Source: a virus. From it: a DNA stretch of 64,000 bases. The stretch covers positions 8,552-72,551 of IMG/VR virus record IMGVR_UViG_3300032893_000031. One strand, given 5' to 3'. A program made the position numbers and the translations under genes. Shown one piece after another: positions 1-64,000 of the stretch; positions within the stretch are counted from its first letter, which is position 1, and every line of letters starts with the position of its first letter. Under the pieces are notes generated by a model that saw only the letters and a program-made list of their open reading frames with translations, did no database searches and had not been told where the DNA came from.

Positions 1-180
1 GAAGCGGTTGCGGAGTTCAATACGCGGCTGGACGAAGCCTGGAATCGCCTTGTTGAATTGAACGGGGGTCCGCCCCCGCCCAGGCGCCAACCGATTGCTG
101 ACTCCGGCCTAACCCGCGACACCGACCCGCACTCGCGGATGGTGTTCAAGGATGAACCGTATCCCGAGATCGTGCCATGA
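1..180 (+). CDS. 3' end of a CDS truncated by the window edge (hypothetical)
   Basis: Frame 1 is open from base 1 to TGA 178-180. The stop overlaps the next start (ATGA at 177-180), the coupling pattern used throughout the window. Confidence 0.4.
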   Translation, partial: EAVAEFNTRLDEAWNRLVELNGGPPPPRRQPIADSGLTRDTDPHSRMVFKDEPYPEIVP

Positions 181-440
181 CTGCTAAAGCCCTCGAAAAG
201 ATTCGCAAGTCTGGCGGTTGCGTCGTTTGGCTGAGCGGCCGTCACATGCCCGCCGCGTTCCTGTGCTCCATGCAATACTGGCGCGTAGCCGAGATGCTGC
301 CGCATTTGAAGCCCTACAAACCGAAGCGCAACATTTTCCCCGCCGGAGGTCCGGTGAAATGCAGCAAAACGAAGTCAACCGGCGGCTGCACGCGCGGGGA
401 GATAGATAACCAAACAACAAAACCGTATGCCGACATTTGA
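177..440 (+). CDS. hypothetical protein, 87 aa
   Basis: ORF track; ATGA coupling to the upstream stop; no domain recognised. Confidence 0.5.
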   Translation: MTAKALEKIRKSGGCVVWLSGRHMPAAFLCSMQYWRVAEMLPHLKPYKPKRNIFPAGGPVKCSKTKSTGGCTRGEIDNQTTKPYADI

Positions 441-1080
441 ACGATGCCCCAAAGAGGTCGAGAAGATGGCCAAATCCATTCTCGAAGAATTCGACACCCA
501 CAAACCCGTGCTGGCCGCTGGCGTCACGATTGATTTCGTGTTCGCCCGCTGCGACCGGGATGAAAAGACGGACAAGCCGCTGAACGACGCGCTCACCAAG
601 AACGGCGTCAAAGCCCTCGGCATCTGCCGCAAGATTCCCCTGAAAGACCGCGCCTTGGGTCGGGCTGATGCGGAGATCGCCCTGGATGGCGACTGGTGGG
701 AGGGTGAAGCCAACGAGGACGAGCGCCGCGGGCTGCTCGATCACGAACTGCACCACATCGCCGTCAAGATCGACAAGCGTGGGCTAGTCCGAGACGACCT
801 GGGTAGGCCCGTCCTGCAACTCCGCAAGCATGACGTGGAGGTTGGCTGGTTCAAGACCGTCGCCGCCCGTCACGGCAGAAGCAGCATGGAACGGATTCAG
901 GCCGCGCGAATCATGTGCGACCACGGGCAGTATTTTTGGCCGGAAGTGGCTGGCGAGCTTCCGAGCGGCACCATCACCTTCGAGGGCGCCGGCAAAAAGG
1001 TGACGATGTCCGCGCAACGGTTCACAGAGATCGCCAAGGACATGAGCAAACCCAAACCCGCCGAAGCGCCAGCCGCATGA
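427..1080 (+). CDS. putative phage metallopeptidase (HExxH)
   Basis: 217 aa. HELHH motif (LLDHELHHIAV) in a layout I associate with the phage putative-metallopeptidase family. In-frame ATG 466 is an alternative start. Confidence 0.55.
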   Translation: MPTFERCPKEVEKMAKSILEEFDTHKPVLAAGVTIDFVFARCDRDEKTDKPLNDALTKNGVKALGICRKIPLKDRALGRADAEIALDGDWWEGEANEDERRGLLDHELHHIAVKIDKRGLVRDDLGRPVLQLRKHDVEVGWFKTVAARHGRSSMERIQAARIMCDHGQYFWPEVAGELPSGTITFEGAGKKVTMSAQRFTEIAKDMSKPKPAEAPAA

Positions 1081-1556
1081 CCCCTTCCCTCTCCGCTTCC
1101 AATCCGATGAACCTGCGCCCGATCACCTTGGAAGAAGCCAATCAGTTCGTGCTGAATTTCCATCGGCACAACCGCCCGACAGTCGGCGGCAGGTTCGCAA
1201 TCGGGTTGGAGGATTCAGGTGAATTGTGCGGGGTGGCGATTGTCGGCAGGCCAATTGCCCGGCAGATTGAGCACCATTACACGGCTGAGGTTTTGCGGAC
1301 CTGCACCAACCCCAAAGCGCCAAAGGGCGCGGTGAGCAAACTTTATGCGGCTTGCTGGCGGGCCTGGCGTGCGATGGGCGGGACGCGGCTTCTCACCTAT
1401 ACGCTAACCACCGAGAGCGGGGCATCATTGCGCGGAGCTGGCTGGAAGCGCATCGGTGAAGTGCCAGCATCTAAACCCGGTCAGGGATGGCAGTCCAGGG
1501 ACAGAGAATGGCAGCCAATCATGGGCCAGCAAAAACTGCGATGGGAGATTGCATGA
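1077..1556 (+). CDS. GNAT-fold, XF1762-like protein
   Basis: ORF 915-1556 trimmed to ATG 1077 (ATGA overlap with the previous stop). The pattern PITLEEANQFV..HRHNRP..GVAIVGRP..GAGW resembles XF1762-family prophage proteins (from memory). Confidence 0.55.
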   Translation: MTPSLSASNPMNLRPITLEEANQFVLNFHRHNRPTVGGRFAIGLEDSGELCGVAIVGRPIARQIEHHYTAEVLRTCTNPKAPKGAVSKLYAACWRAWRAMGGTRLLTYTLTTESGASLRGAGWKRIGEVPASKPGQGWQSRDREWQPIMGQQKLRWEIA

Positions 1557-1957
1557 GAGCATACATGAAGGAACTGCTGAAACAGATCGAGGACGCCGAG
1601 GCCATGCACGGGCCGCCGTTCGACGCCGCCATGAAACGCATGTCCGGCGGCAAGCTCACCGCCGGGGCGAAGTGCGCATGGTGTTTCGAGGACGACATTG
1701 AGTTCTGGCGATCTGAGAAACAGGCGCCTCACCCCAAGGATTGGTTTTACAGCGGGTTCATTGTCCCGCTTCCAGACCATGACGGGCGCGGAGTGCTGCA
1801 ACCAGACAGGTGCATCGTCTGTGTGATGGATTATCCGATTGAGAAGGAAAACCCGAGCGTTGACTGGGTGGCGCTCCTCTCGTTGCTTACTTCACCCGGC
1901 CTGTATCGCCTTCACGTCATGGAAACGATCCAAATCGCCCCGCTGCGTCCTTTTTGA
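1553..1957 (+). CDS. hypothetical protein, 134 aa
   Basis: ORF 1487-1957 trimmed to ATG 1553 (ATGA overlap); no domain recognised. Confidence 0.5.
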   Translation: MRAYMKELLKQIEDAEAMHGPPFDAAMKRMSGGKLTAGAKCAWCFEDDIEFWRSEKQAPHPKDWFYSGFIVPLPDHDGRGVLQPDRCIVCVMDYPIEKENPSVDWVALLSLLTSPGLYRLHVMETIQIAPLRPF

Positions 1958-1961
1958 AGTT

Positions 1962-2195
1962 ATGACCGCTAAACCCGTTCAACTCTGTTACCGCATGTTC
2001 GGCATGAAGATCGAGCAACTGAGAACCGTGCTTGGATGGACCCAAGCCGATCTTGCCAAAAAGGTTTGTCTCACGCGCACGTCCATTGCCAACATCGAAG
2101 GCGGAAACCAGCGTATTCTCTTGCATGACGTTGAGAAATTCGCCGCCGCCTTCAACGTCAGCCCAAAGCAGTTGATGAAAGGCATTTGGACGTGA
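1962..2195 (+). CDS. XRE/Cro-C1 family helix-turn-helix regulator
   Basis: 77 aa from ATG 1962. LRTVLGWTQADLAKKVCLTRTSIANIEGGNQ is a classic HTH_3 pattern. Confidence 0.7.
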   Translation: MTAKPVQLCYRMFGMKIEQLRTVLGWTQADLAKKVCLTRTSIANIEGGNQRILLHDVEKFAAAFNVSPKQLMKGIWT

Positions 2196-2222
2196 CCCAA
2201 CCCCGCAGCGACGATTGAGGGT

Positions 2223-2408
2223 ATGAGTGAACCGATCCAGACTTTCGACGACTGCCGCTCGGAATGCTGCCAAGCGCCAATCCTCGGCCGCCCCCAACGC
2301 GTTTACGAACTGCGCCCGGGCGGGGTGTCGCATGATGAGACGCTGGCCGTGTGTTCGGCTTGCGGCCTGCGCGGGCCTGTTAAACACGAAACGAAGAGGG
2401 AGGAATGA
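2223..2408 (+). CDS. small Cys-rich protein (possible zinc ribbon)
   Basis: 61 aa with CRSECC and CSAC cysteine pairs. Confidence 0.45.
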   Translation: MSEPIQTFDDCRSECCQAPILGRPQRVYELRPGGVSHDETLAVCSACGLRGPVKHETKREE

Positions 2409-2632
2409 AATCGAAAGTAGGTTCTGAGCTTGTAAGCCGAGAGTGGCACATCGAGGCCCATGCGCACGATGATGACGAAGGGCACTGGTGGCACATCGGA
2501 GACAATTTCAAGAAGCGGGATGACGCTGTTTGGTTTATGATCCGCGTTCTTCGCGCAAAGACAGAAATGAAGCGCACAAAGTTCCGGCTCGTGCGAATGG
2601 ACACCACCAAGACGGTTGAGGAATCGGAATGA
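2405..2632 (+). CDS. hypothetical protein, 75 aa
   Basis: ORF track; ATGA overlap with the previous gene. Confidence 0.5.
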   Translation: MKSKVGSELVSREWHIEAHAHDDDEGHWWHIGDNFKKRDDAVWFMIRVLRAKTEMKRTKFRLVRMDTTKTVEESE

Positions 2633-2958
2633 GGACCAAAACCCCAAACCTGTTCGACGTTCCAAAGGACCGCCCCACCGCAAAAGAGCGCATGGAAGCG
2701 TTCAAGGCCAAGCACGGCATTTGGACTTATCACAGCCCGCACATGAAGCGCAAGGAAATGCCCTGGGAAGCGTTGTGGCTGACCAAAGCGATTGAGGTTC
2801 TTGCCGGCTATGGAGTGAAGGCCACGGACCATCCGGTTGAAATCATCGCTGGCTATTCCCGACTGCTGGATGAAATGAATTTGCTGATCGAAGGCCAAAC
2901 AGAGAGCACCGCCGTTGAGCGCCTTTGTGCGGTGAACAACATTCGATTTGATTTATGA
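2629..2958 (+). CDS. hypothetical protein, 109 aa
   Basis: ORF track; ATGA overlap at both ends. Confidence 0.5.
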   Translation: MRTKTPNLFDVPKDRPTAKERMEAFKAKHGIWTYHSPHMKRKEMPWEALWLTKAIEVLAGYGVKATDHPVEIIAGYSRLLDEMNLLIEGQTESTAVERLCAVNNIRFDL

Positions 2959-3191
2959 GCTGGGAAACCGAAAGCACACCACACGTTAAAGGAAAATTCA
3001 TTCTGGAACTGACACCAAAGCAAAAGAGGTTGGTGGAGGAAAAGATTGGTGAGATTCTGGCTGGAGACGACCCGCGCCACTTCTGCGTTGCCTTCCAACC
3101 ATTCCGATTCTCCGGGGAGTTGAAAGTCGCCGTGCTGGAAAACGAGTTCGGCAATCGCCTACAGGCCAGAATCAAAACGGGAGAGGTTTAA
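2955..3191 (+). CDS. hypothetical protein, 78 aa
   Basis: ORF track; coupled to neighbours. Confidence 0.5.
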   Translation: MSWETESTPHVKGKFILELTPKQKRLVEEKIGEILAGDDPRHFCVAFQPFRFSGELKVAVLENEFGNRLQARIKTGEV

Positions 3192-3589
3192 TGAGCGACG
3201 CCACGCTCCAAGAGCTTGAGAAGAAGCGCGACGACCTGACTGCCGCGAAACAGCAGGTGCAACGCGAATTGGAGGCGCTGAACGCCACACTTGCTGTCCG
3301 CCAGCCCGAGATGAAATTCAAGCTGTTGGGCAGACAGCGACACACTTTGGTTGTTCGGCTGGGGAAGGTCGAACTGGAATTGGCCGAGGTTAAACGGGCC
3401 ATCAAGGAACTACGCCCGCAATTTACTTTGGATGATCGCAGCTTTTTTGCCAAGGCCGTCCGCGATGTGCGCGACAAATATCAGGATGTGGCGGCGGGTG
3501 AATTTGACCACGGGCCGTCCGAGCGCACGCTGGCCGCGCAATTTGTCCGCGATCTGAATCCCATCGTGCAGAAGTTGGTTCATCCATGA
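3191..3589 (+). CDS. hypothetical coiled-coil protein, 132 aa
   Basis: ORF track; TAATG overlap with the previous stop; heptad-like charged sequence. Confidence 0.5.
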   Translation: MSDATLQELEKKRDDLTAAKQQVQRELEALNATLAVRQPEMKFKLLGRQRHTLVVRLGKVELELAEVKRAIKELRPQFTLDDRSFFAKAVRDVRDKYQDVAAGEFDHGPSERTLAAQFVRDLNPIVQKLVHP

Positions 3590-4062
3590 GCGGCCTACCC
3601 TCAACCGTTTCCGAGTCCACGCGACGGCGCAACCCGCATCTTTATCCACCGCCAGTGAAGATGGCGCTGCCGGCCAATGCCACACCAAAGAAGCGCATCC
3701 AGCAATCGCCAAAGCCGCTAATGAACGATTTGGAAGCCGAGTTCTACGCCCGCATCAAGGACCAATATCCCAACTACCCGCCCGTCCGAGTTCAAGCCAA
3801 ACGCTATCGGCTTGCCAATGGGTTGACCTACACGCCGGATTTTTCCGCCTCAATCTGGCCGTATGACCCGGCGATTGCGGCGCAGAAATATGGCGAGCAA
3901 CCGTTCCCGCCAAGAGAAACCGTCTGGGAGGTCAAAGGCGACTGGGCGACGGATGACGCGATTGCAAAAGTGAAGATGATGGCTGCGGCCTATCCCGAGA
4001 TCGCTGTGTGGCTGGTCTGGAAAGTGAATGGGCTGTGGCAGGAACAGTTGGTGTTGCCATGA
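3586..4062 (+). CDS. PD-(D/E)XK-type nuclease candidate (DUF1064 / resolvase-like)
   Basis: 158 aa. The order LEAEFYARI ... YTPDF ... WEVKG matches the E..F / Y.xDF / E.KG layout of DUF1064-type phage nucleases (from memory). Confidence 0.4.
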   Translation: MSGLPSTVSESTRRRNPHLYPPPVKMALPANATPKKRIQQSPKPLMNDLEAEFYARIKDQYPNYPPVRVQAKRYRLANGLTYTPDFSASIWPYDPAIAAQKYGEQPFPPRETVWEVKGDWATDDAIAKVKMMAAAYPEIAVWLVWKVNGLWQEQLVLP

Positions 4063-4421
4063 ACATCTCCTTTGCTCTCACAACGCCCCAATTCCGAAGC
4101 CGCACCAAAGACGTTACCCGCCGTCTCGGTTGGCGAAAGGTCAAGCTGGGGCAAATCCTTAACGGCATTGAGAAAGGCCAAGGCTTAAAGAAGGGCGAGC
4201 ACCCCGTTCACCTCGGCCAGATACGGGTTAAATCGGCGCGGCGCGAGGCGTTGAATCTAATCAGTAAAAACCTGGATTATGGTTTCAGAGAAACTGAGCG
4301 AGAGGGGTTTTCAGACCCACATCCATGTCATTGCCCAAGCGCATTCGTGGAAATGTTCTGTAAGCACAACGGTTGCACACCCGAAACCGAAATCACACGA
4401 ATTGAATTTGAATATCTATGA
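4059..4421 (+). CDS. ASCH-domain-like protein
   Basis: ORF 4008-4421 trimmed to ATG 4059 (ATGA overlap). N-terminus SFALTTPQFRSRTKDVTRRLGW resembles phage ASCH-domain proteins. Confidence 0.45.
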   Translation: MNISFALTTPQFRSRTKDVTRRLGWRKVKLGQILNGIEKGQGLKKGEHPVHLGQIRVKSARREALNLISKNLDYGFRETEREGFSDPHPCHCPSAFVEMFCKHNGCTPETEITRIEFEYL

Positions 4422-5455
4422 CCATGAACGACAGACCAAAAATCAGCCCCAAGACCGAATCCGACCTCCAGTACGATGGGGCGCTCGAAGTGATTGACAA
4501 GCAGCGGCAGGAGTTGGAGCAAACCAAAGCCGCTCTCGAAGCGGCGAATAGGGCGTGCGCGGAAAAGGATCATATTATAGACCACCTTGAATCCCTATTT
4601 GGGTATAGCGTTAATTTCCCAAAGTTCGACATAAACCACTCACGTTCTAAGGGCTGCGGCCTCGGCTACAAGTCGCCCGCCGAGTGGTCTGCGCTACAAG
4701 ACAAAGTAGCGGCGTTGGAGCAGGCTAATGCGACGATGAGGGAAGCCCTGATACCCTTAGCTACCGTGTTCGACAAATCAGCATGCACCCCTCCACACAA
4801 CGCAACCGTTAGCCTTTTAGTGCGGGTCAGTGAAATCCTTAAAGCGAAAGAAGCCCTCTCCACCCCCAACCCCGCCGCCTGGGTGCGGAAGGAGAAGCTA
4901 AACAGCAAGGCTCCGTCTGGGCAACACATGGTGAGTTGGGCCATTCTATACGAAGACCCCGATCACAAAGCTGAGCTTTTCACGGATGAAATTGCCGCCA
5001 GAAACGTTTTCGGTGAGCGCAAGCTATCATGGAGTTGTCACCTGTTTTGCTTGGCAGACCAACTCGCCGCCGCCAACGAAGATTACGAAGCCAGCCTCGC
5101 TTTAATCAGAAAACAGACGGAGCAGATCGCCGCTATCACAGCCGAGCGCGACCGAGCCGCCGATGAATGTGAACATTGGGTGCAAAAAGCGGCTAGGTTT
5201 ACACAAGAGCGTGACGCGGCCAAGGCGAGGGCTGTGGAGGCAGAGGCGGCTCTTGCAACGTCTGGCGGACCTGGCTATCGGCCAAACAAGCAAGCCCTCG
5301 CCGAGTTGCTTTCAGAACCACTCGAATTTCTGGGCGAGTTAAAAGGCGCGTGGGACTGGAAGAAAGACGAGCCGCGAGCCGGGAACAAGGCTCAATACGA
5401 TGCGCTGTGTAAGTGCATTGACCGCCTCCGGGCAGTCTTGGGGGTCAAGCCATGA
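4418..5455 (+). CDS. hypothetical coiled-coil protein, 345 aa
   Basis: ORF track; ATGA overlap; long Ala/Glu-rich helical segments. Confidence 0.55.
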   Translation: MTMNDRPKISPKTESDLQYDGALEVIDKQRQELEQTKAALEAANRACAEKDHIIDHLESLFGYSVNFPKFDINHSRSKGCGLGYKSPAEWSALQDKVAALEQANATMREALIPLATVFDKSACTPPHNATVSLLVRVSEILKAKEALSTPNPAAWVRKEKLNSKAPSGQHMVSWAILYEDPDHKAELFTDEIAARNVFGERKLSWSCHLFCLADQLAAANEDYEASLALIRKQTEQIAAITAERDRAADECEHWVQKAARFTQERDAAKARAVEAEAALATSGGPGYRPNKQALAELLSEPLEFLGELKGAWDWKKDEPRAGNKAQYDALCKCIDRLRAVLGVKP

Positions 5456-5685
5456 TTAAAACGTGCGAGCGATGCGGCGGGCTTTACGCCACCAAAAGTG
5501 GAGAGATGTTTGCTGGAACCCCATGCCAATGTGGGGTACCAAAAGGCGCTGAGTGTAAAGTATGCGGCGGAACTGGACGAGAGCCTCTTAAAGAGGACAC
5601 CACGCCAAACCTGTGCATCCCGTATTATCCAGACTCCCCTTATTTGCAAATGGTGGTTTCTGAGTCGAAAGGAGACAAGCCATGA
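5452..5685 (+). CDS. small zinc-finger protein (CxxCxGxG type)
   Basis: 77 aa with CERCGG, CQC and the CKVCGGTG DnaJ-like motif. Confidence 0.5.
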   Translation: MIKTCERCGGLYATKSGEMFAGTPCQCGVPKGAECKVCGGTGREPLKEDTTPNLCIPYYPDSPYLQMVVSESKGDKP

Positions 5686-6035
5686 CTCCGGAAGCACAAC
5701 GAATAGCCATCGCGGAGTCGTGTGGGTGGAAATGTTGTGAGCCTAAGCCACAAGCAAAGAATAGTCCATACGCCCGCTGGGTTAACAAAGCAGACGACAT
5801 TCGTGAGTTTCGTAATGTGCCCAACTACGGCAATAGCTTGGACGCGTTGAGAGAAGCGGTCAGGAAATTGACCGGAGATCAGCGAAGTGAGTTCTGTGAA
5901 CAGTTAGTGGATGTCTTGAAGCGCGACTCAATGACAGCGGCTTACATTGACGACTTCGATATGTTAACCGCCACCGCCGAACAACAGGCCGAAGCCTTGC
6001 TTCGCACATTGGGACTTTGGGAGGACGGGCGATGA
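5682..6035 (+). CDS. hypothetical protein, 117 aa
   Basis: ORF track; ATGA overlaps at both ends. Confidence 0.5.
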   Translation: MTPEAQRIAIAESCGWKCCEPKPQAKNSPYARWVNKADDIREFRNVPNYGNSLDALREAVRKLTGDQRSEFCEQLVDVLKRDSMTAAYIDDFDMLTATAEQQAEALLRTLGLWEDGR

Positions 6036-6226
6036 AATCGAATGTGCGTGCGCAATGGCACGGTAGTCAAAGGTGGTTTACTTGTGAGAGGCACGGTTGG
6101 GACTGCATGGGTTCTCCGTGCCCAAAGTGTAAGGGCGGAGACGCTCCGAGATACTGCATGAAACACGGCTGGTCTCACGCAACCAAGGGTTGCCCAATAT
6201 GCGCTGGAAAAAAGGACTGGCGATGA
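6032..6226 (+). CDS. small Cys-rich protein (zinc ribbon-like)
   Basis: ORF 6017-6226 trimmed to ATG 6032 (ATGA overlap). CPKCKG and CPICAG pairs. Confidence 0.45.
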   Translation: MKSNVRAQWHGSQRWFTCERHGWDCMGSPCPKCKGGDAPRYCMKHGWSHATKGCPICAGKKDWR

Positions 6227-6390
6227 AGGCCAAGGTGCATAAGCGCGACACCGCGCGCCTTCTCTTTCCTTTGACGAAGTGCGAGACTGCACGCGGGAAA
6301 GCATACCTTTTGGACCCATCCATGTCTGGCCGCTGGTCCCGTGTCACCTGCAAGGACTGCTTGAGGCACAGGCCGAGGGGGAAGAAATGA
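6223..6390 (+). CDS. hypothetical basic protein, 55 aa
   Basis: ORF 6190-6390 trimmed to ATG 6223 (ATGA overlap). Confidence 0.4.
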   Translation: MKAKVHKRDTARLLFPLTKCETARGKAYLLDPSMSGRWSRVTCKDCLRHRPRGKK

Positions 6391-6653
6391 CGGACAACAC
6401 ACCACAACTTTTGCAAGCGGTTGAATCCCTGTGCCGAGCCCTGCGACGAAACCACGATTGGAACCTCGTCAAAGATTCCTCCGGGGACTATCGAAAATCC
6501 GATCTGTGCAAAGTAACCGCCAACGCTCTAAAACACGCCCTGCAAGCCGTGCCGTCCTTGCGCGGCAATTACTCCTGGGATTCGCCCGCGTCGTCGGGGG
6601 CTAAACCTGATACGGAAATACCGTTGCGTTGTAAGCCAGCGAGTTCGGCGTGA
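6387..6653 (+). CDS. hypothetical protein, 88 aa
   Basis: ORF 6279-6653 trimmed to ATG 6387 (ATGA overlap). Its 3' end overlaps the convergent minus-strand gene by 53 nt. Confidence 0.45.
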   Translation: MTDNTPQLLQAVESLCRALRRNHDWNLVKDSSGDYRKSDLCKVTANALKHALQAVPSLRGNYSWDSPASSGAKPDTEIPLRCKPASSA

Positions 6654-7260
6654 CGATGCGGGCAGGGGTTAACCCATCCATCGGCCCAACCACGTCCACC
6701 AGCCCACGGTCGAGAATCTTCTTCCCCTGCGGGTGAAGCGAGAGCGCACCCACCACCGAACACACCGGGGCGAGGTCATTCCAATCCGCGAGTTTCGACA
6801 CCGCCCGGTTGGGCAGGTCCGCCAGCCACTTGCCTTTAGTCTCAGTCGCCAGCCAGTTGAAGAATCCATTGACGGCGCGGCCCGCGAGTGAGCCGGCCAG
6901 GGCATCGGTGAGGATCAAGCCCTCGCCATAAGGCAGGCCAATCAGTTTTCGGGCGTTGTCGGCCACCATCTGCCCCCGGCGCGGTGTCCAGTCCACGAAC
7001 CGAAGCGCGAACACCTGCCGCGAATCGCACAGATAATCCGTCAGGCAGGATTCCACGACACCCTTCATCACGGCCTCAACGAGGGTGTCTTTGCCCGTGC
7101 AGACGCCGATGTGCGTGAACTCCAACGGCTCTCCGTTGCGCGAAAGCCAGCCGATGGCCTCGGAGACGAAGCTCGCATCCTCAGCGAAAGCCAGGATGTA
7201 GCCCGGCCCGTAGTTCCCAAGCCACGTTGGCCCGAGGGATTGCAGGGAGTGGAATTTCAT
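6601..7260 (-). CDS. permuted papain-like / NlpC-P60-superfamily hydrolase candidate (possible endolysin)
   Basis: 219 aa. FTHIGVC..TLVEAV followed later by a Cys (PVCSVVG) resembles the YiiX/C92 permuted amidase layout. It is its own unit downstream of a terminator. Confidence 0.35.
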   Translation of the reverse strand: MKFHSLQSLGPTWLGNYGPGYILAFAEDASFVSEAIGWLSRNGEPLEFTHIGVCTGKDTLVEAVMKGVVESCLTDYLCDSRQVFALRFVDWTPRRGQMVADNARKLIGLPYGEGLILTDALAGSLAGRAVNGFFNWLATETKGKWLADLPNRAVSKLADWNDLAPVCSVVGALSLHPQGKKILDRGLVDVVGPMDGLTPARIVTPNSLAYNATVFPYQV

Positions 7261-7280
7261 CTACTAATCTGCTACTAATT

Positions 7281-7325
7281 GACAATAGAAGGCGGCGCAC
7301 CGGCAGGGGGGGAAGATGCGCCGCC
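7281..7325 (-). terminator. intrinsic terminator after the OMP-like gene
   Basis: On the minus strand, GGCGGCGCA (7325-7317) pairs with TGCGCCGCC (7299-7291) around a 17-nt loop. The stem is followed by TTCTATTGTC (7290-7281). Confidence 0.55.
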
Positions 7326-7345
7326 CCGAGCGTGTTGGTAGCCGC

Positions 7346-7942
7346 TCAGAACGTCACCCCACCCTCAGCCGAGAGCACCTGAGCCGAGGAGGGAAACCTT
7401 GCCGCCAACCCGACGCCGGCAAAGAAGTTGTGGCCGAGGGCCTTGAACACACGCACGCCAGCCTCACCAAAGAATCGGTCGCTCTTGGACGCGCTGCCCG
7501 CAAAGGCATACCCGCCGTGCAGGAATGCCGTCGCCCGAACGTCATGGAGGATGATGGAGAACCCCGCGCCGCCCTGCTCGCTCACCAGCAGACCCGCCAC
7601 GCCGGAATTGCGCGTGATGGATTCCAGGCTGATGGCCGTGCTGGTCGCGCTGCCCGCCGCGGGCGTTGGCCGCCAGAGGTCGTAGCTCAAACCAATGTCG
7701 TTCACCAGCGGGTTGACGCCACCTTGGATTGAGGACGCCCCGGTCCAGACGGTGAAGTCTTTGGCCCCGAAGCAATCGTCGAGGTTGGTGTTGAAGCTGG
7801 TGAAGTAGCCAAGAACGTCACCGATGACGCCCCCGGACGAGACAGGAACAGCGTTGGTGCCGAACAGTTGGGCCTTCGCTGGCAGAGCGCACAGTGCGGC
7901 TAAGGATACGATTACGAACAGTTTTTTCATTCTTCCTTTCAT
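7346..7942 (-). CDS. outer-membrane beta-barrel protein (Lom/OmpX/OmpW-like moron candidate)
   Basis: 198 aa. Signal peptide MKGRMKKLFVIVSLAALCALPAKAQ, alternating Gly/aromatic strands, and a C-terminal ...GGVTF ending in Phe as in OMPs. Confidence 0.6.
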   Translation of the reverse strand: MKGRMKKLFVIVSLAALCALPAKAQLFGTNAVPVSSGGVIGDVLGYFTSFNTNLDDCFGAKDFTVWTGASSIQGGVNPLVNDIGLSYDLWRPTPAAGSATSTAISLESITRNSGVAGLLVSEQGGAGFSIILHDVRATAFLHGGYAFAGSASKSDRFFGEAGVRVFKALGHNFFAGVGLAARFPSSAQVLSAEGGVTF

Positions 7943-8139
7943 TGGTTGTTGTTTGTGATCGGTGACGAGTATTCGTGATAGGGCTGGAATTGTCCAGACG
8001 AATCGTATTCGTGGGTGTCAACGCCCGGCCAGTGAACACACCCGCTAAAAAGCAGCGCGAGCAGGACAGCGCCGAAGATGATGGCCAACCCGGCGATGAT
8101 GCAGATGACTTCTTTGCGGGTGATCATGCTTGTTTCCAT
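7939..8139 (-). CDS. small lipobox/TM protein (spanin-like or lipoprotein)
   Basis: ORF 7939-8235 trimmed to ATG 8139. METSMITRKEVICIIAGLAIIFGAVLLALLFSGC has a hydrophobic helix ending in an FSGC lipobox-like motif. ATGA overlap with the OMP gene. Confidence 0.45.
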   Translation of the reverse strand: METSMITRKEVICIIAGLAIIFGAVLLALLFSGCVHWPGVDTHEYDSSGQFQPYHEYSSPITNNNQ

Positions 8140-8468
8140 TCCCCTTTGGTCAGGTAGCCGTGCCACTTGCAGCCGCTCGTCCTGAGCACGCTCGGCGTCA
8201 GCGTCGGGGCCTCTTTGTTTCCGTCCCAATGCCATATACTGCTACTGAACCCACGCCGAACCGGCAACGATCCCACGCTTCCACAGCCACACGGGCAGAC
8301 GAACTGAATGCTGGCGATCTGGCCGTCGGTGCCCTCGGCGAAGTCGAACGAACCGGGCGCGAGGTCCTTGCGAAAAACCTCCTCGCCGCCAGTCCAGTCT
8401 GAGCCGTCGGCGTTCTTGCCGCCTGCGAGGATGCCTTGGACAAGAGTCGCCTTCATCAATCCCTCCAC
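8124..8468 (-). CDS. DUF6527-like zinc-ribbon protein
   Basis: The sequence FVCPCGCG ... WHWDGNKEAPTLTPSVL ... CKWHGYLTKGEW matches the DUF6527 pattern as I remember it. ATG 8456 is an alternative start. Confidence 0.5.
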   Translation of the reverse strand: MEGLMKATLVQGILAGGKNADGSDWTGGEEVFRKDLAPGSFDFAEGTDGQIASIQFVCPCGCGSVGSLPVRRGFSSSIWHWDGNKEAPTLTPSVLRTSGCKWHGYLTKGEWKQA

Positions 8469-8614
8469 TCCAATCGGCCATTGCGTTTTCGTATCAACCG
8501 CAGCGAATATTTAATTGAGGGGCTAGTCTTTTTCTTCGGAACGCGGAGATCGGCGGTCTGCGGAGCGAGAACATCCTTAAGCGTCATATCGAGAAGTTCC
8601 TTTTGGCTGTGCAT
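8456..8614 (-). CDS. small hypothetical protein, 52 aa (below ORF-track cutoff)
   Basis: Hand translation gives MHSQKELLDMTLKDVLAPQTADLRVPKKKTSPSIKYSLRLIRKRNGRLEWRD. It starts 2 nt after the upstream stop, and its stop overlaps ATG 8456 (TGATG). Confidence 0.35.
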   Translation of the reverse strand: MHSQKELLDMTLKDVLAPQTADLRVPKKKTSPSIKYSLRLIRKRNGRLEWRD

Positions 8615-8615
8615 A

Positions 8616-8909
8616 TCACAGCTTTGACGCTGGCTCCGGCGCGGGCGCAGGCTGTTTCGTGAGCAGGGCCGTGCCTTCGTCCTTGGTCATGCCCTCCTTG
8701 CGGCTGAGCGATTGCAGGGCGTCACCCGCTGAGATGCCCATGTAGAGCAAGGCTAAGCTTTCGAGCGCATCAGCAGTTAGGTCAATCTGCGGGCCGTAGT
8801 GCGCCGGCGCCCATGCCTTGGCGACGTGCTTGCCGCATTTGATGACGCCGAACACCAGCGCGGAGCCCGACGTGTGTTTATTTTGGAGGGCGAATTGAAG
8901 GAGGTTCAT
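8616..8909 (-). CDS. hypothetical protein, 97 aa
   Basis: ORF 8616-8990 trimmed to ATG 8909 (ATGA overlap with the upstream stop). Confidence 0.5.
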   Translation of the reverse strand: MNLLQFALQNKHTSGSALVFGVIKCGKHVAKAWAPAHYGPQIDLTADALESLALLYMGISAGDALQSLSRKEGMTKDEGTALLTKQPAPAPEPASKL

Positions 8910-9208
8910 GGCTTGTGTGGGTGCAAAATGTATTCCGCCAGAGCAACTAACACACCGCCGACACCGGCAGATAGCGTGCTGAGCAGCCATGCCCGCCAGC
9001 GAGCCATTTGGGCGACGGTGGCAACAAGCCCGCCAGAGTTCTCCTTGCCGAACAGCACGCGCTCAATGACAGCCACACGCTGGATCAGGCCGGGAACATC
9101 AGGACCACCACCGTTCAGCAATCGGATGATCTCGTTCAGCTTCTCCGAATTATCACGCGATATTTCGACGGCGTTCTTGTTGTTCTGGTGTTCGTGTGGT
9201 TCGTTCAT
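8906..9208 (-). CDS. hypothetical protein with C-terminal TM helix (holin-like candidate)
   Basis: 100 aa. C-terminal WLLSTLSAGVGGVLVALAEYIL hydrophobic segment; located in the lysis-like cassette. Confidence 0.4.
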   Translation of the reverse strand: MNEPHEHQNNKNAVEISRDNSEKLNEIIRLLNGGGPDVPGLIQRVAVIERVLFGKENSGGLVATVAQMARWRAWLLSTLSAGVGGVLVALAEYILHPHKP

Positions 9209-9215
9209 AAAGTAT

Positions 9216-9494
9216 CTAAGCCATGCTCATGTATCGCCGCGACGGCTTGCCGTAGGACAGGTCAGACAGGTGTAGCAGCGTGTAGGTGCACGAACTATGC
9301 CTGATTCTCACAACCAGTCCGAGATTTTGAATCTTCTCGACAGCGTTCTCCATAATTAGCTGCGCCAAGGCCCGCCGCTTGCCGTCCTCCAAAATGGCTT
9401 CCGCTTCCTCTTTGGAGTGCTCAACTCTGAGACTCGACCCAGCCCATGCCAGTGACACGTCGCTGCGGTGGGGGGTGTGATCTATTGGATTCAT
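9216..9494 (-). CDS. hypothetical protein, 92 aa
   Basis: ORF 9216-9515 trimmed to ATG 9494 (ATGA overlap with the upstream stop). Confidence 0.45.
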   Translation of the reverse strand: MNPIDHTPHRSDVSLAWAGSSLRVEHSKEEAEAILEDGKRRALAQLIMENAVEKIQNLGLVVRIRHSSCTYTLLHLSDLSYGKPSRRYMSMA

Positions 9495-10084
9495 GGGCCG
9501 TTGTAGTCTATCCACCGCTTCGGCGGGTTCATCCCCCCGATGGCGCGGTAGAATTGACCGAGGCCCGCGAGCGGCGGGTTGCTGATGGTGACGGTGGAAT
9601 TTGTGACGCCCCAGTGGAGTTTGTTGGCGAGCGCCGATATGAACTCGATGTTTGTCCCCGTCTTGCTGCTGAATTGAAGAACGGGCGTGCCGGGATAGTG
9701 AATCGTATTCGACGGCAGGCTCTCGCGCTTGCTCACAGTGTCAACGGCGGTCACGGTCAGGCTCGTTCGGTTGGTGATGACGAGTGCGGCTTCGTTGGTG
9801 TGCGACGTAGCTGTGACGTTGGTCTTGCCGCCGCTCACCGCATAGATTCGATTGCTCGTGGCCAGCGGGTCCGTTGAGGGTGTCCACGCCAGCAAGACCG
9901 GAGGATTGGTCTTTGGCGGTGGCGGCACTAGCCCCATCGCCTGCATCGTCATGGCGTAGGCGTGCGGACCAGCCCGCTTTGCCGCGCCGATAGCCTGCAC
10001 CTGACGCAAGCTTGTGATGTGGTTTGTCTGCGCCACGGCCGAGACGGTGAATAGGCAGAGCAAGATGGCGTGGAGCCGCGTCAT
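9491..10084 (-). CDS. secreted FN3-like protein
   Basis: 197 aa. Signal peptide MTRLHAILLCLFTVSAVAQ. The segment LLAWTPSTDP..YAVSGG..LTVTAVDTVSKRESLPSN resembles a fibronectin type III repeat. Confidence 0.5.
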   Translation of the reverse strand: MTRLHAILLCLFTVSAVAQTNHITSLRQVQAIGAAKRAGPHAYAMTMQAMGLVPPPPKTNPPVLLAWTPSTDPLATSNRIYAVSGGKTNVTATSHTNEAALVITNRTSLTVTAVDTVSKRESLPSNTIHYPGTPVLQFSSKTGTNIEFISALANKLHWGVTNSTVTISNPPLAGLGQFYRAIGGMNPPKRWIDYNGP

Positions 10085-11884
10085 TTAATGCCTCTCTTGA
10101 AGCGCAAGGAAGCGCCAAACCAAGTTGCCGTAAAATTGGTAGCCAGCCGCGCTGGCGTGTGGAGAGAAAGCGCCGCCCAATAACCCCCTGGAGGCAAACT
10201 GCGCGTTGTCTGGCATGGGCGTGTGCCCGTCAAAAAACACGAAGTTGGAATTGGTATAGGCAACAGCTCGCATTATCCCGATGTCTGCGAGGTTGTTCAC
10301 TTCATCGCAAATCAGGCCAGTGTCGTTGGGGGGTAATGGCATGGCGTACGTCCCACACAGCACCACATCCGCGTTGGGTGTGTTCGTCCGGTAAAAGTCG
10401 CCCAGAATTTGTAGCCCGGGCACATAGTCCCCCACCGTCGTAATCTCATTGAACAGTATCAGCGTCGGGTTCCAAGACGCGTAGATCGGCGCTTTCACCG
10501 CTGTCCCCGGCTGATTTAACGCCGTAATCCCCTGCCCTTGGGCAGACTGTAGCCCTACCACCACCCCGTTGGTTATCGTGTTGTTGATCCAGACCAGCCC
10601 CACCAGAAAAATCGTCCCACTTTGCTCGTTTGACACCATGATGCTCATGGGTGATGGCGTAGTGTTTGTCCACCTGAACAGCGCCCCCGCGTGGCTCGCG
10701 CCAAAGGCGTTGTTGGTAATCATCCACGACAACCCGGACCCGTTATTGGTTCCAATAGCGAACTTGCCGGAAGCCGCCGTCGTGAGGTAGTCCACCTCAA
10801 AGACGTTGGCCGCAAAGCCGTTGTTGAGAGAGAAGGTCGCGGTTGAACCCGAGTTCGTAAGTTTGACGTATTGGCCAAACCAGTTCGCATCAACCCCGCT
10901 AGGCGACGCCCCACCGTTGCCATAACTCCCAGTCCCGACATAGGAGATTGGACAAACCGATACGCTTGGATACGCCGCCGCAGCGGTTATATATCCGGCC
11001 ACCGGCAGGAAGTTCGTTAAATTGAAATAGACCTGGTCGAGCAGTCCTTGGGAGCTATTCGGCGAAAGTAATCCTCCTCCATCCAGTAACATCGTCACCA
11101 CTTTGTGATTCTTGAGGGCGTAAAACGTGTTCGATGTCCCAAACCGGTTTAGGCCCGCGTAAGCCGCAAAGTTCCCCGACTCATAGTTTAGCAACGTGTT
11201 ATTGTCGAAATTCGTCTCCGTGATTCCAAACTTGACCAGCCGTGACACCGGCAGGCTGCCCACCAAAATGTTTGTCCCCGAAAAACTCGTGGTCGGCTCA
11301 CCGTTGATCATCCCCGCCAGGTTGCCATTCAATTCCACTGGCACCGAGGCCCCGATATGCACCGTCGTTGCGTTTGAAACCGACACCAGGTTTACGCCCT
11401 TTGTAATCACTGCGGAGAGGGCCGTCGGGCTGTCGTCGGAATTGGCGTTCTGGACGACTCCTATAAACTGACCAAAAAAGGAGGTGTCGCCAGTGCTGTT
11501 GGCGGCCACATAGTCGCAGTTCCCTTGGTCATGGTAGGTCCCATTGGTCAGCAGCGCCACGCCGTAACAACTCACACTTGCCGGGACCCACCCCCAGCTA
11601 CCGTTGGTGTAGGTGTGCTGCGTTTGGCTCCAATAATAGGTTCCATTTCCCGCCGTCGCGTCAAAGGGGGCCGCGCCCGATTCGCCGATTGCTGGAATCC
11701 AGGAAGCCGTTAGGCCCGATACGAACAAGAGGTTCGTGTCCGCCACTGATGCCATCAGCGCCCCGGCATTGAGATTCGTCAGGCTCAATGCGTTGCCGGC
11801 GAAGGTGCCGGTGAAGGTGGGAAGGCCAGCGCCAAAGGCGCAGAGCGAAGCTGAGGCCAGAAGCGTGCAGAGTAGTTTTTTCAT
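10085..11884 (-). CDS. tail-fibre/tailspike-like protein with SGNH-hydrolase-like C-terminal part
   Basis: ORF trimmed to ATG 11884 (ATGA overlap). N-terminal MKKLLCTLLASASLCAFGA. Asn/Thr/Gly-rich beta-type sequence. The C-terminal FSPHASAAGY resembles SGNH block V (DxxH). Confidence 0.45.
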   Translation of the reverse strand: MKKLLCTLLASASLCAFGAGLPTFTGTFAGNALSLTNLNAGALMASVADTNLLFVSGLTASWIPAIGESGAAPFDATAGNGTYYWSQTQHTYTNGSWGWVPASVSCYGVALLTNGTYHDQGNCDYVAANSTGDTSFFGQFIGVVQNANSDDSPTALSAVITKGVNLVSVSNATTVHIGASVPVELNGNLAGMINGEPTTSFSGTNILVGSLPVSRLVKFGITETNFDNNTLLNYESGNFAAYAGLNRFGTSNTFYALKNHKVVTMLLDGGGLLSPNSSQGLLDQVYFNLTNFLPVAGYITAAAAYPSVSVCPISYVGTGSYGNGGASPSGVDANWFGQYVKLTNSGSTATFSLNNGFAANVFEVDYLTTAASGKFAIGTNNGSGLSWMITNNAFGASHAGALFRWTNTTPSPMSIMVSNEQSGTIFLVGLVWINNTITNGVVVGLQSAQGQGITALNQPGTAVKAPIYASWNPTLILFNEITTVGDYVPGLQILGDFYRTNTPNADVVLCGTYAMPLPPNDTGLICDEVNNLADIGIMRAVAYTNSNFVFFDGHTPMPDNAQFASRGLLGGAFSPHASAAGYQFYGNLVWRFLALQERH

Positions 11885-12135
11885 AGGCTGAGAGTCGTTC
11901 CAGAGAACACCCACTCGGAGTTGGTGTAGTACCAGACCTTGCCGGTGTCCAGGTCAACCGCGAAGGTCGCGCCGCCCGGAGTAGTGCCGGGCGCCGCCCC
12001 TCCATAGTTGCCCTGCATCCCGAACCCGCCCCCGGCGCTCGAAAGCTGGTTGAGCCGCATGAGGATCTTCGCCTCCAACACGCGCGGGGTGTCGTAAAGC
12101 GTCGGCGTCGTGCCTGAACCGAATTTAAATGCCAT
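11881..12135 (-). CDS. hypothetical protein, 84 aa
   Basis: ORF track; coupled to the fibre gene. Confidence 0.5.
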   Translation of the reverse strand: MAFKFGSGTTPTLYDTPRVLEAKILMRLNQLSSAGGGFGMQGNYGGAAPGTTPGGATFAVDLDTGKVWYYTNSEWVFSGTTLSL

Positions 12136-12147
12136 AATCGTCCTTTC

Positions 12148-12564
12148 TTAAATGTAAGCTCCGGTCGGGACCGGATTCGCACCGGATTGTTTTGTCCACG
12201 GGCCAACCGGGAAATTTGCGGGCGTGCAGGCGTAATACACGACTGCGAAGGCATCGTAGATTTCCCACAGGCCGTCTCCAGCGATGTAAATAATGGTGTA
12301 GCCAGTCCCCGTCCAAGTGTTGGCGTCCTGAAATGTGTAGTGCTGATTCACACCGGTCGTCCCCGCGCCAGTCAGCGAGATGGTGGTGGAGTTGGAAAGC
12401 GCATTCAGCGCCGTCAAGAGCTTCACCATGATCCGCCGCGTGGTGTCGTTCTGCTTGGGGTTGTTGGCGGGGTTAGACCCCGGCCACGCCTGGACCTGCG
12501 TCAGCATCTTGAGCCAACGCATCCGGCGGGTGTCGCCCAAAGACGGCGCTACTTGGACTGGCAT
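12148..12564 (-). CDS. hypothetical protein, 138 aa
   Basis: ORF track; fits the gap between neighbouring minus-strand genes. Confidence 0.5.
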   Translation of the reverse strand: MPVQVAPSLGDTRRMRWLKMLTQVQAWPGSNPANNPKQNDTTRRIMVKLLTALNALSNSTTISLTGAGTTGVNQHYTFQDANTWTGTGYTIIYIAGDGLWEIYDAFAVVYYACTPANFPVGPWTKQSGANPVPTGAYI

Positions 12565-12639
12565 AAGTATTCAAAGCGGGCGGCCGGGAGTCAAACCCAA
12601 CCCCGATCAAATACTCCCGGCCAACCCTGTAAAAACGGG

Positions 12640-12867
12640 TTATCGCGTGTTGGGCCGCGCCAGGGGCAGTGGAGTGCGCGTCACCGCAATCGTAATGTCC
12701 GAAACGGTGGTGCCGGTGATGGTGTTGCTGGCCAGGGCGCCCGCCGTGGTGGTCCGGCTGATCTTCATCACCGGAGCACCCGTCAGGTTGCTCGAAGGCC
12801 AATAGGATGCCCCGAAGGGCAACCGGCGGAACGTGCTGCGCGATCTTTTTGTGCGTCGGAATACCAT
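12640..12867 (-). CDS. hypothetical protein, 75 aa
   Basis: The only minus-strand ORF that fits cleanly between 12564 and 12873. Competing overlapping ORFs look like GC-shadow frames. Confidence 0.3.
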   Translation of the reverse strand: MVFRRTKRSRSTFRRLPFGASYWPSSNLTGAPVMKISRTTTAGALASNTITGTTVSDITIAVTRTPLPLARPNTR

Positions 12868-12872
12868 AGTGT

Positions 12873-13205
12873 TTATCCTTTCCCGCGGCTCGCCATGAGT
12901 TGGCCAATCAGCCCGTCATAGTTGCCGTGATCGTGTTCTTTCTTCTCGCTGGCCACTTCGCAATCATTCAGCGAAACAGCATCAAGGCTCACAGACGCCC
13001 CCTTTCTCTCGGGCGATTCATTCGCGCTGATGCCGACGAGCTTAAACTCAATATGGGCCGTAACGGTGTCCCCGATTTTGGCCCCGCACTCGTCGAGGAA
13101 TTGCAAAGCCACATCGTCATAAAGGTTCAGGCTGGGATACATCGGGCCTTCCGGCATGGCCGGTTGCCCAACTGCCATGTCTTTCGATGGTTGTGCAAGA
13201 TTCAT
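12873..13205 (-). CDS. small capsid-module protein, paralogue B (C-terminal YDGLIGQLM motif)
   Basis: 110 aa, immediately downstream of paralogue A and the capsid gene. Shares its C-terminal motif with 13208-13576. Confidence 0.55.
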   Translation of the reverse strand: MNLAQPSKDMAVGQPAMPEGPMYPSLNLYDDVALQFLDECGAKIGDTVTAHIEFKLVGISANESPERKGASVSLDAVSLNDCEVASEKKEHDHGNYDGLIGQLMASRGKG

Positions 13206-13207
13206 AA

Positions 13208-13576
13208 TCAGGCCCTCGCCCCCATCAGCCCGCCGATCATGCCGTCATAGGACGGCGGCGGGGACTTCTTGCCTTTGCCATCCTCGCCATCCTCGCCTTT
13301 CTCCTCGTAGCCCGGCATCTCGGCTTCCCCGAGCTTGGTCAGGCAAAGCTTGCCATCCTCGCCAATCCGAAACGAGCAAACCATGTCGAACTCGTCACCG
13401 GGCTTCTCCGCGCCTTCGGGGGGCTGAAACCCCTTGGGCGGAACGAAATCTACTGGCTCTGGCCGCTTGGCTTCCTCATCGGCCTTCTGCGCTGCGGCAG
13501 CCTCGGCTTCATCGTGGCCGGGCGGCTGGACAGTCTCGGGATCGGGAGCGAGTTGGGTGTCGGTGTCGCCGTTCAT
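13208..13576 (-). CDS. small acidic capsid-module protein, paralogue A (C-terminal YDGMIGGLM motif)
   Basis: 122 aa; Glu/Asp/Pro/Gly-rich; directly downstream of the capsid gene. Confidence 0.55.
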   Translation of the reverse strand: MNGDTDTQLAPDPETVQPPGHDEAEAAAAQKADEEAKRPEPVDFVPPKGFQPPEGAEKPGDEFDMVCSFRIGEDGKLCLTKLGEAEMPGYEEKGEDGEDGKGKKSPPPSYDGMIGGLMGARA

Positions 13577-13676
13577 AATGGCATTATAGGTTGACTATTG
13601 TGATTCATCGCCGCCGGCACTCTGGAGCGGGGGTCGGACCCGAACCAGAGTATCAAATATAAGGCGGGCTAAACCG

Positions 13677-15140
13677 TCACGAGCAGGTTATCGTGTCCGC
13701 TGAACTACTGCATCTCACAAAAAGCCACATTCTGCCGAATTGCGGGAAAATCGGACGGACCGCATGGCGGTAGAACGCGAAATGGCGGCCAAGCTTGTGC
13801 GTCGGATCAGCCACACCCGCGCAGGAGGCAAATCCCAAGAGGGCATCGTTGCCGGTGATGAAGTCCCACTCGCCGAAATAATTCTGCGGGTGCCACTTCA
13901 TGCCGGGAGCGGCGTTGATGGGCTTGAGCACTTCCTCGGTGCAAACCCACGGATGGAGCGAGATCGCGGCCTCGTAGGTGGCGATGGTCGGGTCAACCCA
14001 GGATGGATTGATGATGGCGGCCAGCCCCTTGGTCACGTCGTTGCTGTTGTTGCTATTGGCCCACACCGGGATGCGGACGTAGGTATTGCCGCCGTAGGCG
14101 ACCTGGTAGGTGGTCCACGTCGCGCTGGAAACGTTGTTGGTCCAGGCGAGAGTGGCCAGAGCGCCGGCGATGGTGACGGCGACCGAGATCAGCACGTTGC
14201 CCGCGCTGTCCTTGGCAACGTTAACAGTATCGCCGTTCTTGGTCAGAGCCCAGCGGGGCGGGAAGGGCGTGATGATGTGCCGGAAGTTCTTGATCACCCG
14301 GCTAGCGCCCATGCGCTGAATGACGGGGTTGGTGTCGCCCCAGCCCTGGAAGGACTGGTTCAAGTCGCTGCGAAACTCGCTGTTATTGAGCAGGATGTCG
14401 CGGCTGGTTTCCAACCCGATGAGCAGCGGGAAGATCGGGCCGTCGGGTCCGAGAGTCAGCCACCCCTGGGTGTTTGGGTCGTAAGCGCCTTCCTGAATCA
14501 ATGCCGAGGCGCCGGAATCGAGCATTTCCTGGGTGAGTTGCGAGGTTGGAGTGTTGGCCGCGCCCAAGGCCGACAGGTCGGGGCCGGTCGGGTTGGTGCT
14601 GTTCGGGCCATAGACGTTCAGGTTGGGCTGACCCCAGTTCATGGCAGAATTGCAGGCCATCTTGGGGACGAAGCGCATGTACCAGTTAGCCACGCGATTG
14701 GAGACCGAGCGGATGGAGCGCATCTCCATCGCCTTGAAATACTTCATCCAGAAGTCCTTCGAGTGCCAGTACATCACGAGGTCGTCCTGGCCGACGAGGG
14801 GGCCGACGAGCGGGAACCGCTCCGGCTTGTAGGTGTTTTCCTTGTGGCCGACGTTGACGGATTGGAAGTCCGTCGAGGCGTCCAGGGCGCCGTTGGGGTT
14901 GCCGCCGGAGATCGGCGCGATGTAGTTCCAGGGCTCCTCGTCCACATCAGCCTCGGAACGTTCGATGGTGAACACCGACCGGCCGTAGCCGGCGCCCTCG
15001 GGATAGGTCTCCTTCGGGACGATGTTCAGCCACGGGTCCATCCAGGAGCCGATGGTGTAAAGGGTTTCGCCAAGGTCTTCCACCTTGGCCCGCAAATCGT
15101 CAAAAGGTGTGCTGCAAGCTTGCTTGACAATGAAGGACAT
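13677..15140 (-). CDS. major capsid protein candidate
   Basis: ORF 13677-15239 trimmed to ATG 15140 (MSFIVKQACSTPFDDL...), 487 aa. It sits downstream of the scaffold-like gene behind a long upstream untranslated region. The family was not verified. Confidence 0.55.
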   Translation of the reverse strand: MSFIVKQACSTPFDDLRAKVEDLGETLYTIGSWMDPWLNIVPKETYPEGAGYGRSVFTIERSEADVDEEPWNYIAPISGGNPNGALDASTDFQSVNVGHKENTYKPERFPLVGPLVGQDDLVMYWHSKDFWMKYFKAMEMRSIRSVSNRVANWYMRFVPKMACNSAMNWGQPNLNVYGPNSTNPTGPDLSALGAANTPTSQLTQEMLDSGASALIQEGAYDPNTQGWLTLGPDGPIFPLLIGLETSRDILLNNSEFRSDLNQSFQGWGDTNPVIQRMGASRVIKNFRHIITPFPPRWALTKNGDTVNVAKDSAGNVLISVAVTIAGALATLAWTNNVSSATWTTYQVAYGGNTYVRIPVWANSNNSNDVTKGLAAIINPSWVDPTIATYEAAISLHPWVCTEEVLKPINAAPGMKWHPQNYFGEWDFITGNDALLGFASCAGVADPTHKLGRHFAFYRHAVRPIFPQFGRMWLFVRCSSSADTITCS

Positions 15141-15405
15141 TCCAAGCGCAGCTAGGAGAAGTATCAAAATGTGCATAACTAAATCAGCGTGCTGTGTTGT
15201 TGTTCGGATTCGCCTTGGCCCACATAGGCGCAAGGGCATACCGAGTGCGTTATTGGAACTCCCTGTTTGAAGTCGGCCGGGCTGCCGCTGCCGTGCGTCC
15301 GAACTATCGGCGTTTATTGACGCTTAGACCATTGATGTCTGTTCTGGTCCCGAACAGTGAAAAACCTAAAACCCGAGCAAGAGGCAAGTCAACAGAAAAC
15401 TTAAT

Positions 15406-15825
15406 CTATTTTTTGCGGGGAGTAAGTGGCACCCAGAACAAGCCGAACGCCGCAACCGAAGCGCAGAGGAAAACCGCTGTTTCTGGTGTGGCGTTGATGT
15501 GTAGCGGCACCCAAATGACAGCGGAAAACACGATGGTCGCCACCACCATTGAGGCTTTTGCGAGCGGCCTTCTGAGGGATATGGCGATGATGAGGTTGCC
15601 GATGCCAAACAGGCACTTGATGGGGGCGAACCCCACAGCCAAGTCCCAAGTGGAGGCCATAATCACCACCGCCACAGCGTTAATTGCGAGCATCCCGGGC
15701 CAGCCCCACATTTTCATCAGGCGGTTGGATTCCAAGCGCAAGTCTGGCGAAGCAACGAGGGTGCCCCAGAGGTCCACCAAAGAGGCAGCAACGACTAAGG
15801 CGATCTGAGTGAAAAGGTGATTCAC
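15406..15825 (-). CDS. small polytopic membrane protein
   Basis: ORF 15406-15993 trimmed to GTG 15825 to clear the scaffold gene (an internal ATG near 15715 is an alternative). About four hydrophobic helices (GMLAINAVAVVIMAS, LFGIGNLIIAISL, MVVATIVFSAVIWVPL, VFLCASVAAFGLFWVPL). Confidence 0.45.
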   Translation of the reverse strand: MNHLFTQIALVVAASLVDLWGTLVASPDLRLESNRLMKMWGWPGMLAINAVAVVIMASTWDLAVGFAPIKCLFGIGNLIIAISLRRPLAKASMVVATIVFSAVIWVPLHINATPETAVFLCASVAAFGLFWVPLTPRKK

Positions 15826-15880
15826 AAACGAAAACGCCCGCTGGGGAACCGAAACCCCAGCGGGCGCTGCGGGCAGGCGG

Positions 15881-17155
15881 TCAGGAGGCCGGAGAGGTAA
15901 GCCGGTGGATAAAGCCATCCCGAACCTGGCTGGGGGGTGTCCCGGGTTTGACGGGTGGTGGTTTGCCAGACCCGCCACCTTCCCGGCCGCCACCGGCGGG
16001 CAATCCCGGGTTGGCGGCGGTCAGGCGGGCCACCTGTTCCTTGAGCGTCTGATTCTCTTTGAGCAGTCGCAACCCCTGTTCGAGCGCCACCGGGTAGGCA
16101 GCCGCCTGGAAACAGGCGGACATCAAGTCTTGCGGCTTCATCCCCTCGCCGGTGAAATACCGCTTGGCCAGCGCGATCCGCTCCGGCACAGCCTTGTTCC
16201 ACTCAGCGGCGCCTTCCTCGGTGTCGGGGCGAAGCTGGAACATCGGATCGCCCTTTTCGGCCGCCTGACGGGCCTTGATGGCGTCGGCAAAGGCGGTTTC
16301 GGCCTGCTGGCGGGCCTGCTCGCGTTTGCCCTCCGCGGTGGTTGTCTCAGCGGCTTGGCGTTCCTTGGCAGCCGCAACCTCTTTTTCGAGGGTTTCAGAG
16401 CGTTCCTGCGAGATGGCCTCCAGCGAATTCAGGACGGAGCCGAACCGGCTGGATTGGAGCGGGCTCAGGTCGGCAATCAGTTCCTCGATCTGCTGCGATT
16501 TGTAGGGCGAATCCGGCAGGGCCAGCACTTTGGCCGCCTGTTCAGCCTTGTCGGCGCCGACGATGTTCTTGGCTAGCGTCACCTGGGCATTGACCTTGTT
16601 GTCGAAGTACGCCTTGAACCTCGGGTGCTCGGCGACATTCAGCCGGCGGATGGTCTCCGTCAGTTGCTCGATCTCCTGGTTGGCGGCTTCAAGCGCAGCT
16701 TTCTCGGCCTTGCTGGTGCCCTCGGCGGCAGTCTCGGCGGCTTTGCGGGCTTCGGCAAGCTGGGTTTCGAGGGTTTTGACCCTGCCATCATATTCGGCGA
16801 GCTTCGGCTCGTATTCGGCCTTGATGCCAGCCTTGGCTTCCGCCCACTCCTTGGCGCTGCGCGGTGGCTGTTTATCGAAGTCCCGGGCGGCAGGTGTGGG
16901 GGGTGTGGCTGGCTTCGGGGGTGTGACGGGTGCCGCGGTGGGCGGTGTCGCGGGCGGCTCTGCCGGCGGGGCTGGTGGAGGCGGCTCGGCGGGGGGCGTC
17001 TTTGGCTGTGCGGGTGGCGTGGTGGGTGCCGCTGGGGTGATATTACGGTCCATCCAACTGCTGATGATGTCGCGCGTGCTACCGGCGCCAGCGGGCGGGG
17101 CGGCGGCAGGAGCTTCGGCGGGGGCCAATACTTTGGTCAGGTGATTGTGTAACAT
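15881..17155 (-). CDS. scaffolding protein candidate
   Basis: 424 aa. Pro/Thr/Ala-rich N-terminal tract, then long Ala/Glu/Lys coiled-coil segments. Located just upstream of the capsid gene. Confidence 0.55.
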   Translation of the reverse strand: MLHNHLTKVLAPAEAPAAAPPAGAGSTRDIISSWMDRNITPAAPTTPPAQPKTPPAEPPPPAPPAEPPATPPTAAPVTPPKPATPPTPAARDFDKQPPRSAKEWAEAKAGIKAEYEPKLAEYDGRVKTLETQLAEARKAAETAAEGTSKAEKAALEAANQEIEQLTETIRRLNVAEHPRFKAYFDNKVNAQVTLAKNIVGADKAEQAAKVLALPDSPYKSQQIEELIADLSPLQSSRFGSVLNSLEAISQERSETLEKEVAAAKERQAAETTTAEGKREQARQQAETAFADAIKARQAAEKGDPMFQLRPDTEEGAAEWNKAVPERIALAKRYFTGEGMKPQDLMSACFQAAAYPVALEQGLRLLKENQTLKEQVARLTAANPGLPAGGGREGGGSGKPPPVKPGTPPSQVRDGFIHRLTSPAS

Positions 17156-17159
17156 AAGA

Positions 17160-17426
17160 TTACTCAGCGGGTTCGTAGGTTGCGGCGAAAATGTCGGGCT
17201 TGCAGGGGTAGAATTCGCCCTTCACCCCCCTAATGATCCAATCGTTTGGAATGGCCAGCATTTCGCCCTCCATTGTTCTGATGGCGAGCGCACCGCCGGG
17301 GGCTTCTGTGACAATCGAGTTTCCCTCTGGCGGCATGTTTTGATGCGCCCAAGCGATAATGTCGATCTGGTTTCCGTTCAACTGAACGGCCTCAATAACG
17401 ACTGGTTTCTTTCGGAATTTTGGCAT
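17160..17426 (-). CDS. hypothetical phage protein, 88 aa
   Basis: The N-terminus MPKFRKKPVVIEAVQ is a pattern common in small phage proteins. Confidence 0.5.
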   Translation of the reverse strand: MPKFRKKPVVIEAVQLNGNQIDIIAWAHQNMPPEGNSIVTEAPGGALAIRTMEGEMLAIPNDWIIRGVKGEFYPCKPDIFAATYEPAE

Positions 17427-17429
17427 AAC

Positions 17430-17861
17430 TCAGGGTAGTTTGTGGACTAACGTGGCTGGTTGCGGCCGTGGTTTATTTTTGGGATCTGGCAGGAAATCGG
17501 TTTCCATCGGCTCGAACGTCTCGGCGGTCTCCGGCTTGTCGGCGACATACACGCCAAGAAGCTGGAAATCGGCCAGTGCGTTGGAGTAGCCCTCGCATTG
17601 GGCTTGAAGGATAGCGCGGGTTTGCAAGTCGGGAAAGCTGTCGAGCGAGAAGTTGCCTTGGTGGGTGTTGCGCAAGGCATCGAGCATCATCTTGGTTTCG
17701 GGCGCAGCCAACACCTGCTGGGCCTTCTTCACCATGTCGGGGATTCTACGCCATTCCTGCACGCGCATGGAGCAGGCATCCCGGTATTCCACCCGGATCT
17801 CAACCGGCTGTGGCGGGGACTTGCGGAACAACACTTTTAATTTTCTAAGCAACTCACGCAC
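17430..17861 (-). CDS. hypothetical protein, 143 aa
   Basis: ORF 17430-17903 trimmed to GTG 17861, which is preceded by AAGGAGG with a 6-nt spacer and lies just after the upstream TAA. Confidence 0.5.
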   Translation of the reverse strand: MRELLRKLKVLFRKSPPQPVEIRVEYRDACSMRVQEWRRIPDMVKKAQQVLAAPETKMMLDALRNTHQGNFSLDSFPDLQTRAILQAQCEGYSNALADFQLLGVYVADKPETAETFEPMETDFLPDPKNKPRPQPATLVHKLP

Positions 17862-17862
17862 T

Positions 17863-18219
17863 TTAAGCCTCCTTATCGGGTTCTGGCAATACCTTAGCCT
17901 CAACCGTCACCTTGCCTTCCTGGGTGATGACGCGGAACTCCCCAATGATTTGCTCGTCCCGCATGAGGCGGCTGAAATTGGGATGTTCCTCAAGGCGGAT
18001 TTTGTTGGTCCTGAGATAGTGCTGCAACCGGCGGCGGTCCTTTACCTTTTTGCTGTCGGCGAGGTTGAACACATGCGGGGGCAGGGCGTGGAACATCGCC
18101 TTGCGCAGCCAATGGCCTTTGGCGGACTGAATGGCTTGGGCCTTCTCTTGCAGGCGTTTCTCGAATTCGGACGGCAGACGGTTGAAGCCATCTCGGTTGA
18201 AAACAAAGCGTGCGCTCAT
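17863..18219 (-). CDS. hypothetical protein, 118 aa
   Basis: ORF 17863-18462 trimmed to ATG 18219 (ATGA overlap with the methyltransferase stop). Confidence 0.5.
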   Translation of the reverse strand: MSARFVFNRDGFNRLPSEFEKRLQEKAQAIQSAKGHWLRKAMFHALPPHVFNLADSKKVKDRRRLQHYLRTNKIRLEEHPNFSRLMRDEQIIGEFRVITQEGKVTVEAKVLPEPDKEA

Positions 18220-18815
18220 CCCTCTGTTCCCTCCATCCCGCCGATAATCGTTCGGGGCTTTGCTCGTTGCGGCGGCCATACCGGCTTCACCGGCGGCGGG
18301 ACAATCTTCTCCGCGACCAGCGCAAACGAGTAGGCGTTGCCCGGGAACGGCCAAAGCTCGAAGATGACTTTGGCCTCGCGCGGGAGTTTGGCTTTCACGA
18401 ATTCGAGCGAGAAGTCGGGATGCTTGTGCGCCCGGTTGGGTTCCCCGCCGTAAACCCGGCAATGTTCAAGGTAGGCTTTCTGGTCGGGCAGGAACATGAC
18501 GAGCTTGCCGCCGATCTTGAGCACCCTCAGCCACTCGCGGAGAATCAAGGTGGTGTCGGTGAAATCCTCGAGTACGTGTGAACTGTAGCAGAAATCCAAC
18601 GACTCATTCCTGAACCACACCAGATTGGCGGCGTCCCCGATCAGGTTGGTCGGCCATTCGTTGTCCTCGATTCGGCGGTGTGGGTGCCCGGGTGCTCGGT
18701 CGAGCGTCATCGCCCAGTCCACGATTGGCTGGCCACCGCCGAAGCCTAAATCCACGCCTGTCCCCGTACAGAACGGGGCCAGCTTTTCCCTTGCCGATTC
18801 GGTTTCTGTGCTCAT
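18216..18815 (-). CDS. class I SAM-dependent methyltransferase
   Basis: 199 aa. GVDLGFGGG (motif I-like), LDFCYSSHVLEDF and LRVLKIGGKLV match the Methyltransf_11/25 layout. Confidence 0.65.
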   Translation of the reverse strand: MSTETESAREKLAPFCTGTGVDLGFGGGQPIVDWAMTLDRAPGHPHRRIEDNEWPTNLIGDAANLVWFRNESLDFCYSSHVLEDFTDTTLILREWLRVLKIGGKLVMFLPDQKAYLEHCRVYGGEPNRAHKHPDFSLEFVKAKLPREAKVIFELWPFPGNAYSFALVAEKIVPPPVKPVWPPQRAKPRTIIGGMEGTEG

Positions 18816-19483
18816 AAGACAGTTAGTTCCATCCCGGTTTCATCTATCAGGTAATCATACCCGATCTGGTTGAAGTGATTGGTGGGGTCAAGCTGTTTGT
18901 ATTTGTCCACGCGGGCCTGACGCAGTTCGGGCGTGCTCATGCCGTAGTGAAGAAGCTGGCACTCGGTCTCCATCGTTTTGCCGTGGGGCAGGCATTGGGC
19001 GTGCAGTCTGGCCGTGGCGTTGCCCTGCCAGTGAACGAATCCGCCCAGGAGCGGGTTGCGATGGACAACCACCTTGCGCTTGCGCCCCCAGATGCCGTCC
19101 GAGCGGTATTGAAGCGGGTTGGCCGACCAAACCTCGCGCACGCGATAGCTGATAAGGTCGCAGCCCTTGTGAACGGCAACTTCAATTTGCTGATGCAGCC
19201 CATCGCGGGTGATTGATGGTTCGAGCAATTCGTCATCGTCCAAGAGCAATACCCAATCGCAGCCGTGCGCGGCGGCGCGGGCCAGGAGCGTCAGGTGGTT
19301 GGTCCAGTCGTTCCATTCCTCGTTCTTGCGAGCCAGCCGAGCAATTTCATCCGGCAACCCGCTGGACCATTCCACGTTGTCGGCCAGGACGATGACGGCA
19401 TCGCACAGGGCGACAAGCTGGTTCAGGCTGCCGAAGTCCGGCTTGCTCTCGCGGCCAATGGGCATGAGTCCAGCAATCTTCAT
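18812..19483 (-). CDS. GT-A-type glycosyltransferase candidate (GT2-like)
   Basis: Trimmed to ATG 19483 (ATGA overlap). WVLLLDDDELLEP is a DxD-type motif. Confidence 0.5.
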   Translation of the reverse strand: MKIAGLMPIGRESKPDFGSLNQLVALCDAVIVLADNVEWSSGLPDEIARLARKNEEWNDWTNHLTLLARAAAHGCDWVLLLDDDELLEPSITRDGLHQQIEVAVHKGCDLISYRVREVWSANPLQYRSDGIWGRKRKVVVHRNPLLGGFVHWQGNATARLHAQCLPHGKTMETECQLLHYGMSTPELRQARVDKYKQLDPTNHFNQIGYDYLIDETGMELTVL

Positions 19484-20133
19484 GGCTTCACCTTTTGGTA
19501 GTCGTAGGGCGTATCCCGCCATGTCCCCTCGTAATAATGGGCCGCGCAAGTCTCAGGAAACCGCTGCGTCGGTGGTTCACCGCGGAAGGGGAAGAACGGG
19601 AAGAACACCCTCGGGTTCTCGACGAGCGGGAATTTCGGCTCAAACCGCTGGTATTCGCGGCTGAGAAAGCCCGTGCTCAGCCGGTGAGTCATTGTCTCTC
19701 GATGGTGCGTCTCATACGACTCGGGCGCGTGTTCGATGACGGCCTTGATGAACGGGTGACGAGGCACCGCGGCGAGAATTGTATCGGCAATCCAGCCGGG
19801 GATGTGCTCGTCCTCACGGGCGAGCATGATGTCCCGGCCCTCAAGGTGCTGCTCGATGTTCCTGAAACACTCGAAATCGCAATGCAGATAAACCCCGCCG
19901 TAGATGTAAAGAAGTTCGTACTGCAGGAGCAAAAACTTGGCATCGGTTTCCGGCGCGGCGTCGAACAGTTTTTGGTTGATCAGCGGGTAGGGCAGATTGT
20001 CGGCGTTCCAGAAATACACCTGCCAGCCGTTGTGATGGCGAAGCCACGACACCATGTACTCGGCGAACCTCGGCGGGAATAGCCTTGGCCCAAGGCCAAG
20101 CCAGCACCAGTGAAATATCTTCGGGATTCTCAC
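19480..20133 (-). CDS. glycosyltransferase, GT32 / Gly_transf_sug-like
   Basis: Trimmed to GTG 20133 (GTGA overlap). IPKIFHWCWLG and FLLLQYELLYIYGGVYLHCDFEC match the mannosyltransferase-type DXD family. Confidence 0.6.
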   Translation of the reverse strand: MRIPKIFHWCWLGLGPRLFPPRFAEYMVSWLRHHNGWQVYFWNADNLPYPLINQKLFDAAPETDAKFLLLQYELLYIYGGVYLHCDFECFRNIEQHLEGRDIMLAREDEHIPGWIADTILAAVPRHPFIKAVIEHAPESYETHHRETMTHRLSTGFLSREYQRFEPKFPLVENPRVFFPFFPFRGEPPTQRFPETCAAHYYEGTWRDTPYDYQKVKP

Positions 20134-21038
20134 AGCAACTCCATCACCGCATTTCTCCACTCGCGGGCGTAGCGGGAGATTCCAAACCGCGCAACGGCAT
20201 CCTGCCTGGCCCAATAGGCTATGCCCGCCCCAAAGTCATGGTCGGACAGCACGCGGCGAACGCCGGCAAACCAGTCCTGCTCCGAGGTTGCGACGTAGGC
20301 GTTCCATTCGTGGATGAACAGGTCGGCCATGTTCTCCGACTGGAAGGTGACAATCGGCAGCCCCACCAGCATGGCCTCGATGGTGCTCATCGTCACCAGC
20401 CGCGAGGGGTTCAGGTAGGCCCGATGCGAGCGGTAGATGCTCAGCAGGTCAGTGAATGATTGCGGCTTAATGCGGTGGTAAGGCTGGGCGGGCACATTGT
20501 TGCCATCCCCGCAGAGGGTAATCTGATTCGACAGGTCGGACGGCATGTCCAGAATCAGCTTTGCCCCCTTCTCCAACCGCGCGGGCAGGTTGTAGCCGAC
20601 CATCAAAGCGCGATCCCCGCAGTAGCGATTCCAACCGCTCCACAGGTCCACATCAAAGCCGTGCTCGATGACGCGGGCCAGCGTGTCGGGCATCTGCCAG
20701 CGGCGGCGGGCCTCAACTGAGTGAAACACATAGCGGTCCACCAGCGGGCGCCAATCTCTGCCGGGGATGACGGCGGGCCGCATCACGCACTCCATGAAGA
20801 TCAGGGGTAGGCGGTAGATTTTGAAGGCTTCCAAGGATTGCTCGTTGGTTGCAATGGCCACATCCCAATCGCGTTCCTCGACATCCTCGGGCGTCAAGAC
20901 CGAGAGATTGGCCGGCTTGGGGCGGGTCGTTTCATCCCACCAACCGCCGAGGTTGTCCCCGACAATCGCCATGCGGTCGAACACCTGGCAGAGATTGAAT
21001 ATCTCCCCGCCGTGATGGGCTGCGATGAGGGCTTTCAT
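20130..21038 (-). CDS. GT-B-type glycosyltransferase candidate (GT4-like)
   Basis: Trimmed to ATG 21038 (ATGA overlap). C-terminal STIEAMLVGLPIVT resembles the Glycos_transf_1 core. Confidence 0.5.
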   Translation of the reverse strand: MKALIAAHHGGEIFNLCQVFDRMAIVGDNLGGWWDETTRPKPANLSVLTPEDVEERDWDVAIATNEQSLEAFKIYRLPLIFMECVMRPAVIPGRDWRPLVDRYVFHSVEARRRWQMPDTLARVIEHGFDVDLWSGWNRYCGDRALMVGYNLPARLEKGAKLILDMPSDLSNQITLCGDGNNVPAQPYHRIKPQSFTDLLSIYRSHRAYLNPSRLVTMSTIEAMLVGLPIVTFQSENMADLFIHEWNAYVATSEQDWFAGVRRVLSDHDFGAGIAYWARQDAVARFGISRYAREWRNAVMELL

Positions 21039-21733
21039 GGGCGGACATGGGCCAGCCAAGCGCCCCAACCATTCAGGGCGGCGGTCTGCCGGCCGTGAAA
21101 GCCGAATTGACCCGTATAGACAACGTTCTCAGCCGAGAAGCGTCTGGCAATACTCTCGGGCGCGAACCGCATCCCCTCACGTTCGAGCCAAGGTCGGATG
21201 CTCCGGCATATCCATCGGTCGCTGCTGGCCAATCCGGGGTCGTTCTTATGTTCATACGCGGCATCGGATACCAACTCGCAGAACTTGCGGCTTCTGAGGG
21301 AGAAACCGCCGTTCCCGACATTGTTAGCCTCCGTGCATGGCGGCCATCCCGAATCGTGATGATCGCACCAGGGGGCACCGATGTAGGAGTATTTCAGCCA
21401 GCCGTCATCCCATGCGTCGGGATTCAGCACCGCCGAGTCCCACTCTTGTAGGAGAAGATGGCTCGTCCTCACATGCTTGTGCAGTTCGGTGAGGATGCTC
21501 CACTCGTAGCCAAGCGTAGTCGCGTGCGAGCCTGGGATGTTCTGGAAATGCTTATCGTCGTGCGAGTGCCGAACAATCTGCAACCCCGGCGGCGGCTTGG
21601 GCACCGGCTGGTCGGTGAGCAGCTTGGCCTCGGCAAACTTCACCCACTTCATGCTTTGGGCCATCACGTCAGCCGTGCGTTGCGGCTTGAACGTGTCAAT
21701 CGAGATCAGGGTGACTTGGGGGAGATGAAGCAT
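21035..21733 (-). CDS. DUF5672-family protein (putative glycosyltransferase)
   Basis: 232 aa. GNGGFSLRSRK is the hallmark motif I associate with DUF5672. Confidence 0.55.
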   Translation of the reverse strand: MLHLPQVTLISIDTFKPQRTADVMAQSMKWVKFAEAKLLTDQPVPKPPPGLQIVRHSHDDKHFQNIPGSHATTLGYEWSILTELHKHVRTSHLLLQEWDSAVLNPDAWDDGWLKYSYIGAPWCDHHDSGWPPCTEANNVGNGGFSLRSRKFCELVSDAAYEHKNDPGLASSDRWICRSIRPWLEREGMRFAPESIARRFSAENVVYTGQFGFHGRQTAALNGWGAWLAHVRP

Positions 21734-21735
21734 GG

Positions 21736-22506
21736 TTATGGCTGCGGTTCAAGGCACAGCCTCCGCATTTTGCCGCCGAGGCTTTCGCGGCTTTGTTTCC
21801 AAATCGTTTCCATCTTCTGCTTGGCCTTCCCCCAACAGTGGACGGTAGCCATCTTCACGGGCTGCTCGTAGCGAAACCAGTAGGGGATGCCGTCGGCAAA
21901 CACGATGTCCCGGTGGCCCTCGAATTGGGAGGCTCCGGGGAGCATCAGGTAAAGCGAGTGGCAGATGTTCCATTCGTGAAACCAGCCCTCAAGCATCGGC
22001 TGGCCCAACCGCTCAAGCTGCGGGTTAATCACGTTGCCATCCGAAACCATGCGCGGGTCTTGCGATGCCTGAACCTCGCGGCGGGCCTTGAAAACCTCCA
22101 TGTAATAGTCGGCAATCACGCGGGCACCCTCGCGGGTGATGAACCGCGCCCCGGTCGGTCGGGCAGTCGCCAGCGTCAGTTTCGAGCGCACCTGCTCGAG
22201 TACCGGCGACAGATTGGCGAACAGCAGAACGTCGCTGTCCATGACGAACACCAACTCTTTGCCGTTCTTCTCCATCCAGTCAGCCAGCAGGAACCATTGC
22301 TCGAAACACCATCGCTCGAACGGCAACCCGTTGTTGCTGGTGTGCCGGTAATGCTTGCGGAACTCGTCAACGGCGGCGCAGGGAAACTCGTCAACGACAG
22401 CCACGCCATGCCCGGTCGCAGCCGCCGATTCAATGGCCCATTTCATGCCGGGGAATGATTTACCGAACGTGCGCGTGCTTTGCATGATGACGACTTCGAC
22501 GCTCAT
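21736..22506 (-). CDS. glycosyltransferase-like protein (DSD motif)
   Basis: Trimmed to ATG 22506 (ATGA overlap). LVFVMDSDVLLF is a DxD-like motif. The family was not identified. Confidence 0.4.
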   Translation of the reverse strand: MSVEVVIMQSTRTFGKSFPGMKWAIESAAATGHGVAVVDEFPCAAVDEFRKHYRHTSNNGLPFERWCFEQWFLLADWMEKNGKELVFVMDSDVLLFANLSPVLEQVRSKLTLATARPTGARFITREGARVIADYYMEVFKARREVQASQDPRMVSDGNVINPQLERLGQPMLEGWFHEWNICHSLYLMLPGASQFEGHRDIVFADGIPYWFRYEQPVKMATVHCWGKAKQKMETIWKQSRESLGGKMRRLCLEPQP

Positions 22507-23174
22507 ACAGGAAGTGGGATGCCGAGGCAGCGGCACTCCTGCACAATGAAGTCCAGGGCGGCTTTATCCTTGATGCCGTGAATGGCGCGGGCGCCGTGTT
22601 GCAGGGCGTCCAGCAACAAGCCGGCGGTGGGTGAGAATAATGGCTGAATTGTGCCCTCGCCATATCCTGGGGGCGAGAAGGGCAACACCGGCACACCCGC
22701 AACCTGACAGATAGCGGCCATGAAGCGGTCTCCCGCCCCTTCCTCCATTATCGTGGGATAGCGGTCGGTGATTTCCAGCAGGCGCAACACGCTGGCGCGG
22801 TCCACCGTCCAGGGCACCAGCGGGTAGCGGGGCGCCATGAATCGTGAGGGTTCGGTGTTCGGCATGAGCACCCCCGTCAGCCCGTTGGGAAACTCAATGC
22901 GCTTTTGCAGCAGCAGCGAGTCATACTCGAAGATCGCCGCGTGCGAATGCCCGCTTTTGGCAAACCAATGCAGGACCGCCTTAATCTTGTTGATGGCATC
23001 AGCCCCGGAGTGGCAGCTTGGCCCGTAGGTGAATTGCTGGTGCCGGGTCTCAACTGGGGCATCCGAGGATTGGGCAACCACGACAGGCAGGCCGTGCCAT
23101 TCCCAAAACGGCAGGTGCCGGTCAAAGGTTTCCTGCGCGGCCTTGTGCGGGAGGATGATGACGATGGGGTTCAT
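22503..23174 (-). CDS. hypothetical protein of the glycosylation island (GT-A-like?)
   Basis: Trimmed to ATG 23174 (ATGA overlap). NPIVIILPHK and AAIFEYDSLLL are weakly GT-like. Confidence 0.35.
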   Translation of the reverse strand: MNPIVIILPHKAAQETFDRHLPFWEWHGLPVVVAQSSDAPVETRHQQFTYGPSCHSGADAINKIKAVLHWFAKSGHSHAAIFEYDSLLLQKRIEFPNGLTGVLMPNTEPSRFMAPRYPLVPWTVDRASVLRLLEITDRYPTIMEEGAGDRFMAAICQVAGVPVLPFSPPGYGEGTIQPLFSPTAGLLLDALQHGARAIHGIKDKAALDFIVQECRCLGIPLPV

Positions 23175-24709
23175 GGTAGCCACTCCTCAAATTGCTCAAT
23201 CGGGTCGTCCTGATTCATAAAGGTCTCGCGCTCGAACATGCAGTCCCGGCCGCCGTGCCAGCTTTCCTGATACACCCGCTGGCCCATTGCCAGGGCGAGC
23301 GAGCAGGGAAAGCTCTGGTTCGCGGCTACGGCCTTCCCGCCGGCAATCACCCGCGCCATTTCAAGAAAGTCGTAAACCCGATAGTAGGACACCCTCCCGA
23401 ATTGCCGAACAAACTCCCGGTATTCATCTTCCAACCCGACGAAAAGCATTTCCCGCCCGTATCGCTTCACCAGCTCGCGCCACGGGAAGTCCTTGGCCTG
23501 ATAGCGAAAGCTGCGGTGAACGATGATCTTGCCCGTCCAAATCGGCTCGCCAGCCTCCAGCCACGGTTCATCCTGTTTCATCAGGTGGCGCACGCCCGCG
23601 GCGTAACAGTGCATCTCGCAGAGGTTGTGAATGCGCTCGTTCTGGCGCAGCGTCCAGTTGTTCCAATGGTCGCGGAACTTATTCAGGTCATACTGGACGG
23701 CCTTGCCGGGATACTTCGGAGTAAATGACACCGAGCGCAGATACCGCTGAGCCTCCAACAGCGGGAGCGCCATGTCGAATTGCTCGCGGGTGATGGGCAC
23801 CATGCAAGGCATCGTCCCGTTTTGCTGCGGGCCGAGGACGAGTTCACCCCCGCCGTGCAGCTTGATGGCGTACAGCCCGTAGATGATGTCCCCGAGGTTG
23901 CCGGAATGGTAGTAGGATGACCCCCGCCGGAGCAGGGCTCGCACGGGCTTAATCATCATCGCCCGAACCGCTTGCAGGAAGTTGGGGTCGAACGCATACG
24001 AAACGGTGTTGCGCTTCTCGCGCAGGCGGGTGATCAGGGTGTCATCTTTACAGGCATGGAAGATCACAGCCCGCTTATCAATCCGGCGAACATCGGCCTG
24101 ACTTGGAAAAGTCCATGTTTCATTCGTCACCCGGTTGCCGCGCTCATGGTGCATTAGGTGGGTTGGATGCGTGTGCCGCAACGTCATGTGCGGGCGCGTG
24201 CAATCCCACGGAAGCTGCTCGGCGACTAGAATGTAGTGGTTGTACTTGGCGATGTCTGGTGGGTAGATCGCGCAACCGGTCAGGTGGTTCTCCTTTTTGG
24301 TCGCGCTCATCCACGGATAGATGACGCCCATGAATGGCTTCTTCGCCCAATAATACTCGGTCTCCAAAGCCGTCAGCCAGCCGGGAGAAAGTGGCACGCA
24401 ATCGGGCTCGCACCAGTAAAACGCTTCGTCATAATTCTCTTTGACGTAAATCGCCGCCACCCGAAACAGCTTGTTGCACGCCCTCGGCCAGCCGCCTTCC
24501 TCGACGCGGGTCTGCTTGATGGCCGTCACCCGCCCGAACGTCTGCTTGGCAATGCGCGTGGCCTCGTCAATTTCCTCCTGCGGGACTTGCGAGGAAGCGA
24601 CGAGCAGCGCCTTGTGCTGCGGCATCTTTGGGTCAAGCTCGACGATCCACCGTAGAAGCTCTTGGGCTTGGTGGAAATCTTTGTGACAAAAGGCGATGAC
24701 TACGAGCAA
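23171..24709 (-). CDS. two-domain glycosyltransferase-like protein (C-terminal GT9/heptosyltransferase-like)
   Basis: 512 aa. The C-terminal half starts YYHSGNLGDIIYGLYAIKLHGG, reminiscent of GT9 N-termini. The N-terminal half is unassigned. Confidence 0.4.
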   Translation of the reverse strand: MLVVIAFCHKDFHQAQELLRWIVELDPKMPQHKALLVASSQVPQEEIDEATRIAKQTFGRVTAIKQTRVEEGGWPRACNKLFRVAAIYVKENYDEAFYWCEPDCVPLSPGWLTALETEYYWAKKPFMGVIYPWMSATKKENHLTGCAIYPPDIAKYNHYILVAEQLPWDCTRPHMTLRHTHPTHLMHHERGNRVTNETWTFPSQADVRRIDKRAVIFHACKDDTLITRLREKRNTVSYAFDPNFLQAVRAMMIKPVRALLRRGSSYYHSGNLGDIIYGLYAIKLHGGGELVLGPQQNGTMPCMVPITREQFDMALPLLEAQRYLRSVSFTPKYPGKAVQYDLNKFRDHWNNWTLRQNERIHNLCEMHCYAAGVRHLMKQDEPWLEAGEPIWTGKIIVHRSFRYQAKDFPWRELVKRYGREMLFVGLEDEYREFVRQFGRVSYYRVYDFLEMARVIAGGKAVAANQSFPCSLALAMGQRVYQESWHGGRDCMFERETFMNQDDPIEQFEEWLP

Positions 24710-24936
24710 GGACGCTCCCCTTTCTGCTCAGCAATCGAAACATCAAACATCCACCCGCGATGTCGCATCAGCTCGTCCATCGTGAGGTCGCGGTCTATCG
24801 CGCCCGGAAAGTAATCGCGCACCGCGTCTGCGATCCGCTTCCTGTCCAAGTCGTATTGCTTCATCAGTTCCGGGGTGACCGGATTGCCCTTGAAAGACTT
24901 CACCCGATAGGTGCGTTGCTCAAAGGCGACGATCAT
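24700..24936 (-). CDS. hypothetical protein, 78 aa
   Basis: ORF 24700-24981 trimmed to ATG 24936 (ATGA overlap). Confidence 0.45.
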   Translation of the reverse strand: MIVAFEQRTYRVKSFKGNPVTPELMKQYDLDRKRIADAVRDYFPGAIDRDLTMDELMRHRGWMFDVSIAEQKGERPCS

Positions 24937-25157
24937 AATCCAATCGCCTTTCGGTACGCCGCAATTTCCTGCTCCGTCCACGGCCTCAACCCCGCTTCCT
25001 TGAGCGAGAGCGACGGATGCGAAATCCCCATGTCCTTGGCCACCGCCGTCAGCTTGAAGTTGGCCTTCTCACGAAGCTGTTTGAGTTCCGCCCCGGTGCT
25101 CACGCGGTCTATCGCGCGGCCAGTGCCTTTGCAGGCGGGACAGGGTTTATCTGACAT
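24933..25157 (-). CDS. zinc-finger plus HTH regulator (XRE-like)
   Basis: 74 aa. CPACKGTG motif followed by LKQLREKANFKLTAVAKDMGISHPSLSLKEAG, an HTH-like segment. It is the first gene after an intergenic palindrome. Confidence 0.55.
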   Translation of the reverse strand: MSDKPCPACKGTGRAIDRVSTGAELKQLREKANFKLTAVAKDMGISHPSLSLKEAGLRPWTEQEIAAYRKAIGL

Positions 25158-25164
25158 AGACCAA

Positions 25165-25184
25165 GCGTTACGCTATTGTAACGC
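25165..25184. promoter_or_regulatory. palindromic operator-like site upstream of the HTH gene
   Basis: GCGTTAC-gctatt-GTAACGC, 8 nt upstream of ATG 25157. On the minus strand it contains TACAAT (25180-25175), a -10-like hexamer. Confidence 0.4.
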
Positions 25185-25211
25185 CTGAGTCAACGGCTTT
25201 TTGAAGATTTT

Positions 25212-25478
25212 TTACGGCCAGGTTTGGCCGAAGGGACGACGGCGGCTGGCCTGAGTGCGGGACTTCGCGCTGCGGGCGGGCTGGCGGGGTGCCTTGCCGT
25301 GAGAGTGGGACATGGGGGCTGGTCCGTGCTTGGCCCCGGCGTGCTGGCTGACGGGGCGGCGCGGCCACGGAAGATTCCAGGCCCCAAACGTTTTCCTGGC
25401 AAGTGTGTCCGCCTGTCGGTCAATGCTTGCTTGGTTTTGCGCGGTGACGGCTCGATCTTTCTCGTTTTGGTCATTCAT
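25212..25478 (-). CDS. hypothetical basic protein, 88 aa
   Basis: ORF track; ATGA overlap with the HNH-AP2 gene stop; Arg/Pro/Ala-rich. Confidence 0.35.
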   Translation of the reverse strand: MNDQNEKDRAVTAQNQASIDRQADTLARKTFGAWNLPWPRRPVSQHAGAKHGPAPMSHSHGKAPRQPARSAKSRTQASRRRPFGQTWP

Positions 25479-25969
25479 ATCAATCCCATTTGCTGATTCG
25501 TTCTGGCAAATTCACCAAAGTAGGCTAATGCCGCTGCGTCATAAGCGCGAGCGGCATCTTTAGGAGATACGAATCTTCCAAGGTAGAACATTCGGTCCCC
25601 TCTGGAAATCTGAGCCTCCCATTTGCCAGACCGGAATCGCACCCCCTTATATCCAGACGCGTTATTTTTGTGCAGGGCCATGTTCCCGTTGTTTTGAACA
25701 TAATCGCAACGCCGGAGGTTGCTCCGCTGATTGTTCAATCCGTTGCCATCCTTATGATCACACCGCTCTCCTCGTTGGAGGCCGAGAATTACACGGTGCA
25801 TGTCTATGTTCCCTACCCTCCTGGGGTTTTCTGGCCCACGTTGTTTGCGGCGGCAGGCGTAGAACGTGTTCCAAGATGGCCTGGCGCACCAGCTCCATTG
25901 GATTAGCCATTCATAATCTTCGTCATCAACTAAGGCGACCAAGCCTCTCGTTAGTGGAATCTCTTTCAT
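25475..25969 (-). CDS. HNH homing endonuclease with AP2 DNA-binding domain
   Basis: 164 aa. The segment DHKDGNGLNNQRSNLR matches HNH_3. The segment SGYKGVRFRSGKWEAQI..YLGRF..AARAYDAAALAYFGEFA matches AP2. Confidence 0.8.
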   Translation of the reverse strand: MKEIPLTRGLVALVDDEDYEWLIQWSWCARPSWNTFYACRRKQRGPENPRRVGNIDMHRVILGLQRGERCDHKDGNGLNNQRSNLRRCDYVQNNGNMALHKNNASGYKGVRFRSGKWEAQISRGDRMFYLGRFVSPKDAARAYDAAALAYFGEFARTNQQMGLI

Positions 25970-26120
25970 TGGGAATAAAGAGCACCCGCCGCCGAGCGTT
26001 CAAACACGCAAGAACTGAAGAAGTCCCCGCCGTTCGGCAACGGATGCTTAAAGGTTGCTGTGTGTCCATCGGGTTTGAATCCGACGCAAGAACACTACGG
26101 CACCAAATGCCAGGAGTCAA

Positions 26121-27461
26121 TCATTCTCCATTGCCAGCAAGGACTTCCTCTGGCTCCGGCACTTCGGTATCGGTGAAATTGATGCCCGTTTCCTCAGCCT
26201 CGTTGATTTCCGCCACTAAATCGCGCACGGCATCCAGCGAGATTTCCACCGGCTGGCCCTTGAGCATGTCCGCGACTTCCATCAGGTGGTCGGCGGCCTC
26301 CTGCACGGTGTTGCCGACGCCGTTGATGGAGCCGATGCAGGCGGTGTGGAAGTGGTTGCGCGGGAAATGCAGGACATCGCCCGCCAGCATGGCCTCGCGA
26401 GGGTTCAGCCACGGCCAGAGCTTGTCCTCCACGCGGATGGAGCGCCAATCGCGGAAGCCATCGGCATGGTCCATCAGGCATTCGATGACAACTTTGCAGG
26501 CGGGTTCGATTTCAATGCTTTCGCCCGCACCGGCGGCGTAAAGGAGTTGCGGAAGATTGCCGTAAGCCTGTAGCTGGCAGGAGCCGGATGGGAACCCCAA
26601 CCGGGTGGTGATGTCGGTAAGGACGTTTTCGGTTTTGGTCTTGCGCTGCTCGGTGCTGAGGAAATTGCTGTAGCGGTATTTGGCGAGCGTCGGCAAGAGC
26701 GGTTCGAGGACCGAAGTGATTTGCGGGTCAAGGTCGGCATACGGACGGATGAACGAGCAGTAGGCTTGGTTCTTTTTTTCGACTCCGATGAGCGCATGGG
26801 ATGGCGCTTGGCCGTTGACGATGAGGAAGTCCCCGCCATCTTCGATGTCGGTCTTGATCTCGTCCTCGACCATGAAATCAATGAGTTCCTTGAACGGCCC
26901 GAATTTCACCGCCAGCTTGTCGAGCAGCCCGTTGTCTTGCTCCCATGACCGCCATTTTCGAGTCTCAAAATCCGCTCTCCAGCGGTCAATCTTCAAGAAC
27001 TTATTCTCCAACGGAGCAAGGTGCTGCGTCAGCCGGGAGATGCCTTTGATCGTGATGTATTCCGGCACGTCCATCCCGAGCTTGGATTGCAGTTTGCGGA
27101 AGCGGCTGCGATAGAGTTCAAGTTCCTGGCCTTCCTTGGAGCCAACAACCCGGTGCCCGAGGGATTCGAGGTAAACCTGTGCGCCGATGTGGCCGGTGTC
27201 GGGGAAGACGAAGAGCGAGATTTCCTCGAACTTGTCTCCCCGGGCCATCCTCAACCAAAAGTCGTTGCAGCGGTGGATTCCAAGATCAGCAAAACCGTCA
27301 CCCCATTGTTCCTCAACGCTCTGATGGTCCTCATCGAAGGGCGTGTGGTAGAGCACGCGGCCAAAGCCGTCGGGATTGATGGCCTGGGACAAGTGGAGGG
27401 CGAGATTGAAGAACAATCCACTGTCCACGATCAAAACCTTCTTGTCGCTCAGTTCGCTCAT
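26121..27461 (-). CDS. ATP-grasp-fold enzyme candidate
   Basis: Trimmed to ATG 27461 (ATGA overlap), 446 aa. The N-terminal KKVLIVDSG Rossmann-like start and overall layout resemble phage ATP-grasp / PurD-like proteins. Not verified. Confidence 0.4.
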   Translation of the reverse strand: MSELSDKKVLIVDSGLFFNLALHLSQAINPDGFGRVLYHTPFDEDHQSVEEQWGDGFADLGIHRCNDFWLRMARGDKFEEISLFVFPDTGHIGAQVYLESLGHRVVGSKEGQELELYRSRFRKLQSKLGMDVPEYITIKGISRLTQHLAPLENKFLKIDRWRADFETRKWRSWEQDNGLLDKLAVKFGPFKELIDFMVEDEIKTDIEDGGDFLIVNGQAPSHALIGVEKKNQAYCSFIRPYADLDPQITSVLEPLLPTLAKYRYSNFLSTEQRKTKTENVLTDITTRLGFPSGSCQLQAYGNLPQLLYAAGAGESIEIEPACKVVIECLMDHADGFRDWRSIRVEDKLWPWLNPREAMLAGDVLHFPRNHFHTACIGSINGVGNTVQEAADHLMEVADMLKGQPVEISLDAVRDLVAEINEAEETGINFTDTEVPEPEEVLAGNGE

Positions 27462-27789
27462 GCTGGTCCGTCGGTAAATCTTGGGCTGTTCCAAAGAGCA
27501 GCCGCATCCGTCGCGTTAGCAGCCTCGACCATCCGGCAACCGTATTGCCCGCACGCGATTGTCACGTCGCCGGTCACGCTGCTTCTCACGGGGTTGGCCT
27601 TCGCCCCACAACAAGGGCAGGTGCGCAAACGAATCTCCGTCGGCCACCAATGGCCTTGCGCCTCGGCAGGGCGAGGGTCGGAGTATTCATGGACAAAATA
27701 GCGGTCGTAATCATCGGCGTAATGGCGCTGGGCGAATTCTTCTTTCAGGTCGTTAGCCGGGTTTGGATTCTGTTGGGTGATCGGGTTCA
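27458..27789 (-). CDS. protein with C-terminal Lar-family zinc ribbon (restriction-alleviation-like)
   Basis: CPCCGAK...VTIACGQYGC...ATDAAALWNSP matches the Lar pattern CPFCG..v.C..C....A..WN. The start is uncertain: GTG 27789 overlaps the upstream gene by 37 nt. Confidence 0.5.
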
Positions 27790-28175
27790 CATGATTTTTC
27801 AACCACGCGGTCGTATTCGGGCCATGATATTCCCATCGCTGCGGCCAGCAGGCGCTCGATGTTCTCGGCAAAGACGTGCTCTTTGTTGTAAGGCGCGCGC
27901 GGATCATGGCCGGGCTCCTCATCGTCGGCGTGCTTGCCGGCCGTCCGCTCAGCTTCCCACATGTGATCAAAGGCCAGAATCTCAGGCTCGGACAGCCCGC
28001 GGCGGCGTGTCAGGTGTTCCTCGATGCGTTCGTGCATCTCGATCAGGAATTCCATGTCCTCGTTACCAAGGCTGTTGACACGAACCTGCAATGTCCCGTC
28101 CGGTTCGAGCCAGTAATCGCCGCAAGTGGTGTACCTTTGCTCGACGTATGGAATGGTCTTTTTGACGACGTTCAT
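27753..28175 (-). CDS. hypothetical protein, 140 aa
   Basis: ORF track; coupled to the small acidic ORF upstream. Confidence 0.5.
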   Translation of the reverse strand: MNVVKKTIPYVEQRYTTCGDYWLEPDGTLQVRVNSLGNEDMEFLIEMHERIEEHLTRRRGLSEPEILAFDHMWEAERTAGKHADDEEPGHDPRAPYNKEHVFAENIERLLAAAMGISWPEYDRVVEKSCEPDHPTESKPG

Positions 28176-28303
28176 TCAGGAAGGCTTTCTACCGGAGCGC
28201 GGAGCACATCGGCAAGTTGTGGGCACTGGGGCGGGTCGGCCTCTTGTGATTCTTCCACTTGCGGCTGAGAATCGGTGTCATCTTCGGCTGGGCCTTCGGG
28301 CAT
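28172..28303 (-). CDS. small acidic protein, 43 aa (below ORF-track cutoff)
   Basis: Hand translation gives MPEGPAEDDTDSQPQVEESQEADPPSAPQLADVLRAPVESLPE. It starts 5 nt after the portal stop, and its stop overlaps ATG 28175 (ATGA). Confidence 0.35.
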   Translation of the reverse strand: MPEGPAEDDTDSQPQVEESQEADPPQCPQLADVLRAPVESLPE

Positions 28304-28308
28304 AGGGC

Positions 28309-30540
28309 TTAGTTTTGGAAAGCCTGCATTCTGTTTTGGCGGCGAATCGTGCTCGCGGTACTGGCGTCCGCAAGAGCCATATTTTGTCGCGTCCTCGCAA
28401 GTTGGGTTTGCAAGTGGACCCTGGCCTTGGCCTGCTTGATCGCAATGTCCGAACGCGCTTTCGCCGCCGCCAATGCCTGATCACTCATCGCCGCCTGCGT
28501 CTTTTGCTGTTGGGCCTGCTGCTGCTTCTGCATTTTGGCCACGGTCTGCCTAAGCTTGTCGGTGAAGCTCGAAACCTTTTTGAGTTGGGCCAACAGAACC
28601 TTGAAGATTTGCTTTCGCATCGGGTCTTGGGCGAACCGGCGCAGGTGCGCCAGCACAGCCGGGCCGGCCAGTTGCAGGAACGCCAACACCTGCATGGGGT
28701 TGCCGCCCTGCTGTAGCGATTGAAGCGCCTGAGTCGCGGCTTGCAGGATGCCCGCCGCAAACTTCACCGGGTTCTGCTCGCTGGTAATCGGCGGGGCCAT
28801 TCCCTGGCGCATCATGCTGATTGCCTGAGCGAGCATCCAATCCTGCTCGTCAGCCATCTTCTTGGCCTGCTTAGACGGGTTGTAGCGTTCGACTGACGCC
28901 GCGCCAGCCGTGGCGGCGATTCGGTCGTTCAGCCAGTTATTCCTGCCTTCTTCTGGCAGGCTGGCGACATCGGGGCGCATGGCCTCCAATGCCTCACGGC
29001 GCAGGAATGGATTGCCCTCGCCAACGACGCGCACGGCGTTGACGGCTTCAATGCGACCAAAGCACTCGCGGGGGACACCTTTCTTCACGCACGCCTCCTG
29101 AAAGGCTTTGGCGCGGGCATGGGTGGAGTTCGGGTTGCACAGCCGCCGGACGATCTCGAAATACAGGACATCAAGCTGCTGGTAATAGCGGTTGATGCCC
29201 GTGCGGTTGAGGGCGCTTTCCTTCGAGGCTTCCAGCATGACCTCCTTGGCGGTCGCCGGATTGCCCGGCATATCCATCCGGGCGGTCTGGCGGTAATTCG
29301 ACAGGTTGGAGCGCATGAGTTCGCTGCTGGTGCGGAACATCGCCAGCCCGTCCTGCATCAGCCCGGCAATCGGATTCTGCACGACATCAGTCCCCGCCGG
29401 AATCTTGCCCCAGTCCCCGAAGGTGGTGAGCGTGAACTTCTCCGAGGATGACGCCGATCCGAACTTGAAGAAAATCTTGGGCGCAAACGCCTTGTCCATC
29501 AGGTTGCACAACAGGCGATTCTCATAGACCATCGCCCCGTACATCTTCACCCCCAGGCCGGTGACGGTGTAGTGCCAGCCGCCGTTGCCGCGGTCAAAAT
29601 ACATCGGATGCACGCATTCGGTGAAGGAGTTGTAACGCTCGAAGTGGAAGAACAGGTACTTGGGCTCGGCATTGGCCATGCCGTCGCGCTGGACAATCGC
29701 GTGTGTGATCTTCCCGCTGAATTCCTTCCAGAACACATGGGCCAGCGGCACGATCTTGCTCTCGTCCACGAAATTGAGGGAATTCTGCTTGTACTGGTCC
29801 TGAAAGAATTCCCGGTCCCACGCGCGGGTGGATGGCTGCTGAATGTCCATCGCGTTGGCGATCACCCGCTGGGTGTAATCAATATCCCAGCCTCGGCTCA
29901 CGGCGGCTTCTTCATCGCGGATGAAGGCATAGACCTCAGGCGGGTAGTAATCCACGTCAATCGAACAAACCTCCCAGCGGCGGACGGTGGCGGGCGTGCG
30001 CTCGGGAACCTTGAGATCGCCGTCGTGAAGGGAGCGTGGGAACGGGTTGTCGTTGTCCTCGAACATGAACGGCCCACGCCCGTGCAGCACCATCTCGTTC
30101 TGGCTTTGCTGCTGCTCGAAGTCCCAATCTAGGGTTGGGTCTTTGAACTGCGCCTCGGCTTCGGCGGACATGATGCGCGACCACGCATCGCGTTCCTCGG
30201 GCTTGCCGTGGCCAGTGCGGATGGACACCACGCCGGGGGCCTCGTGGGCCAGGTCGTAGTAGGCGCCAACGCCGGATTCGACGGTGCTCCGGCCAGTCCC
30301 CCAGTTGACATTGCACGCTTCGGCGCGACCGGCGGCACGCAGGGCCGAATGGCGATAGGGCGGGTTGCCGTCGATCAGGCCGCGGACGGCTGCTCTTTTC
30401 TTGCTGCGCTCAATGTCGTTGGTGGTAAGCCGAATCACGAATTCCTGCACATCGTTCGCCGTGGCAAACCGCGTGGCGGGGACAGACCCAGTACTCGAGA
30501 TTGTGTCTAACGCGCCGGTAGGCTGATTTGGGGCACTCAT
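28309..30540 (-). CDS. portal protein candidate
   Basis: 743 aa, a typical size. The N-terminal RAAVRGLIDGNPPY-type segment and a long Gln/Ala-rich helical C-terminus resemble podovirus portals with a C-terminal barrel. Not verified. Confidence 0.55.
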   Translation of the reverse strand: MSAPNQPTGALDTISSTGSVPATRFATANDVQEFVIRLTTNDIERSKKRAAVRGLIDGNPPYRHSALRAAGRAEACNVNWGTGRSTVESGVGAYYDLAHEAPGVVSIRTGHGKPEERDAWSRIMSAEAEAQFKDPTLDWDFEQQQSQNEMVLHGRGPFMFEDNDNPFPRSLHDGDLKVPERTPATVRRWEVCSIDVDYYPPEVYAFIRDEEAAVSRGWDIDYTQRVIANAMDIQQPSTRAWDREFFQDQYKQNSLNFVDESKIVPLAHVFWKEFSGKITHAIVQRDGMANAEPKYLFFHFERYNSFTECVHPMYFDRGNGGWHYTVTGLGVKMYGAMVYENRLLCNLMDKAFAPKIFFKFGSASSSEKFTLTTFGDWGKIPAGTDVVQNPIAGLMQDGLAMFRTSSELMRSNLSNYRQTARMDMPGNPATAKEVMLEASKESALNRTGINRYYQQLDVLYFEIVRRLCNPNSTHARAKAFQEACVKKGVPRECFGRIEAVNAVRVVGEGNPFLRREALEAMRPDVASLPEEGRNNWLNDRIAATAGAASVERYNPSKQAKKMADEQDWMLAQAISMMRQGMAPPITSEQNPVKFAAGILQAATQALQSLQQGGNPMQVLAFLQLAGPAVLAHLRRFAQDPMRKQIFKVLLAQLKKVSSFTDKLRQTVAKMQKQQQAQQQKTQAAMSDQALAAAKARSDIAIKQAKARVHLQTQLARTRQNMALADASTASTIRRQNRMQAFQN

Positions 30541-30566
30541 GCTTTCAGGATGCCATATAACTATGG

Positions 30567-30595
30567 CTATACGCCTTCCTTGGCTCTCTGGTCAA
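30567..30595 (-). promoter_or_regulatory. sigma70-like promoter candidate for the portal operon
   Basis: Minus strand: TTGACC (30595-30590), 17-nt spacer, GTATAG (30572-30567), about 27 nt upstream of ATG 30540. Confidence 0.25.
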
Positions 30596-30624
30596 GGATT
30601 TCTGCTGGCGGTCCCGAAAGAGGC

Positions 30625-30942
30625 TTACGCCGGGGGCGCTGGTGCCGGAGCCGGGGCTGGCGGCGCGACGGCAGCATTCAACGCTGCGGTCTGCGCGTCC
30701 ACGCCCTGCTGGAATTGCAGGACTTGCGCATCCGGGGTGGAGTTAGCGGCGGCGTTGGTGATGGCGGCAGTCGCGGCGGTGACAGCGGCTGTCAGGTTGG
30801 TGAGCGAGGTATTCAGTTGGGCGACGGGGATCATATTGCTTGCGATGTTCGATAACAGGTCGTTCTGCTGCCTCAGTAGCCCGATGATTTCGGCCAGCTC
30901 TCGCCGGACGTGATCATGGTGCTGTGAGGCGTTCACGGGCAC
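30625..30942 (-). CDS. hypothetical helical protein, 105 aa
   Basis: ORF track; Ala/Thr/Asn-rich with a C-terminal PAPAPAPAPPA tail. Confidence 0.5.
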   Translation of the reverse strand: MPVNASQHHDHVRRELAEIIGLLRQQNDLLSNIASNMIPVAQLNTSLTNLTAAVTAATAAITNAAANSTPDAQVLQFQQGVDAQTAALNAAVAPPAPAPAPAPPA

Positions 30943-30964
30943 AGCCTAACACGCGATTGGACGC

Positions 30965-30994
30965 TTGACAAATTGCGTTAGCTTCGATTATTCT
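30965..30994 (+). promoter_or_regulatory. sigma70-like promoter candidate
   Basis: TTGACA (30965-30970), 18-nt spacer, TATTCT (30989-30994). It points away from both flanking minus-strand genes. Confidence 0.35.
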
Positions 30995-31024
30995 GCGCCT
31001 CGCAATGAGTTGGGATATTGGTTC

Positions 31025-31068
31025 ACCGGCTGGTCGGGCTGAGGTCCGAGCCAGCCGGTTGTTTTTAT
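31025..31068 (+). terminator. intrinsic terminator-like hairpin plus U-tract
   Basis: ACCGGCTGG (31025-31033) pairs with CCAGCCGGT (31051-31059), with inner TCGG/CCGA pairs. The stem is followed by TGTTTTTAT. The minus-strand reading lacks a U-tract. Confidence 0.5.
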
Positions 31069-31270
31069 GATTCAGAATCTCGTCTGTTCCGTCCCACGCA
31101 AGAAAGTCCTGCCGAAAGTTCCACACGCACACGTCCAGCAACACCCGTTGCATGACAGCGCGTTTTTGCTCTACCCGATTGAGAAGCACCAGTTCGTGGT
31201 GGACCCGATGGATGATTACAGATGCAAGCGTTGCCACCGGCCAAGGTGCCTTCACCTGACGCCTGATTAA
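31067..31270 (+). CDS. possible small ORF, 67 aa
   Basis: ATG 31067 sits at the end of the U-tract. Hand-counted third-position GC is about 68%, which is coding-like. Convergent with the giant gene and overlapping its stop by 4 nt. No homology recognised. Confidence 0.3.
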   Translation: MIQNLVCSVPRKKVLPKVPHAHVQQHPLHDSAFLLYPIEKHQFVVDPMDDYRCKRCHRPRCLHLTPD

Positions 31271-34200
31271 CGGGCGGGTGCGGCGGGCACTTGCTGGCGT
31301 AACCACGGAATTCCGGTTTCGAGCGTTTGGCCAATGGTCTCTGGCTTGCGCTTTGTCCCTTGGTCCTGCCACTCGGCGGCCTTCTGGACGGCGGCGGGGA
31401 TGAGGACGGACTTCGCCTGATCTTGCAACCAGCGGGCGCGGGTATAGGGGTTGCGCAGCTTCTCGATCTCCAATTCCTCTCGGATGAACGGCACTTGTTC
31501 GACCAGTCCCCATGCGGCGGCCATCACGCCCGCAGCGAGCCCCTGCGGTTCGGTGTCCTTCTTGCGGAGATAAGATTCTGACACCCGCCGAACAGTCGCC
31601 CCAATCTGCGCGGTTTCGAGCAAGGGATTGTGCAGGAGCCAACTCGGGACATCGTGGCCATAAACGCGGATTGATCCGGCGGGCACGTCACCTTTCTCGC
31701 GCTTCTTCCCCGGCTGATAGTAGCCGCCAACCACATTCGGATTGAAATAGCCCAGCAGGAGGACGGCTGCGCCCAGCGATCCCTTCTTCAACTCGCGCAT
31801 GATGAGGTCGGCCTGTTCGGGCTTGAGATTCTCGATGCCACGTGAGTAGGCGGCCATCAGCCGCACCGGGGCGCTCGCCAACCCGCCGACGTATTGCATG
31901 GTCTCGCCCACGATGTTCAAGGGCACCCGGACAATCGGCAGGGCCACACGGCCAGCTGTTGACCACGCCTTGCTGCCTGGGGTGGCGTGCCCAGTGGTCT
32001 TGTCAATCTTCTGCGAGAGAAAGGCCGACACCTTGGAGGCGATGAAGTTGTCTTGCAGGAAGATCGCCGCATTGGCCGCCTTGTAGGCTTCGACGGCAAT
32101 CCGGGTTTTGACAAACTCATCGTTGGGGTCCAACCCCTGCTTGGCGTAGAACTCGCCCAACCTTTGGACGGCCCGCTCGAACGCCGCGCGTTTCACCGGG
32201 GCCTTGAGCATCCCGTGAATCCTTCCAGGGAGCGCCAGCATCCGGCTGCCAAATTCGTATTCTCCGGTGTAGGACTCGGCGGCCTTGCCGTAGAGCACAT
32301 CTAGGTCGGTATGGCCTTTGCGGATCACATCGTAGGCGTCCTTCATGCCTTTGGTGAACGCCGCGCCGTATCCGGTCATCTCGGCTTTGAGATTCAGGCC
32401 GGCACCTTCCAGGGGCGCCTTCTCGGCCACGCCAGTTACGCCGGGTAAGCGCCGATAGGCCGTGCCGGCCAGATCCTCCAAGGGCAAGGTCGCCAGCCGT
32501 TGCAGGCCCGCCGAAATCAGCTTGGGCAGCACGACAGGCGAGGAAAGGACACCAAAGCGACGGTATTTGGTGGCCATATCTGCCGCCTTCTCCCAATTCG
32601 TGCGATTCTTGAGCCGGTCGGCCAGCAGGGCCTCGCGGAACCGCTTCTTCACCCGCTCGGCGGCGGCCTTGAGGCGCATGGCATCGGCGTCCAGTTCGAG
32701 GGTCCGGCGTGGGCGCGGGTCGAATTCCTTGTCGGCCAGCCGTTGCTCGTAATCCTTGATGCGGTTGGCCAGCGTGGTTTTCATCGTGTCCAACGCGGAC
32801 TTGAGTTGAGTCTCCGGGTCTTGGACGGGCACCTGGAACCGGAACTTCGCATCGTTCACCCGCTTGATTAGCTGGCGCTCGGCCTCGGTGGGGGTTCGGC
32901 GCTCGACGCCCGATTTGGCGGGCGGCACGCCTTTGGCCATGTCCTCCAGCTTGGCCAGTTGTTGGAGTTCACCCTTCATCCCGCGCAGGGCGACCGTGAT
33001 TTGGTCCTTGGTCAGCGTTTTGTAATCGCCGTAGCCTGAGAAGGCGTCCATGACTTCCCGGCGGGTGATGTTTGGGTCGGCCCCTTGCATGACTTCATGC
33101 AGGGCATCCACCATCGCCTCACGCTCGGTGATGCCGTTGGCGTAGAGCAGGCGGGCAAGCTGTTGAAGCATGAACGGAATCTTCTCCTTCTGCTTCCTGT
33201 CCATCTTGTCTTTGATGGCCTTGCCAACGGCTTCCTTGGCCTCGGGCACGCTCATACCCCGGATGGCGGTCTTAACCGGCTCAGGCTTGCCGGCGGTCGC
33301 GGTGTTCAGCAATTCCTCGGCTTTGGCCCGGACTTCATCCAGGTGGGGGCGGACCCATTCGCCGACATCGGCAATCATCTTCGCCCCCCACTCGGCGGCG
33401 TCCACGATCTTGTGGGCAAGGTGGCTGGCACCAATCTCGGCCAGGTCGAGCAACACCGTGGGGTCAACCCCGGCGGTGGTGCGGCCCATGCGGGCGCGAA
33501 TTCGTTCACGCGCGGCATCAGCCTTCTTGTCCAGAGTGGAGACAATCTTGCGGGCGGCCTCGAGTACCTTGGGGTGAATGTCCAACCCTTTGGCGGACTC
33601 AGCCATCGCCCGCTTCATGGCCTCCTCGCGCAGCCGGTTCTCAGATTGAGTTCGGTAATCCTCGAAAGCCTTTTGCGCCCGCTCGATCTCGCCATGCAGG
33701 CGGGCGATCTCCGCGTTCTCGCCGTCGGTTAGAGGACGGCCGCCAACCGCCGCCCGCTTGTCCAGCATCATCTTGGCCAGCGTGAAATCCTCGTAGGCCA
33801 TCATCTTGCGGGCATTCAGGCCGCGCCCGGTCTCGGTGCCGACTTGCTTGCCGATGTCGTAAAGCTCCTGGAGTTTGTCCGAGAGGTTGGCCACACGGAT
33901 TTTCTCCGTTTCGGCGGCTTCGGTGCGGCCTTCGTCATGGGCGAGGGCTAGATCGCGGGTGGCCTTGCCGTATTCGTTTTGGAGGTCAACTTGGCGATGG
34001 AGCAACAGCGCATCCTCGGTGTCGTTCAAGGCTCGTGGCTTGGCCTTGAGGTCTGCAATCAGCCGGTCCTGGGTGTCGGGGTCGTGATCAATCATCGCCA
34101 TCGCCCGGTCCCAGACTTCGCCAAAACTGCGCTTGAGCGGTTGGATGGCTGGCGGCAAGCCGCGCGTGGCCCGCTCCTGATCAACCGTCGCGTTCTTGAT

Positions 34201-37200
34201 GCTGGTCGGTGTGCGGGGCGATTGCTCAAATTCCTGCGGGATGGCGCCGCCCATGCCGGGGCCGACAGCGGCGGGTTCTGGTGGCGGGGCTTCCGTCGTT
34301 ATGGATTCCTCGGGAGGATGTTGCAAGTCAACCCCAGTATCAGGTTGCGCCATGCGAACATTCCTCGCCGCCAGATCAGCCGTCTTTTCGATCTTTCGCT
34401 TGGCAATTTCCAAGACTGGCGCGTACTTCTTTTTGTCCGCATCGCTCAGTTTGGAAACCACCGCATCTAAATCGGCTTGAGTTGGGTCAGGGTTTTCGTG
34501 CAGTTCACGAACCAAAGATTCAGAATCCATCGCTTCGGATTCTGGTTCGAGTGCAGCCTTTTCCTTCGCCGCCTGTTGCTCGAAAGATTCGGCGTTCCTC
34601 TCGAATTCGGCCAGCCGTTTTTGATTCTCTTCCAGCCGCGATTGCAGGTCCGCAAGTTCCTGTTTGTGCCGCGCCGTCTTGCGCTTCACCTTCTCAATCT
34701 TGGCAATGGCATCCCGAAAGCTCTGTGCGCCCTCTCGGTAGGTGGCAGCAGAGTCCCTTGCTTTCTCGGCCTTCGTTTCCAAAACACCGGCTTTTGTCCT
34801 CGGATACAACTCGCCGATGAGAGCGTCTGCCGCCTGTATCTGCGAATTCCATTCCTCCCGGCCAGCGGAATCTCGCGGTGGTTCCTGGGATTGCAGAGCG
34901 TTTTTCTGGCGCACTGCCGTTTGATACGCGGCCTCGGGACTGCCGTAGGCTTTGACGATTTTATCCGCCTGCTCGGACAACTTGCCTTCGCCTCCTGACG
35001 GAACCGGCTTGGTGGATTGCGAAGTCGTTTTTATCCTCGCCGCCCGGTCGCGTAATTCAAGCAACTCAGGACCGCTCCGAACAACCGTAAACTCTCCGTC
35101 GTTGGGGATGCTGATGGTAGCTTTGCCTTTCCCAACAGCACCAGCGGCGGCAATCACGCGGCGGGCATCCTCAAGGCTGTCCTCCTTGCTCGAGTACCAA
35201 GCCTTGCCTCTGCCTGGACCGCCAGAAACCGTCACCTTGAATTTGCCATCTTCTTCGACAATATCGCCGTAAGCCGTGCCCGCGACATAACGACCATCAC
35301 CCCGGTCCACCAACGGAGTTTCCTTTTCAGATTCCTTGATGACAGAATCAATCTCATCTTCGAGGGCGTCAACAATCCCCTCTTTGGCTTGGCGGGCTTT
35401 CTTTGCGCCTTGTTTGGCGGCGATCTTGGAAACCGTTTCGGCGGCCTTCGCGGCGGCAGCGGGACTGGAGCTTTCAACGGCGGGCTTGGCCGTCGGAGCC
35501 TCCGACGGCTGCGCGATGGTCTTGGTTGGGGGGGCGGGTTGTGGCTTTGAACTTAGTTCGCCTTCTGGCAAATCAATGCCTTGTCGCGCAAGGAAGGCGT
35601 TGACCTTTGAGCCGATGTTTTTGAAAAACTCAACCTTGTCGCCCTGCGAACTGGACTCCCTCGTCGTGTATCGGTCCAGATATTTCGCAATGTCCGACTT
35701 GGTTTTGCCAAGCTCTTTGAGGCGTCGAGCCGCGATGACCGCGCTAATGAACCTGTCGCTATTCGGTTTTTCTTCAACTCCACGTTCAACCGCTGACACA
35801 AGCGCAGAGGCAAGCAGGTCGGGATCGGTTTCCTCGGCAATTTCCGCTGGATTGAGCCGCCGGTCGGTCTCCCATGATTTCCAGGGTCCGGCGCGTTGGT
35901 TGAATGGCCCATCGAAGAACGCTTCTAGCCTCTTGCGCTGATTGGGGCTGAGGGTTTTTTCAAAGCGAGTTGTCTCGCCTTCCCGCATCAAAAGCTCTTG
36001 AAGCCTCTTGGCCTGCTCTGCGGTGATGCCGATTTGCTCTTGGTAAAGCTGGCGCTCTTCCTCAAGGCGCTTCTTTCGGAACTTGAGAATATCAGCAATC
36101 GAATTGAACGACTCGGGTTCAGGTGCTTGGACGATATTGGTTTTTGGAGCAGCCTCCGCACCCTTTGCCCCCTTCGCCTTCTCGGGTTCGGTGGGTGGTG
36201 CCGGTTCGGCGCTGGCGGGTGCCGTGGGTGCAGGCTTCTCAGCAGGCTTCTCCACCTTCTCCAACTCGTAATCCACCGGCAAGAGCTTGCTCGAAATCAA
36301 ATCCTCGCTGTGCAGGCGGCGGTCCTTGTCGAAGGGCTTACCAGTCTCCTTCTCGTAGATCGCCTTGGCTTGTTCGCTGTCGGCGGGGATGAAGGTGTTA
36401 TCCGGCAGCAGGTAGCCGCGCAGATGCTCGTTGTCATCAGGGATGGACTCGCCCTTGCCGCGAGCCTCACCGATGGCCTCGGAGTGCGTGCGTCCGGTGT
36501 AATAGCCGCCCGGCGCATTGATGGCGGGGCGCAGCGGCGGGACAGCCGCTACATCCGGTTTCGCGGGTGCTTCGGGTTCGGGTGCTTTCGCGCCCCCTTC
36601 ACGCCCTCTTTCATCATCTTTCGTGACTGCGCCTTCGACGGGCACTTCCCGTGCGCCTTCTCCGGGTGCGTTGCGCACAGGGCGAAGAAGTTGTGGGCTT
36701 TCTGGCTGTACGGCATTTGGACCTTTCTCTGGTTGCGGCTTGGGTGCAATCGCTTGTTCCGCCAACGCGGCGGCGGTCGCGGGCGCCCCGGCCTGTTTGG
36801 TTTGTTGAACGGCGGCGGCCACGCCCGAGGGCATCATCTGGCCGATAACTTGGCGGTCAATGTGCTTCTCGATCTCGTCGAGATACACGGGGTTGCGGAC
36901 CATCTGGTGCATGGCCTCGGCAGCCCGCTGCAAATCGGTTTGGCTGGCCTGAGTGTGGCTTTGGACTTTGGAGAGCAAGCCCGGAGCTTCCATCAGCAGC
37001 CACGCGCTGTTGGCCGTCACGTTCTCCACCAGCATCTTCTTGCGCTCGTCGGGTGCGGCGGCGATGTACTTGGGCAGGTCCACGCCCGCCATGAAAAGCT
37101 GCATCCCGCCCTGAGAAGCCAATGCCTCGACGGACTTCTGCACGATTGGTCGGCTGGCCGATGTGATGCCACGGTCAATGGCCTCGACCAAGAGCTTGCT

Positions 37201-37896
37201 CGCGCCCGCCTTGGCTATCGCGCCGGATTCTGGGATGGCTGCGCCAATGGCCCCGGCGGTGATGGCCTGCCCAACATCGGCGCCTTCATCCAACGCCTGT
37301 GCGGTGCTCAGCGTGCCAAACGCCAGCGGCATCGGGACGCCCGCCGATTGCATGGCCATTGCCCCGGCAATCATCGGCGTGGACTTGGCCATGCCCTCGA
37401 TGCCCTTGACGAAAGCATTCTGAGCGCCCGGCGTCGAGGTTTCCTCGCCCGCATGGGCAATGGCTTCCAGCGGGTTCTGGCCGAATTCGGCTTTCTTCAC
37501 CGCTTCCTCGGCGGTTGTGCCAGCCCCGCGCAAGAGCTTGCCGACGGCGCCAATGAAATCGAACGCCCGCGCGATATTCTCGCCGTAACTGAGGGCCTTG
37601 AGTTCCGCCTTGGTTTCCAAGCCGGCCAACCCGGAGGATGCGCGTTCAGCCTCCTCCTTGCCCTTCAACCGCGCAACCGCCCGCTGTGATGCTGGGTCGT
37701 ACTGGAGACGCGAGATCGAGCGAAAAGGTTCGGTGGATTCGTAAACCTGCTCGGCCCCGCCCATCAACTTGGCCTGCGCCTCTCTGACCTTGGGCGAAGC
37801 AAAGATTTCAGCGGCGTCCTCCTCGGTTGGCGGCTGGTCCCCGCTGACAACCAGCGTCGTGCCGGTGTCGTTGTCGGTGATCTTGTAGCGGGGCAT
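31267..37896 (-). CDS. giant virion-associated protein (internal/ejection or tape-measure-like), 2209 aa
   Basis: One uninterrupted ORF. It has Gly/Ala-rich hydrophobic N-terminal segments, Pro/Ala-rich linkers, about 500 aa of coiled coil, and a hydrophobic C-terminal region (GAAVLLLGYF). It lies among internal-protein-like genes. Confidence 0.55.
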   Translation of the reverse strand: MPRYKITDNDTGTTLVVSGDQPPTEEDAAEIFASPKVREAQAKLMGGAEQVYESTEPFRSISRLQYDPASQRAVARLKGKEEAERASSGLAGLETKAELKALSYGENIARAFDFIGAVGKLLRGAGTTAEEAVKKAEFGQNPLEAIAHAGEETSTPGAQNAFVKGIEGMAKSTPMIAGAMAMQSAGVPMPLAFGTLSTAQALDEGADVGQAITAGAIGAAIPESGAIAKAGASKLLVEAIDRGITSASRPIVQKSVEALASQGGMQLFMAGVDLPKYIAAAPDERKKMLVENVTANSAWLLMEAPGLLSKVQSHTQASQTDLQRAAEAMHQMVRNPVYLDEIEKHIDRQVIGQMMPSGVAAAVQQTKQAGAPATAAALAEQAIAPKPQPEKGPNAVQPESPQLLRPVRNAPGEGAREVPVEGAVTKDDERGREGGAKAPEPEAPAKPDVAAVPPLRPAINAPGGYYTGRTHSEAIGEARGKGESIPDDNEHLRGYLLPDNTFIPADSEQAKAIYEKETGKPFDKDRRLHSEDLISSKLLPVDYELEKVEKPAEKPAPTAPASAEPAPPTEPEKAKGAKGAEAAPKTNIVQAPEPESFNSIADILKFRKKRLEEERQLYQEQIGITAEQAKRLQELLMREGETTRFEKTLSPNQRKRLEAFFDGPFNQRAGPWKSWETDRRLNPAEIAEETDPDLLASALVSAVERGVEEKPNSDRFISAVIAARRLKELGKTKSDIAKYLDRYTTRESSSQGDKVEFFKNIGSKVNAFLARQGIDLPEGELSSKPQPAPPTKTIAQPSEAPTAKPAVESSSPAAAAKAAETVSKIAAKQGAKKARQAKEGIVDALEDEIDSVIKESEKETPLVDRGDGRYVAGTAYGDIVEEDGKFKVTVSGGPGRGKAWYSSKEDSLEDARRVIAAAGAVGKGKATISIPNDGEFTVVRSGPELLELRDRAARIKTTSQSTKPVPSGGEGKLSEQADKIVKAYGSPEAAYQTAVRQKNALQSQEPPRDSAGREEWNSQIQAADALIGELYPRTKAGVLETKAEKARDSAATYREGAQSFRDAIAKIEKVKRKTARHKQELADLQSRLEENQKRLAEFERNAESFEQQAAKEKAALEPESEAMDSESLVRELHENPDPTQADLDAVVSKLSDADKKKYAPVLEIAKRKIEKTADLAARNVRMAQPDTGVDLQHPPEESITTEAPPPEPAAVGPGMGGAIPQEFEQSPRTPTSIKNATVDQERATRGLPPAIQPLKRSFGEVWDRAMAMIDHDPDTQDRLIADLKAKPRALNDTEDALLLHRQVDLQNEYGKATRDLALAHDEGRTEAAETEKIRVANLSDKLQELYDIGKQVGTETGRGLNARKMMAYEDFTLAKMMLDKRAAVGGRPLTDGENAEIARLHGEIERAQKAFEDYRTQSENRLREEAMKRAMAESAKGLDIHPKVLEAARKIVSTLDKKADAARERIRARMGRTTAGVDPTVLLDLAEIGASHLAHKIVDAAEWGAKMIADVGEWVRPHLDEVRAKAEELLNTATAGKPEPVKTAIRGMSVPEAKEAVGKAIKDKMDRKQKEKIPFMLQQLARLLYANGITEREAMVDALHEVMQGADPNITRREVMDAFSGYGDYKTLTKDQITVALRGMKGELQQLAKLEDMAKGVPPAKSGVERRTPTEAERQLIKRVNDAKFRFQVPVQDPETQLKSALDTMKTTLANRIKDYEQRLADKEFDPRPRRTLELDADAMRLKAAAERVKKRFREALLADRLKNRTNWEKAADMATKYRRFGVLSSPVVLPKLISAGLQRLATLPLEDLAGTAYRRLPGVTGVAEKAPLEGAGLNLKAEMTGYGAAFTKGMKDAYDVIRKGHTDLDVLYGKAAESYTGEYEFGSRMLALPGRIHGMLKAPVKRAAFERAVQRLGEFYAKQGLDPNDEFVKTRIAVEAYKAANAAIFLQDNFIASKVSAFLSQKIDKTTGHATPGSKAWSTAGRVALPIVRVPLNIVGETMQYVGGLASAPVRLMAAYSRGIENLKPEQADLIMRELKKGSLGAAVLLLGYFNPNVVGGYYQPGKKREKGDVPAGSIRVYGHDVPSWLLHNPLLETAQIGATVRRVSESYLRKKDTEPQGLAAGVMAAAWGLVEQVPFIREELEIEKLRNPYTRARWLQDQAKSVLIPAAVQKAAEWQDQGTKRKPETIGQTLETGIPWLRQQVPAAPAR

Positions 37897-39047
37897 TACA
37901 GACCCTCAATCGTGAATTTCTTGCCGCTGGTGGTTGGCACCGTGGCGGTCCCAGGCGGTGCGCTCGGCTGCTCGGCATCCGATTTCAACCACGCAGGCTT
38001 GGCTGTGCCCGCATACTTCTGATAGGTGAATTTGAGCAGTTTCACGGCGGCATCGGCTATCAGCTTGGGGTCAACCCGCCCGTCGCTGCCTTTCAGTTCC
38101 GCGTCGTTGGATTTCTCAAGGTCGCGCTTCACTGCGTCCAGATGGCGGCTGATAAACGCTTCCTCGGAACCGGCGGACTTCAACTCGCTTTTCAGCTTCT
38201 CAAGGTCCACGCGGTCAGTGAACCGCTTGGCCTCGCGCTCAAACCATTGGTCCTGGCGCGTTTCCTGATTCTCGCGCTGGCGGGCGGCGACGTTCTGGAC
38301 TTCCTTGAATGTCGGGCCATAGCGCCCTTGAGACTCCTGCCACACCATGTCAGGATTGTTCGGCCGCTTGCGGGCGGTCTCAATCGCCTTCTGCGTGGCG
38401 TCCGTTAGCTTGTCCAGCACATCCTGGCTCGGGGTCTTGCCGATGAAGCCTTGGAACTGCCCGGCGGCGGCGGGGTCCAGGCTGGAAAGGTATTCCACGC
38501 GGGACTTGAAGTCCGAAGCGGCGGCCTTGGCGACACCCATGCGGCTAACCGCCGTCTCCATTGTCTGAACCATCTGGCGGCCTCGGTTGCTCTCAACAAT
38601 CGGAGGCGGTGTTGCGGGGTCATCCTTGAGTTTGTCCCGCCAGTCTTTGAGGGTGTTCATGTCTCGCAGCCACGCCGCGCTTTCGTTCTTGGAGTCGTTC
38701 AACTGCATCCAGGTGGATTCGAGATTGGCCACGCCGTTGAGGGTCGCAACCTGTGCTTGAGTGGCTTTGATCTTCCACATCGGGTCGGCCATGTTCGCCC
38801 GGCCTTCGTTGAAGGCTTTGGAGAATCGGCTAAAGAACCCGCCGCCAGCGGGGGCATCTTCCGGTTGCTGGCCGGCTTCGTCTTGGACGGCGTTGGGCGC
38901 AGAGCCGCCGCCTGAGCCGGTCGCTGCCTTTATGAGCGATGCTCCAGCTAATCCCAGGATTGACGGGATTGTCGAGGTATCCACGCGGCGGGATGTCAGA
39001 GAGGACAGCCACGCCGGGGGTTGAACTTCAAAGGGATCGGATGCCAT
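37896..39047 (-). CDS. internal virion protein candidate, 383 aa
   Basis: ORF 37896-39110 trimmed to ATG 39047 (MASDPFEVQPP...). Its stop overlaps the giant-gene ATG (TAATG). Confidence 0.5.
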   Translation of the reverse strand: MASDPFEVQPPAWLSSLTSRRVDTSTIPSILGLAGASLIKAATGSGGGSAPNAVQDEAGQQPEDAPAGGGFFSRFSKAFNEGRANMADPMWKIKATQAQVATLNGVANLESTWMQLNDSKNESAAWLRDMNTLKDWRDKLKDDPATPPPIVESNRGRQMVQTMETAVSRMGVAKAAASDFKSRVEYLSSLDPAAAGQFQGFIGKTPSQDVLDKLTDATQKAIETARKRPNNPDMVWQESQGRYGPTFKEVQNVAARQRENQETRQDQWFEREAKRFTDRVDLEKLKSELKSAGSEEAFISRHLDAVKRDLEKSNDAELKGSDGRVDPKLIADAAVKLLKFTYQKYAGTAKPAWLKSDAEQPSAPPGTATVPTTSGKKFTIEGL

Positions 39048-39054
39048 AATTATC

Positions 39055-39762
39055 CTATAGCAACATGCCAAGCAGACCGCCAATTCCTCCACCACCCCCA
39101 CCTCCGCCATCGGAGCCGCTGGTGTTGAGTAGTCCGCCGCTCAAACCGCCAAGGAAGCTTGAAGCCATGTCCCACGTCCCCTGCACGCGCGGGTCGGGCA
39201 TCGCGTGAACCTGGGCTTGCAGCCACTTATCTTCCCACGACATGTTGCGCTCCTGGGTGTCAAACGTCGCCTCTTGCGCGGGGCTGATGAACATGCTCGC
39301 TGCGTTGATCATCCCCGGTGCGTAGATTTTATCCACCGCCCCCATCCAGCCTTCCAACGAGGAAAGCCCTTGCTGGGTCAGTTCCAAGCTGGTCAGCCCG
39401 AGGTCGCGGGCAACCAAGTCGCCAGCCGCCCCGCTCCCGGCATAGCCGCCGCCCAAGGCTTTAGCGGCTGCGCTGCGCGTCACCGCCCCGCTCACGTCCG
39501 CCGGGATTTCACCTTTGAGCATGGACTCAATGTTCGCCCCCGCCTCGGCGCCCATTCCCGGCACGTTGATGCCCACCGCCGACAGCATTTGATTCATCTG
39601 CTGCTCACTGAAAAGGTTGGCGCTGCTGGTGAGTGCCTCTGCCGCCGGGAGATTCGCCTGATTGTTGGCGATGGATTTGCCCTGCTCTTTGCCGAGGTCG
39701 AGCGATGTCCATTTTGGGACGGATGGTTTTTCGCCGAATAGCCGTGAGAAAAAGTCTGCCAT
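39055..39762 (-). CDS. internal virion protein candidate, 235 aa (Gly-rich C-terminus)
   Basis: ORF 39055-39969 trimmed to ATG 39762 (MADFFSRLFG...). C-terminal GGGGGGGGIGGLLGMLL. Confidence 0.5.
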   Translation of the reverse strand: MADFFSRLFGEKPSVPKWTSLDLGKEQGKSIANNQANLPAAEALTSSANLFSEQQMNQMLSAVGINVPGMGAEAGANIESMLKGEIPADVSGAVTRSAAAKALGGGYAGSGAAGDLVARDLGLTSLELTQQGLSSLEGWMGAVDKIYAPGMINAASMFISPAQEATFDTQERNMSWEDKWLQAQVHAMPDPRVQGTWDMASSFLGGLSGGLLNTSGSDGGGGGGGGIGGLLGMLL

Positions 39763-39769
39763 AAAGTTC

Positions 39770-40792
39770 CTAAATGAGAGTTGGGACGATTTCGGTCTGT
39801 CCGATGTTGCTCCCCTTGACTTCAAACGACGGGACTTCGCCGTCGCCGGTGTGGTGTTGAAGCTGTTCTTCCAAAAGCTGAACAGCGCCCAGGACCATTG
39901 ACCCGTCCTTGTTCTTGCCGCCATTCCACAACAGGTTTGCTTCAACCCACTGATGTTGCTCCTCGGCAATCAAGGCCAGTCCGCCCAACCGCAGGGCTCC
40001 GATGTTGTCAACGACAAGGTAATCGGTCGGGTTGGCCACCGGATGAAACGCCTTCTTGCCGATGAGTTCCACCGACGGCGTTTGGCCGGGCAGGAACGGC
40101 AGAAGATACCGCTTCCATGAAGGGCTGGCGTCCCAATACTGGTACTGGCCTAATAACGTGCCGGTCACACCCCCGATGTAGAGCCACCATTGGCCGCTCA
40201 TTCCGGCGGGCGGTTGGACGCCTGTCACTTGGCTGAATTGGTTCACAGTGTTGGTGCCCGCCCCTTGCGCGAGGGCTACGAGTTCACCGTCCTGCCAGAC
40301 GCCGCCAACCTGTGTGCGAATCCAATTCTTGTTGGTGTCCAGCCCGAGAATCAGCACCTTGGCCCCAACATCGGCGGCCACGTCGCATTTGACGGTCAGG
40401 ATACCCGGCGTTGTGATGTCGGCAATCACGGGGTAGTTGCCGCGGTAAATGCACTCGCCGCCCGAGTAGTATTGCAGCGGTTGGCCGGCGGGCGGTGTGA
40501 GCGTGCCTGCCCCATTGCCGTTGAATTCATACCACAACCCGCGCACGCGCAGCGGGACATTGGATTGCGCTACCTTCTCAATGGTGTCAATCTCCGGCGG
40601 GAGTGTCAGGAAATTCGAGGAAAGCGCCACCGTGTAACACCCGTAGGTGCCCCAATACTTGCCCTTATGCAGCAACCGCTCAGAGACAAGGTTTACGATG
40701 TCAACAGCGCGACTATCGGTGGGCGGAATGTTCCAAGCCTCGCATAACCTTGCGGGGGCCGACAGGGCGTAACCTAAAGTGCGTCGTTGCAT
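39770..40792 (-). CDS. virion structural protein (adaptor / tail-tubular-A-like candidate), 340 aa
   Basis: ORF track. Its position between fibre and internal-protein genes suggests the role; the family was not identified. Confidence 0.4.
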   Translation of the reverse strand: MQRRTLGYALSAPARLCEAWNIPPTDSRAVDIVNLVSERLLHKGKYWGTYGCYTVALSSNFLTLPPEIDTIEKVAQSNVPLRVRGLWYEFNGNGAGTLTPPAGQPLQYYSGGECIYRGNYPVIADITTPGILTVKCDVAADVGAKVLILGLDTNKNWIRTQVGGVWQDGELVALAQGAGTNTVNQFSQVTGVQPPAGMSGQWWLYIGGVTGTLLGQYQYWDASPSWKRYLLPFLPGQTPSVELIGKKAFHPVANPTDYLVVDNIGALRLGGLALIAEEQHQWVEANLLWNGGKNKDGSMVLGAVQLLEEQLQHHTGDGEVPSFEVKGSNIGQTEIVPTLI

Positions 40793-40795
40793 AAA

Positions 40796-41665
40796 TCAGC
40801 CAACAAGAAAAACTCTCGCCGTGCGCTTGGCAAAAATTACACCCTTATAGTTCGGGAGGTTGTTGTGAGAAACAACCGCCGCCGGGGTTGCCCCATTCCC
40901 GCCGGCAATCGTGATTGGGTATCCCGCCGATTGGTTGGCCGCGCTCATTGCCCCAGTGTCACCCGCAGCAACTTGAACCTGCGTAGCCAGCGTGTCGGCC
41001 CCGAATCCGCCTACGGAAGCGTTGTCCCAGCCGTGGCATTCGTCAGTTGTGCTCGGATGGAACCCCATCCTGGCCCCGTGCGTATGGGGCGGCATTTGGG
41101 ATTGAGTTAGCGCCACCCGCTCCTCGCCGCCAACATCCCCGACGGCAATGCTTTTTGCTGAGGTTTGGTCGTAGGCCGTTGGATTCAGCCCAGCCCCAAT
41201 CGGGACTTTGAAAACGTTCACGCCGTTGGCCCCGGCGTTCGGATCGCTGGGCTCACCGGAACCAAACGCTGTGTCGCGCACCCACATGGCGCCGGTGGTT
41301 GAAGTCGGTGGTGTGGTAATCGGGTTGCTGCCATCTCCGCCGTCGAAACTCCACAGATCGGAATCACTCCCTGCCCAGATTATCCTCTGCTGGCTGCTGG
41401 GAGGAACCGGATGCGGGCGAACCCACGCCCCGCTGCCGAACGTGAACAGCCCAACCAGATTGCCAGAGCTATCGGTTTTGATCCACGGCTTGTCCTGATC
41501 GTCCACGCTGGGCGTGGTAGGCCCGAGGTTGAACGTGCTGTAGTTGCCGGGCAGGTAGGCGATTAACAGCGCAACGATGTCGTTCAGGAACGTCTGCGGG
41601 GATGAGGGATAACAGTAACCGGGAGCTAGGTTGCCGTTGGTGATTTGGATCAAAGCGTTCTGCAT
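40796..41665 (-). CDS. tail fibre protein with phage tail-collar domain
   Basis: 289 aa. VALTQSQMPPHTHG and the C-terminal SHNNLPNYKGVIFAKR match the Collar (PF07484-type) pattern. Confidence 0.65.
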   Translation of the reverse strand: MQNALIQITNGNLAPGYCYPSSPQTFLNDIVALLIAYLPGNYSTFNLGPTTPSVDDQDKPWIKTDSSGNLVGLFTFGSGAWVRPHPVPPSSQQRIIWAGSDSDLWSFDGGDGSNPITTPPTSTTGAMWVRDTAFGSGEPSDPNAGANGVNVFKVPIGAGLNPTAYDQTSAKSIAVGDVGGEERVALTQSQMPPHTHGARMGFHPSTTDECHGWDNASVGGFGADTLATQVQVAAGDTGAMSAANQSAGYPITIAGGNGATPAAVVSHNNLPNYKGVIFAKRTARVFLVG

Positions 41666-41679
41666 AATCTAAGGATACA

Positions 41680-42489
41680 TCAATGTTGGGTTACTGACAC
41701 GACATCCATTTGCAAGAACTGCCCGCCATCGGTGGTGGCTCCCTGCGAGTTGTAGTACGGGTCTTGCACGATAGCCGGGTTCAGCGGCGGGTCGGTGTCG
41801 GCGGGCGTGAGCACCCAATGATAGTAGGGAACGGGTCCGGGGTTTAGCACCGAATTCTGGAACAGAGAGAAGCCGACCGGGAACGGGCCTGCCATCGAGG
41901 TCACTATCGGAACCCCGGCGGGCGGCGTGCCGACAAAACCGTTATCCACCTGCACGCCATCTCCCGGCAGCGGATAGCCCGAGATGGCTTGCAACGTCAG
42001 CGAAGCCCCCACCGGAACCGCCGGAATGGTGATCTGATAATCCACCCCGCCGATGGTTTTGAGCTGCGAGCCGCTGGGGCTGTCCCAGTTGTTCAGGTAG
42101 TAACTGGCGTTGTAGGCGGGATTGGCGCAAGTGATTTTCAGCAAGTAAACGTTGTAGGTGGAGGCTCCGGGCGTGGCGTTGAGCAGGCACAGGTTTTGGG
42201 TTGCGCCCGCAACGCAGACGCCCGAAGTGTTGGGTTGGAGAGTGCCCCCGGTGTAATCGGAGTTGAGTTCGACGATGCCCCTGATCCTGAGAGTCAGATC
42301 GTAGGTCTGACCGGCGGTGCCGACCAGCGTGGTGGTGCTCGAAACATTCTCCGCGCAGAAGCAGCCCCCGATGTAGAGATACTGCTTGCACGGCAATAGC
42401 CACACCAACCCGCTGAGCTGGCCGGGAATCGGCGGTGGCGCAACGCCCATGAAGGGGTCGGGGTCGCAGCAAATGTTGTCGGTGTTCAT
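41680..42489 (-). CDS. receptor-binding-like protein, paralogous to the C-terminal domain of the 904-aa tail protein
   Basis: 269 aa. Shares LxGLxWLLPC, TLRIRGxVEL, YYLNNWDS and GQxLQxDVVSVxQH with residues ~690-904 of the 42493-45207 product. Confidence 0.55.
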   Translation of the reverse strand: MNTDNICCDPDPFMGVAPPPIPGQLSGLVWLLPCKQYLYIGGCFCAENVSSTTTLVGTAGQTYDLTLRIRGIVELNSDYTGGTLQPNTSGVCVAGATQNLCLLNATPGASTYNVYLLKITCANPAYNASYYLNNWDSPSGSQLKTIGGVDYQITIPAVPVGASLTLQAISGYPLPGDGVQVDNGFVGTPPAGVPIVTSMAGPFPVGFSLFQNSVLNPGPVPYYHWVLTPADTDPPLNPAIVQDPYYNSQGATTDGGQFLQMDVVSVTQH

Positions 42490-42492
42490 CGG

Positions 42493-45207
42493 CTAATGCT
42501 GAACGACGGAAACCACGTCCACCTGGAGCCATTGACCCCCAAACGGTTGATTCACCACTGGGTTGATCGGTGGGTCGCCCGGCCCGGGGGTGATCGTGAT
42601 GGGGTTGCCCAAGTGGTCAATGTTCTTGATCTCGTTCTGGTCGCCCCCGGAATTGGCGTTGAGCAGGAATTTCGATCCCGCCGGTACATTAAGAACGGTG
42701 AACGTGTAATCCACGGCCTTGCAATAGCTATGGTTGGACACCTGCCCGGAATCCCAGTTGTTCAGATAGTAGGTGAGGGCGAACGAGGGGCTCGCCGAAC
42801 TGATAGCCAGGCTGTAGATATTGTATGGGTCGGCTGGCTGCGGCGTGCCCCCTAGGTTCAAGTTGTTGTTGGTCCCGCCAATGACGGTCCCGCCGACGTA
42901 ATCCTTCAACTCCACCACACCGCGGATTCTCAGCGTGATGTCGTAATACACACCGGCGGCACCTTCGAGCTTGGCGCTGGTGCTGTAATTGTCGGCGCAA
43001 ACACAGCTTGTGCTGGAAGCGTCAGAGAGGCACGGCAAGAGCCACAACAGGCCGTCAAGTTGGGCTTGCGGCGTGCAGGATAACCCCGCCTTAGCCTTGG
43101 CCACCGCCGCGGCATACGCCTGGGCGTCGGCGTCATCCTGCGAGCAATAAGAGGTGTATGTCCCGGCGGCAATCGTCGCGGTGTTTGACCCGGTGGCTGG
43201 CGGCGTGCAGGAGACTGTAACGGTTTGCTCGGCGTTCTTGAACAGCGCGGCGGGGCGCAGCGCGTTGTTGTCCTCCGGCTGGTCCACGCAGTAGATGCGG
43301 AACTGCTTGAGTTCGCCGTAGCCGTTGAATTCCAGGCGAGGTTGAAACTGGTAGCCCGTCCGCCACTTCCGGTTGTTGCTCGATGAATCGAAGTCATCCG
43401 CCGGGCGCGGGAACTTGATGGGGCTGCGCTGTTCATCCCGCAGATTGAGCGGCCCCGTGCAGTCGGCGGGATTGCACGTCTGGTTGGGAGAGCACACCCC
43501 AGAGTTTGCCCAGGGCCGCCAACAGGGGTTCTGGTCGGATCGGTACTTGAGGTTGTAGGTGAGCGTGCCCGAGATGTCCTGCAATACCATGCGTGCGGAT
43601 TCCAGGGCCTTGAACCTGTCGGAGTCCCCGCAGTTGTAACTCGGAAAATCCAGCGTCCAGGGAATGGCATCCGTCTCGTTGTCGAATTTCAGATCGGGAA
43701 TGATTTCCCAAAGCTCAATCTGATTACTGTCGTTGAGCGTGTAGGCAAAGCAGCGGTCATTGTTGTTAACCGTCCCCACCACCGTCTGAAATATGCGTTC
43801 CTTCGCCCAAATCCCTTCCCAGCACGGCGGGTTCTTGCCGCGCAGGCTCGAAAGTTCGTTGAAGTCAATCACCGCCAGCCCGCGAAACCAGACGCCCCGG
43901 ATGCTCTGCACGGGTGAGACCGTCATCAGCAGGCGGTTGTCGAACAGCACCGCCGAACCGTGCTCAAGAAGCTGGGTGGTGTCGTAGGCGAGGATGCTAT
44001 TGACCTCGTTGGACATCGGGGAATTGCCCCATCGCTCGCGGAATTCCCGGCGGGCCATCATGTAGCTGCGAATGCCGTCCAGCGCGCGATACCAGATGTC
44101 GGTGTTGATCAGGATGGTCGAATCCTGGCCCAGCGGCCCCTTGATCGGGTTGGCCGTTTGCAGGGCGTTGGACAGGTTCTTCCAGGTTGTGCGGTCGAAC
44201 GGCAGGTTGACGGTGAACACCATGTTGGGCTGGCCGATGATCACCGGCCCCTGACCAAGCTGGGTGTCCTCCATCGCCACCCCGCGCATTGCCAGAATCG
44301 GGCCGACGTTGCTCGGCGCTCCAAACACCCGCGCCACAAAATCCCCGCCTTCGTTCAGGTAATTGTTGTCGCTGAATTGCAGCAGGTCGTAGGTGGTGCC
44401 GCTGTTTTCAAACACCAGGTTGCCCGCCCGGTAGCTCTGGCGGTCGGGGAGGGCCACCAACAGACGCCCCATCGCGTAGCACATGACGTTGCCCACCGGA
44501 ACCTCCGAGGCGGCGGGGTTGGCCCGGCGCGAGGTTGAGCCATCGAAGATTATGGCCGCCGATTGGTTGTCCTGATAAATCGCGTATTGCTCGGCCTGGC
44601 ACCACCAGCCCATTTGCAGCCGCCCGGAGTTGCGGCCTGTCGCGGGCGTGATCTCCGACACCGACCACTTGTCGATCTGGATGGCGAATTGGCGGCCGCC
44701 CTGGGAGGAAAGCAGCGAGGAGGAAAACGCGCCGTTGTAGAAGGACGCCCGCTGGAACAGCCCGGTCTGGAAATTGCGGGCGACCGCCACCGAGTTGAAC
44801 ACCAGGATGGCCGGCGTGTGGATGATGTTCCCCGCCTGCGCGGCGGTCAGGTTTTGGAGCGTGACTTGCGTGGGGGAATCTATCGAAAGCAGGTTCAGGG
44901 CGTAAGGTCCAACCGACACCGAGGGCGAGTTGATGTCAATGTCCGCCGTGCTGGCGACCGACACCGACACCCCGGCGTTGACCGGCGGGATGGCAAACGG
45001 TGCGGTAATCGCTGTCGTGGAGAGGAAGGTAAGCGGGCGTTTGATCCAGCCGGAGCGCGGACGTGCCCGCCCGCCGCGAACGGTAGCATTCGAGGCGGCG
45101 GCCAGCATGTCGCGCGGCAACAAGTCTGGAGGCGTGTTTTGGTCGATCCCGCCTGCAAAATCCAAATTGCCATCCGTCAGGAAGGGTCTATTGTCGGCTT
45201 GTTTCAC
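42493..45207 (-). CDS. large tail protein (nozzle / tail-tubular-B-like candidate) with C-terminal receptor-binding-like domain
   Basis: 904 aa from GTG 45207. First gene of the minus-strand late block. Its C-terminal ~215 aa is duplicated in the next gene. Confidence 0.5.
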   Translation of the reverse strand: MKQADNRPFLTDGNLDFAGGIDQNTPPDLLPRDMLAAASNATVRGGRARPRSGWIKRPLTFLSTTAITAPFAIPPVNAGVSVSVASTADIDINSPSVSVGPYALNLLSIDSPTQVTLQNLTAAQAGNIIHTPAILVFNSVAVARNFQTGLFQRASFYNGAFSSSLLSSQGGRQFAIQIDKWSVSEITPATGRNSGRLQMGWWCQAEQYAIYQDNQSAAIIFDGSTSRRANPAASEVPVGNVMCYAMGRLLVALPDRQSYRAGNLVFENSGTTYDLLQFSDNNYLNEGGDFVARVFGAPSNVGPILAMRGVAMEDTQLGQGPVIIGQPNMVFTVNLPFDRTTWKNLSNALQTANPIKGPLGQDSTILINTDIWYRALDGIRSYMMARREFRERWGNSPMSNEVNSILAYDTTQLLEHGSAVLFDNRLLMTVSPVQSIRGVWFRGLAVIDFNELSSLRGKNPPCWEGIWAKERIFQTVVGTVNNNDRCFAYTLNDSNQIELWEIIPDLKFDNETDAIPWTLDFPSYNCGDSDRFKALESARMVLQDISGTLTYNLKYRSDQNPCWRPWANSGVCSPNQTCNPADCTGPLNLRDEQRSPIKFPRPADDFDSSSNNRKWRTGYQFQPRLEFNGYGELKQFRIYCVDQPEDNNALRPAALFKNAEQTVTVSCTPPATGSNTATIAAGTYTSYCSQDDADAQAYAAAVAKAKAGLSCTPQAQLDGLLWLLPCLSDASSTSCVCADNYSTSAKLEGAAGVYYDITLRIRGVVELKDYVGGTVIGGTNNNLNLGGTPQPADPYNIYSLAISSASPSFALTYYLNNWDSGQVSNHSYCKAVDYTFTVLNVPAGSKFLLNANSGGDQNEIKNIDHLGNPITITPGPGDPPINPVVNQPFGGQWLQVDVVSVVQH

Positions 45208-45282
45208 AGCGCATTGGCCATTCAGCGTTGCTATAAGCCAATGTTGGCCTTATTGTCCAATAAAATCGCGTTACTGAAACGT
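45208..45282. promoter_or_regulatory. divergent promoter region
   Basis: Plus strand: TTGCTA (45228-45233), 17 nt, TATTGT (45251-45256). Minus strand: TTGGAC, 18 nt, TTATAG, overlapping the same stretch. Confidence 0.35.
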
Positions 45283-45699
45283 ATGCCGCAAGTCCCGCCA
45301 ATCGTAGGAACGCCCGACCAGATTGATGTTTTCAAAATCGGCACCAGCACCCACCGTGTCCAGATCAACCCCGCCTTGATGGCGATGATCCAATCTCTCA
45401 CCGAAAGGGTGAATCAAGTAGCCGCTTCGCAGTCCTCGACTTCCAAAGGGGCGGCGAGTCCGTCCATCGTCACCGGTCAGGTGCCGCTGTCTCAGGGTGT
45501 CGCCAACGGCTCGGTGTCCAATCTCGGGCTTCCTTCCGCTCCGCGCGCAATTACAGCCTGGGTGTCCGGTCCCGACCCAGGACTGGCCATTACCGCGCAC
45601 ATCACCGCCGGCAGCGCGACCACCAACGGGTTCCTCTACAATTTGAGCGCCCAGCCGGATTCGGACGGCTATTACCTGAGCTACATCGCCGTACTATGA
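45283..45699 (+). CDS. hypothetical tail-associated protein, 138 aa
   Basis: This is the 3' part of ORF 44563-45699. ATG 45283 lies downstream of the candidate promoter; ATG 45241 is an alternative. High third-position GC. ATGA overlap with the next gene. Confidence 0.45.
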   Translation: MPQVPPIVGTPDQIDVFKIGTSTHRVQINPALMAMIQSLTERVNQVAASQSSTSKGAASPSIVTGQVPLSQGVANGSVSNLGLPSAPRAITAWVSGPDPGLAITAHITAGSATTNGFLYNLSAQPDSDGYYLSYIAVL

Positions 45700-46700
45700 A
45701 GAAGAAGGTTCTCATCGGGTTTTTGGTCATGCTTGGCTTGGCGATTCCCGCGCTGGTCAGAACGCCGCTGTTCCAGTCGTTTCTCCAATCGAACATGGAT
45801 GGCGCCGGGTATTCCATCACCAACCTTTCGTCGGTATGGGCCACCAACTTCTTTGACGCCGCGACGGGCATTGAGTTGACCAACGAGTTCGTCTCGCCCT
45901 CGACGGCCACCAATATCGCGGCTCAACAGGCCCGGTTCGCCACCAACGGGATGCTTTCTGCCGTGCAGGTGACTAATGCGGCCATCCAACAAGCGAGCTA
46001 CACCACCAATGGTATCTTCGCCACGATCACCAATGCCGCAATCCAGCAGGCCGCTTACGTCACGAATGCTTTGTTGAGCGCCACCCAGACTACCAATGCT
46101 GCGGCGCAACAAGCGAATTGGGCCACGAATGGAATTCTCTCAGCGCAGCAGGTGACGAATGCGGCCTCACAACAAGCCCAATATGCGACTAACGGACTGG
46201 CCATAATCGCGGGCAGCAATATTACCGTGACAACCAACGGTGCTGGCAGTTTCACCATTGCCTCGACGGCATCAGGAGGAGCGACAGGGGCGATCACCAA
46301 TAATTCAACGCAGGGCACGGTAAACCTGCAAGGGCCGGTGAACAGCACCAACGGCGTGTATCAAGGCACTACCACGCTCGCTTTTACCAGAGGCACAAAC
46401 GTCATCGTTGACTTTTCAACCGGAACGAGATTTAAGTTGTTGCTCACCACCAATGCATGGCTGATCCCGTCGAATATCAACTCGGTTTTGGACTCCGACT
46501 TCGTCCTCAAGACCTTCATGGCCAGCCCCGGACTGTTTACGGTTGGTCTTGGGACCAATACGCTTGGGCAGAGGTTCACCATTCCCGGTGGGGTTTCTTT
46601 CACGGCAACCACGAACGTTGGCGCGGCAGACCTTTACACCATGATGGCCGACTACACGGGCACCAACACCTGCATTGTGTTGGCCCCCAACTTCAAATGA
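45696..46700 (+). CDS. fibre-like protein with N-terminal hydrophobic segment and five tandem ~20-aa repeats
   Basis: 334 aa. MKKKVLIGFLVMLGLAIPAL N-terminus, five TNAAxQQAxYxTNG repeats, and a Thr/Gly/Asn-rich C-terminus. Confidence 0.55.
   Translation: MKKKVLIGFLVMLGLAIPALVRTPLFQSFLQSNMDGAGYSITNLSSVWATNFFDAATGIELTNEFVSPSTATNIAAQQARFATNGMLSAVQVTNAAIQQASYTTNGIFATITNAAIQQAAYVTNALLSATQTTNAAAQQANWATNGILSAQQVTNAASQQAQYATNGLAIIAGSNITVTTNGAGSFTIASTASGGATGAITNNSTQGTVNLQGPVNSTNGVYQGTTTLAFTRGTNVIVDFSTGTRFKLLLTTNAWLIPSNINSVLDSDFVLKTFMASPGLFTVGLGTNTLGQRFTIPGGVSFTATTNVGAADLYTMMADYTGTNTCIVLAPNFK
45906..46196 (+). repeat. in-frame tandem repeats (5 units of 19-21 codons)
   Basis: Protein repeats TNIAAQQARFATNG / TNAAIQQASYTTNG / TNAAIQQAAYVTNA / TNAAAQQANWATNG / TNAASQQAQYATNG. 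Confidence 0.6.
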
Positions 46701-47485
46701 GGGCCTTGCTATTTTGCACCCTGCTGATTTGCGCATCGGCTTCGGCTCAGATTGCGCTTTGGAATAAGACGCAACGGGCGATTGTGCCGCAAGGGTTGGT
46801 TGGCTACTGGACGCTGGATGTGGCGGATTGCCAGAATGGCAAGGTATGGGATTCAAGCGGGACGGCAACGGGCGCGTTCACAGTCGCAGTTCCAACCCAA
46901 ACAAATGGCGTGGTTGGTCAAGGCATGTTTTTCAACGGAACACAGTATGTGGATACCACGACTTCATCGAACGCTTGGTATAACTTCAAGACCGGGACTG
47001 TGTGTTTGTGGTGCAAGGAACGGGATACAGGCGGCGAAACCATTCCGTGGTCGGCCTCGTCCACCAGCGGCACCAGCACTGAAATTTTTATCGAGGAAGA
47101 TTGGCGGTCGGGAAATAAGTTTTGGAACATCTGTTGCCGGTATAACGGGACAACTGAGTGGCAATATACGATCTACATTCCGGGGGGCTACGCCAGCAAC
47201 AACTGGGTTCACATCGCCATCGCCCAAAATGGGGTTGCGCCGACGTTTTTTACGAATGGGGTTCTGTCAACGATGACAGGAACAACTACCACGGCCCCGT
47301 CATATTGGCTGAGCAACATTTTGTACTCAGCAAACTCCAAGCCCGCGAATACGATTTCTATTGGAGTGCTGCGTCGAAGCACGGGGTTGGTCAGTCAATA
47401 CGCGGGGGCGGTGGATGATGTGCGGGTTTACAACTACGCGCTTTCGGCAGCGCAGATCGCCAGCATTTACAAGGCGGGACACTGA
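46697..47485 (+). CDS. LamG / concanavalin-A-like lectin domain protein with signal peptide
   Basis: Trimmed to ATG 46697 (ATGA overlap). MRALLFCTLLICASASAQ signal. GLVGYWTLD ... NWVHIAI ... YAGAVDDVRVYNYALSAAQI is the Laminin_G_3 pattern. Confidence 0.7.
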   Translation: MRALLFCTLLICASASAQIALWNKTQRAIVPQGLVGYWTLDVADCQNGKVWDSSGTATGAFTVAVPTQTNGVVGQGMFFNGTQYVDTTTSSNAWYNFKTGTVCLWCKERDTGGETIPWSASSTSGTSTEIFIEEDWRSGNKFWNICCRYNGTTEWQYTIYIPGGYASNNWVHIAIAQNGVAPTFFTNGVLSTMTGTTTTAPSYWLSNILYSANSKPANTISIGVLRRSTGLVSQYAGAVDDVRVYNYALSAAQIASIYKAGH

Positions 47486-47487
47486 GC

Positions 47488-49293
47488 ATGGCCTCCAAAG
47501 CCCCGCCATTGCCTGAGCCGCTGACCGAAGCCGATTTCTTCGCCTACCGCCACGCCTACGCCAATCGCTTCAAAGGCCCGGTCCCGCGCCTGGAAATGTT
47601 CCGGCGCATCGCCGACACGCTGATGCCCAACTGGTTTGAGTGGCACCCGTGGACCAACCGGATGGTGGAAGCCCTGGGCCGCTACAGGTGGGAGGCATGG
47701 TCAGGGTGTTCGGGAAGCTCTAAAACGTGGAACAGCGCCAATTACGCCTGCTTGTGGTGGCTGATGGCGCCAGAGGAATCCTCCGTTATCTTCTGCTCCA
47801 CGACGATGAAGATGCTGCGGCGCCGCGCCTGGGCGTACATCCAGAAATTCGAGCAGCGGTTCTCCGAGCGCATGGGCATGAAGGTTGGCAACTTTGTGGA
47901 CTCCCGCACCGTCTGGCAATGCCAGCAGGGGGACGACCTGCACGCGATGTTTTGCGTGGCCGTCGGTGAGGGGGATGCCAACAAGATTGCGGCCAACATC
48001 CAGGGCATTCACACCCGCCGGCAGTTGGTGATCATTGACGAGGCCGAGGCGGTGCCCAGCGCGATCTGGAAAGCCTGCGCCAACCTCTACTCCTACCCGA
48101 TCAACGCCGGTGGCGAATTCATCCTTCTGGCCATCGCCAACGCCCGCTCGCGCCTGAGCCAGTTTGGGCGCTTCTGCGAGCCCGCTAACGGCTGGAATTC
48201 CGTCAGCATTGACACCGACGAGTGGGAGACCAAGCCGCAGTTGGACGGCACGCCCGGGCACGTCCTGCGCTTTGACTTCCGCAAGACCCCCAACATCACG
48301 GAGGGCCGCACGGTCTCGCATCACCTGCCGACCAAGCAGCACGTCGAGATGACGCTCAAGGCACTGGCCGCGCGCGGCGCCGAGAATGACCCAGAGCATT
48401 GGGCGTACAACCTGAGCTTCCCCGTCCCGGAGGGCTTTGCCAAAACAGTGTTCACCGAGACGCTGTTCGACAAATACGACGCCTACGGCAAGCTCACCTT
48501 CACCGGCAACCGCTTCATGATCATCGGCACGCTCGATCCCGCCTACACCGGCGACCGCCCGGCCCTGCGATTCGGGGCCTTCGGGGAAATCGAAACTGGC
48601 AAGATGGGCATTGAATCCATGCCGCCCATCGTCCTCTACACCGACACCACCAGCAAAGACCCGATTCGCTACCAACTTGTTCGGCAGGTGCGCCAGCATT
48701 GCGCCAACGTCATGTGGCGCGGCCAGAAATACGAGTGCAAGCCGGAGAATTTCGGGTTTGATGCCTCGGGCGACGGCGGGATCTGCGATATTGCCATCCA
48801 GGAATGGAGCCCGGAGATCATCAAAATCCAGTACGGGGGTTCTGCCAGCGACGAGCCGTGCTCGCATGAGGACCGGCGCCCCGCCAGCGAGGTCTATAAA
48901 AACAAGCGGGCGGAAATGTATTACCGCACCCGCAGCGCCATCGAGTCCAGCCAGATGAAGGGCTTGGATAAGGACACGGCCGCCGAGCTTTCCACCCTCG
49001 AGTACTCGGACACCCGGCCTGATGGCAGCATCAAGCCGATCACGCTGATGGACAAGAAGGAGTATCGGGTGAAGTTCAACAAGTCGCCGGACTTGGCTGA
49101 CTGCTTCGTCCAACTCATCGAGGTCGCGCGCCTGCGCGGGTTCTCCCTCACCGCCCGCGGCAACACCATCCAAACGCTGGTCGAGGCGGACAAGGAGGCG
49201 CAAGTCGCCCAGGCCGTTTACGAAACCGCCGACACCGCCGCACCATCGGAAATCATCGAGGGCGTCGAGGACATGGTGGAGGAGGTCTGGTGA
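47488..49293 (+). CDS. terL: terminase large subunit
   Basis: 601 aa. Walker A-like GCSGSSKT and Walker B LVIIDEAE, with a C-terminal nuclease-sized half. The 500-aa antisense ORF is a shadow frame. Confidence 0.75.
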   Translation: MASKAPPLPEPLTEADFFAYRHAYANRFKGPVPRLEMFRRIADTLMPNWFEWHPWTNRMVEALGRYRWEAWSGCSGSSKTWNSANYACLWWLMAPEESSVIFCSTTMKMLRRRAWAYIQKFEQRFSERMGMKVGNFVDSRTVWQCQQGDDLHAMFCVAVGEGDANKIAANIQGIHTRRQLVIIDEAEAVPSAIWKACANLYSYPINAGGEFILLAIANARSRLSQFGRFCEPANGWNSVSIDTDEWETKPQLDGTPGHVLRFDFRKTPNITEGRTVSHHLPTKQHVEMTLKALAARGAENDPEHWAYNLSFPVPEGFAKTVFTETLFDKYDAYGKLTFTGNRFMIIGTLDPAYTGDRPALRFGAFGEIETGKMGIESMPPIVLYTDTTSKDPIRYQLVRQVRQHCANVMWRGQKYECKPENFGFDASGDGGICDIAIQEWSPEIIKIQYGGSASDEPCSHEDRRPASEVYKNKRAEMYYRTRSAIESSQMKGLDKDTAAELSTLEYSDTRPDGSIKPITLMDKKEYRVKFNKSPDLADCFVQLIEVARLRGFSLTARGNTIQTLVEADKEAQVAQAVYETADTAAPSEIIEGVEDMVEEVW

Positions 49294-49916
49294 AACTCAT
49301 CGTTCGCTCGCCGGGCCAACTTCCATACGGCGGAAAATATTCACTGAACCTCCCCGAGCTTGGCATCGTCGGCTGGGGCCAGAATTACTTCGATCTCAAG
49401 GAACGCGTGGAAGCCTGGCGCCACGCCAACGGCTGGCCTGTCGGGCTGGGCTTTGACGAGGAATTGCAGGCGGCGGTCTGCCGCGATTACCCCGCCGAAT
49501 GCACCATCGAACTGCCGCCCGCCCTTCCCGCCCCGCAGAAAATCGGCTGGGGGGACGTGATGCGCGGGACGGTGATGATGGCCAAGAACAAGCTCGCGGG
49601 CTCGCCCACGGTCTCCGACGAGGAAGCCAACCGCCGGGCCGAAATCTGCGCGCGGTGCATCCTGCGATCCGATTACACCAGCCCGTGCCCACTGTGCAAA
49701 GACCTGGAGAATTTGGCGGTCTCAATGGTGGGGGCACGCACCACCAAGTTTGACGGCCGCCTGCAACGCAAGGCGTGCGCGATATGTCATTGCTTCCTCG
49801 GTGCCAGCGTGTGGGTTGATCTCGATCTCCAATGGTCCGTCCTGTCCGACGAGCAGAAGGAACAGTTCTGGGTGGCCCATCGGGAGATCGGCTGCTGGAA
49901 GTGCCCCACCACCTAA
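49290..49916 (+). CDS. Cys-rich hypothetical protein, 208 aa
   Basis: GTGA overlap with terL. Several CxxC pairs (CARC, CPLC, CAIC, CWKC). Confidence 0.5.
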   Translation: MKLIVRSPGQLPYGGKYSLNLPELGIVGWGQNYFDLKERVEAWRHANGWPVGLGFDEELQAAVCRDYPAECTIELPPALPAPQKIGWGDVMRGTVMMAKNKLAGSPTVSDEEANRRAEICARCILRSDYTSPCPLCKDLENLAVSMVGARTTKFDGRLQRKACAICHCFLGASVWVDLDLQWSVLSDEQKEQFWVAHREIGCWKCPTT

Positions 49917-49938
49917 AACACTTATTGCATAATAGGTG

Positions 49939-49966
49939 TTGACAGGGGATTGGCTTGGTGTAGGCT
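49939..49966 (+). promoter_or_regulatory. sigma70-like promoter candidate (near-leaderless)
   Basis: TTGACA (49939-49944), 16 nt, TAGGCT (49961-49966), then TTTTTT and ATG 49973. Preceded by a hairpin at 49917-49940. Confidence 0.25.
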
Positions 49967-49972
49967 TTTTTC

Positions 49973-50794
49973 ATGAACGAACCAATCCACATCATCAGCC
50001 TCGGCGCTGGCGTGCAGAGCAGCACAATGGCCCTGATGGCTGCCGCTGGCGAGATAACGCCGATGCCGGTTGCGGCGATATTCGCGGATACCCAGGCTGA
50101 ACCAAAGTCCGTTTACACGTGGCTGGACTGGCTGGAAAAGCAGTTGCCGTTTCCGGTGCGCCGAGTGACGGCGGGCAGCTTGGTTGATGACGCCTTGAGG
50201 ATTCGTGAGCGCAAAGACAAAACCGGATTCTGGTCTCCGTCTGCGATTCCCCACTACTCAATCAACGCCGATGGCAGTGACGGTCACGGGCCGCGCCAAT
50301 GCACTCACGATTTCAAACTGCTTCCACTGGGCCGCGAGACGCGCAAGGTCCTGTTGGAACACGGCGCAAAAGAATGCGTCACATGGATTGGAATTTCTAT
50401 TGATGAAGCTGCCCGAATGAAAGAAAGCCGTGTGCGGCATATCGTTCACCGGTGGCCGCTGGTTGATCTCTGCATCAAACGTTCGGATTGTCTTGCGTGG
50501 ATGGCTGAGCGCGGGTTCCCCAAGCCTCCGAGAAGCGCGTGTGTGTTCTGCCCCTACCACTCAGACCGTGAGTGGCGGCGACTAAAAACCGAGGAGCCGG
50601 CCGAGTTTGACTATGCTGTGAAGTTTGAGCGGGATTATCAAGCGGTGAAAAAGACAACACTGTGCGACAAGAACGTTCAATTTTTCCTTCACTCGAAACG
50701 CGTTCCTCTAGACCAAGTGGACTTTTCCACCGAAGAAGAGCGCGGCCAACTCAACATGTTCAATAACGAGTGCGAGGGGATGTGTGGGGTATGA
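49973..50794 (+). CDS. phosphoadenosine phosphosulfate (PAPS) reductase family / PP-loop protein
   Basis: 273 aa. N-terminal ISLGAGVQSS is PP-loop-like. The C-terminal Cys cluster (CVFCPY ... CEGMCGV) is typical of phage PAPS-reductase-family proteins. Confidence 0.65.
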   Translation: MNEPIHIISLGAGVQSSTMALMAAAGEITPMPVAAIFADTQAEPKSVYTWLDWLEKQLPFPVRRVTAGSLVDDALRIRERKDKTGFWSPSAIPHYSINADGSDGHGPRQCTHDFKLLPLGRETRKVLLEHGAKECVTWIGISIDEAARMKESRVRHIVHRWPLVDLCIKRSDCLAWMAERGFPKPPRSACVFCPYHSDREWRRLKTEEPAEFDYAVKFERDYQAVKKTTLCDKNVQFFLHSKRVPLDQVDFSTEEERGQLNMFNNECEGMCGV

Positions 50795-51453
50795 CAAAAG
50801 CACATTCCTACCTCCGGGTCTCCGGCAAGGGCCAGGTTGACGGTGACGGCTTTCCCCGCCAGCGCGCGGTTATCGAAGCCTACTGCCAGGCCCACAACAT
50901 CATTATCGAGCGCGAGTTCGTGGAGCAGGGCGTATCGGGCACCCTCGATGCCTTCGACCGGCCGGCCCTCACCGACCTGATGGTGGCGATCAAGGCCAAC
51001 GGGGTGCGCCTGGTGCTGGTCGAACGCGCCGACCGGCTGGCCCGCGACCTGATGATCTCCGAGATCCTGCTCTCGGAGTTCCGCAAGCTGGGCGTGAAGG
51101 TGATTGCCGCCGACAGCGACACCGACTTGAGCGTGGAGGACAAAGACCCCACCCGCACGCTCGTCCGCCAGATGTTGGGCGCCATCGCGCAGTTCGAGAA
51201 ATCCTGCATCGTGCAGAAGCTCCGCGCCGCCCGCGCGCGCGCGCGCCGGGACAACGGGCGGTGCGAGGGGAGAAAGCCTTACGGGAGCAAGCCCGGGGAG
51301 CATGGGGTGTTTGATTACATGAAAGAACTGCGCGCGGAAGGCAAGTCGTTCAAAGCCATCGCCCAAATCCTGAACGAGAAGAACATCCCCACCCGCGTTC
51401 GAGACGCGGCGTGGCACCCGACTACGCTGGCCAGGATTTTGGGGAGGGGTTAG
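50791..51453 (+). CDS. small serine recombinase (resolvase/invertase family)
   Basis: Trimmed to ATG 50791 (ATGA overlap). YLRVSGKGQ carries the catalytic Ser. VLVERADRLARD is present. C-terminal HTH-like segment GKSFKAIAQILNEKNIPT. Confidence 0.75.
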   Translation: MTKAHSYLRVSGKGQVDGDGFPRQRAVIEAYCQAHNIIIEREFVEQGVSGTLDAFDRPALTDLMVAIKANGVRLVLVERADRLARDLMISEILLSEFRKLGVKVIAADSDTDLSVEDKDPTRTLVRQMLGAIAQFEKSCIVQKLRAARARARRDNGRCEGRKPYGSKPGEHGVFDYMKELRAEGKSFKAIAQILNEKNIPTRVRDAAWHPTTLARILGRG

Positions 51454-52190
51454 CCGTCCCGCTGGCAAACTTCGATCACAGCCGATCCTTCTTTCAGTAT
51501 CACGCGGATAAGGTCCGGCGGATTGGCGTTGGTGCGCTCGAAACCCACGTTCTTGCCGATGGTCTTGCGGATCACCCACCGGCCAATGATCGATACGTTG
51601 GCTGGCGGCGGCGCTGGCATGTGCATTTTTTCTTCCCCATTTGAGGAGGCAAAAGTGCGTACGGTCTTGGATTTCTGCCCCAGCGCCTGCCACTCTGCAT
51701 TCCCCTCACCATGCTTGGGAATCCACAGGCGCGCCTGTTCCTCCACCGACCGCACCGACCGCTCGCCCAACGCGCGTTTCAGTTCCAGCCGGCTCATCTC
51801 GCGCACCGTCTTTTTCGAGACGACAGGCTTGCCGTTGGCTACCCGAACCACGACATCAATCGGCTGGCTGCACAGCCGCGCCTGTTCGTCGTAGGGGTAT
51901 CCCATAAGCCGGCGGACCGGCATCGCCGGGGAGATCAAAAGCTGCGGATGAAGCTGTTTTCTGCCGATTCGCTCGATGGTTTCGAGCATGTCCACCGTCA
52001 GCAGCGGCTCGCGCTGGATAATCTTGCGGTACACCCCAGGATCGTCCTTGCGCATTTCCACCAACAACCCGCCCGCGGCCTGCCAGCATTTAATGCCCTC
52101 GCGGAGCATTATCAGGAAGGTCTCGACGGCTTCGGCTCCGAGTTTGACCAGGGCGTTAACGGTTTTGGCTGGCAAGTTGGCTGGTTGCAT
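51450..52190 (-). CDS. hypothetical protein, 246 aa
   Basis: ORF 51450-52250 trimmed to ATG 52190. Convergent with the recombinase gene, with a 4-nt overlap. Confidence 0.45.
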   Translation of the reverse strand: MQPANLPAKTVNALVKLGAEAVETFLIMLREGIKCWQAAGGLLVEMRKDDPGVYRKIIQREPLLTVDMLETIERIGRKQLHPQLLISPAMPVRRLMGYPYDEQARLCSQPIDVVVRVANGKPVVSKKTVREMSRLELKRALGERSVRSVEEQARLWIPKHGEGNAEWQALGQKSKTVRTFASSNGEEKMHMPAPPPANVSIIGRWVIRKTIGKNVGFERTNANPPDLIRVILKEGSAVIEVCQRDG

Positions 52191-52548
52191 AAAACATTCT
52201 GAATGCTCTGCGGGATCGGAAGGCTTGAATCTCGGCCCGCTTTCGTTCAATGGTTTCGGGCGTGATCGGGCGCCCTTGTTGTCTGAGTTGCTGCACGGCG
52301 TAATGATTGGGAATCCTCGACACCCGGCGCTTCTGATAGCGGATAACCCTCTCCAGGTTTCGCGCCTTCCATCTGTAGGTGTACTCAGCCCAGTATCGGC
52401 CCCTGTGCGGGTCTCTGGGATGCTTGCGCCGCCAGCGCCGGCTGCTGTAACGGCGGATCACCCGAATTCTCGCCTTGAGTTCCAGCGGGCTGAACACGCT
52501 CTCAAGCCTGCCGTTGTCAGGATTGCGTTGAGTAGTGGCGGGGTTCAC
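52156..52548 (-). CDS. hypothetical highly basic protein, ~130 aa
   Basis: ORF 52156-52647. GTG 52548 gives a GTGA overlap with the Lar-like stop; ATG 52572 is an alternative. Hand-counted third-position GC is about 68%. Arg-rich. Confidence 0.45.
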   Translation of the reverse strand: MNPATTQRNPDNGRLESVFSPLELKARIRVIRRYSSRRWRRKHPRDPHRGRYWAEYTYRWKARNLERVIRYQKRRVSRIPNHYAVQQLRQQGRPITPETIERKRAEIQAFRSRRAFRMFYATSQLASQNR

Positions 52549-52799
52549 GAACAATCCGGCTGTTTCTGCCATTTGACGATGGCAAACCTTCGGGATTGCG
52601 CAATCGGCCCCTCGGCGTTGCAGTGCATACAGTGAACCCAAAAGCAAAACTCCACGTCGTCATCGCCGCGTACCGTCAGGTCCGCACTGCCGCAGAATGG
52701 GCAGGGAAGCATGGATTGCCCTTCGGTTTCAAACTCAGTCGGGGCGTTTGCTTTATCCCGGTTGCGCTCAGCGATTAACTCAAGGGTGAGCTGACTCAT
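52545..52799 (-). CDS. Lar-family restriction-alleviation-like protein
   Basis: 84 aa. CPFCGSADLTV ... VHCMHCNAEGP ... AIVKWQ matches the Lar zinc-ribbon pattern. Confidence 0.6.
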   Translation of the reverse strand: MSQLTLELIAERNRDKANAPTEFETEGQSMLPCPFCGSADLTVRGDDDVEFCFWVHCMHCNAEGPIAQSRRFAIVKWQKQPDCS

Positions 52800-52813
52800 A
52801 CTCTGGAATCCGA

Positions 52814-53539
52814 TTAGACTCCGATCTGATTCTCTCTACCAAGCAAATCCGGCGCGCCCAACTCCTTGCGCTCCATCACCGATACCAGCGTCCAGCCGCG
52901 CCATTGGTGTCCGGCCTTGCCGTCTGTGCGCTGGAGGTTGTTGAAGCCCCCGACCGCCCGCTGCCAGAGCGCCAGCTTGGACATCGGGCGCTCATCCGGC
53001 AGGAATCGGTGTTCGTTGGCCCGGCACCACGATTGCAGGTTGTCGAATTCGTGAATGACACCCCGCGGATCCCGGATGATCCAGTGAAGCGCCTTGTGAT
53101 GGTCGGGCCGGTCTCTGGCGTCTCGCCCAAACCCATGCGTGCCCGTCAGGGCCTTTGCGATGGACTGCCGGCGTCTGGCTTCGGCTTCCGGCGGCAGGTC
53201 TGTCGGCCGCAGTAGTCCTTTTAAGGATGCCAGACGATGTTCTTCAGAGAGTTTTCGCCCGGTGAGCGCCTTCGAGATGGCCGCGCGCGTTTCTTCCGGC
53301 ACGGGCCGCCCACGCCGTGGCGCGCACCGTTTCTCCACCAACTCGCGGGTCTGGTGGCGCATGGTTGAAAACTTGGATTCATCCTTCCAGGCAGACTTCA
53401 AGCCGCGCGACTGGTTCTGCGACCATTCGGGCGAGTGCTTCTTGCCGCGGAACTGGTGCCCGCGCACGTATCGCCGAGGACGCCCATGGTTGTCGGGTCC
53501 AAGTTCCGTCTGACAGCCGCAGAGGCATAGGGTTTTCAC
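52814..53539 (-). CDS. NUMOD3-motif DNA-binding protein (homing-endonuclease-related, no nuclease domain recognised)
   Basis: 241 aa from GTG 53539. EETRAAISKALTGRKLSEEH and RRRQSIAKALTGTHG are NUMOD3-like repeats. Confidence 0.5.
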   Translation of the reverse strand: MKTLCLCGCQTELGPDNHGRPRRYVRGHQFRGKKHSPEWSQNQSRGLKSAWKDESKFSTMRHQTRELVEKRCAPRRGRPVPEETRAAISKALTGRKLSEEHRLASLKGLLRPTDLPPEAEARRRQSIAKALTGTHGFGRDARDRPDHHKALHWIIRDPRGVIHEFDNLQSWCRANEHRFLPDERPMSKLALWQRAVGGFNNLQRTDGKAGHQWRGWTLVSVMERKELGAPDLLGRENQIGV

Positions 53540-53711
53540 ACCCCAACTGTGCCACGCCGTTACAGCATTGCAACCCGAAAGTTGTTGCCAACCCCCGCCC
53601 GGTGGGCTTATGGGTTGGGCAATGATGGATTGCGAGTCCAGTTGTCATACAGGATTTCGGACCCGGCAGGCAACCCGGAGCCCGGAAGTTGACGGCACCA
53701 AAACGTCTTCT

Positions 53712-53749
53712 GCCCCCATTGCTCGCAACGGTGGGGGCTTTTCTTTTCT
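53712..53749 (+). terminator. intrinsic terminator-like hairpin plus U-tract
   Basis: GCCCCCA (53712-53718) pairs with TGGGGGC (53732-53738), followed by TTTTCTTTTCT. The minus-strand reading lacks a U-tract. Confidence 0.45.
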
Positions 53750-54529
53750 ATGAGCCGCGGCGGCGCCATCGGAACACCCTGCACGCTCCACCGAGTTCCG
53801 GCAAAGTGGTTCCGACCCCGCCCCCGTGACAAATACCGCGCCAAGCTTATGCGCCGGCAGATCGCCAGAGATGCCCTCCCCGGCAACTCCCAATACATCA
53901 TTTTCTCGAAGTCCACGCCCGATAACCGCATTCTCGCGCAGCCGCCGATGGTAATCGACGGACACCAGATACCTCCCTCTGGTCCGGGCCTGACCGCCCG
54001 GGCTCCACTCGTAGCGTCAAACGAGAGTAGGCCCCAACGTGGTGTTGGCCAGCCGAACAGTCCAGCGCGAGACGCGACTGCGGTGTTTCCGACCGGGACA
54101 GCCCAGCCCTGTTTGGCCAACGGCAGCACGTAAAGGCCAGTCGCCCGGCAGGCATTACCGCCCCCGGCAGGCTCTGAGGCAACCGCCAGCAGTTGGACGA
54201 TCTCCAACCGGCGCCGCAGACCCATTTGGACTTCCTGTGCCTAGACAAAACCAGCCCAATCCATACTCAACTTCAACTCGGTTCCAGTCTCAGGTTTGGT
54301 GAATCGCCAACCCGGAAACTTCCCAAAAACCCAGGATTTCAAAAGGCACCCCTTGCGCTCGACGCGGGTGCCGAAAGGGGGCCGCCGGGGTCCTCGTCCG
54401 GGTCCTGGGCCGCGAAAAGAATTCTTACCGCCGGCCAGGCGCCGGGAGCCACCGTCGCGGCCGGCTCGTGACAGGATGGCTCAGCCCGGAAGTGTGACAC
54501 GCACGATTTCTGTAGAAATGGTGTGCGGT

Positions 54530-55090
54530 TTAGTCCTGCCCCTCGCGGATGGGCGGAACCTGGATCGGCTCGGGCGCGGGGGCTGGCGGTGGAAGCTGCG
54601 CTGGTGCTGGGGCCGGCGTGACCACGGCTTGGATCGGGCGGGCGAACATCCCGGCAGACCATGCGCCCGCGGGTGCGAGTTGCTGCGGAGGCTTCGTCGG
54701 GCCGGGATCGGAGATGCCGAGCAGCTTGCGCTGACGGTCGAGGAGCACGTCCAGGGACTTCAGGAGCTGCGCGCGGTGATGGGGCTCAAGCGCCGTCCGG
54801 CCGCAGTGGGGGCAGGTGCCGGCGTCATCCGATAAAACGGCGCGGGTGCGTGCTATCTGCTCCTTCACGAGCCTCATTTGCACTCGGATTGCGGTTTCTG
54901 CCGTTGTTGGGGAATCTGGCGTCTGCGCTTCCCGTGCGGCTTTGCGCAGTTCGGCTTTAAGCCGGCGGCTTTTGACGGAGGCGAGGCCGCCAAGCTTCGA
55001 GAACTGGTGTCCGGGTTGGAAGGGGCGGCCGCGCGGTTTGGGCTTTGGGGCGGCTGGTGGGGCTGGCGCCGGGGTTGCGGCAGTGACCAT
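54530..55090 (-). CDS. DUF5681-like basic protein (possible DNA-binding / small-terminase-like)
   Basis: 186 aa. KPRGRPFQPGHQFSKLGG resembles the GRPf.kGqSGNP motif of DUF5681 phage proteins. Pro/Ala-rich ends. Confidence 0.4.
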   Translation of the reverse strand: MVTAATPAPAPPAAPKPKPRGRPFQPGHQFSKLGGLASVKSRRLKAELRKAAREAQTPDSPTTAETAIRVQMRLVKEQIARTRAVLSDDAGTCPHCGRTALEPHHRAQLLKSLDVLLDRQRKLLGISDPGPTKPPQQLAPAGAWSAGMFARPIQAVVTPAPAPAQLPPPAPAPEPIQVPPIREGQD

Positions 55091-55097
55091 GCCTCAC

Positions 55098-55165
55098 GTT
55101 GACTCTCGCCGCGGTTGCCGTCAAGCCCTGATTTTGTGTCAACCTGGTTGCCGGTGGAGGTTGAC
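55098..55165. promoter_or_regulatory. operator-like inverted repeats in the divergent control region
   Basis: First pair: GTTGAC (55098-55103), 16 nt, GTCAAG (55120-55125). Second pair: GTCAAC (55138-55143), 16 nt, GTTGAC (55160-55165). Each spacer contains GGTTGCCG. Confidence 0.4.
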
Positions 55166-55299
55166 GGTTACAAAGCAGCAACGATGCCAATCGGGCCGGA
55201 GAGCGTGAAATAAATCCTGATGAAAAGAGCGAAAGTTGTTGCAATGCTGTAACGGCTGGCCGATGCTCTACTTGTGATTCGGCATATTGAAACAGTTTT

Positions 55300-55369
55300 C
55301 CCCGCGGCTGGCGCCTCTCTGGCGCGTGTTGCGCCGGCCGAATCACACGCTGGCCGCGGGGATTTTTCT
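55300..55369 (+). terminator. Y-shaped GC-rich hairpin plus U-tract (leader terminator/attenuator candidate)
   Basis: CCCCGCGGCTGGCG (55300-55313) pairs with CGCTGGCCGCGGGG (55348-55361), with two G-U pairs and an inner GGCGC/GCGCC hairpin. Followed by ATTTTTCT, 12 nt before ATG 55382. Confidence 0.35.
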
Positions 55370-55381
55370 ACAGGATCGACG

Positions 55382-55555
55382 ATGAAAAACGACAAGCATA
55401 TAGGCGGTTCAGTGGTTCGGAAGAATGCGACCCACAAAGGCATGTGGGACATTATGGAAACCAGGGCTGGAATGCTCACCGGCAAGGCCAGCTTCACCGG
55501 CACCATGAAAGAAGTTCGGGCTGCTATCCGTCTCGGAAATCGGCTGGCTCGCTAA
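55382..55555 (+). CDS. hypothetical protein, 57 aa
   Basis: ORF 55274-55555 trimmed to ATG 55382. The upstream part has low third-position GC and contains the hairpin. GTG 55274 is an alternative start. Confidence 0.4.
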   Translation: MKNDKHIGGSVVRKNATHKGMWDIMETRAGMLTGKASFTGTMKEVRAAIRLGNRLAR

Positions 55556-55567
55556 CCCTCCATCACT

Positions 55568-55900
55568 ATGACGACAAAACACACTCCCGGGCCGTGGACA
55601 TTGGCCGGGAAAGTTAATCACGAGACCCACCCAAAGATGGCCGATTGGCGACAGGACGTGCTTGGGCCGCCAGATGCGAGCCGCGGCGATTCCTGTCTGG
55701 TCGTGGCGACGATCATGAATCGGGATTGCCCGCGGGGCGAAGCCAATGCCCGCCTAATCGCCGCGGCGCCCGAGCTGATCGGCTTACTGAGCGACGCGGC
55801 GAAGATGTTGGACCATCTCACCGGCCAGAACCTTGAAGCCTATGCGCGGGCATTTGCGGCTCTGGCTGTCAAAGCCGTGAAGAAAGCGGGGGCAGCATGA
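55568..55900 (+). CDS. hypothetical phage protein, 110 aa
   Basis: HTPGPW ... EANARLIAAAPELIGLL is a motif pair common in small phage proteins of unknown function. Confidence 0.55.
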   Translation: MTTKHTPGPWTLAGKVNHETHPKMADWRQDVLGPPDASRGDSCLVVATIMNRDCPRGEANARLIAAAPELIGLLSDAAKMLDHLTGQNLEAYARAFAALAVKAVKKAGAA

Positions 55901-56121
55901 CACCACTCGAAGCTCTAAATCTCTTGACTGACGTGCAGCAAGACTATGCCGCGATGGTCCGGGAGTTGAACCGACACAAGAAACTCGCGAACCCGGTTGA
56001 TCCGTGGTCGCTGCCACTAATGGAACGCATGACCAAGGCTCGGTGCGATCTTGCAATGGCTGCTGGCTGCAACTTCGTGCGCAACCCGGAGAGAGCCATC
56101 CAGAAAGCGAGGGGGCAATGA
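55897..56121 (+). CDS. hypothetical protein, 74 aa
   Basis: ORF track; ATGA overlaps. Confidence 0.5.
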   Translation: MTPLEALNLLTDVQQDYAAMVRELNRHKKLANPVDPWSLPLMERMTKARCDLAMAAGCNFVRNPERAIQKARGQ

Positions 56122-56363
56122 GCAAGTGGGACATTCTGCCGAGCGATCACCCAACGGTGATTCGTAGGCTTGTGAAAGAGTTAAACCATCGGCCCGCCGG
56201 GTTCTACTTCAACGGCGGACGATTCAATCAGGCTCGCTTTCACAAGGGCCGGTTGGAAATCCGCATGGGGCATGACCACTGGACTGTGGCCGGTTTTGAA
56301 TCAGTGTTCGGTGATGGCAACGGCGGCACGATTTGCGCGTCTCGCACCCGCTGCGGCTACTGA
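56118..56363 (+). CDS. hypothetical protein, 81 aa
   Basis: ORF 56004-56363 trimmed to ATG 56118 (ATGA overlap). Confidence 0.5.
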   Translation: MSKWDILPSDHPTVIRRLVKELNHRPAGFYFNGGRFNQARFHKGRLEIRMGHDHWTVAGFESVFGDGNGGTICASRTRCGY

Positions 56364-56364
56364 T

Positions 56365-56559
56365 ATGAATGAAGCCTTTACGCTTGTTACCGTTTCAGTG
56401 CGGATTAGCTGCGATGGACGCGGGCTGACCAAAGCCGAGATTAAAGCCAAGTGCGCGAAGCTGGCAAAGGTCGCTGTGGGCCGTTCTCGCACGCGATATG
56501 CAAGCGCCGTATGTGAGGATATGGAGGAGATAACTGACAACAGGCCGCAACGGCGCTAG
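56365..56559 (+). CDS. hypothetical protein, 64 aa
   Basis: ORF 56272-56559 trimmed to ATG 56365, 2 nt after the previous stop. Confidence 0.45.
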   Translation: MNEAFTLVTVSVRISCDGRGLTKAEIKAKCAKLAKVAVGRSRTRYASAVCEDMEEITDNRPQRR

Positions 56560-56678
56560 ATGTTCAGACACCACGGGGACAAGCGCCCCGTGAGGTCTGG
56601 ACAGAAACCAGAGCCCGGCGACGGGTAAAACAACAACCGGGGCGAGAACCAGCCCCACAACGAAAGAAATAAAACGGT

Positions 56679-57437
56679 ATGAAAATGAGCAAACGAGCAG
56701 AATCCGCACTCCTTAACACCTATCGCGTAATCGCGGCCAATCAACCGGCCTTGCATGGCCTGGTGCAGTTCGCCGCGCAGAACCCCGGCCTTGACGCCCG
56801 AAACTACGTGACGGCTCACAGCCACGACGCGGACGGCTGGCGGGCTTATCGGCAGGAGGCCCGCGCCATCAATCAGGATTGGCAGCACTTCAAGACCGCG
56901 CTGGCGATTGCGGCCCAAGAGGGCGTTACGGACAAGGAAATCATCGAGGCCGCGCCACGGGCGTACAGTGGGCGGCTGACTTGGATCAGCAAGGACTTTT
57001 TGCGCGAGAAGCACGGTTTGAATGCGGATTATACCCCTCGCTGGGATTACACGCCCGGCCAATACTTCCCCACTGAATACCGCAAGGCGGCTTGCGCTGT
57101 CCTTGAAGCGGCAACGCGGGCGATCCGGCAGTCCCGGCCGCCAACGGTTGCCAACGTCGAAACCATCGCGCAGCTAAAGGCGCTGAACGAGAAGAACGGC
57201 GGGTGCTGGTTCGGGGCGTCTGAAATGCGCTTCTTTGGAACCCGGATTGAAAGCGGGATCATTCGCGGGCGATTCTTCATCACCAGCGAGCAGCGAGAGA
57301 GCGACACCCCGCGCAAGTTCAGTGTTCGGTCTTTCGATGCCCAAGGCGACGTTGACACCGTGGGCGAGTTCCACGCCTACGGCACCAAGGACGAGGCTAT
57401 CGCCGCCATCCCAACCGAGGAGCCCGTAGCCGCCTAA
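56679..57437 (+). CDS. hypothetical protein, 252 aa
   Basis: ORF track; no domain recognised. Confidence 0.5.
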   Translation: MKMSKRAESALLNTYRVIAANQPALHGLVQFAAQNPGLDARNYVTAHSHDADGWRAYRQEARAINQDWQHFKTALAIAAQEGVTDKEIIEAAPRAYSGRLTWISKDFLREKHGLNADYTPRWDYTPGQYFPTEYRKAACAVLEAATRAIRQSRPPTVANVETIAQLKALNEKNGGCWFGASEMRFFGTRIESGIIRGRFFITSEQRESDTPRKFSVRSFDAQGDVDTVGEFHAYGTKDEAIAAIPTEEPVAA

Positions 57438-57515
57438 AGCGCCGTCCTCCGCTGTCTGGCCCTGGCAATGTCGGGGCCAGCAAGCGGCGGATGCCGCGAA
57501 ACAACAGGATTGAAT

Positions 57516-57725
57516 ATGCGCAACGTAAACAGAATAGACTGGATTGAAAGCTATCGGCGTGCGCGCCGCGTCGCTTGGGAGAAGCTCTGCGGCTCCCGCC
57601 CGGGCACGGGTGGTTACGCCCTGCCCTATGAAGACCCGAGGCACGATACGCACGCCCGGATCATGGCCAAACTGATTAGCGGCGTGCGGCGTGCCATTGA
57701 CCGCGCCAATGCCAAGGCCGCCTAA
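57516..57725 (+). CDS. hypothetical protein, 69 aa
   Basis: ORF 57468-57725 trimmed to ATG 57516. Confidence 0.4.
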   Translation: MRNVNRIDWIESYRRARRVAWEKLCGSRPGTGGYALPYEDPRHDTHARIMAKLISGVRRAIDRANAKAA

Positions 57726-57743
57726 CCCACACCGGAGAAAGCT

Positions 57744-58004
57744 ATGAGCAACCACAATGGAGAAACCCCAGCCTTTCCCCAGCCAATGGCCGCCATGCCG
57801 GACGGCACGATGTATGTGACTGCCGAAAAGCATTGCGACTGGGCCGGCCTATCGAAGCGCGAGGAGTTCGCCAAGGCGGCGCTAATCGGCATCCTGGCCG
57901 GCAGGTCCGAGGACTTTTCAGAAGTGCTTTGCGCCAAGTCCGCCATCGAGTGCGCCGACGCGCTTCTGGCCGCGCTGGCCCAACACCCCAACAATCAGGG
58001 TTGA
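57744..58004 (+). CDS. hypothetical phage protein, 86 aa
   Basis: GLSKREEFAKAALIGILAG is a pattern frequent in small phage proteins. Confidence 0.5.
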   Translation: MSNHNGETPAFPQPMAAMPDGTMYVTAEKHCDWAGLSKREEFAKAALIGILAGRSEDFSEVLCAKSAIECADALLAALAQHPNNQG

Positions 58005-58131
58005 CATGCTCCCGCGATGGAATAGGTTGGCGGTGCGATGCAGTTTGACGGAAAAATCTCCTCGCTCCTTGGCGCAATTTGGGCGCAAAGCCCGAACTGC
58101 ATCGCAGCCTTGGGGCGAGGTTTTTTCGTTT

Positions 58132-58671
58132 ATGCCGGACTCGAAAACCCAAAGCGCCTATAAGCGGTACCTGCGTTCTGCCCATTGGAAAAAGCTGCGT
58201 TCTGAAAAACTAAAGGCTTGCGGCGAGCGGTGCAATCGCTGCGGTTCTGCGGAGGAGATAAACGTCCACCATCTGCGCTATCGGCTATGGTTTGACTGCA
58301 CCCAAGACGATTTAGAAGTCCTATGCCATGAGTGCCATGCGGCAGAGCATGGACGAAGAACGCCACGCCCGAAGAAGCGGGCCGGGTTGAAACTGGCCAT
58401 AGCCTACGCGGACTCCGCGCCGCCCAATCGGTTTATGAATAAGCCGCTTAGTCGGCTGCTGAATGGCTGTCTGTTTCTTCAACGGTTCAACGGTCGGCGC
58501 CCGTTCTATTTGAGCGTAAGGGCGGCGGGCAAGATCGCGGGACTCGATAACCCATTTCATGCCGCCGCCTATCTCCGAGAGCTGCAGCGGATCAAGTGGC
58601 TGACGCTTATCCGAAAAGGCGCATCCGAGGGCAGACAGGCCAGCGTATGGAAGATCCAAAAACCACAATGA
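58132..58671 (+). CDS. HNH-motif protein
   Basis: ORF 58006-58671 trimmed to ATG 58132. CNRCGS..INVHHLRY....DLEVLCHECHAAEH is an HNH (CxxC..HH..CxxCH) signature. Confidence 0.6.
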   Translation: MPDSKTQSAYKRYLRSAHWKKLRSEKLKACGERCNRCGSAEEINVHHLRYRLWFDCTQDDLEVLCHECHAAEHGRRTPRPKKRAGLKLAIAYADSAPPNRFMNKPLSRLLNGCLFLQRFNGRRPFYLSVRAAGKIAGLDNPFHAAAYLRELQRIKWLTLIRKGASEGRQASVWKIQKPQ

Positions 58672-58731
58672 ACGCTTTTAGACGGTTGTGCGGCAACGAA
58701 TCTATTGCGGTGACTGCCCCGCACCGGCCAT

Positions 58732-59046
58732 GTGGAACCGGCAGCGCAGCCTCCACTCCAGAGCGCGAACCTGGGGAATGTAATCACAGTGGGCAAAGCG
58801 CGGGCGATAGCGACCGTGCAGCCGTCTAATCCATCTCCAATGAAATCCAACCGTGAAATCCTGGGCGAGTGGGTTGCGCATCGGCAGGACATTCTCCTGG
58901 CCGTGGTGCGGGCCGCTCAGCGCAGCTTCAACTACCGGATGGACCTTGCCGATCCGTGGCTCAAAGGCGCGTGGCAGTCCTGGCAAGCCGAGTGCGCGGC
59001 CATTGATGAGCTTTACGGGTTCCACACGATTTACTTCGACATCTGA
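58732..59046 (+). CDS. hypothetical protein (start uncertain)
   Basis: ORF track. ATG 58839 (68 aa) is an alternative start. A competing 53-aa ORF at 58668-58829 is coupled by ATGA to the HNH gene. Confidence 0.4.
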   Translation: MEPAAQPPLQSANLGNVITVGKARAIATVQPSNPSPMKSNREILGEWVAHRQDILLAVVRAAQRSFNYRMDLADPWLKGAWQSWQAECAAIDELYGFHTIYFDI

Positions 59047-59049
59047 CCC

Positions 59050-59697
59050 ATGAAAGCCCCAAAACCCAATATGACCGACCGCGAGCGGATTCTAACCCAC
59101 CTTGCTTGCGAGGCGGCAAGTGCGACCATCCTCGGAGGCATCGGAGATTTGCGCGAGCGAAAACCGCAGTGGCGACCGTCGGAGCCGGGTGAGCCGATGG
59201 CGGGACAACTCGTCAGAGCGTCAACATCCTGGTGGCGGTTGGACCAATACGCGATTGCGTGGTGTGTCGGGCGCGGTGATCCTGGCGCGAAGTATAACGA
59301 ACGCGACACACCAAAAATCCGGGCGATAGGCGAAGAATACTGGATTTGGTTTTTCAACGAGTCCTTCGACATCTACAACGGGGACACCAGCAGCCCGGTG
59401 TTTTTTGAGGGCTGGCACCGCGAGTATTTTGACAAGGTTCTGCGGGCAATGCCTAAAGCCGGGGATGGCTGGCGCTACAGGTTCGGCGGGATAAAGCTCA
59501 ACGGCACCGCGGCGACTCTGACCGTGCGCCCGCACATCTGGTTTGCCAAGGAGGTTCACGGCGATAAGGGCGACGAGCCGTTCACCATCGAGTTGCCAAT
59601 GTCCAAGAATGTCCGCCAGCGGGAACTTGTTGAAAGCCTGAAAGCTGGCGGGTTCGGAACGAAGTGGAATAAACCATTAACGAAAGGAACAGAATGA
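59050..59697 (+). CDS. hypothetical protein, 215 aa
   Basis: ORF track; ATGA overlap with the next gene. Confidence 0.5.
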   Translation: MKAPKPNMTDRERILTHLACEAASATILGGIGDLRERKPQWRPSEPGEPMAGQLVRASTSWWRLDQYAIAWCVGRGDPGAKYNERDTPKIRAIGEEYWIWFFNESFDIYNGDTSSPVFFEGWHREYFDKVLRAMPKAGDGWRYRFGGIKLNGTAATLTVRPHIWFAKEVHGDKGDEPFTIELPMSKNVRQRELVESLKAGGFGTKWNKPLTKGTE

Positions 59698-60041
59698 ACA
59701 CTGAACCGTATCCACCCATGCCCAACATCCCGCCGATAACCACCCGGCTTAATCCACCGCCACATTTGGTGATCGAACCGAAGGGCGAGCGGCCATCAAA
59801 CGATGCTCACCCACGGGCTGCTGAGATTGACGCAGCTATTCACGCCGGGGCGCTGCTTCACCCAGCCTGCCGTCGCATCGAGATTGCCGAGGCCGTGATG
59901 TTCTCCGAGCCCGTCAGAGTCGAGACGAGCCGGGAGCGGGCGCTGGAACTGGCCTGCCTGCAAGCCTGGAACGCTCTGGAATTGGGCTATCAGCACATGG
60001 CTAAGGCCGTGCTGCGACGGGCGTTGAAGGGGGAATTGTGA
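59694..60041 (+). CDS. hypothetical protein, 115 aa
   Basis: ORF track; coupled on both sides. Confidence 0.5.
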   Translation: MNTEPYPPMPNIPPITTRLNPPPHLVIEPKGERPSNDAHPRAAEIDAAIHAGALLHPACRRIEIAEAVMFSEPVRVETSRERALELACLQAWNALELGYQHMAKAVLRRALKGEL

Positions 60042-60451
60042 GCAGGCGATATAGGCATTACTCGTGCCGATACTGGCGGAACGAGGATAAGGGGAGGGAG
60101 TTTTTTCGCATACCGCTTGTTTGGCATCGAGTGACCAGAACCGAGTTTCCGCTCGGATCAACCCCGTCGCAAACCCATGTCCTGCTGATTACGGATGTGA
60201 TGGGTTGTGGCCATATCGTCGCAAGTCCTATGGTGGCAAAGCGGGGGTCTCCGTATCGCGGACACGCCAAGCGGTGGGAGCGGTTTTGCGACGACCTATA
60301 CGCCTGTTGGTGGGCTTATTTGCCTTGCGCCCTTCCTCCGCGGTTCCCGTATAAAAAATTGTATGCCGAGGCGGAGCTTGCTATCGGATACAGACGATGG
60401 AAAATCCACGAAAGCGCCGTCATGGATGAAGTTTCCGAGACGCGTCAATAA
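60038..60451 (+). CDS. hypothetical protein, 137 aa
   Basis: ORF track; GTGA overlap with the previous stop. Confidence 0.5.
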   Translation: MSRRYRHYSCRYWRNEDKGREFFRIPLVWHRVTRTEFPLGSTPSQTHVLLITDVMGCGHIVASPMVAKRGSPYRGHAKRWERFCDDLYACWWAYLPCALPPRFPYKKLYAEAELAIGYRRWKIHESAVMDEVSETRQ

Positions 60452-60453
60452 CT

Positions 60454-60624
60454 ATGAACCCCACCCCAGCCCTAATCCAATCCGGCGCCCATCGCCGTCG
60501 CCTGGCCGAAGCCTGGAAGCTTTACGAGGTCATAGACTGGTCCAAGTCCAACACCCAGATCGCCCGCGAGTTGCTGCTGTCCAGGCCGGCGGTGAGCAGG
60601 GCGAGGAAACGGAGGAGATTATGA
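60454..60624 (+). CDS. small HTH-like protein, 56 aa (below ORF-track cutoff)
   Basis: Hand translation gives MNPTPALIQSGAHRRRLAEAWKLYEVIDWSKSNTQIARELLLSRPAVSRARKRRRL. NTQIARELLLSRPAVSRA is HTH-like. Its stop overlaps ATG 60621. Confidence 0.4.
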   Translation: MNPTPALIQSGAHRRRLAEAWKLYEVIDWSKSNTQIARELLLSRPAVSRARKRRRL

Positions 60625-61130
60625 GCGAACCCCAATGGCCAACCGTGCCGGCAATGACTGGGCTCGGCGGTGACATAAACCAGCAATGGCATGTTGCGAT
60701 TAACGAATACGTGCTGCCTCTCAACAAGCCCGGAGGGCGCCCGAAGTGGGACGAAACTCGCTTCATGTACGACGCCAAGACCGACAGCCAAGAGGTTCCG
60801 CGATTGGCCTACCTGTTCAAGCAAGAGCGGACTGGAAAACTCCGCAAGGTGCACCAGCAATGCAGCCATAGCCGCCCCGAGGCCGTGCCGGATAATCACC
60901 TAACTTGCTGCCTCGGTGTGAAGTGTTCGGAGTGCCCGCACCTGAAAGGACTGGACGCCGCTAAAGTGTCGCCAGAAATGCGCGACTGGTTCAAAGCTTG
61001 GACGCGTGCAACCCACATCATCTCCAAGGGCGGAGACATGGCCGGTGAGGGCTACATTCTCACCGTTGACGACCGCATGTATTGGGACACAGTTTACAGC
61101 CATCTTGCGGCCAATCCAGATGAACTATGA
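60621..61130 (+). CDS. hypothetical Cys-containing protein, 169 aa
   Basis: ORF 60207-61130 trimmed to ATG 60621 (ATGA overlap). Confidence 0.5.
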   Translation: MSEPQWPTVPAMTGLGGDINQQWHVAINEYVLPLNKPGGRPKWDETRFMYDAKTDSQEVPRLAYLFKQERTGKLRKVHQQCSHSRPEAVPDNHLTCCLGVKCSECPHLKGLDAAKVSPEMRDWFKAWTRATHIISKGGDMAGEGYILTVDDRMYWDTVYSHLAANPDEL

Positions 61131-61217
61131 CTTCCGCCGCCCCGTTCGCGCCTAGTGCGTGCCCCTCGATGTGCGGGGGGCAACACCGATCCTGTCGGGC
61201 GGGGCGGCGATTCTCTC

Positions 61218-61247
61218 TGGAAATGAACCGGAAATGAGTTGGAAATG
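61218..61247 (+). repeat. three direct GGAAATGA repeats at 11-bp spacing (iteron-like)
   Basis: GGAAATGA occurs at 61218-61225, 61229-61236 and 61240-61247, about 200 nt upstream of the replication-organiser gene. Confidence 0.5.
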
Positions 61248-61299
61248 AACCCAAAACCAATTCCCCTTTGACATGCCCGTGAGTCGCCCAAAAAATATG

Positions 61300-61328
61300 T
61301 TGACGGGGTGGGGTGAAGGCCCTATGGT
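61300..61328 (+). promoter_or_regulatory. sigma70-like promoter candidate
   Basis: TTGACG (61300-61305), 17 nt, TATGGT (61323-61328). A second TTGACA lies at 61268-61273. Confidence 0.4.
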
Positions 61329-61336
61329 GGGGGCGT

Positions 61337-61429
61337 GAAGTTGCATCGTAGAAAATCCAATGCTGCCGCCGGTTGCCGTTCCCGCCTGGGATGCGACTTC
61401 ACAAGGCTGGCGGTAGCATTGGCTTTTTT
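61337..61429 (+). ncRNA. structured leader / short terminated transcript candidate (interleaved stems plus U-tract)
   Basis: Stem A: 61337-61347 pairs with 61390-61400 (11 bp, one G-U). Stem B: 61357-61370 pairs with 61409-61422 (14 bp, one G-U), followed by TTTTTT 61424-61429. GTG 61441 follows. Confidence 0.35.
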
Positions 61430-61440
61430 AAGGCAACCTT

Positions 61441-62298
61441 GTGAATGGCTACGCCAAAGTATTTGCATCCCTTTTCGACGGCTCACTCCGGGGCCAGTCC
61501 GATGAAATCCTAGTTTTCGTTTACCTGCTCTGCAACGCCACGGCCACCGGCGCCTCGGAGGTCCATCGGGATAAGATTTCAGACGACACCGGCCTTAGCC
61601 GCGCCCGGGTGAACCGCGCCATATCCGCCCTGGAGGCAGCGGACCCGGAATCCAGAACCCCCGACGAAGAAGGCCGAAGGATCGTGCCTCTGGATGGCCG
61701 CGGATGGGGTTGGAGGATAGTTAACCATAAGAAATACAGGGAGTTATGCGGGGATGGTAGGTATGCGGCGCTGGCTGCTAAAAGAATGCAAAAACTCAGG
61801 GAGAAGCAGTCCGTTACGCAACGTTACGCAACAGACGTAACGGTTGCGCAACAACATGCTTCTGCCTCTGCTTCTGCATCTGTAACGGAAGGGGGAGTGG
61901 GGGAAACCCGTTGGGCGGAAATACCAGACTGGTTGACGTTCTGGGAATATTGCCGCCAGATTGGCCTTGGCGCCGAATGGTGGGCCAAGGACAAGTTCCT
62001 TGCAGCCTGCCAAGGGAATTGGGAGAAGCAAAGGAACTGGAAGGCGTATGTCACCAGGATAAAGGTCTGGTGGGAGGAGGCTGGCAGGCCATTTAATCCT
62101 CCGAAGCCCAAAGGGTTCGAGCGCCAAGAGCCGTCACCCAAACCCGTCAACCGCGAGGTCTTTGAGTGCGCGGGCTATAAGTGGGACAGGAACGGTCCAG
62201 GCCCGCAAGCCTCAGACTTCCCGCGCTCGCGCTCGCCCCAAGCCGATGCGGATTGCTTCCGAGCCGAATGGGACAAATGGCTAAAGGCCACAGCATAA
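61441..62298 (+). CDS. replication organiser / replication-initiation-like protein (N-terminal winged helix)
   Basis: 285 aa from GTG 61441. FASLFDGSLRG..ILVFVYLLCNA..ISDDTGLSRARVNRAISALEAAD resembles phage replisome-organiser N-termini. Located next to the DnaB-type helicase. Confidence 0.5.
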   Translation: MNGYAKVFASLFDGSLRGQSDEILVFVYLLCNATATGASEVHRDKISDDTGLSRARVNRAISALEAADPESRTPDEEGRRIVPLDGRGWGWRIVNHKKYRELCGDGRYAALAAKRMQKLREKQSVTQRYATDVTVAQQHASASASASVTEGGVGETRWAEIPDWLTFWEYCRQIGLGAEWWAKDKFLAACQGNWEKQRNWKAYVTRIKVWWEEAGRPFNPPKPKGFERQEPSPKPVNREVFECAGYKWDRNGPGPQASDFPRSRSPQADADCFRAEWDKWLKATA

Positions 62299-62310
62299 GA
62301 AAAGGAGACG

Positions 62311-63186
62311 ATGCGTGAGCTACACCTATTTGCAGGAGCAGGGGGAGGAATCCTCGGCGGAATGCTTCTCGGACATACCTGCGTTTGTGCTGTCGAGATC
62401 GAGCCTTATCGCAGACAAGTCCTCCTGCAACGGCAACGAGACGGCATTATGCCAAGGTTCCCAATCTGGGATGACGTGCGAACATTCGACGGAAAGCCGT
62501 GGCGAGGACTCGTTGACGTTGTGTGTGGCGGGTTCCCTTGTCAGGACATCAGCCAAAGCGGAAGTAGAACCGGAATTAACGGACCCAAAAGTGGACTTTG
62601 GAAACAAATGGCACGAGTCATTTGCGAAGTTAGACCCGCAATCGTGTTCGTGGAAAATTCGGCAGCTCTTTCTGTTCGAGGGCTTGGAACAGTCCTTGGA
62701 GATTTGGCCCAAATGGGGTTTGATGCAAAGTGGGGAGTGTTGGGAGCTTCCGATGCCATCTGGCTTGAGGGAATACCGGCTTACGATCATGAGCGTCTTA
62801 GAATCTTCATCAAGGCCACCCACCCCACTCGTTTCCGGGAATTACAACAGGAAGGGCGCATCAAAGACAAGCGGGGACGGACTAGCAACGGCTTTGAGGA
62901 AGTTGGGGCGCCTTCCAACCCCAACAGCCAGCGACAACAAAGTAATGAAAGCACCCGAGAAGTTCAAGCGAACGAAAACGGGAATGCTTCGCCATTTGAA
63001 TCCGCACGGAGAAGAATCACAATGCCGCCTGCAACAAGTGATAACAGTGACGGATGGTGGTCCAATGAACCCGGAGTGGGTAGAATGGTTAATGGGATGG
63101 CCAATCGGAATGACCGCATTGCAGCCATTGGAGACGGACAAGTTCCAGCAGTGGTTAAGCTCGCATGGGAAACATTGAGCCGATGA
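62311..63186 (+). CDS. DNA (cytosine-5)-methyltransferase
   Basis: 291 aa. Motif I LFAGAGGG, motif IV GGFPCQDIS, motif VI FVENS, motif VIII-like HERLRIFI, motif X-like AIGDGQVPAV. Confidence 0.8.
   Translation: MRELHLFAGAGGGILGGMLLGHTCVCAVEIEPYRRQVLLQRQRDGIMPRFPIWDDVRTFDGKPWRGLVDVVCGGFPCQDISQSGSRTGINGPKSGLWKQMARVICEVRPAIVFVENSAALSVRGLGTVLGDLAQMGFDAKWGVLGASDAIWLEGIPAYDHERLRIFIKATHPTRFRELQQEGRIKDKRGRTSNGFEEVGAPSNPNSQRQQSNESTREVQANENGNASPFESARRRITMPPATSDNSDGWWSNEPGVGRMVNGMANRNDRIAAIGDGQVPAVVKLAWETLSR
62315..63178 (+). CDS. full-length alternative-frame ORF overlapping the methyltransferase gene (possible overprinted gene)
   Basis: 287 codons without a stop in the +1 frame. Contains PPTPLVSG, LPTPTASDNK and NPEWVEWLMGWPIGMTALQPLETDKFQQWL. 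Its third-position GC is higher than in the MTase frame by hand count. GTG 62315 lies 7 nt from AAGGAG. Confidence 0.35.
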   Translation: MSYTYLQEQGEESSAECFSDIPAFVLSRSSLIADKSSCNGNETALCQGSQSGMTCEHSTESRGEDSLTLCVAGSLVRTSAKAEVEPELTDPKVDFGNKWHESFAKLDPQSCSWKIRQLFLFEGLEQSLEIWPKWGLMQSGECWELPMPSGLREYRLTIMSVLESSSRPPTPLVSGNYNRKGASKTSGDGLATALRKLGRLPTPTASDNKVMKAPEKFKRTKTGMLRHLNPHGEESQCRLQQVITVTDGGPMNPEWVEWLMGWPIGMTALQPLETDKFQQWLSSHGKH

Positions 63187-64000
63187 GCGACCGCCTTCCC
63201 CCGCACTCCGAGGCTGACGAAAACGCCGTCATGGCTGCCATCCTGCTTGATTACAAAGTCGCGCTCCCAATGGTCCGGGCGGAACTACCACAAGGCCAGG
63301 ACAGCTTCTACGTGGTCCAGAACCAGAACCTTTACCGATTCGTGATGGAGATGGACGCCGCGGGCAAAGCCATAGACCCGGCAACCGTGGCTGGCTGGCT
63401 CAAGCCCGAGCAAATGGAGTCGGTTGGGGGGATCGCCCGACTTGCCGGCCTGCCCGACCATATCGGCAGCATCCTGAACCTTCAGACCCACTTGGAAGCC
63501 GTTCGGGCCAAGCATCGGCTGCGCTCGATGATTCGGGTGTGCTTGGATGCCACGGCCAAGGCATACGAGGCCAACGGCGCCGGGGATGACGTGCTGGCTG
63601 AATTTGAGGCCGACGTGATGGCGATCCGCAATTCCACCGAGGGCGCGGGCGGATTCTCCGACGTGTGCGAGATTGCGCGTGCGCTCGTGGACGACTACCA
63701 AGCGGCGTGCGACGGCGATCTTCCGATGGGGGTTGAAACCGGCTTCATTGATCTTGACCGCACCGAGGGCGGGATGTTCCCCCAGGAAATGATTGTGCTG
63801 GCGGGGTTACGGAGCAGCGGCAAAACCTCGCTCGCCTTCAACATCGCCGTGAACTGCGTCCGGCGCGGGGATAAGGCGGGGATAATCTCCCTCGAAACCT
63901 CAGCCAAGAAAGCCGTTCACCGGATGCTTTCCTCCATCGGCCAATACGACGGGAGTGAGCTGCTTCGCGGGCGAGTGATGCAAGGCACCGAAGAAAAATG
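63183..64000 (+). CDS. dnaB: replicative DNA helicase, DnaB family (3' truncated by the window edge)
   Basis: Hand translation from ATG 63183 (ATGA overlap with the MTase stop). LPPHSEADENAVMAAILLD is the DnaB N-terminal motif. VETGFIDLD..MIVLAGLRSSGKTSLAFNIA is the Walker A region. The frame is open to the end of the window. Confidence 0.8.
   Translation, partial: MSDRLPPHSEADENAVMAAILLDYKVALPMVRAELPQGQDSFYVVQNQNLYRFVMEMDAAGKAIDPATVAGWLKPEQMESVGGIARLAGLPDHIGSILNLQTHLEAVRAKHRLRSMIRVCLDATAKAYEANGAGDDVLAEFEADVMAIRNSTEGAGGFSDVCEIARALVDDYQAACDGDLPMGVETGFIDLDRTEGGMFPQEMIVLAGLRSSGKTSLAFNIAVNCVRRGDKAGIISLETSAKKAVHRMLSSIGQYDGSELLRGRVMQGTEEK

Follow-up and report, generated by a model that had tools for sequence, protein, structure and literature searches.

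One phage gene open in two frames: probable dual coding of a two-subunit DNA cytosine-5 methyltransferase

Can a single stretch of phage DNA encode two proteins over almost its entire length, or does an open second frame simply follow from the conservation of the first? The question is raised by a gene lying close to the end of the window, i.e., the 64,000 nucleotides (positions 8,552 to 72,551) of the IMG/VR virus record IMGVR_UViG_3300032893_000031 that were analysed here. Frame 1 runs without a stop from the ATG at 62311 to the TGA at 63184–63186 (291 aa), and frame 2, the +1 frame, is equally uninterrupted from the GTG at 62315 to the TGA at 63176–63178 (287 aa). A sequence-only reading of this DNA had recognised a DNA cytosine-5 (C5) methyltransferase in frame 1 and a phage protein family in frame 2, and direct reading of the sequence recovers both ORFs at the coordinates it gave, together with every motif it quoted. 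Its estimate for such an open frame arising by chance (1e-4) is about right: shuffling the gene's own codons yields 5e-5, with a mean of 7.5 stops, while base composition gives 1e-6. The compositional trends that it had counted by hand are also borne out by measurement. GC3 is higher in frame 2 (0.617) than in frame 1 (0.481), both values are below those of the neighbouring genes (0.64–0.85), and local GC is depressed (0.529 for the methyltransferase gene vs. 0.593 for the window). The frame-1 and frame-2 ORFs are hereafter called alpha and beta (Table 1). The gene that follows opens with an ATG that overlaps the alpha stop as ATGA.

Table 1. Features of the locus in window coordinates, with the evidence for each.
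Feature	Position	Strand	Basis
Shine-Dalgarno AAGGAG, apparently common to both starts	62302..62307	+	sequence reading; family SD spacing
Alpha ORF, frame 1, 291 aa, predicted C5-methyltransferase catalytic subunit	62311..63186	+	PF00145, phrog_363, M.HhaI profile match, AF2 model
Beta ORF, frame 2 (+1), 287 aa, GTG start, putative second subunit	62315..63178	+	5615 homologues; open in 108/113 related genes
Frame-1-selected segment, alpha codons 1-165, motifs I-VIII; frame 2 a stop-free leader	62311..62805	+	pN/pS, entropy, stop counts
Alpha motif I	62326-62349	+	sequence reading
Alpha motif IV (PCQ)	62527-62553	+	sequence reading
Beta leader box W..S.AK.DP...SWK..Q	62609-62665	+	fixed alpha synonymous codons; AF2 pLDDT 68-81 over 62609..62752
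Alpha motif VI	62647-62661	+	sequence reading
Beta leader box WPKWGLMQSGECWELP	62705-62752	+	fixed alpha synonymous codons; AF2 pLDDT 68-81 over 62609..62752
Alpha motif VIII	62788-62811	+	sequence reading
Frame-2-selected segment, beta PTP-repeat region; frame 1 an unconserved disordered linker, kept open	62806..63075	+	pN/pS, entropy, pLDDT
Beta PPTP	62816-62827	+	
Beta LPTPTASD	62912-62935	+	
Beta IX box GGPMNPEWVEWLMGWPIGMTA; frame-1 reading EPGVGRMVNGMANRNDR its shadow	63056..63120	+	pN/pS, fixed codons, hhalign
Frame-1-selected segment, motif X helix AAIGDGQVPAVVKLAWETLSR and alpha stop; frame-2 tail PLETDKFQQWLSSHGKH largely its shadow	63121..63186	+	pN/pS, entropy, AF2
Alpha motif X	63124-63153	+	sequence reading
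Next gene, DnaB-like replicative helicase, runs off the window	63183..64000	+	phrog_19, 1.5e-32

Alpha is readily placed. It matches PF00145 in Pfam (3e-26, aa 2–196), the match stopping at profile position 194 of 324; it corresponds to phrog_363 (6e-60), and its profile matches residues 15–173 of M.HhaI. The catalytic motifs I (FxGxG), IV (PCQ), VI (ENV) and VIII (QxRxR) are all present, and the C-terminus carries a motif X, IGDGQVPAV in the window and IGNGQVP in the family consensus. The Asp of this motif, where Asn is usual, is also found in one of the relatives (L001). In the AF2 model, pLDDT exceeds 90 over aa 1–170 and reaches 82–96 over aa 261–291, where two helices are formed (266–275 and 279–290, pLDDT 82–96). 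Foldseek matches this fold only to the large domain of M.HaeIII and M.HhaI (E 1e-14), with only about 175–187 of about 325 template columns aligned. Between motifs VIII and X, neither a folded variable (target-recognition) domain nor a motif IX is seen in the alpha chain by AF2 or by alignment, and aa 181–260 are unconserved with pLDDT <50. As modelled, alpha has a large domain of high confidence and the motif X helices, but no folded variable domain.

Is the second open frame a peculiarity of this virus? Of 113 unique viral relatives of the gene, 108 keep both frames open throughout, frame 2 being invariably frame 1 + 1; depletion of +1 stops among homologous methyltransferase genes was one of the checks that the sequence-only reading had proposed. 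Among these relatives, loci chosen by frame-1 similarity alone have both frames open and co-terminal in 78 of 80 cases, and both are open in 72 of 80 loci from prophages and bacterial genomes of many phyla. The overlap of ~860 nt is kept from Planctomycetota and Verrucomicrobiota to prophages of Pseudomonas, Acinetobacter and Leptospira; complete genomes of E. coli gave only 4 weak blastn matches, each of which bears the annotation DNA cytosine methyltransferase. Thousands of phages and prophages have this layout, and annotation gives only one of the two proteins. Its carriers include phages in culture, namely Salmonella phage S9-5 (MW722521), Pseudomonas phage phPA-G (PP083311), Acinetobacter phage ABMM1 (OQ471969) and Vibrio phages. 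The openness is reciprocal: with the frame-1 protein held fixed, 3.56 stops are expected in frame 2 across the catalytic core and 0 occur, and with the frame-2 protein held fixed, 3.49 are expected in frame 1 across the linker and again 0 occur. The third frame has about 16 stops. Judging from these counts, each frame stays stop-free outside its own selected segments too.

The direction of selection changes along the gene. Over the core (62311..62805), frame 1 has a pN/pS of 0.26 against 1.19 for frame 2, and positional entropy follows H3>>H1>H2 in frame 1. Over the PTP region the values are reversed (0.23 in frame 2, 1.16 in frame 1), with the greatest variability at frame-2 third positions. 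The PTP motifs had been noticed to fall where the methyltransferase frame is mere linker, and this agrees both with the frame-1 pN/pS of 1.16 and with the pLDDT below 50 of alpha aa 181–260; the length of this linker ranges from 27 to 182 codons among the relatives. The IX box behaves likewise (pN/pS 0.18 for frame 2, 1.23 for frame 1). Over the X box frame 1 is again the constrained one (0.33, vs. 0.84 in frame 2), and its third positions have the top entropy. The last ~130 nt had been taken to encode the conserved C-terminal block of both frames at once; the two frames do not share the constraint equally there, pN/pS and entropy assigning 63056–63120 to frame 2 and 63121–63183 to frame 1. 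The substitution patterns thus indicate purifying selection that alternates from frame 1 to frame 2 and back to frame 1.

Reduced synonymous variation in the methyltransferase frame, a further proposed check, is found as well, the synonymous sites of alpha being fixed where beta needs them. Alpha V114 is GTG in 90/90 genes, keeping beta W113, while GTA would make a beta stop; A133 is GCC in 93/93, keeping beta P132, and G136 is GGG in 109/109, keeping beta G135. The alpha codons over the IX box are nearly fixed (P254 CCC in 101/104, G257 GGT in 92/93, G262 GGG in 105/106 and A264 GCC in 104/105). Such data bear on the simplest explanation of the locus, in which frame 2 is untranslated and owes its openness and its similarity to the nucleotide conservation of the methyltransferase, as a mere annotation trap. 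Over the catalytic core, frame-2 conservation does largely shadow frame 1. The linker and the IX box, however, carry a coding signature in frame 2 and none in frame 1; permuting synonymous codons predicts 4.35 frame-2 stops and leaves 1.8% of genes open; and the +1 frame of related enzymes holds 14 stops in the single-chain form and 6 in the short-overlap form. On these comparative data, a purely untranslated frame 2 is already contradicted, and we regard it as scarcely credible.

How would a second protein be started? The AAGGAG lies 3 nt from the ATG and 7 nt from the frame-2 GTG, just as had been counted, and in the family the SD-like core is mostly found 4–5 nt before the alpha start, that is 8–9 nt before the beta start. 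The spacing suits both starts alike. The usual start motif of the relatives is NTGAATG, for which the window has ATG at 62311 and GTG at 62315. Of 114 genes, 106 have ATG as the beta start, 4 nt past that of alpha, owing to an AAT at alpha codon 2 (101 of 102); the beta start codon is itself under selection. Beta could alternatively, or additionally, begin at an internal start near M136/M137 (nt 62720–62725) and be about 150 aa long, the upstream openness having some other cause. Met occupies beta position 137 in 83 of 109 genes (alpha D138 being mostly GAT), the beta chain of M.EcoHK31I, of similar size at 176 aa, starts internally and tolerates N-terminal deletions, and beta chains of the type of gp77 from mycobacteriophage Medusa begin inside alpha. 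M137 is nonetheless less conserved than M1 (Met in 102 of 109 at its alignment column), and an internal start leaves no other account of the missing stops over 165 upstream codons in 108/113 genes, nor of why selection holds alpha codon 2 at AAT. Medusa-type genes, in which beta is truly internal, have 6 stops in the upstream +1 frame. Initiation at M136/M137 is in our view very improbable.

Searching with the frame-2 translation retrieves 5615 predicted proteins (E<=1e-3), mostly over their full length, and its C-terminal 128 aa match 6105 clusters at 50% identity. The suspected family does exist, and one of its members is the JGI gene call for this very contig, which coincides with frame 2 exactly. 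The methyltransferase is missing from the contig annotation because JGI called frame 2, so that the suspected “annotation trap” is real in practice, gene callers choosing one frame or the other. No Pfam domain occurs among the 5615 homologues, and Pfam and NCBIfam scans leave the IX box unrecognised. Modelled as a monomer, beta gives a poor structure (pTM 0.31); Foldseek of this low-confidence model against the PDB returned only noise, and a PDB sequence search with two beta profiles (A1 and A6) gave no match even at E<=10. In the leader, identity is 0.306 vs. a null of 0.244, and in the third frame 0.281 vs. 0.248, so that the leader is kept stop-free but, a few constrained boxes apart, shows only mild amino-acid constraint beyond that. 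One of these, WPKWGLMQSGECWELP, is also present in the +1 frame of Medusa.

It is the relatives with other layouts that suggest what beta may be. In gp6 of Mycobacterium phage prophiFSAT01-1 (451 aa), motifs I–VIII, four PTP repeats, LNPRFSEWMMGWPQDWV and GNGVVPQQ are all read in one frame, while its gene has 14 stops in the +1 frame and 8 in the +2. Residues 6–189 of this protein match the alpha profile (E 6e-31) and residues 387–412 match the beta profile (hhalign, probability 96%, E 1e-9). Single-chain actinophage enzymes of this type share with the window motifs I, IV, VI and VIII, the PTP repeats, an LNPxFxEWMMGWPxxW box and GNGVVP, in the same order; they differ from it in having everything in one frame, without the beta leader and its WPxWGxMxxG box. 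The Medusa pair is split. Its gp78 stops directly after motif VIII, while the +1 frame encodes gp77, with PTP repeats, FSEWMMGWEEGWVT and GNGVVVQQ. As in M.AquI and in variants of the window's own family, the break comes past motif VIII, within the variable region. The two Medusa genes overlap by about 23 nt as annotated, perhaps by about 57 codons, their beta starting inside alpha and the upstream +1 frame over alpha holding 6 stops; the window differs in its total overlap and in having motif X in the alpha frame. Five variants (L164, L166, L174, L183 and L191) have motif X in the beta frame and an alpha stop directly after motif VIII, sharing the motif distribution of M.AquI and of the Medusa pair. 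The downstream alpha frame, read in L164 and L166 only, has 7 and 20 stops there, respectively, and the overlap of beta with alpha persists; an ATGAATG-type start was read directly in L166.

The PTP-repeat region of beta is probably its target-recognition part, and the LNPxWVEWLMGWPxGWT box would be the counterpart of motif IX, as the mycobacteriophage single-chain relative suggests. Aligned by hhalign with the C-terminus of M.HhaI (an approximate query), the variants with IX and X fall in the expected register, although the match is weak (E 0.05, probability 1%). Might beta nevertheless be a translated and selected protein independent of the methyltransferase, e.g., an anti-defence or regulatory protein, truly overprinted and sharing only the locus? 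It has neither Pfam domain nor structural match, and its N-terminal peptide and WPxWGxMxxG box are conserved with no counterpart in the single-chain enzymes. On the other hand, the best-conserved stretch of beta has its homologue in the single-chain segment between motifs VIII and X, several variants carry motif X in beta, alpha by itself has no folded variable domain, and in the M.EcoHK31I precedent such a beta is needed for activity. We consider an independent beta unlikely. The term “overprinted gene,” used in the sequence-only reading, fits only the N-terminal leader of beta and the frame-1 linker; the PTP repeats and IX box are homologous to the variable-region and motif-IX part of single-chain enzymes. 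De novo overprinting of the whole gene was rejected, as this PTP/IX part has in-frame single-chain homologues and the overlap spans many bacterial phyla.

The same relatives lend themselves to another explanation. A single mosaic protein could be made by two programmed frameshifts, one of +1 past motif VIII and one of -1 ahead of motif X, with the frame-2 start unused: the order of the selected segments (frame 1, 2, 1) is exactly the motif order of the single-chain enzymes, and in some variants alpha stops directly after motif VIII while the +1 frame continues. Neither junction, though, has a conserved slippery sequence or homopolymer, and the first is highly variable; the segments that a frameshifted product would leave unused are still stop-free (0 vs. 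3.5 expected in each), and the +4 ATG is under selection. Chimeric translations (frame-1 N-terminus with frame-2 C-terminus, or frames 1-2-1), tried in Pfam and NCBIfam, raise neither the PF00145 nor the TIGR00675 score, reaching 88.7 bits vs. 92.9 bits for frame 1 alone without extending the match. The programmed frameshift, which the sequence-only reading had offered as an option, is thus disfavoured by the lack of conserved slippery sites, by the chimeras and by the open unselected segments alike, and has very little probability left.

The reading that we prefer, and hold to be quite probable, is that of a dual-coding phage gene whose alpha and beta products form a two-subunit DNA cytosine-5 methyltransferase. 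Two proteins from one locus had been among the options of the sequence-only reading; the identity of the second as a subunit, and the precedent of M.EcoHK31I and M.AquI, were not part of it. One mRNA with one Shine-Dalgarno site would feed two start codons 4 nt apart. Frame 1 would give alpha, with its catalytic core (motifs I–VIII), disordered spacer and motif X helix; frame 2 would give beta, whose weakly constrained leader over the core is followed by the variable PTP-repeat region and by the LNPxWVEWLMGWPxGWT box. Both products would be translated, and by analogy with M.EcoHK31I the two chains would assemble into the active enzyme, an alpha-beta complex in which beta may act as specificity subunit and start-codon strength may set the alpha:beta ratio. 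Its role is likely the methylation of phage DNA against host restriction. As to origin, a probable course begins with a frameshift past motif VIII that broke a single-chain enzyme in two; beta would then have grown backwards as far as the start of alpha, and a second shift would have put motif X back in the alpha frame.

A broader proposition can be put forward only tentatively, its chances falling a little short of even. Fully co-extensive dual coding would be the ancient, cross-phylum standard for phage orphan C5-methyltransferases, two starts behind one SD splitting the ribosomes and the identity of the start codons (ATG/GTG/TTG) setting the subunit ratio. Catalysis would evolve in one frame and target recognition (a PTP module, 27–182 codons) in the other, and the leader boxes (N-terminal peptide and WPxWGxMxxG) would be an overprinted alpha-beta interface. 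With its ~287 codons, the overlap would then rank with the longest same-strand ones known to be conserved in bacteria or phages, and thousands of “hypothetical proteins” would be methyltransferase specificity subunits.

What would follow from the preferred dual-coding reading? Where two same-strand ORFs overlap fully, standard gene callers permit just one of them, and therefore every genome with this gene lacks either the methyltransferase or beta in its annotation. More than 6000 clusters (50% identity) of “hypothetical” proteins without a Pfam domain would be explained. If beta holds target recognition, the specificity of common phage methyltransferases could not be predicted from the annotated enzyme alone, and alpha cloned without an intact beta frame would yield an inactive enzyme. 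The constraint is cleanly segmented, each frame being “coding” where the other is “spacer,” and natural controls exist (enzymes of one chain, enzymes with a short overlap, and motif X in one frame or the other), making this a tractable system for the origin and upkeep of dual coding. Two starts 4 nt apart on one ribosome-binding site are moreover a simple and testable two-subunit device.

The literature search on this overlap in phage methyltransferases found no description of it, M.EcoHK31I and M.AquI being the only precedent, and the breadth of the fully overlapping phage layout appears undescribed. In M.EcoHK31I of E. coli (Lee, Kam & Shaw 1995, as described in PMC2836561 and PMC3404938), two polypeptides are needed for activity, and beta (176 aa) begins inside the 309-aa alpha and lies in the other frame within the alpha gene. 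Alpha there carries motifs I–VIII as well as X, beta carrying motif IX, with the target-recognition domain assigned to alpha (PMC2836561, PMC3404938). The window gene likewise has an open, conserved and selected frame 2 within alpha and the same distribution of motifs. It differs in that beta is co-extensive with alpha (287 vs. 291 codons) and starts 4 nt after it, in that the sole conserved sequence between motifs VIII and X is in the beta frame, and in being an orphan within a phage replication module, whereas M.EcoHK31I belongs to a restriction-modification system. In M.AquI of Agmenellum quadruplicatum, alpha has motifs I–VIII, and beta has the rest of the variable region with motifs IX–X. 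That split is the one met above in the Medusa pair and the five variants. Same-strand embedding of one gene in another frame of its neighbour is familiar from the overlapping genes of phiX174 and from lambda Rz1 within Rz (+1 frame), where the two products are functional partners. Overlaps of the lambda Rz/Rz1 and phiX174 kind are short, of tens of codons; that of the window extends over about 287, its two frames apparently functional in complementary segments.

The methyltransferase gene of the window can be read from end to end in two frames, frame 1 encoding the C5-methyltransferase itself (alpha) and frame 2 an ORF in the +1 frame of the same gene (beta). These two open frames are confirmed, far beyond chance: when the gene's own codons are shuffled, the +1 frame acquires a mean of 7.5 stops and is open in 5e-5 of trials, against about 1e-4 estimated in the sequence-only reading. 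Both ORFs and every motif quoted in that reading are present, and the spacing of AAGGAG to the two starts is as it had reported. Its GC3 estimates of about 60% for frame 2 and 45% for frame 1 become 0.617 and 0.481 on computation (0.64–0.85 in neighbouring genes), and the local GC is indeed depressed (0.529 for the gene vs 0.593 for the window). The minus strand is open as well, for 165 codons (62326–62823), opposite the stretch that encodes the catalytic core.

Features of the dual-frame gene and selection along its segments
Feature	Position	Strand	Description
Frame 1 ORF	62311–63186	+	ATG to TGA, 291 codons, read from sequence
Frame 2 ORF	62315–63178	+	GTG to TGA, 287 codons, one nt out of phase with frame 1
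AAGGAG	62302–62307	+	3 nt 5′ of ATG, 7 nt 5′ of GTG
Motifs I–VIII	frame-1 codons 1–165		pN/pS frame 1 = 0.26, frame 2 = 1.19
Linker	codons 166–250		pN/pS frame 1 = 1.16, frame 2 = 0.23
IX box (frame 2: LNPxWVEWLMGWPxGWT)			pN/pS frame 1 = 1.23, frame 2 = 0.18
Motif X (frame 1: IGNGQVP)	last 20 codons		pN/pS frame 1 = 0.33, frame 2 = 0.84

Searched separately, frame 1 leads to C5-methyltransferases and frame 2 to a large family of 5615 proteins in a 5.8-billion-protein collection. Frame 1 matches PF00145 in Pfam (3e-26, residues 2–196) and phrog_363 in PHROGs (6e-60), its profile aligns with M.HhaI residues 15–173, and at least 8000 annotated methyltransferases match it in the same collection. 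Frame 2 has no match in Pfam or NCBIfam; it matches phrog_1008 (“DNA methyltransferase”) and two small PHROGs of unknown function. The best 120 of its 5615 matches are mostly full-length (query coverage about 100%), with identity ranging from 100% to about 38%, and no Pfam domain occurs among them. The public JGI gene call for the contig (P0001) is 100% identical to the frame-2 protein, while the exact frame-1 sequence is not found in the collection (best match 72% identical), so the contig is annotated without its methyltransferase. In GenBank, frame 1 is annotated in Salmonella phage S9-5 (P22-like) and frame 2, as hypothetical, in Pseudomonas phage phPA-G. Since frame 2 is called here and relatives of frame 1 elsewhere, gene callers divide between the two frames, and a two-frame gene matters in practice for how genomes are annotated.

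A DnaB-like helicase gene follows, its ATG overlapping the frame-1 stop (ATGA); together with the large terminase and HNH endonuclease also carried in the window, it indicates a phage or prophage replication module. A 285-aa ORF (61441–62298) lies directly upstream, stopping 13 nt short of the methyltransferase start, in the place expected for a replication-initiation or origin-binding protein; a PHROG search at 1e-5 gave no match for it. In phage S9-5, an adenine methylase gene (907–1500 of locus L163) lies directly 5′ of the cytosine dual-frame gene (1497–2231) with a 4-nt overlap, so that the phage has a translationally coupled pair of methyltransferases. Tandem dual-frame copies stand side by side in IMGVR_UViG_3300020049_010573 (536–1273 and 1314–2075 of locus L070/L147); the second is a rare case in which the frame-2 leader, the part of beta overlying the catalytic core, is interrupted by a stop.

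Comparative sequence evidence that both frames are translated is strong. Viral loci were sampled by frame-2 patterns (80) and by frame-1, methyltransferase patterns (80), and bacterial loci from one genome per species (80). The frame-2 relative lies in the +1 frame in every viral locus fetched, and both frames are open and nearly co-terminal in 108 of 113 unique viral genes, a count that takes in 78 of the 80 loci picked by frame-1 similarity alone, and in 72 of the 80 bacterial loci, which range over Planctomycetota, Verrucomicrobiota, Patescibacteria, Acidobacteriota, Spirochaetia, Bacteroidota and many Proteobacteria. With the frame-1 protein fixed and synonymous codons permuted, the expectation for frame 2 is 4.35 stops, with 1.8% of genes open; in their third frame, related genes have about 16. 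The +1-frame stop depletion that had been proposed as a check is thus found in the homologues.

As the frame-2 start at +4, 106 of 114 genes have ATG and three, the window's among them, have GTG; this follows from frame-1 codon 2, which is AAT in 101 of 102 even though related genes use AAC more often for Asn, and the start codon is thus itself under selection. The two starts usually read [A/G/T]TGAATG, the window's form ATGCGTG recurs, and a Shine-Dalgarno-like core lies mostly 4–5 nt 5′ of the first start and 8–9 nt 5′ of the second.

Codon-position entropies and Nei-Gojobori pN/pS give the same mosaic of selection along the gene. As the sequence-only reading had it, the PTP motifs overlie a frame-1 linker, unconserved and 27–182 codons long, which carries [WL]PTP..[SQ]D repeats in frame 2. 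The frame-1 motif EPxVGRVAxGVAxRVDR, conserved in appearance, is a shadow of the frame-2 IX box, its “synonymous” sites being near-invariant (P254 CCC 101/104, G257 GGT 92/93, G262 GGG 105/106, A264 GCC 104/105). The frame-2 leader as a whole is under mild constraint only, but the codons used in frame 1 protect certain of its residues: V114 is GTG throughout (frame-2 Trp; GTA gives a stop), A133 always GCC (Pro) and G136 always GGG (Gly). Each frame is kept stop-free even where it is not selected, with 0 stops in frame 2 over the catalytic core (3.56 expected) and 0 in frame 1 over the linker (3.49 expected). In motif X (63124–63153), the window and its closest relative (L001) read IGDGQVP for the family's IGNGQVP; this AAC to GAC change, from a normally conserved Asn to Asp, leaves the frame-2 residue as it was (GAA to GAG).

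Because the selected segments run frame 1, frame 2, frame 1, the mosaic could suggest a single protein made through two frameshifts, and a programmed frameshift was among the options first raised. Four results speak against it: no slippery site is conserved at either junction, the first being highly variable; chimeric constructs match the methyltransferase profile no better than frame 1; segments that a frameshift would leave unused stay stop-free; and selection acts on the +4 ATG. Five variants (L164, L166, L174, L183, L191) serve as natural controls, with motif X in the frame-2 continuation, frame 1 ending right after motif VIII and frame 2 still overlapping the whole catalytic core; in L164 and L166, frame 1 collects 7 and 20 stops downstream of its own. 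Some predicted proteins (P0244, P0260; also P0373, P0322) begin in the alpha frame and run on in the beta frame, without motifs VI and VIII. As P0244 and P0260 are different sequences with one junction right after motif IV, GGFPCQDISVAG followed by GV..LTEN, they point to a frameshift that became fixed in one lineage, and less to random errors of sequencing. At three bacterial loci (L177, L197, L226), alpha ends immediately past motif VIII, and beta closes with its usual tail, PL..D[KR][FY].EWQ..H, which lacks motif X; neither product therefore shows motif X. The copies may be in decay, or a third piece may hold the motif.

The frame-1 model is confident over residues 1–170 (pLDDT >90) and two C-terminal helices (82–96), falls below 50 at 181–260, and superposes on some 175–187 columns of M.HaeIII/M.HhaI, the large domain only. 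The frame-2 monomer model, weak overall (mean pLDDT 61, pTM 0.31) and confident over residues 1–30, 101–160 and 211–250, has no structural match in the PDB, which would be unsurprising for a subunit folding on its partner and proves nothing.

What the window gene's two frames encode separately belongs, in one relative, to a single polypeptide. Mycobacterium phage prophiFSAT01-1 gp6 is a single-chain enzyme of 451 aa with motifs I, IV, VI and VIII, four PTP repeats, LNPRFSEWMMGWPQDWV and GNGVVPQQ in one frame (14 stops in +1, 8 in +2); the frame-1 profile matches residues 6–189 (E 6e-31) and the frame-2 profile residues 387–412 (E 1e-9, probability 96%). The Medusa gp78/gp77 pair, from another mycobacteriophage, is an intermediate form: gp78 carries motifs I–VIII and stops after motif VIII, and gp77, in the +1 frame, carries the PTP repeats, IX box and motif X, with 6 stops in the 180 codons 5′ of its annotated start. 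Translation of gp77 (“DNA methylase”) probably begins further upstream than annotated; its frame is open for about 57 codons 5′ of the annotated start (about 1335–1507 of the fetched locus), encoding TFPTSGMTRSGRLLPL (TFPTSGMTRSG), the counterpart of beta's conserved WPxWGxMxxG box.

The window gene is thus probably best explained as coding in both frames for a C5-methyltransferase of two subunits, alpha and beta, with starts 4 nt apart; alpha would assemble with beta, and beta would have a role in specificity. Our literature search found no account of a fully overlapping two-frame methyltransferase being widespread among phages. Natural C5-methyltransferases of two subunits are described in two cases: M.AquI, with motifs I–VIII in alpha and IX–X in beta, and M.EcoHK31I, with motifs I–VIII and X in alpha and IX in beta, whose coding sequence lies in another frame inside the alpha gene (PMC2836561, PMC3404938). 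Compared with M.EcoHK31I by its description, the window gene has the same motif distribution; it differs in its total overlap, in the alpha and beta starts lying next to each other, and in having conserved sequence between motifs VIII and X in beta alone.
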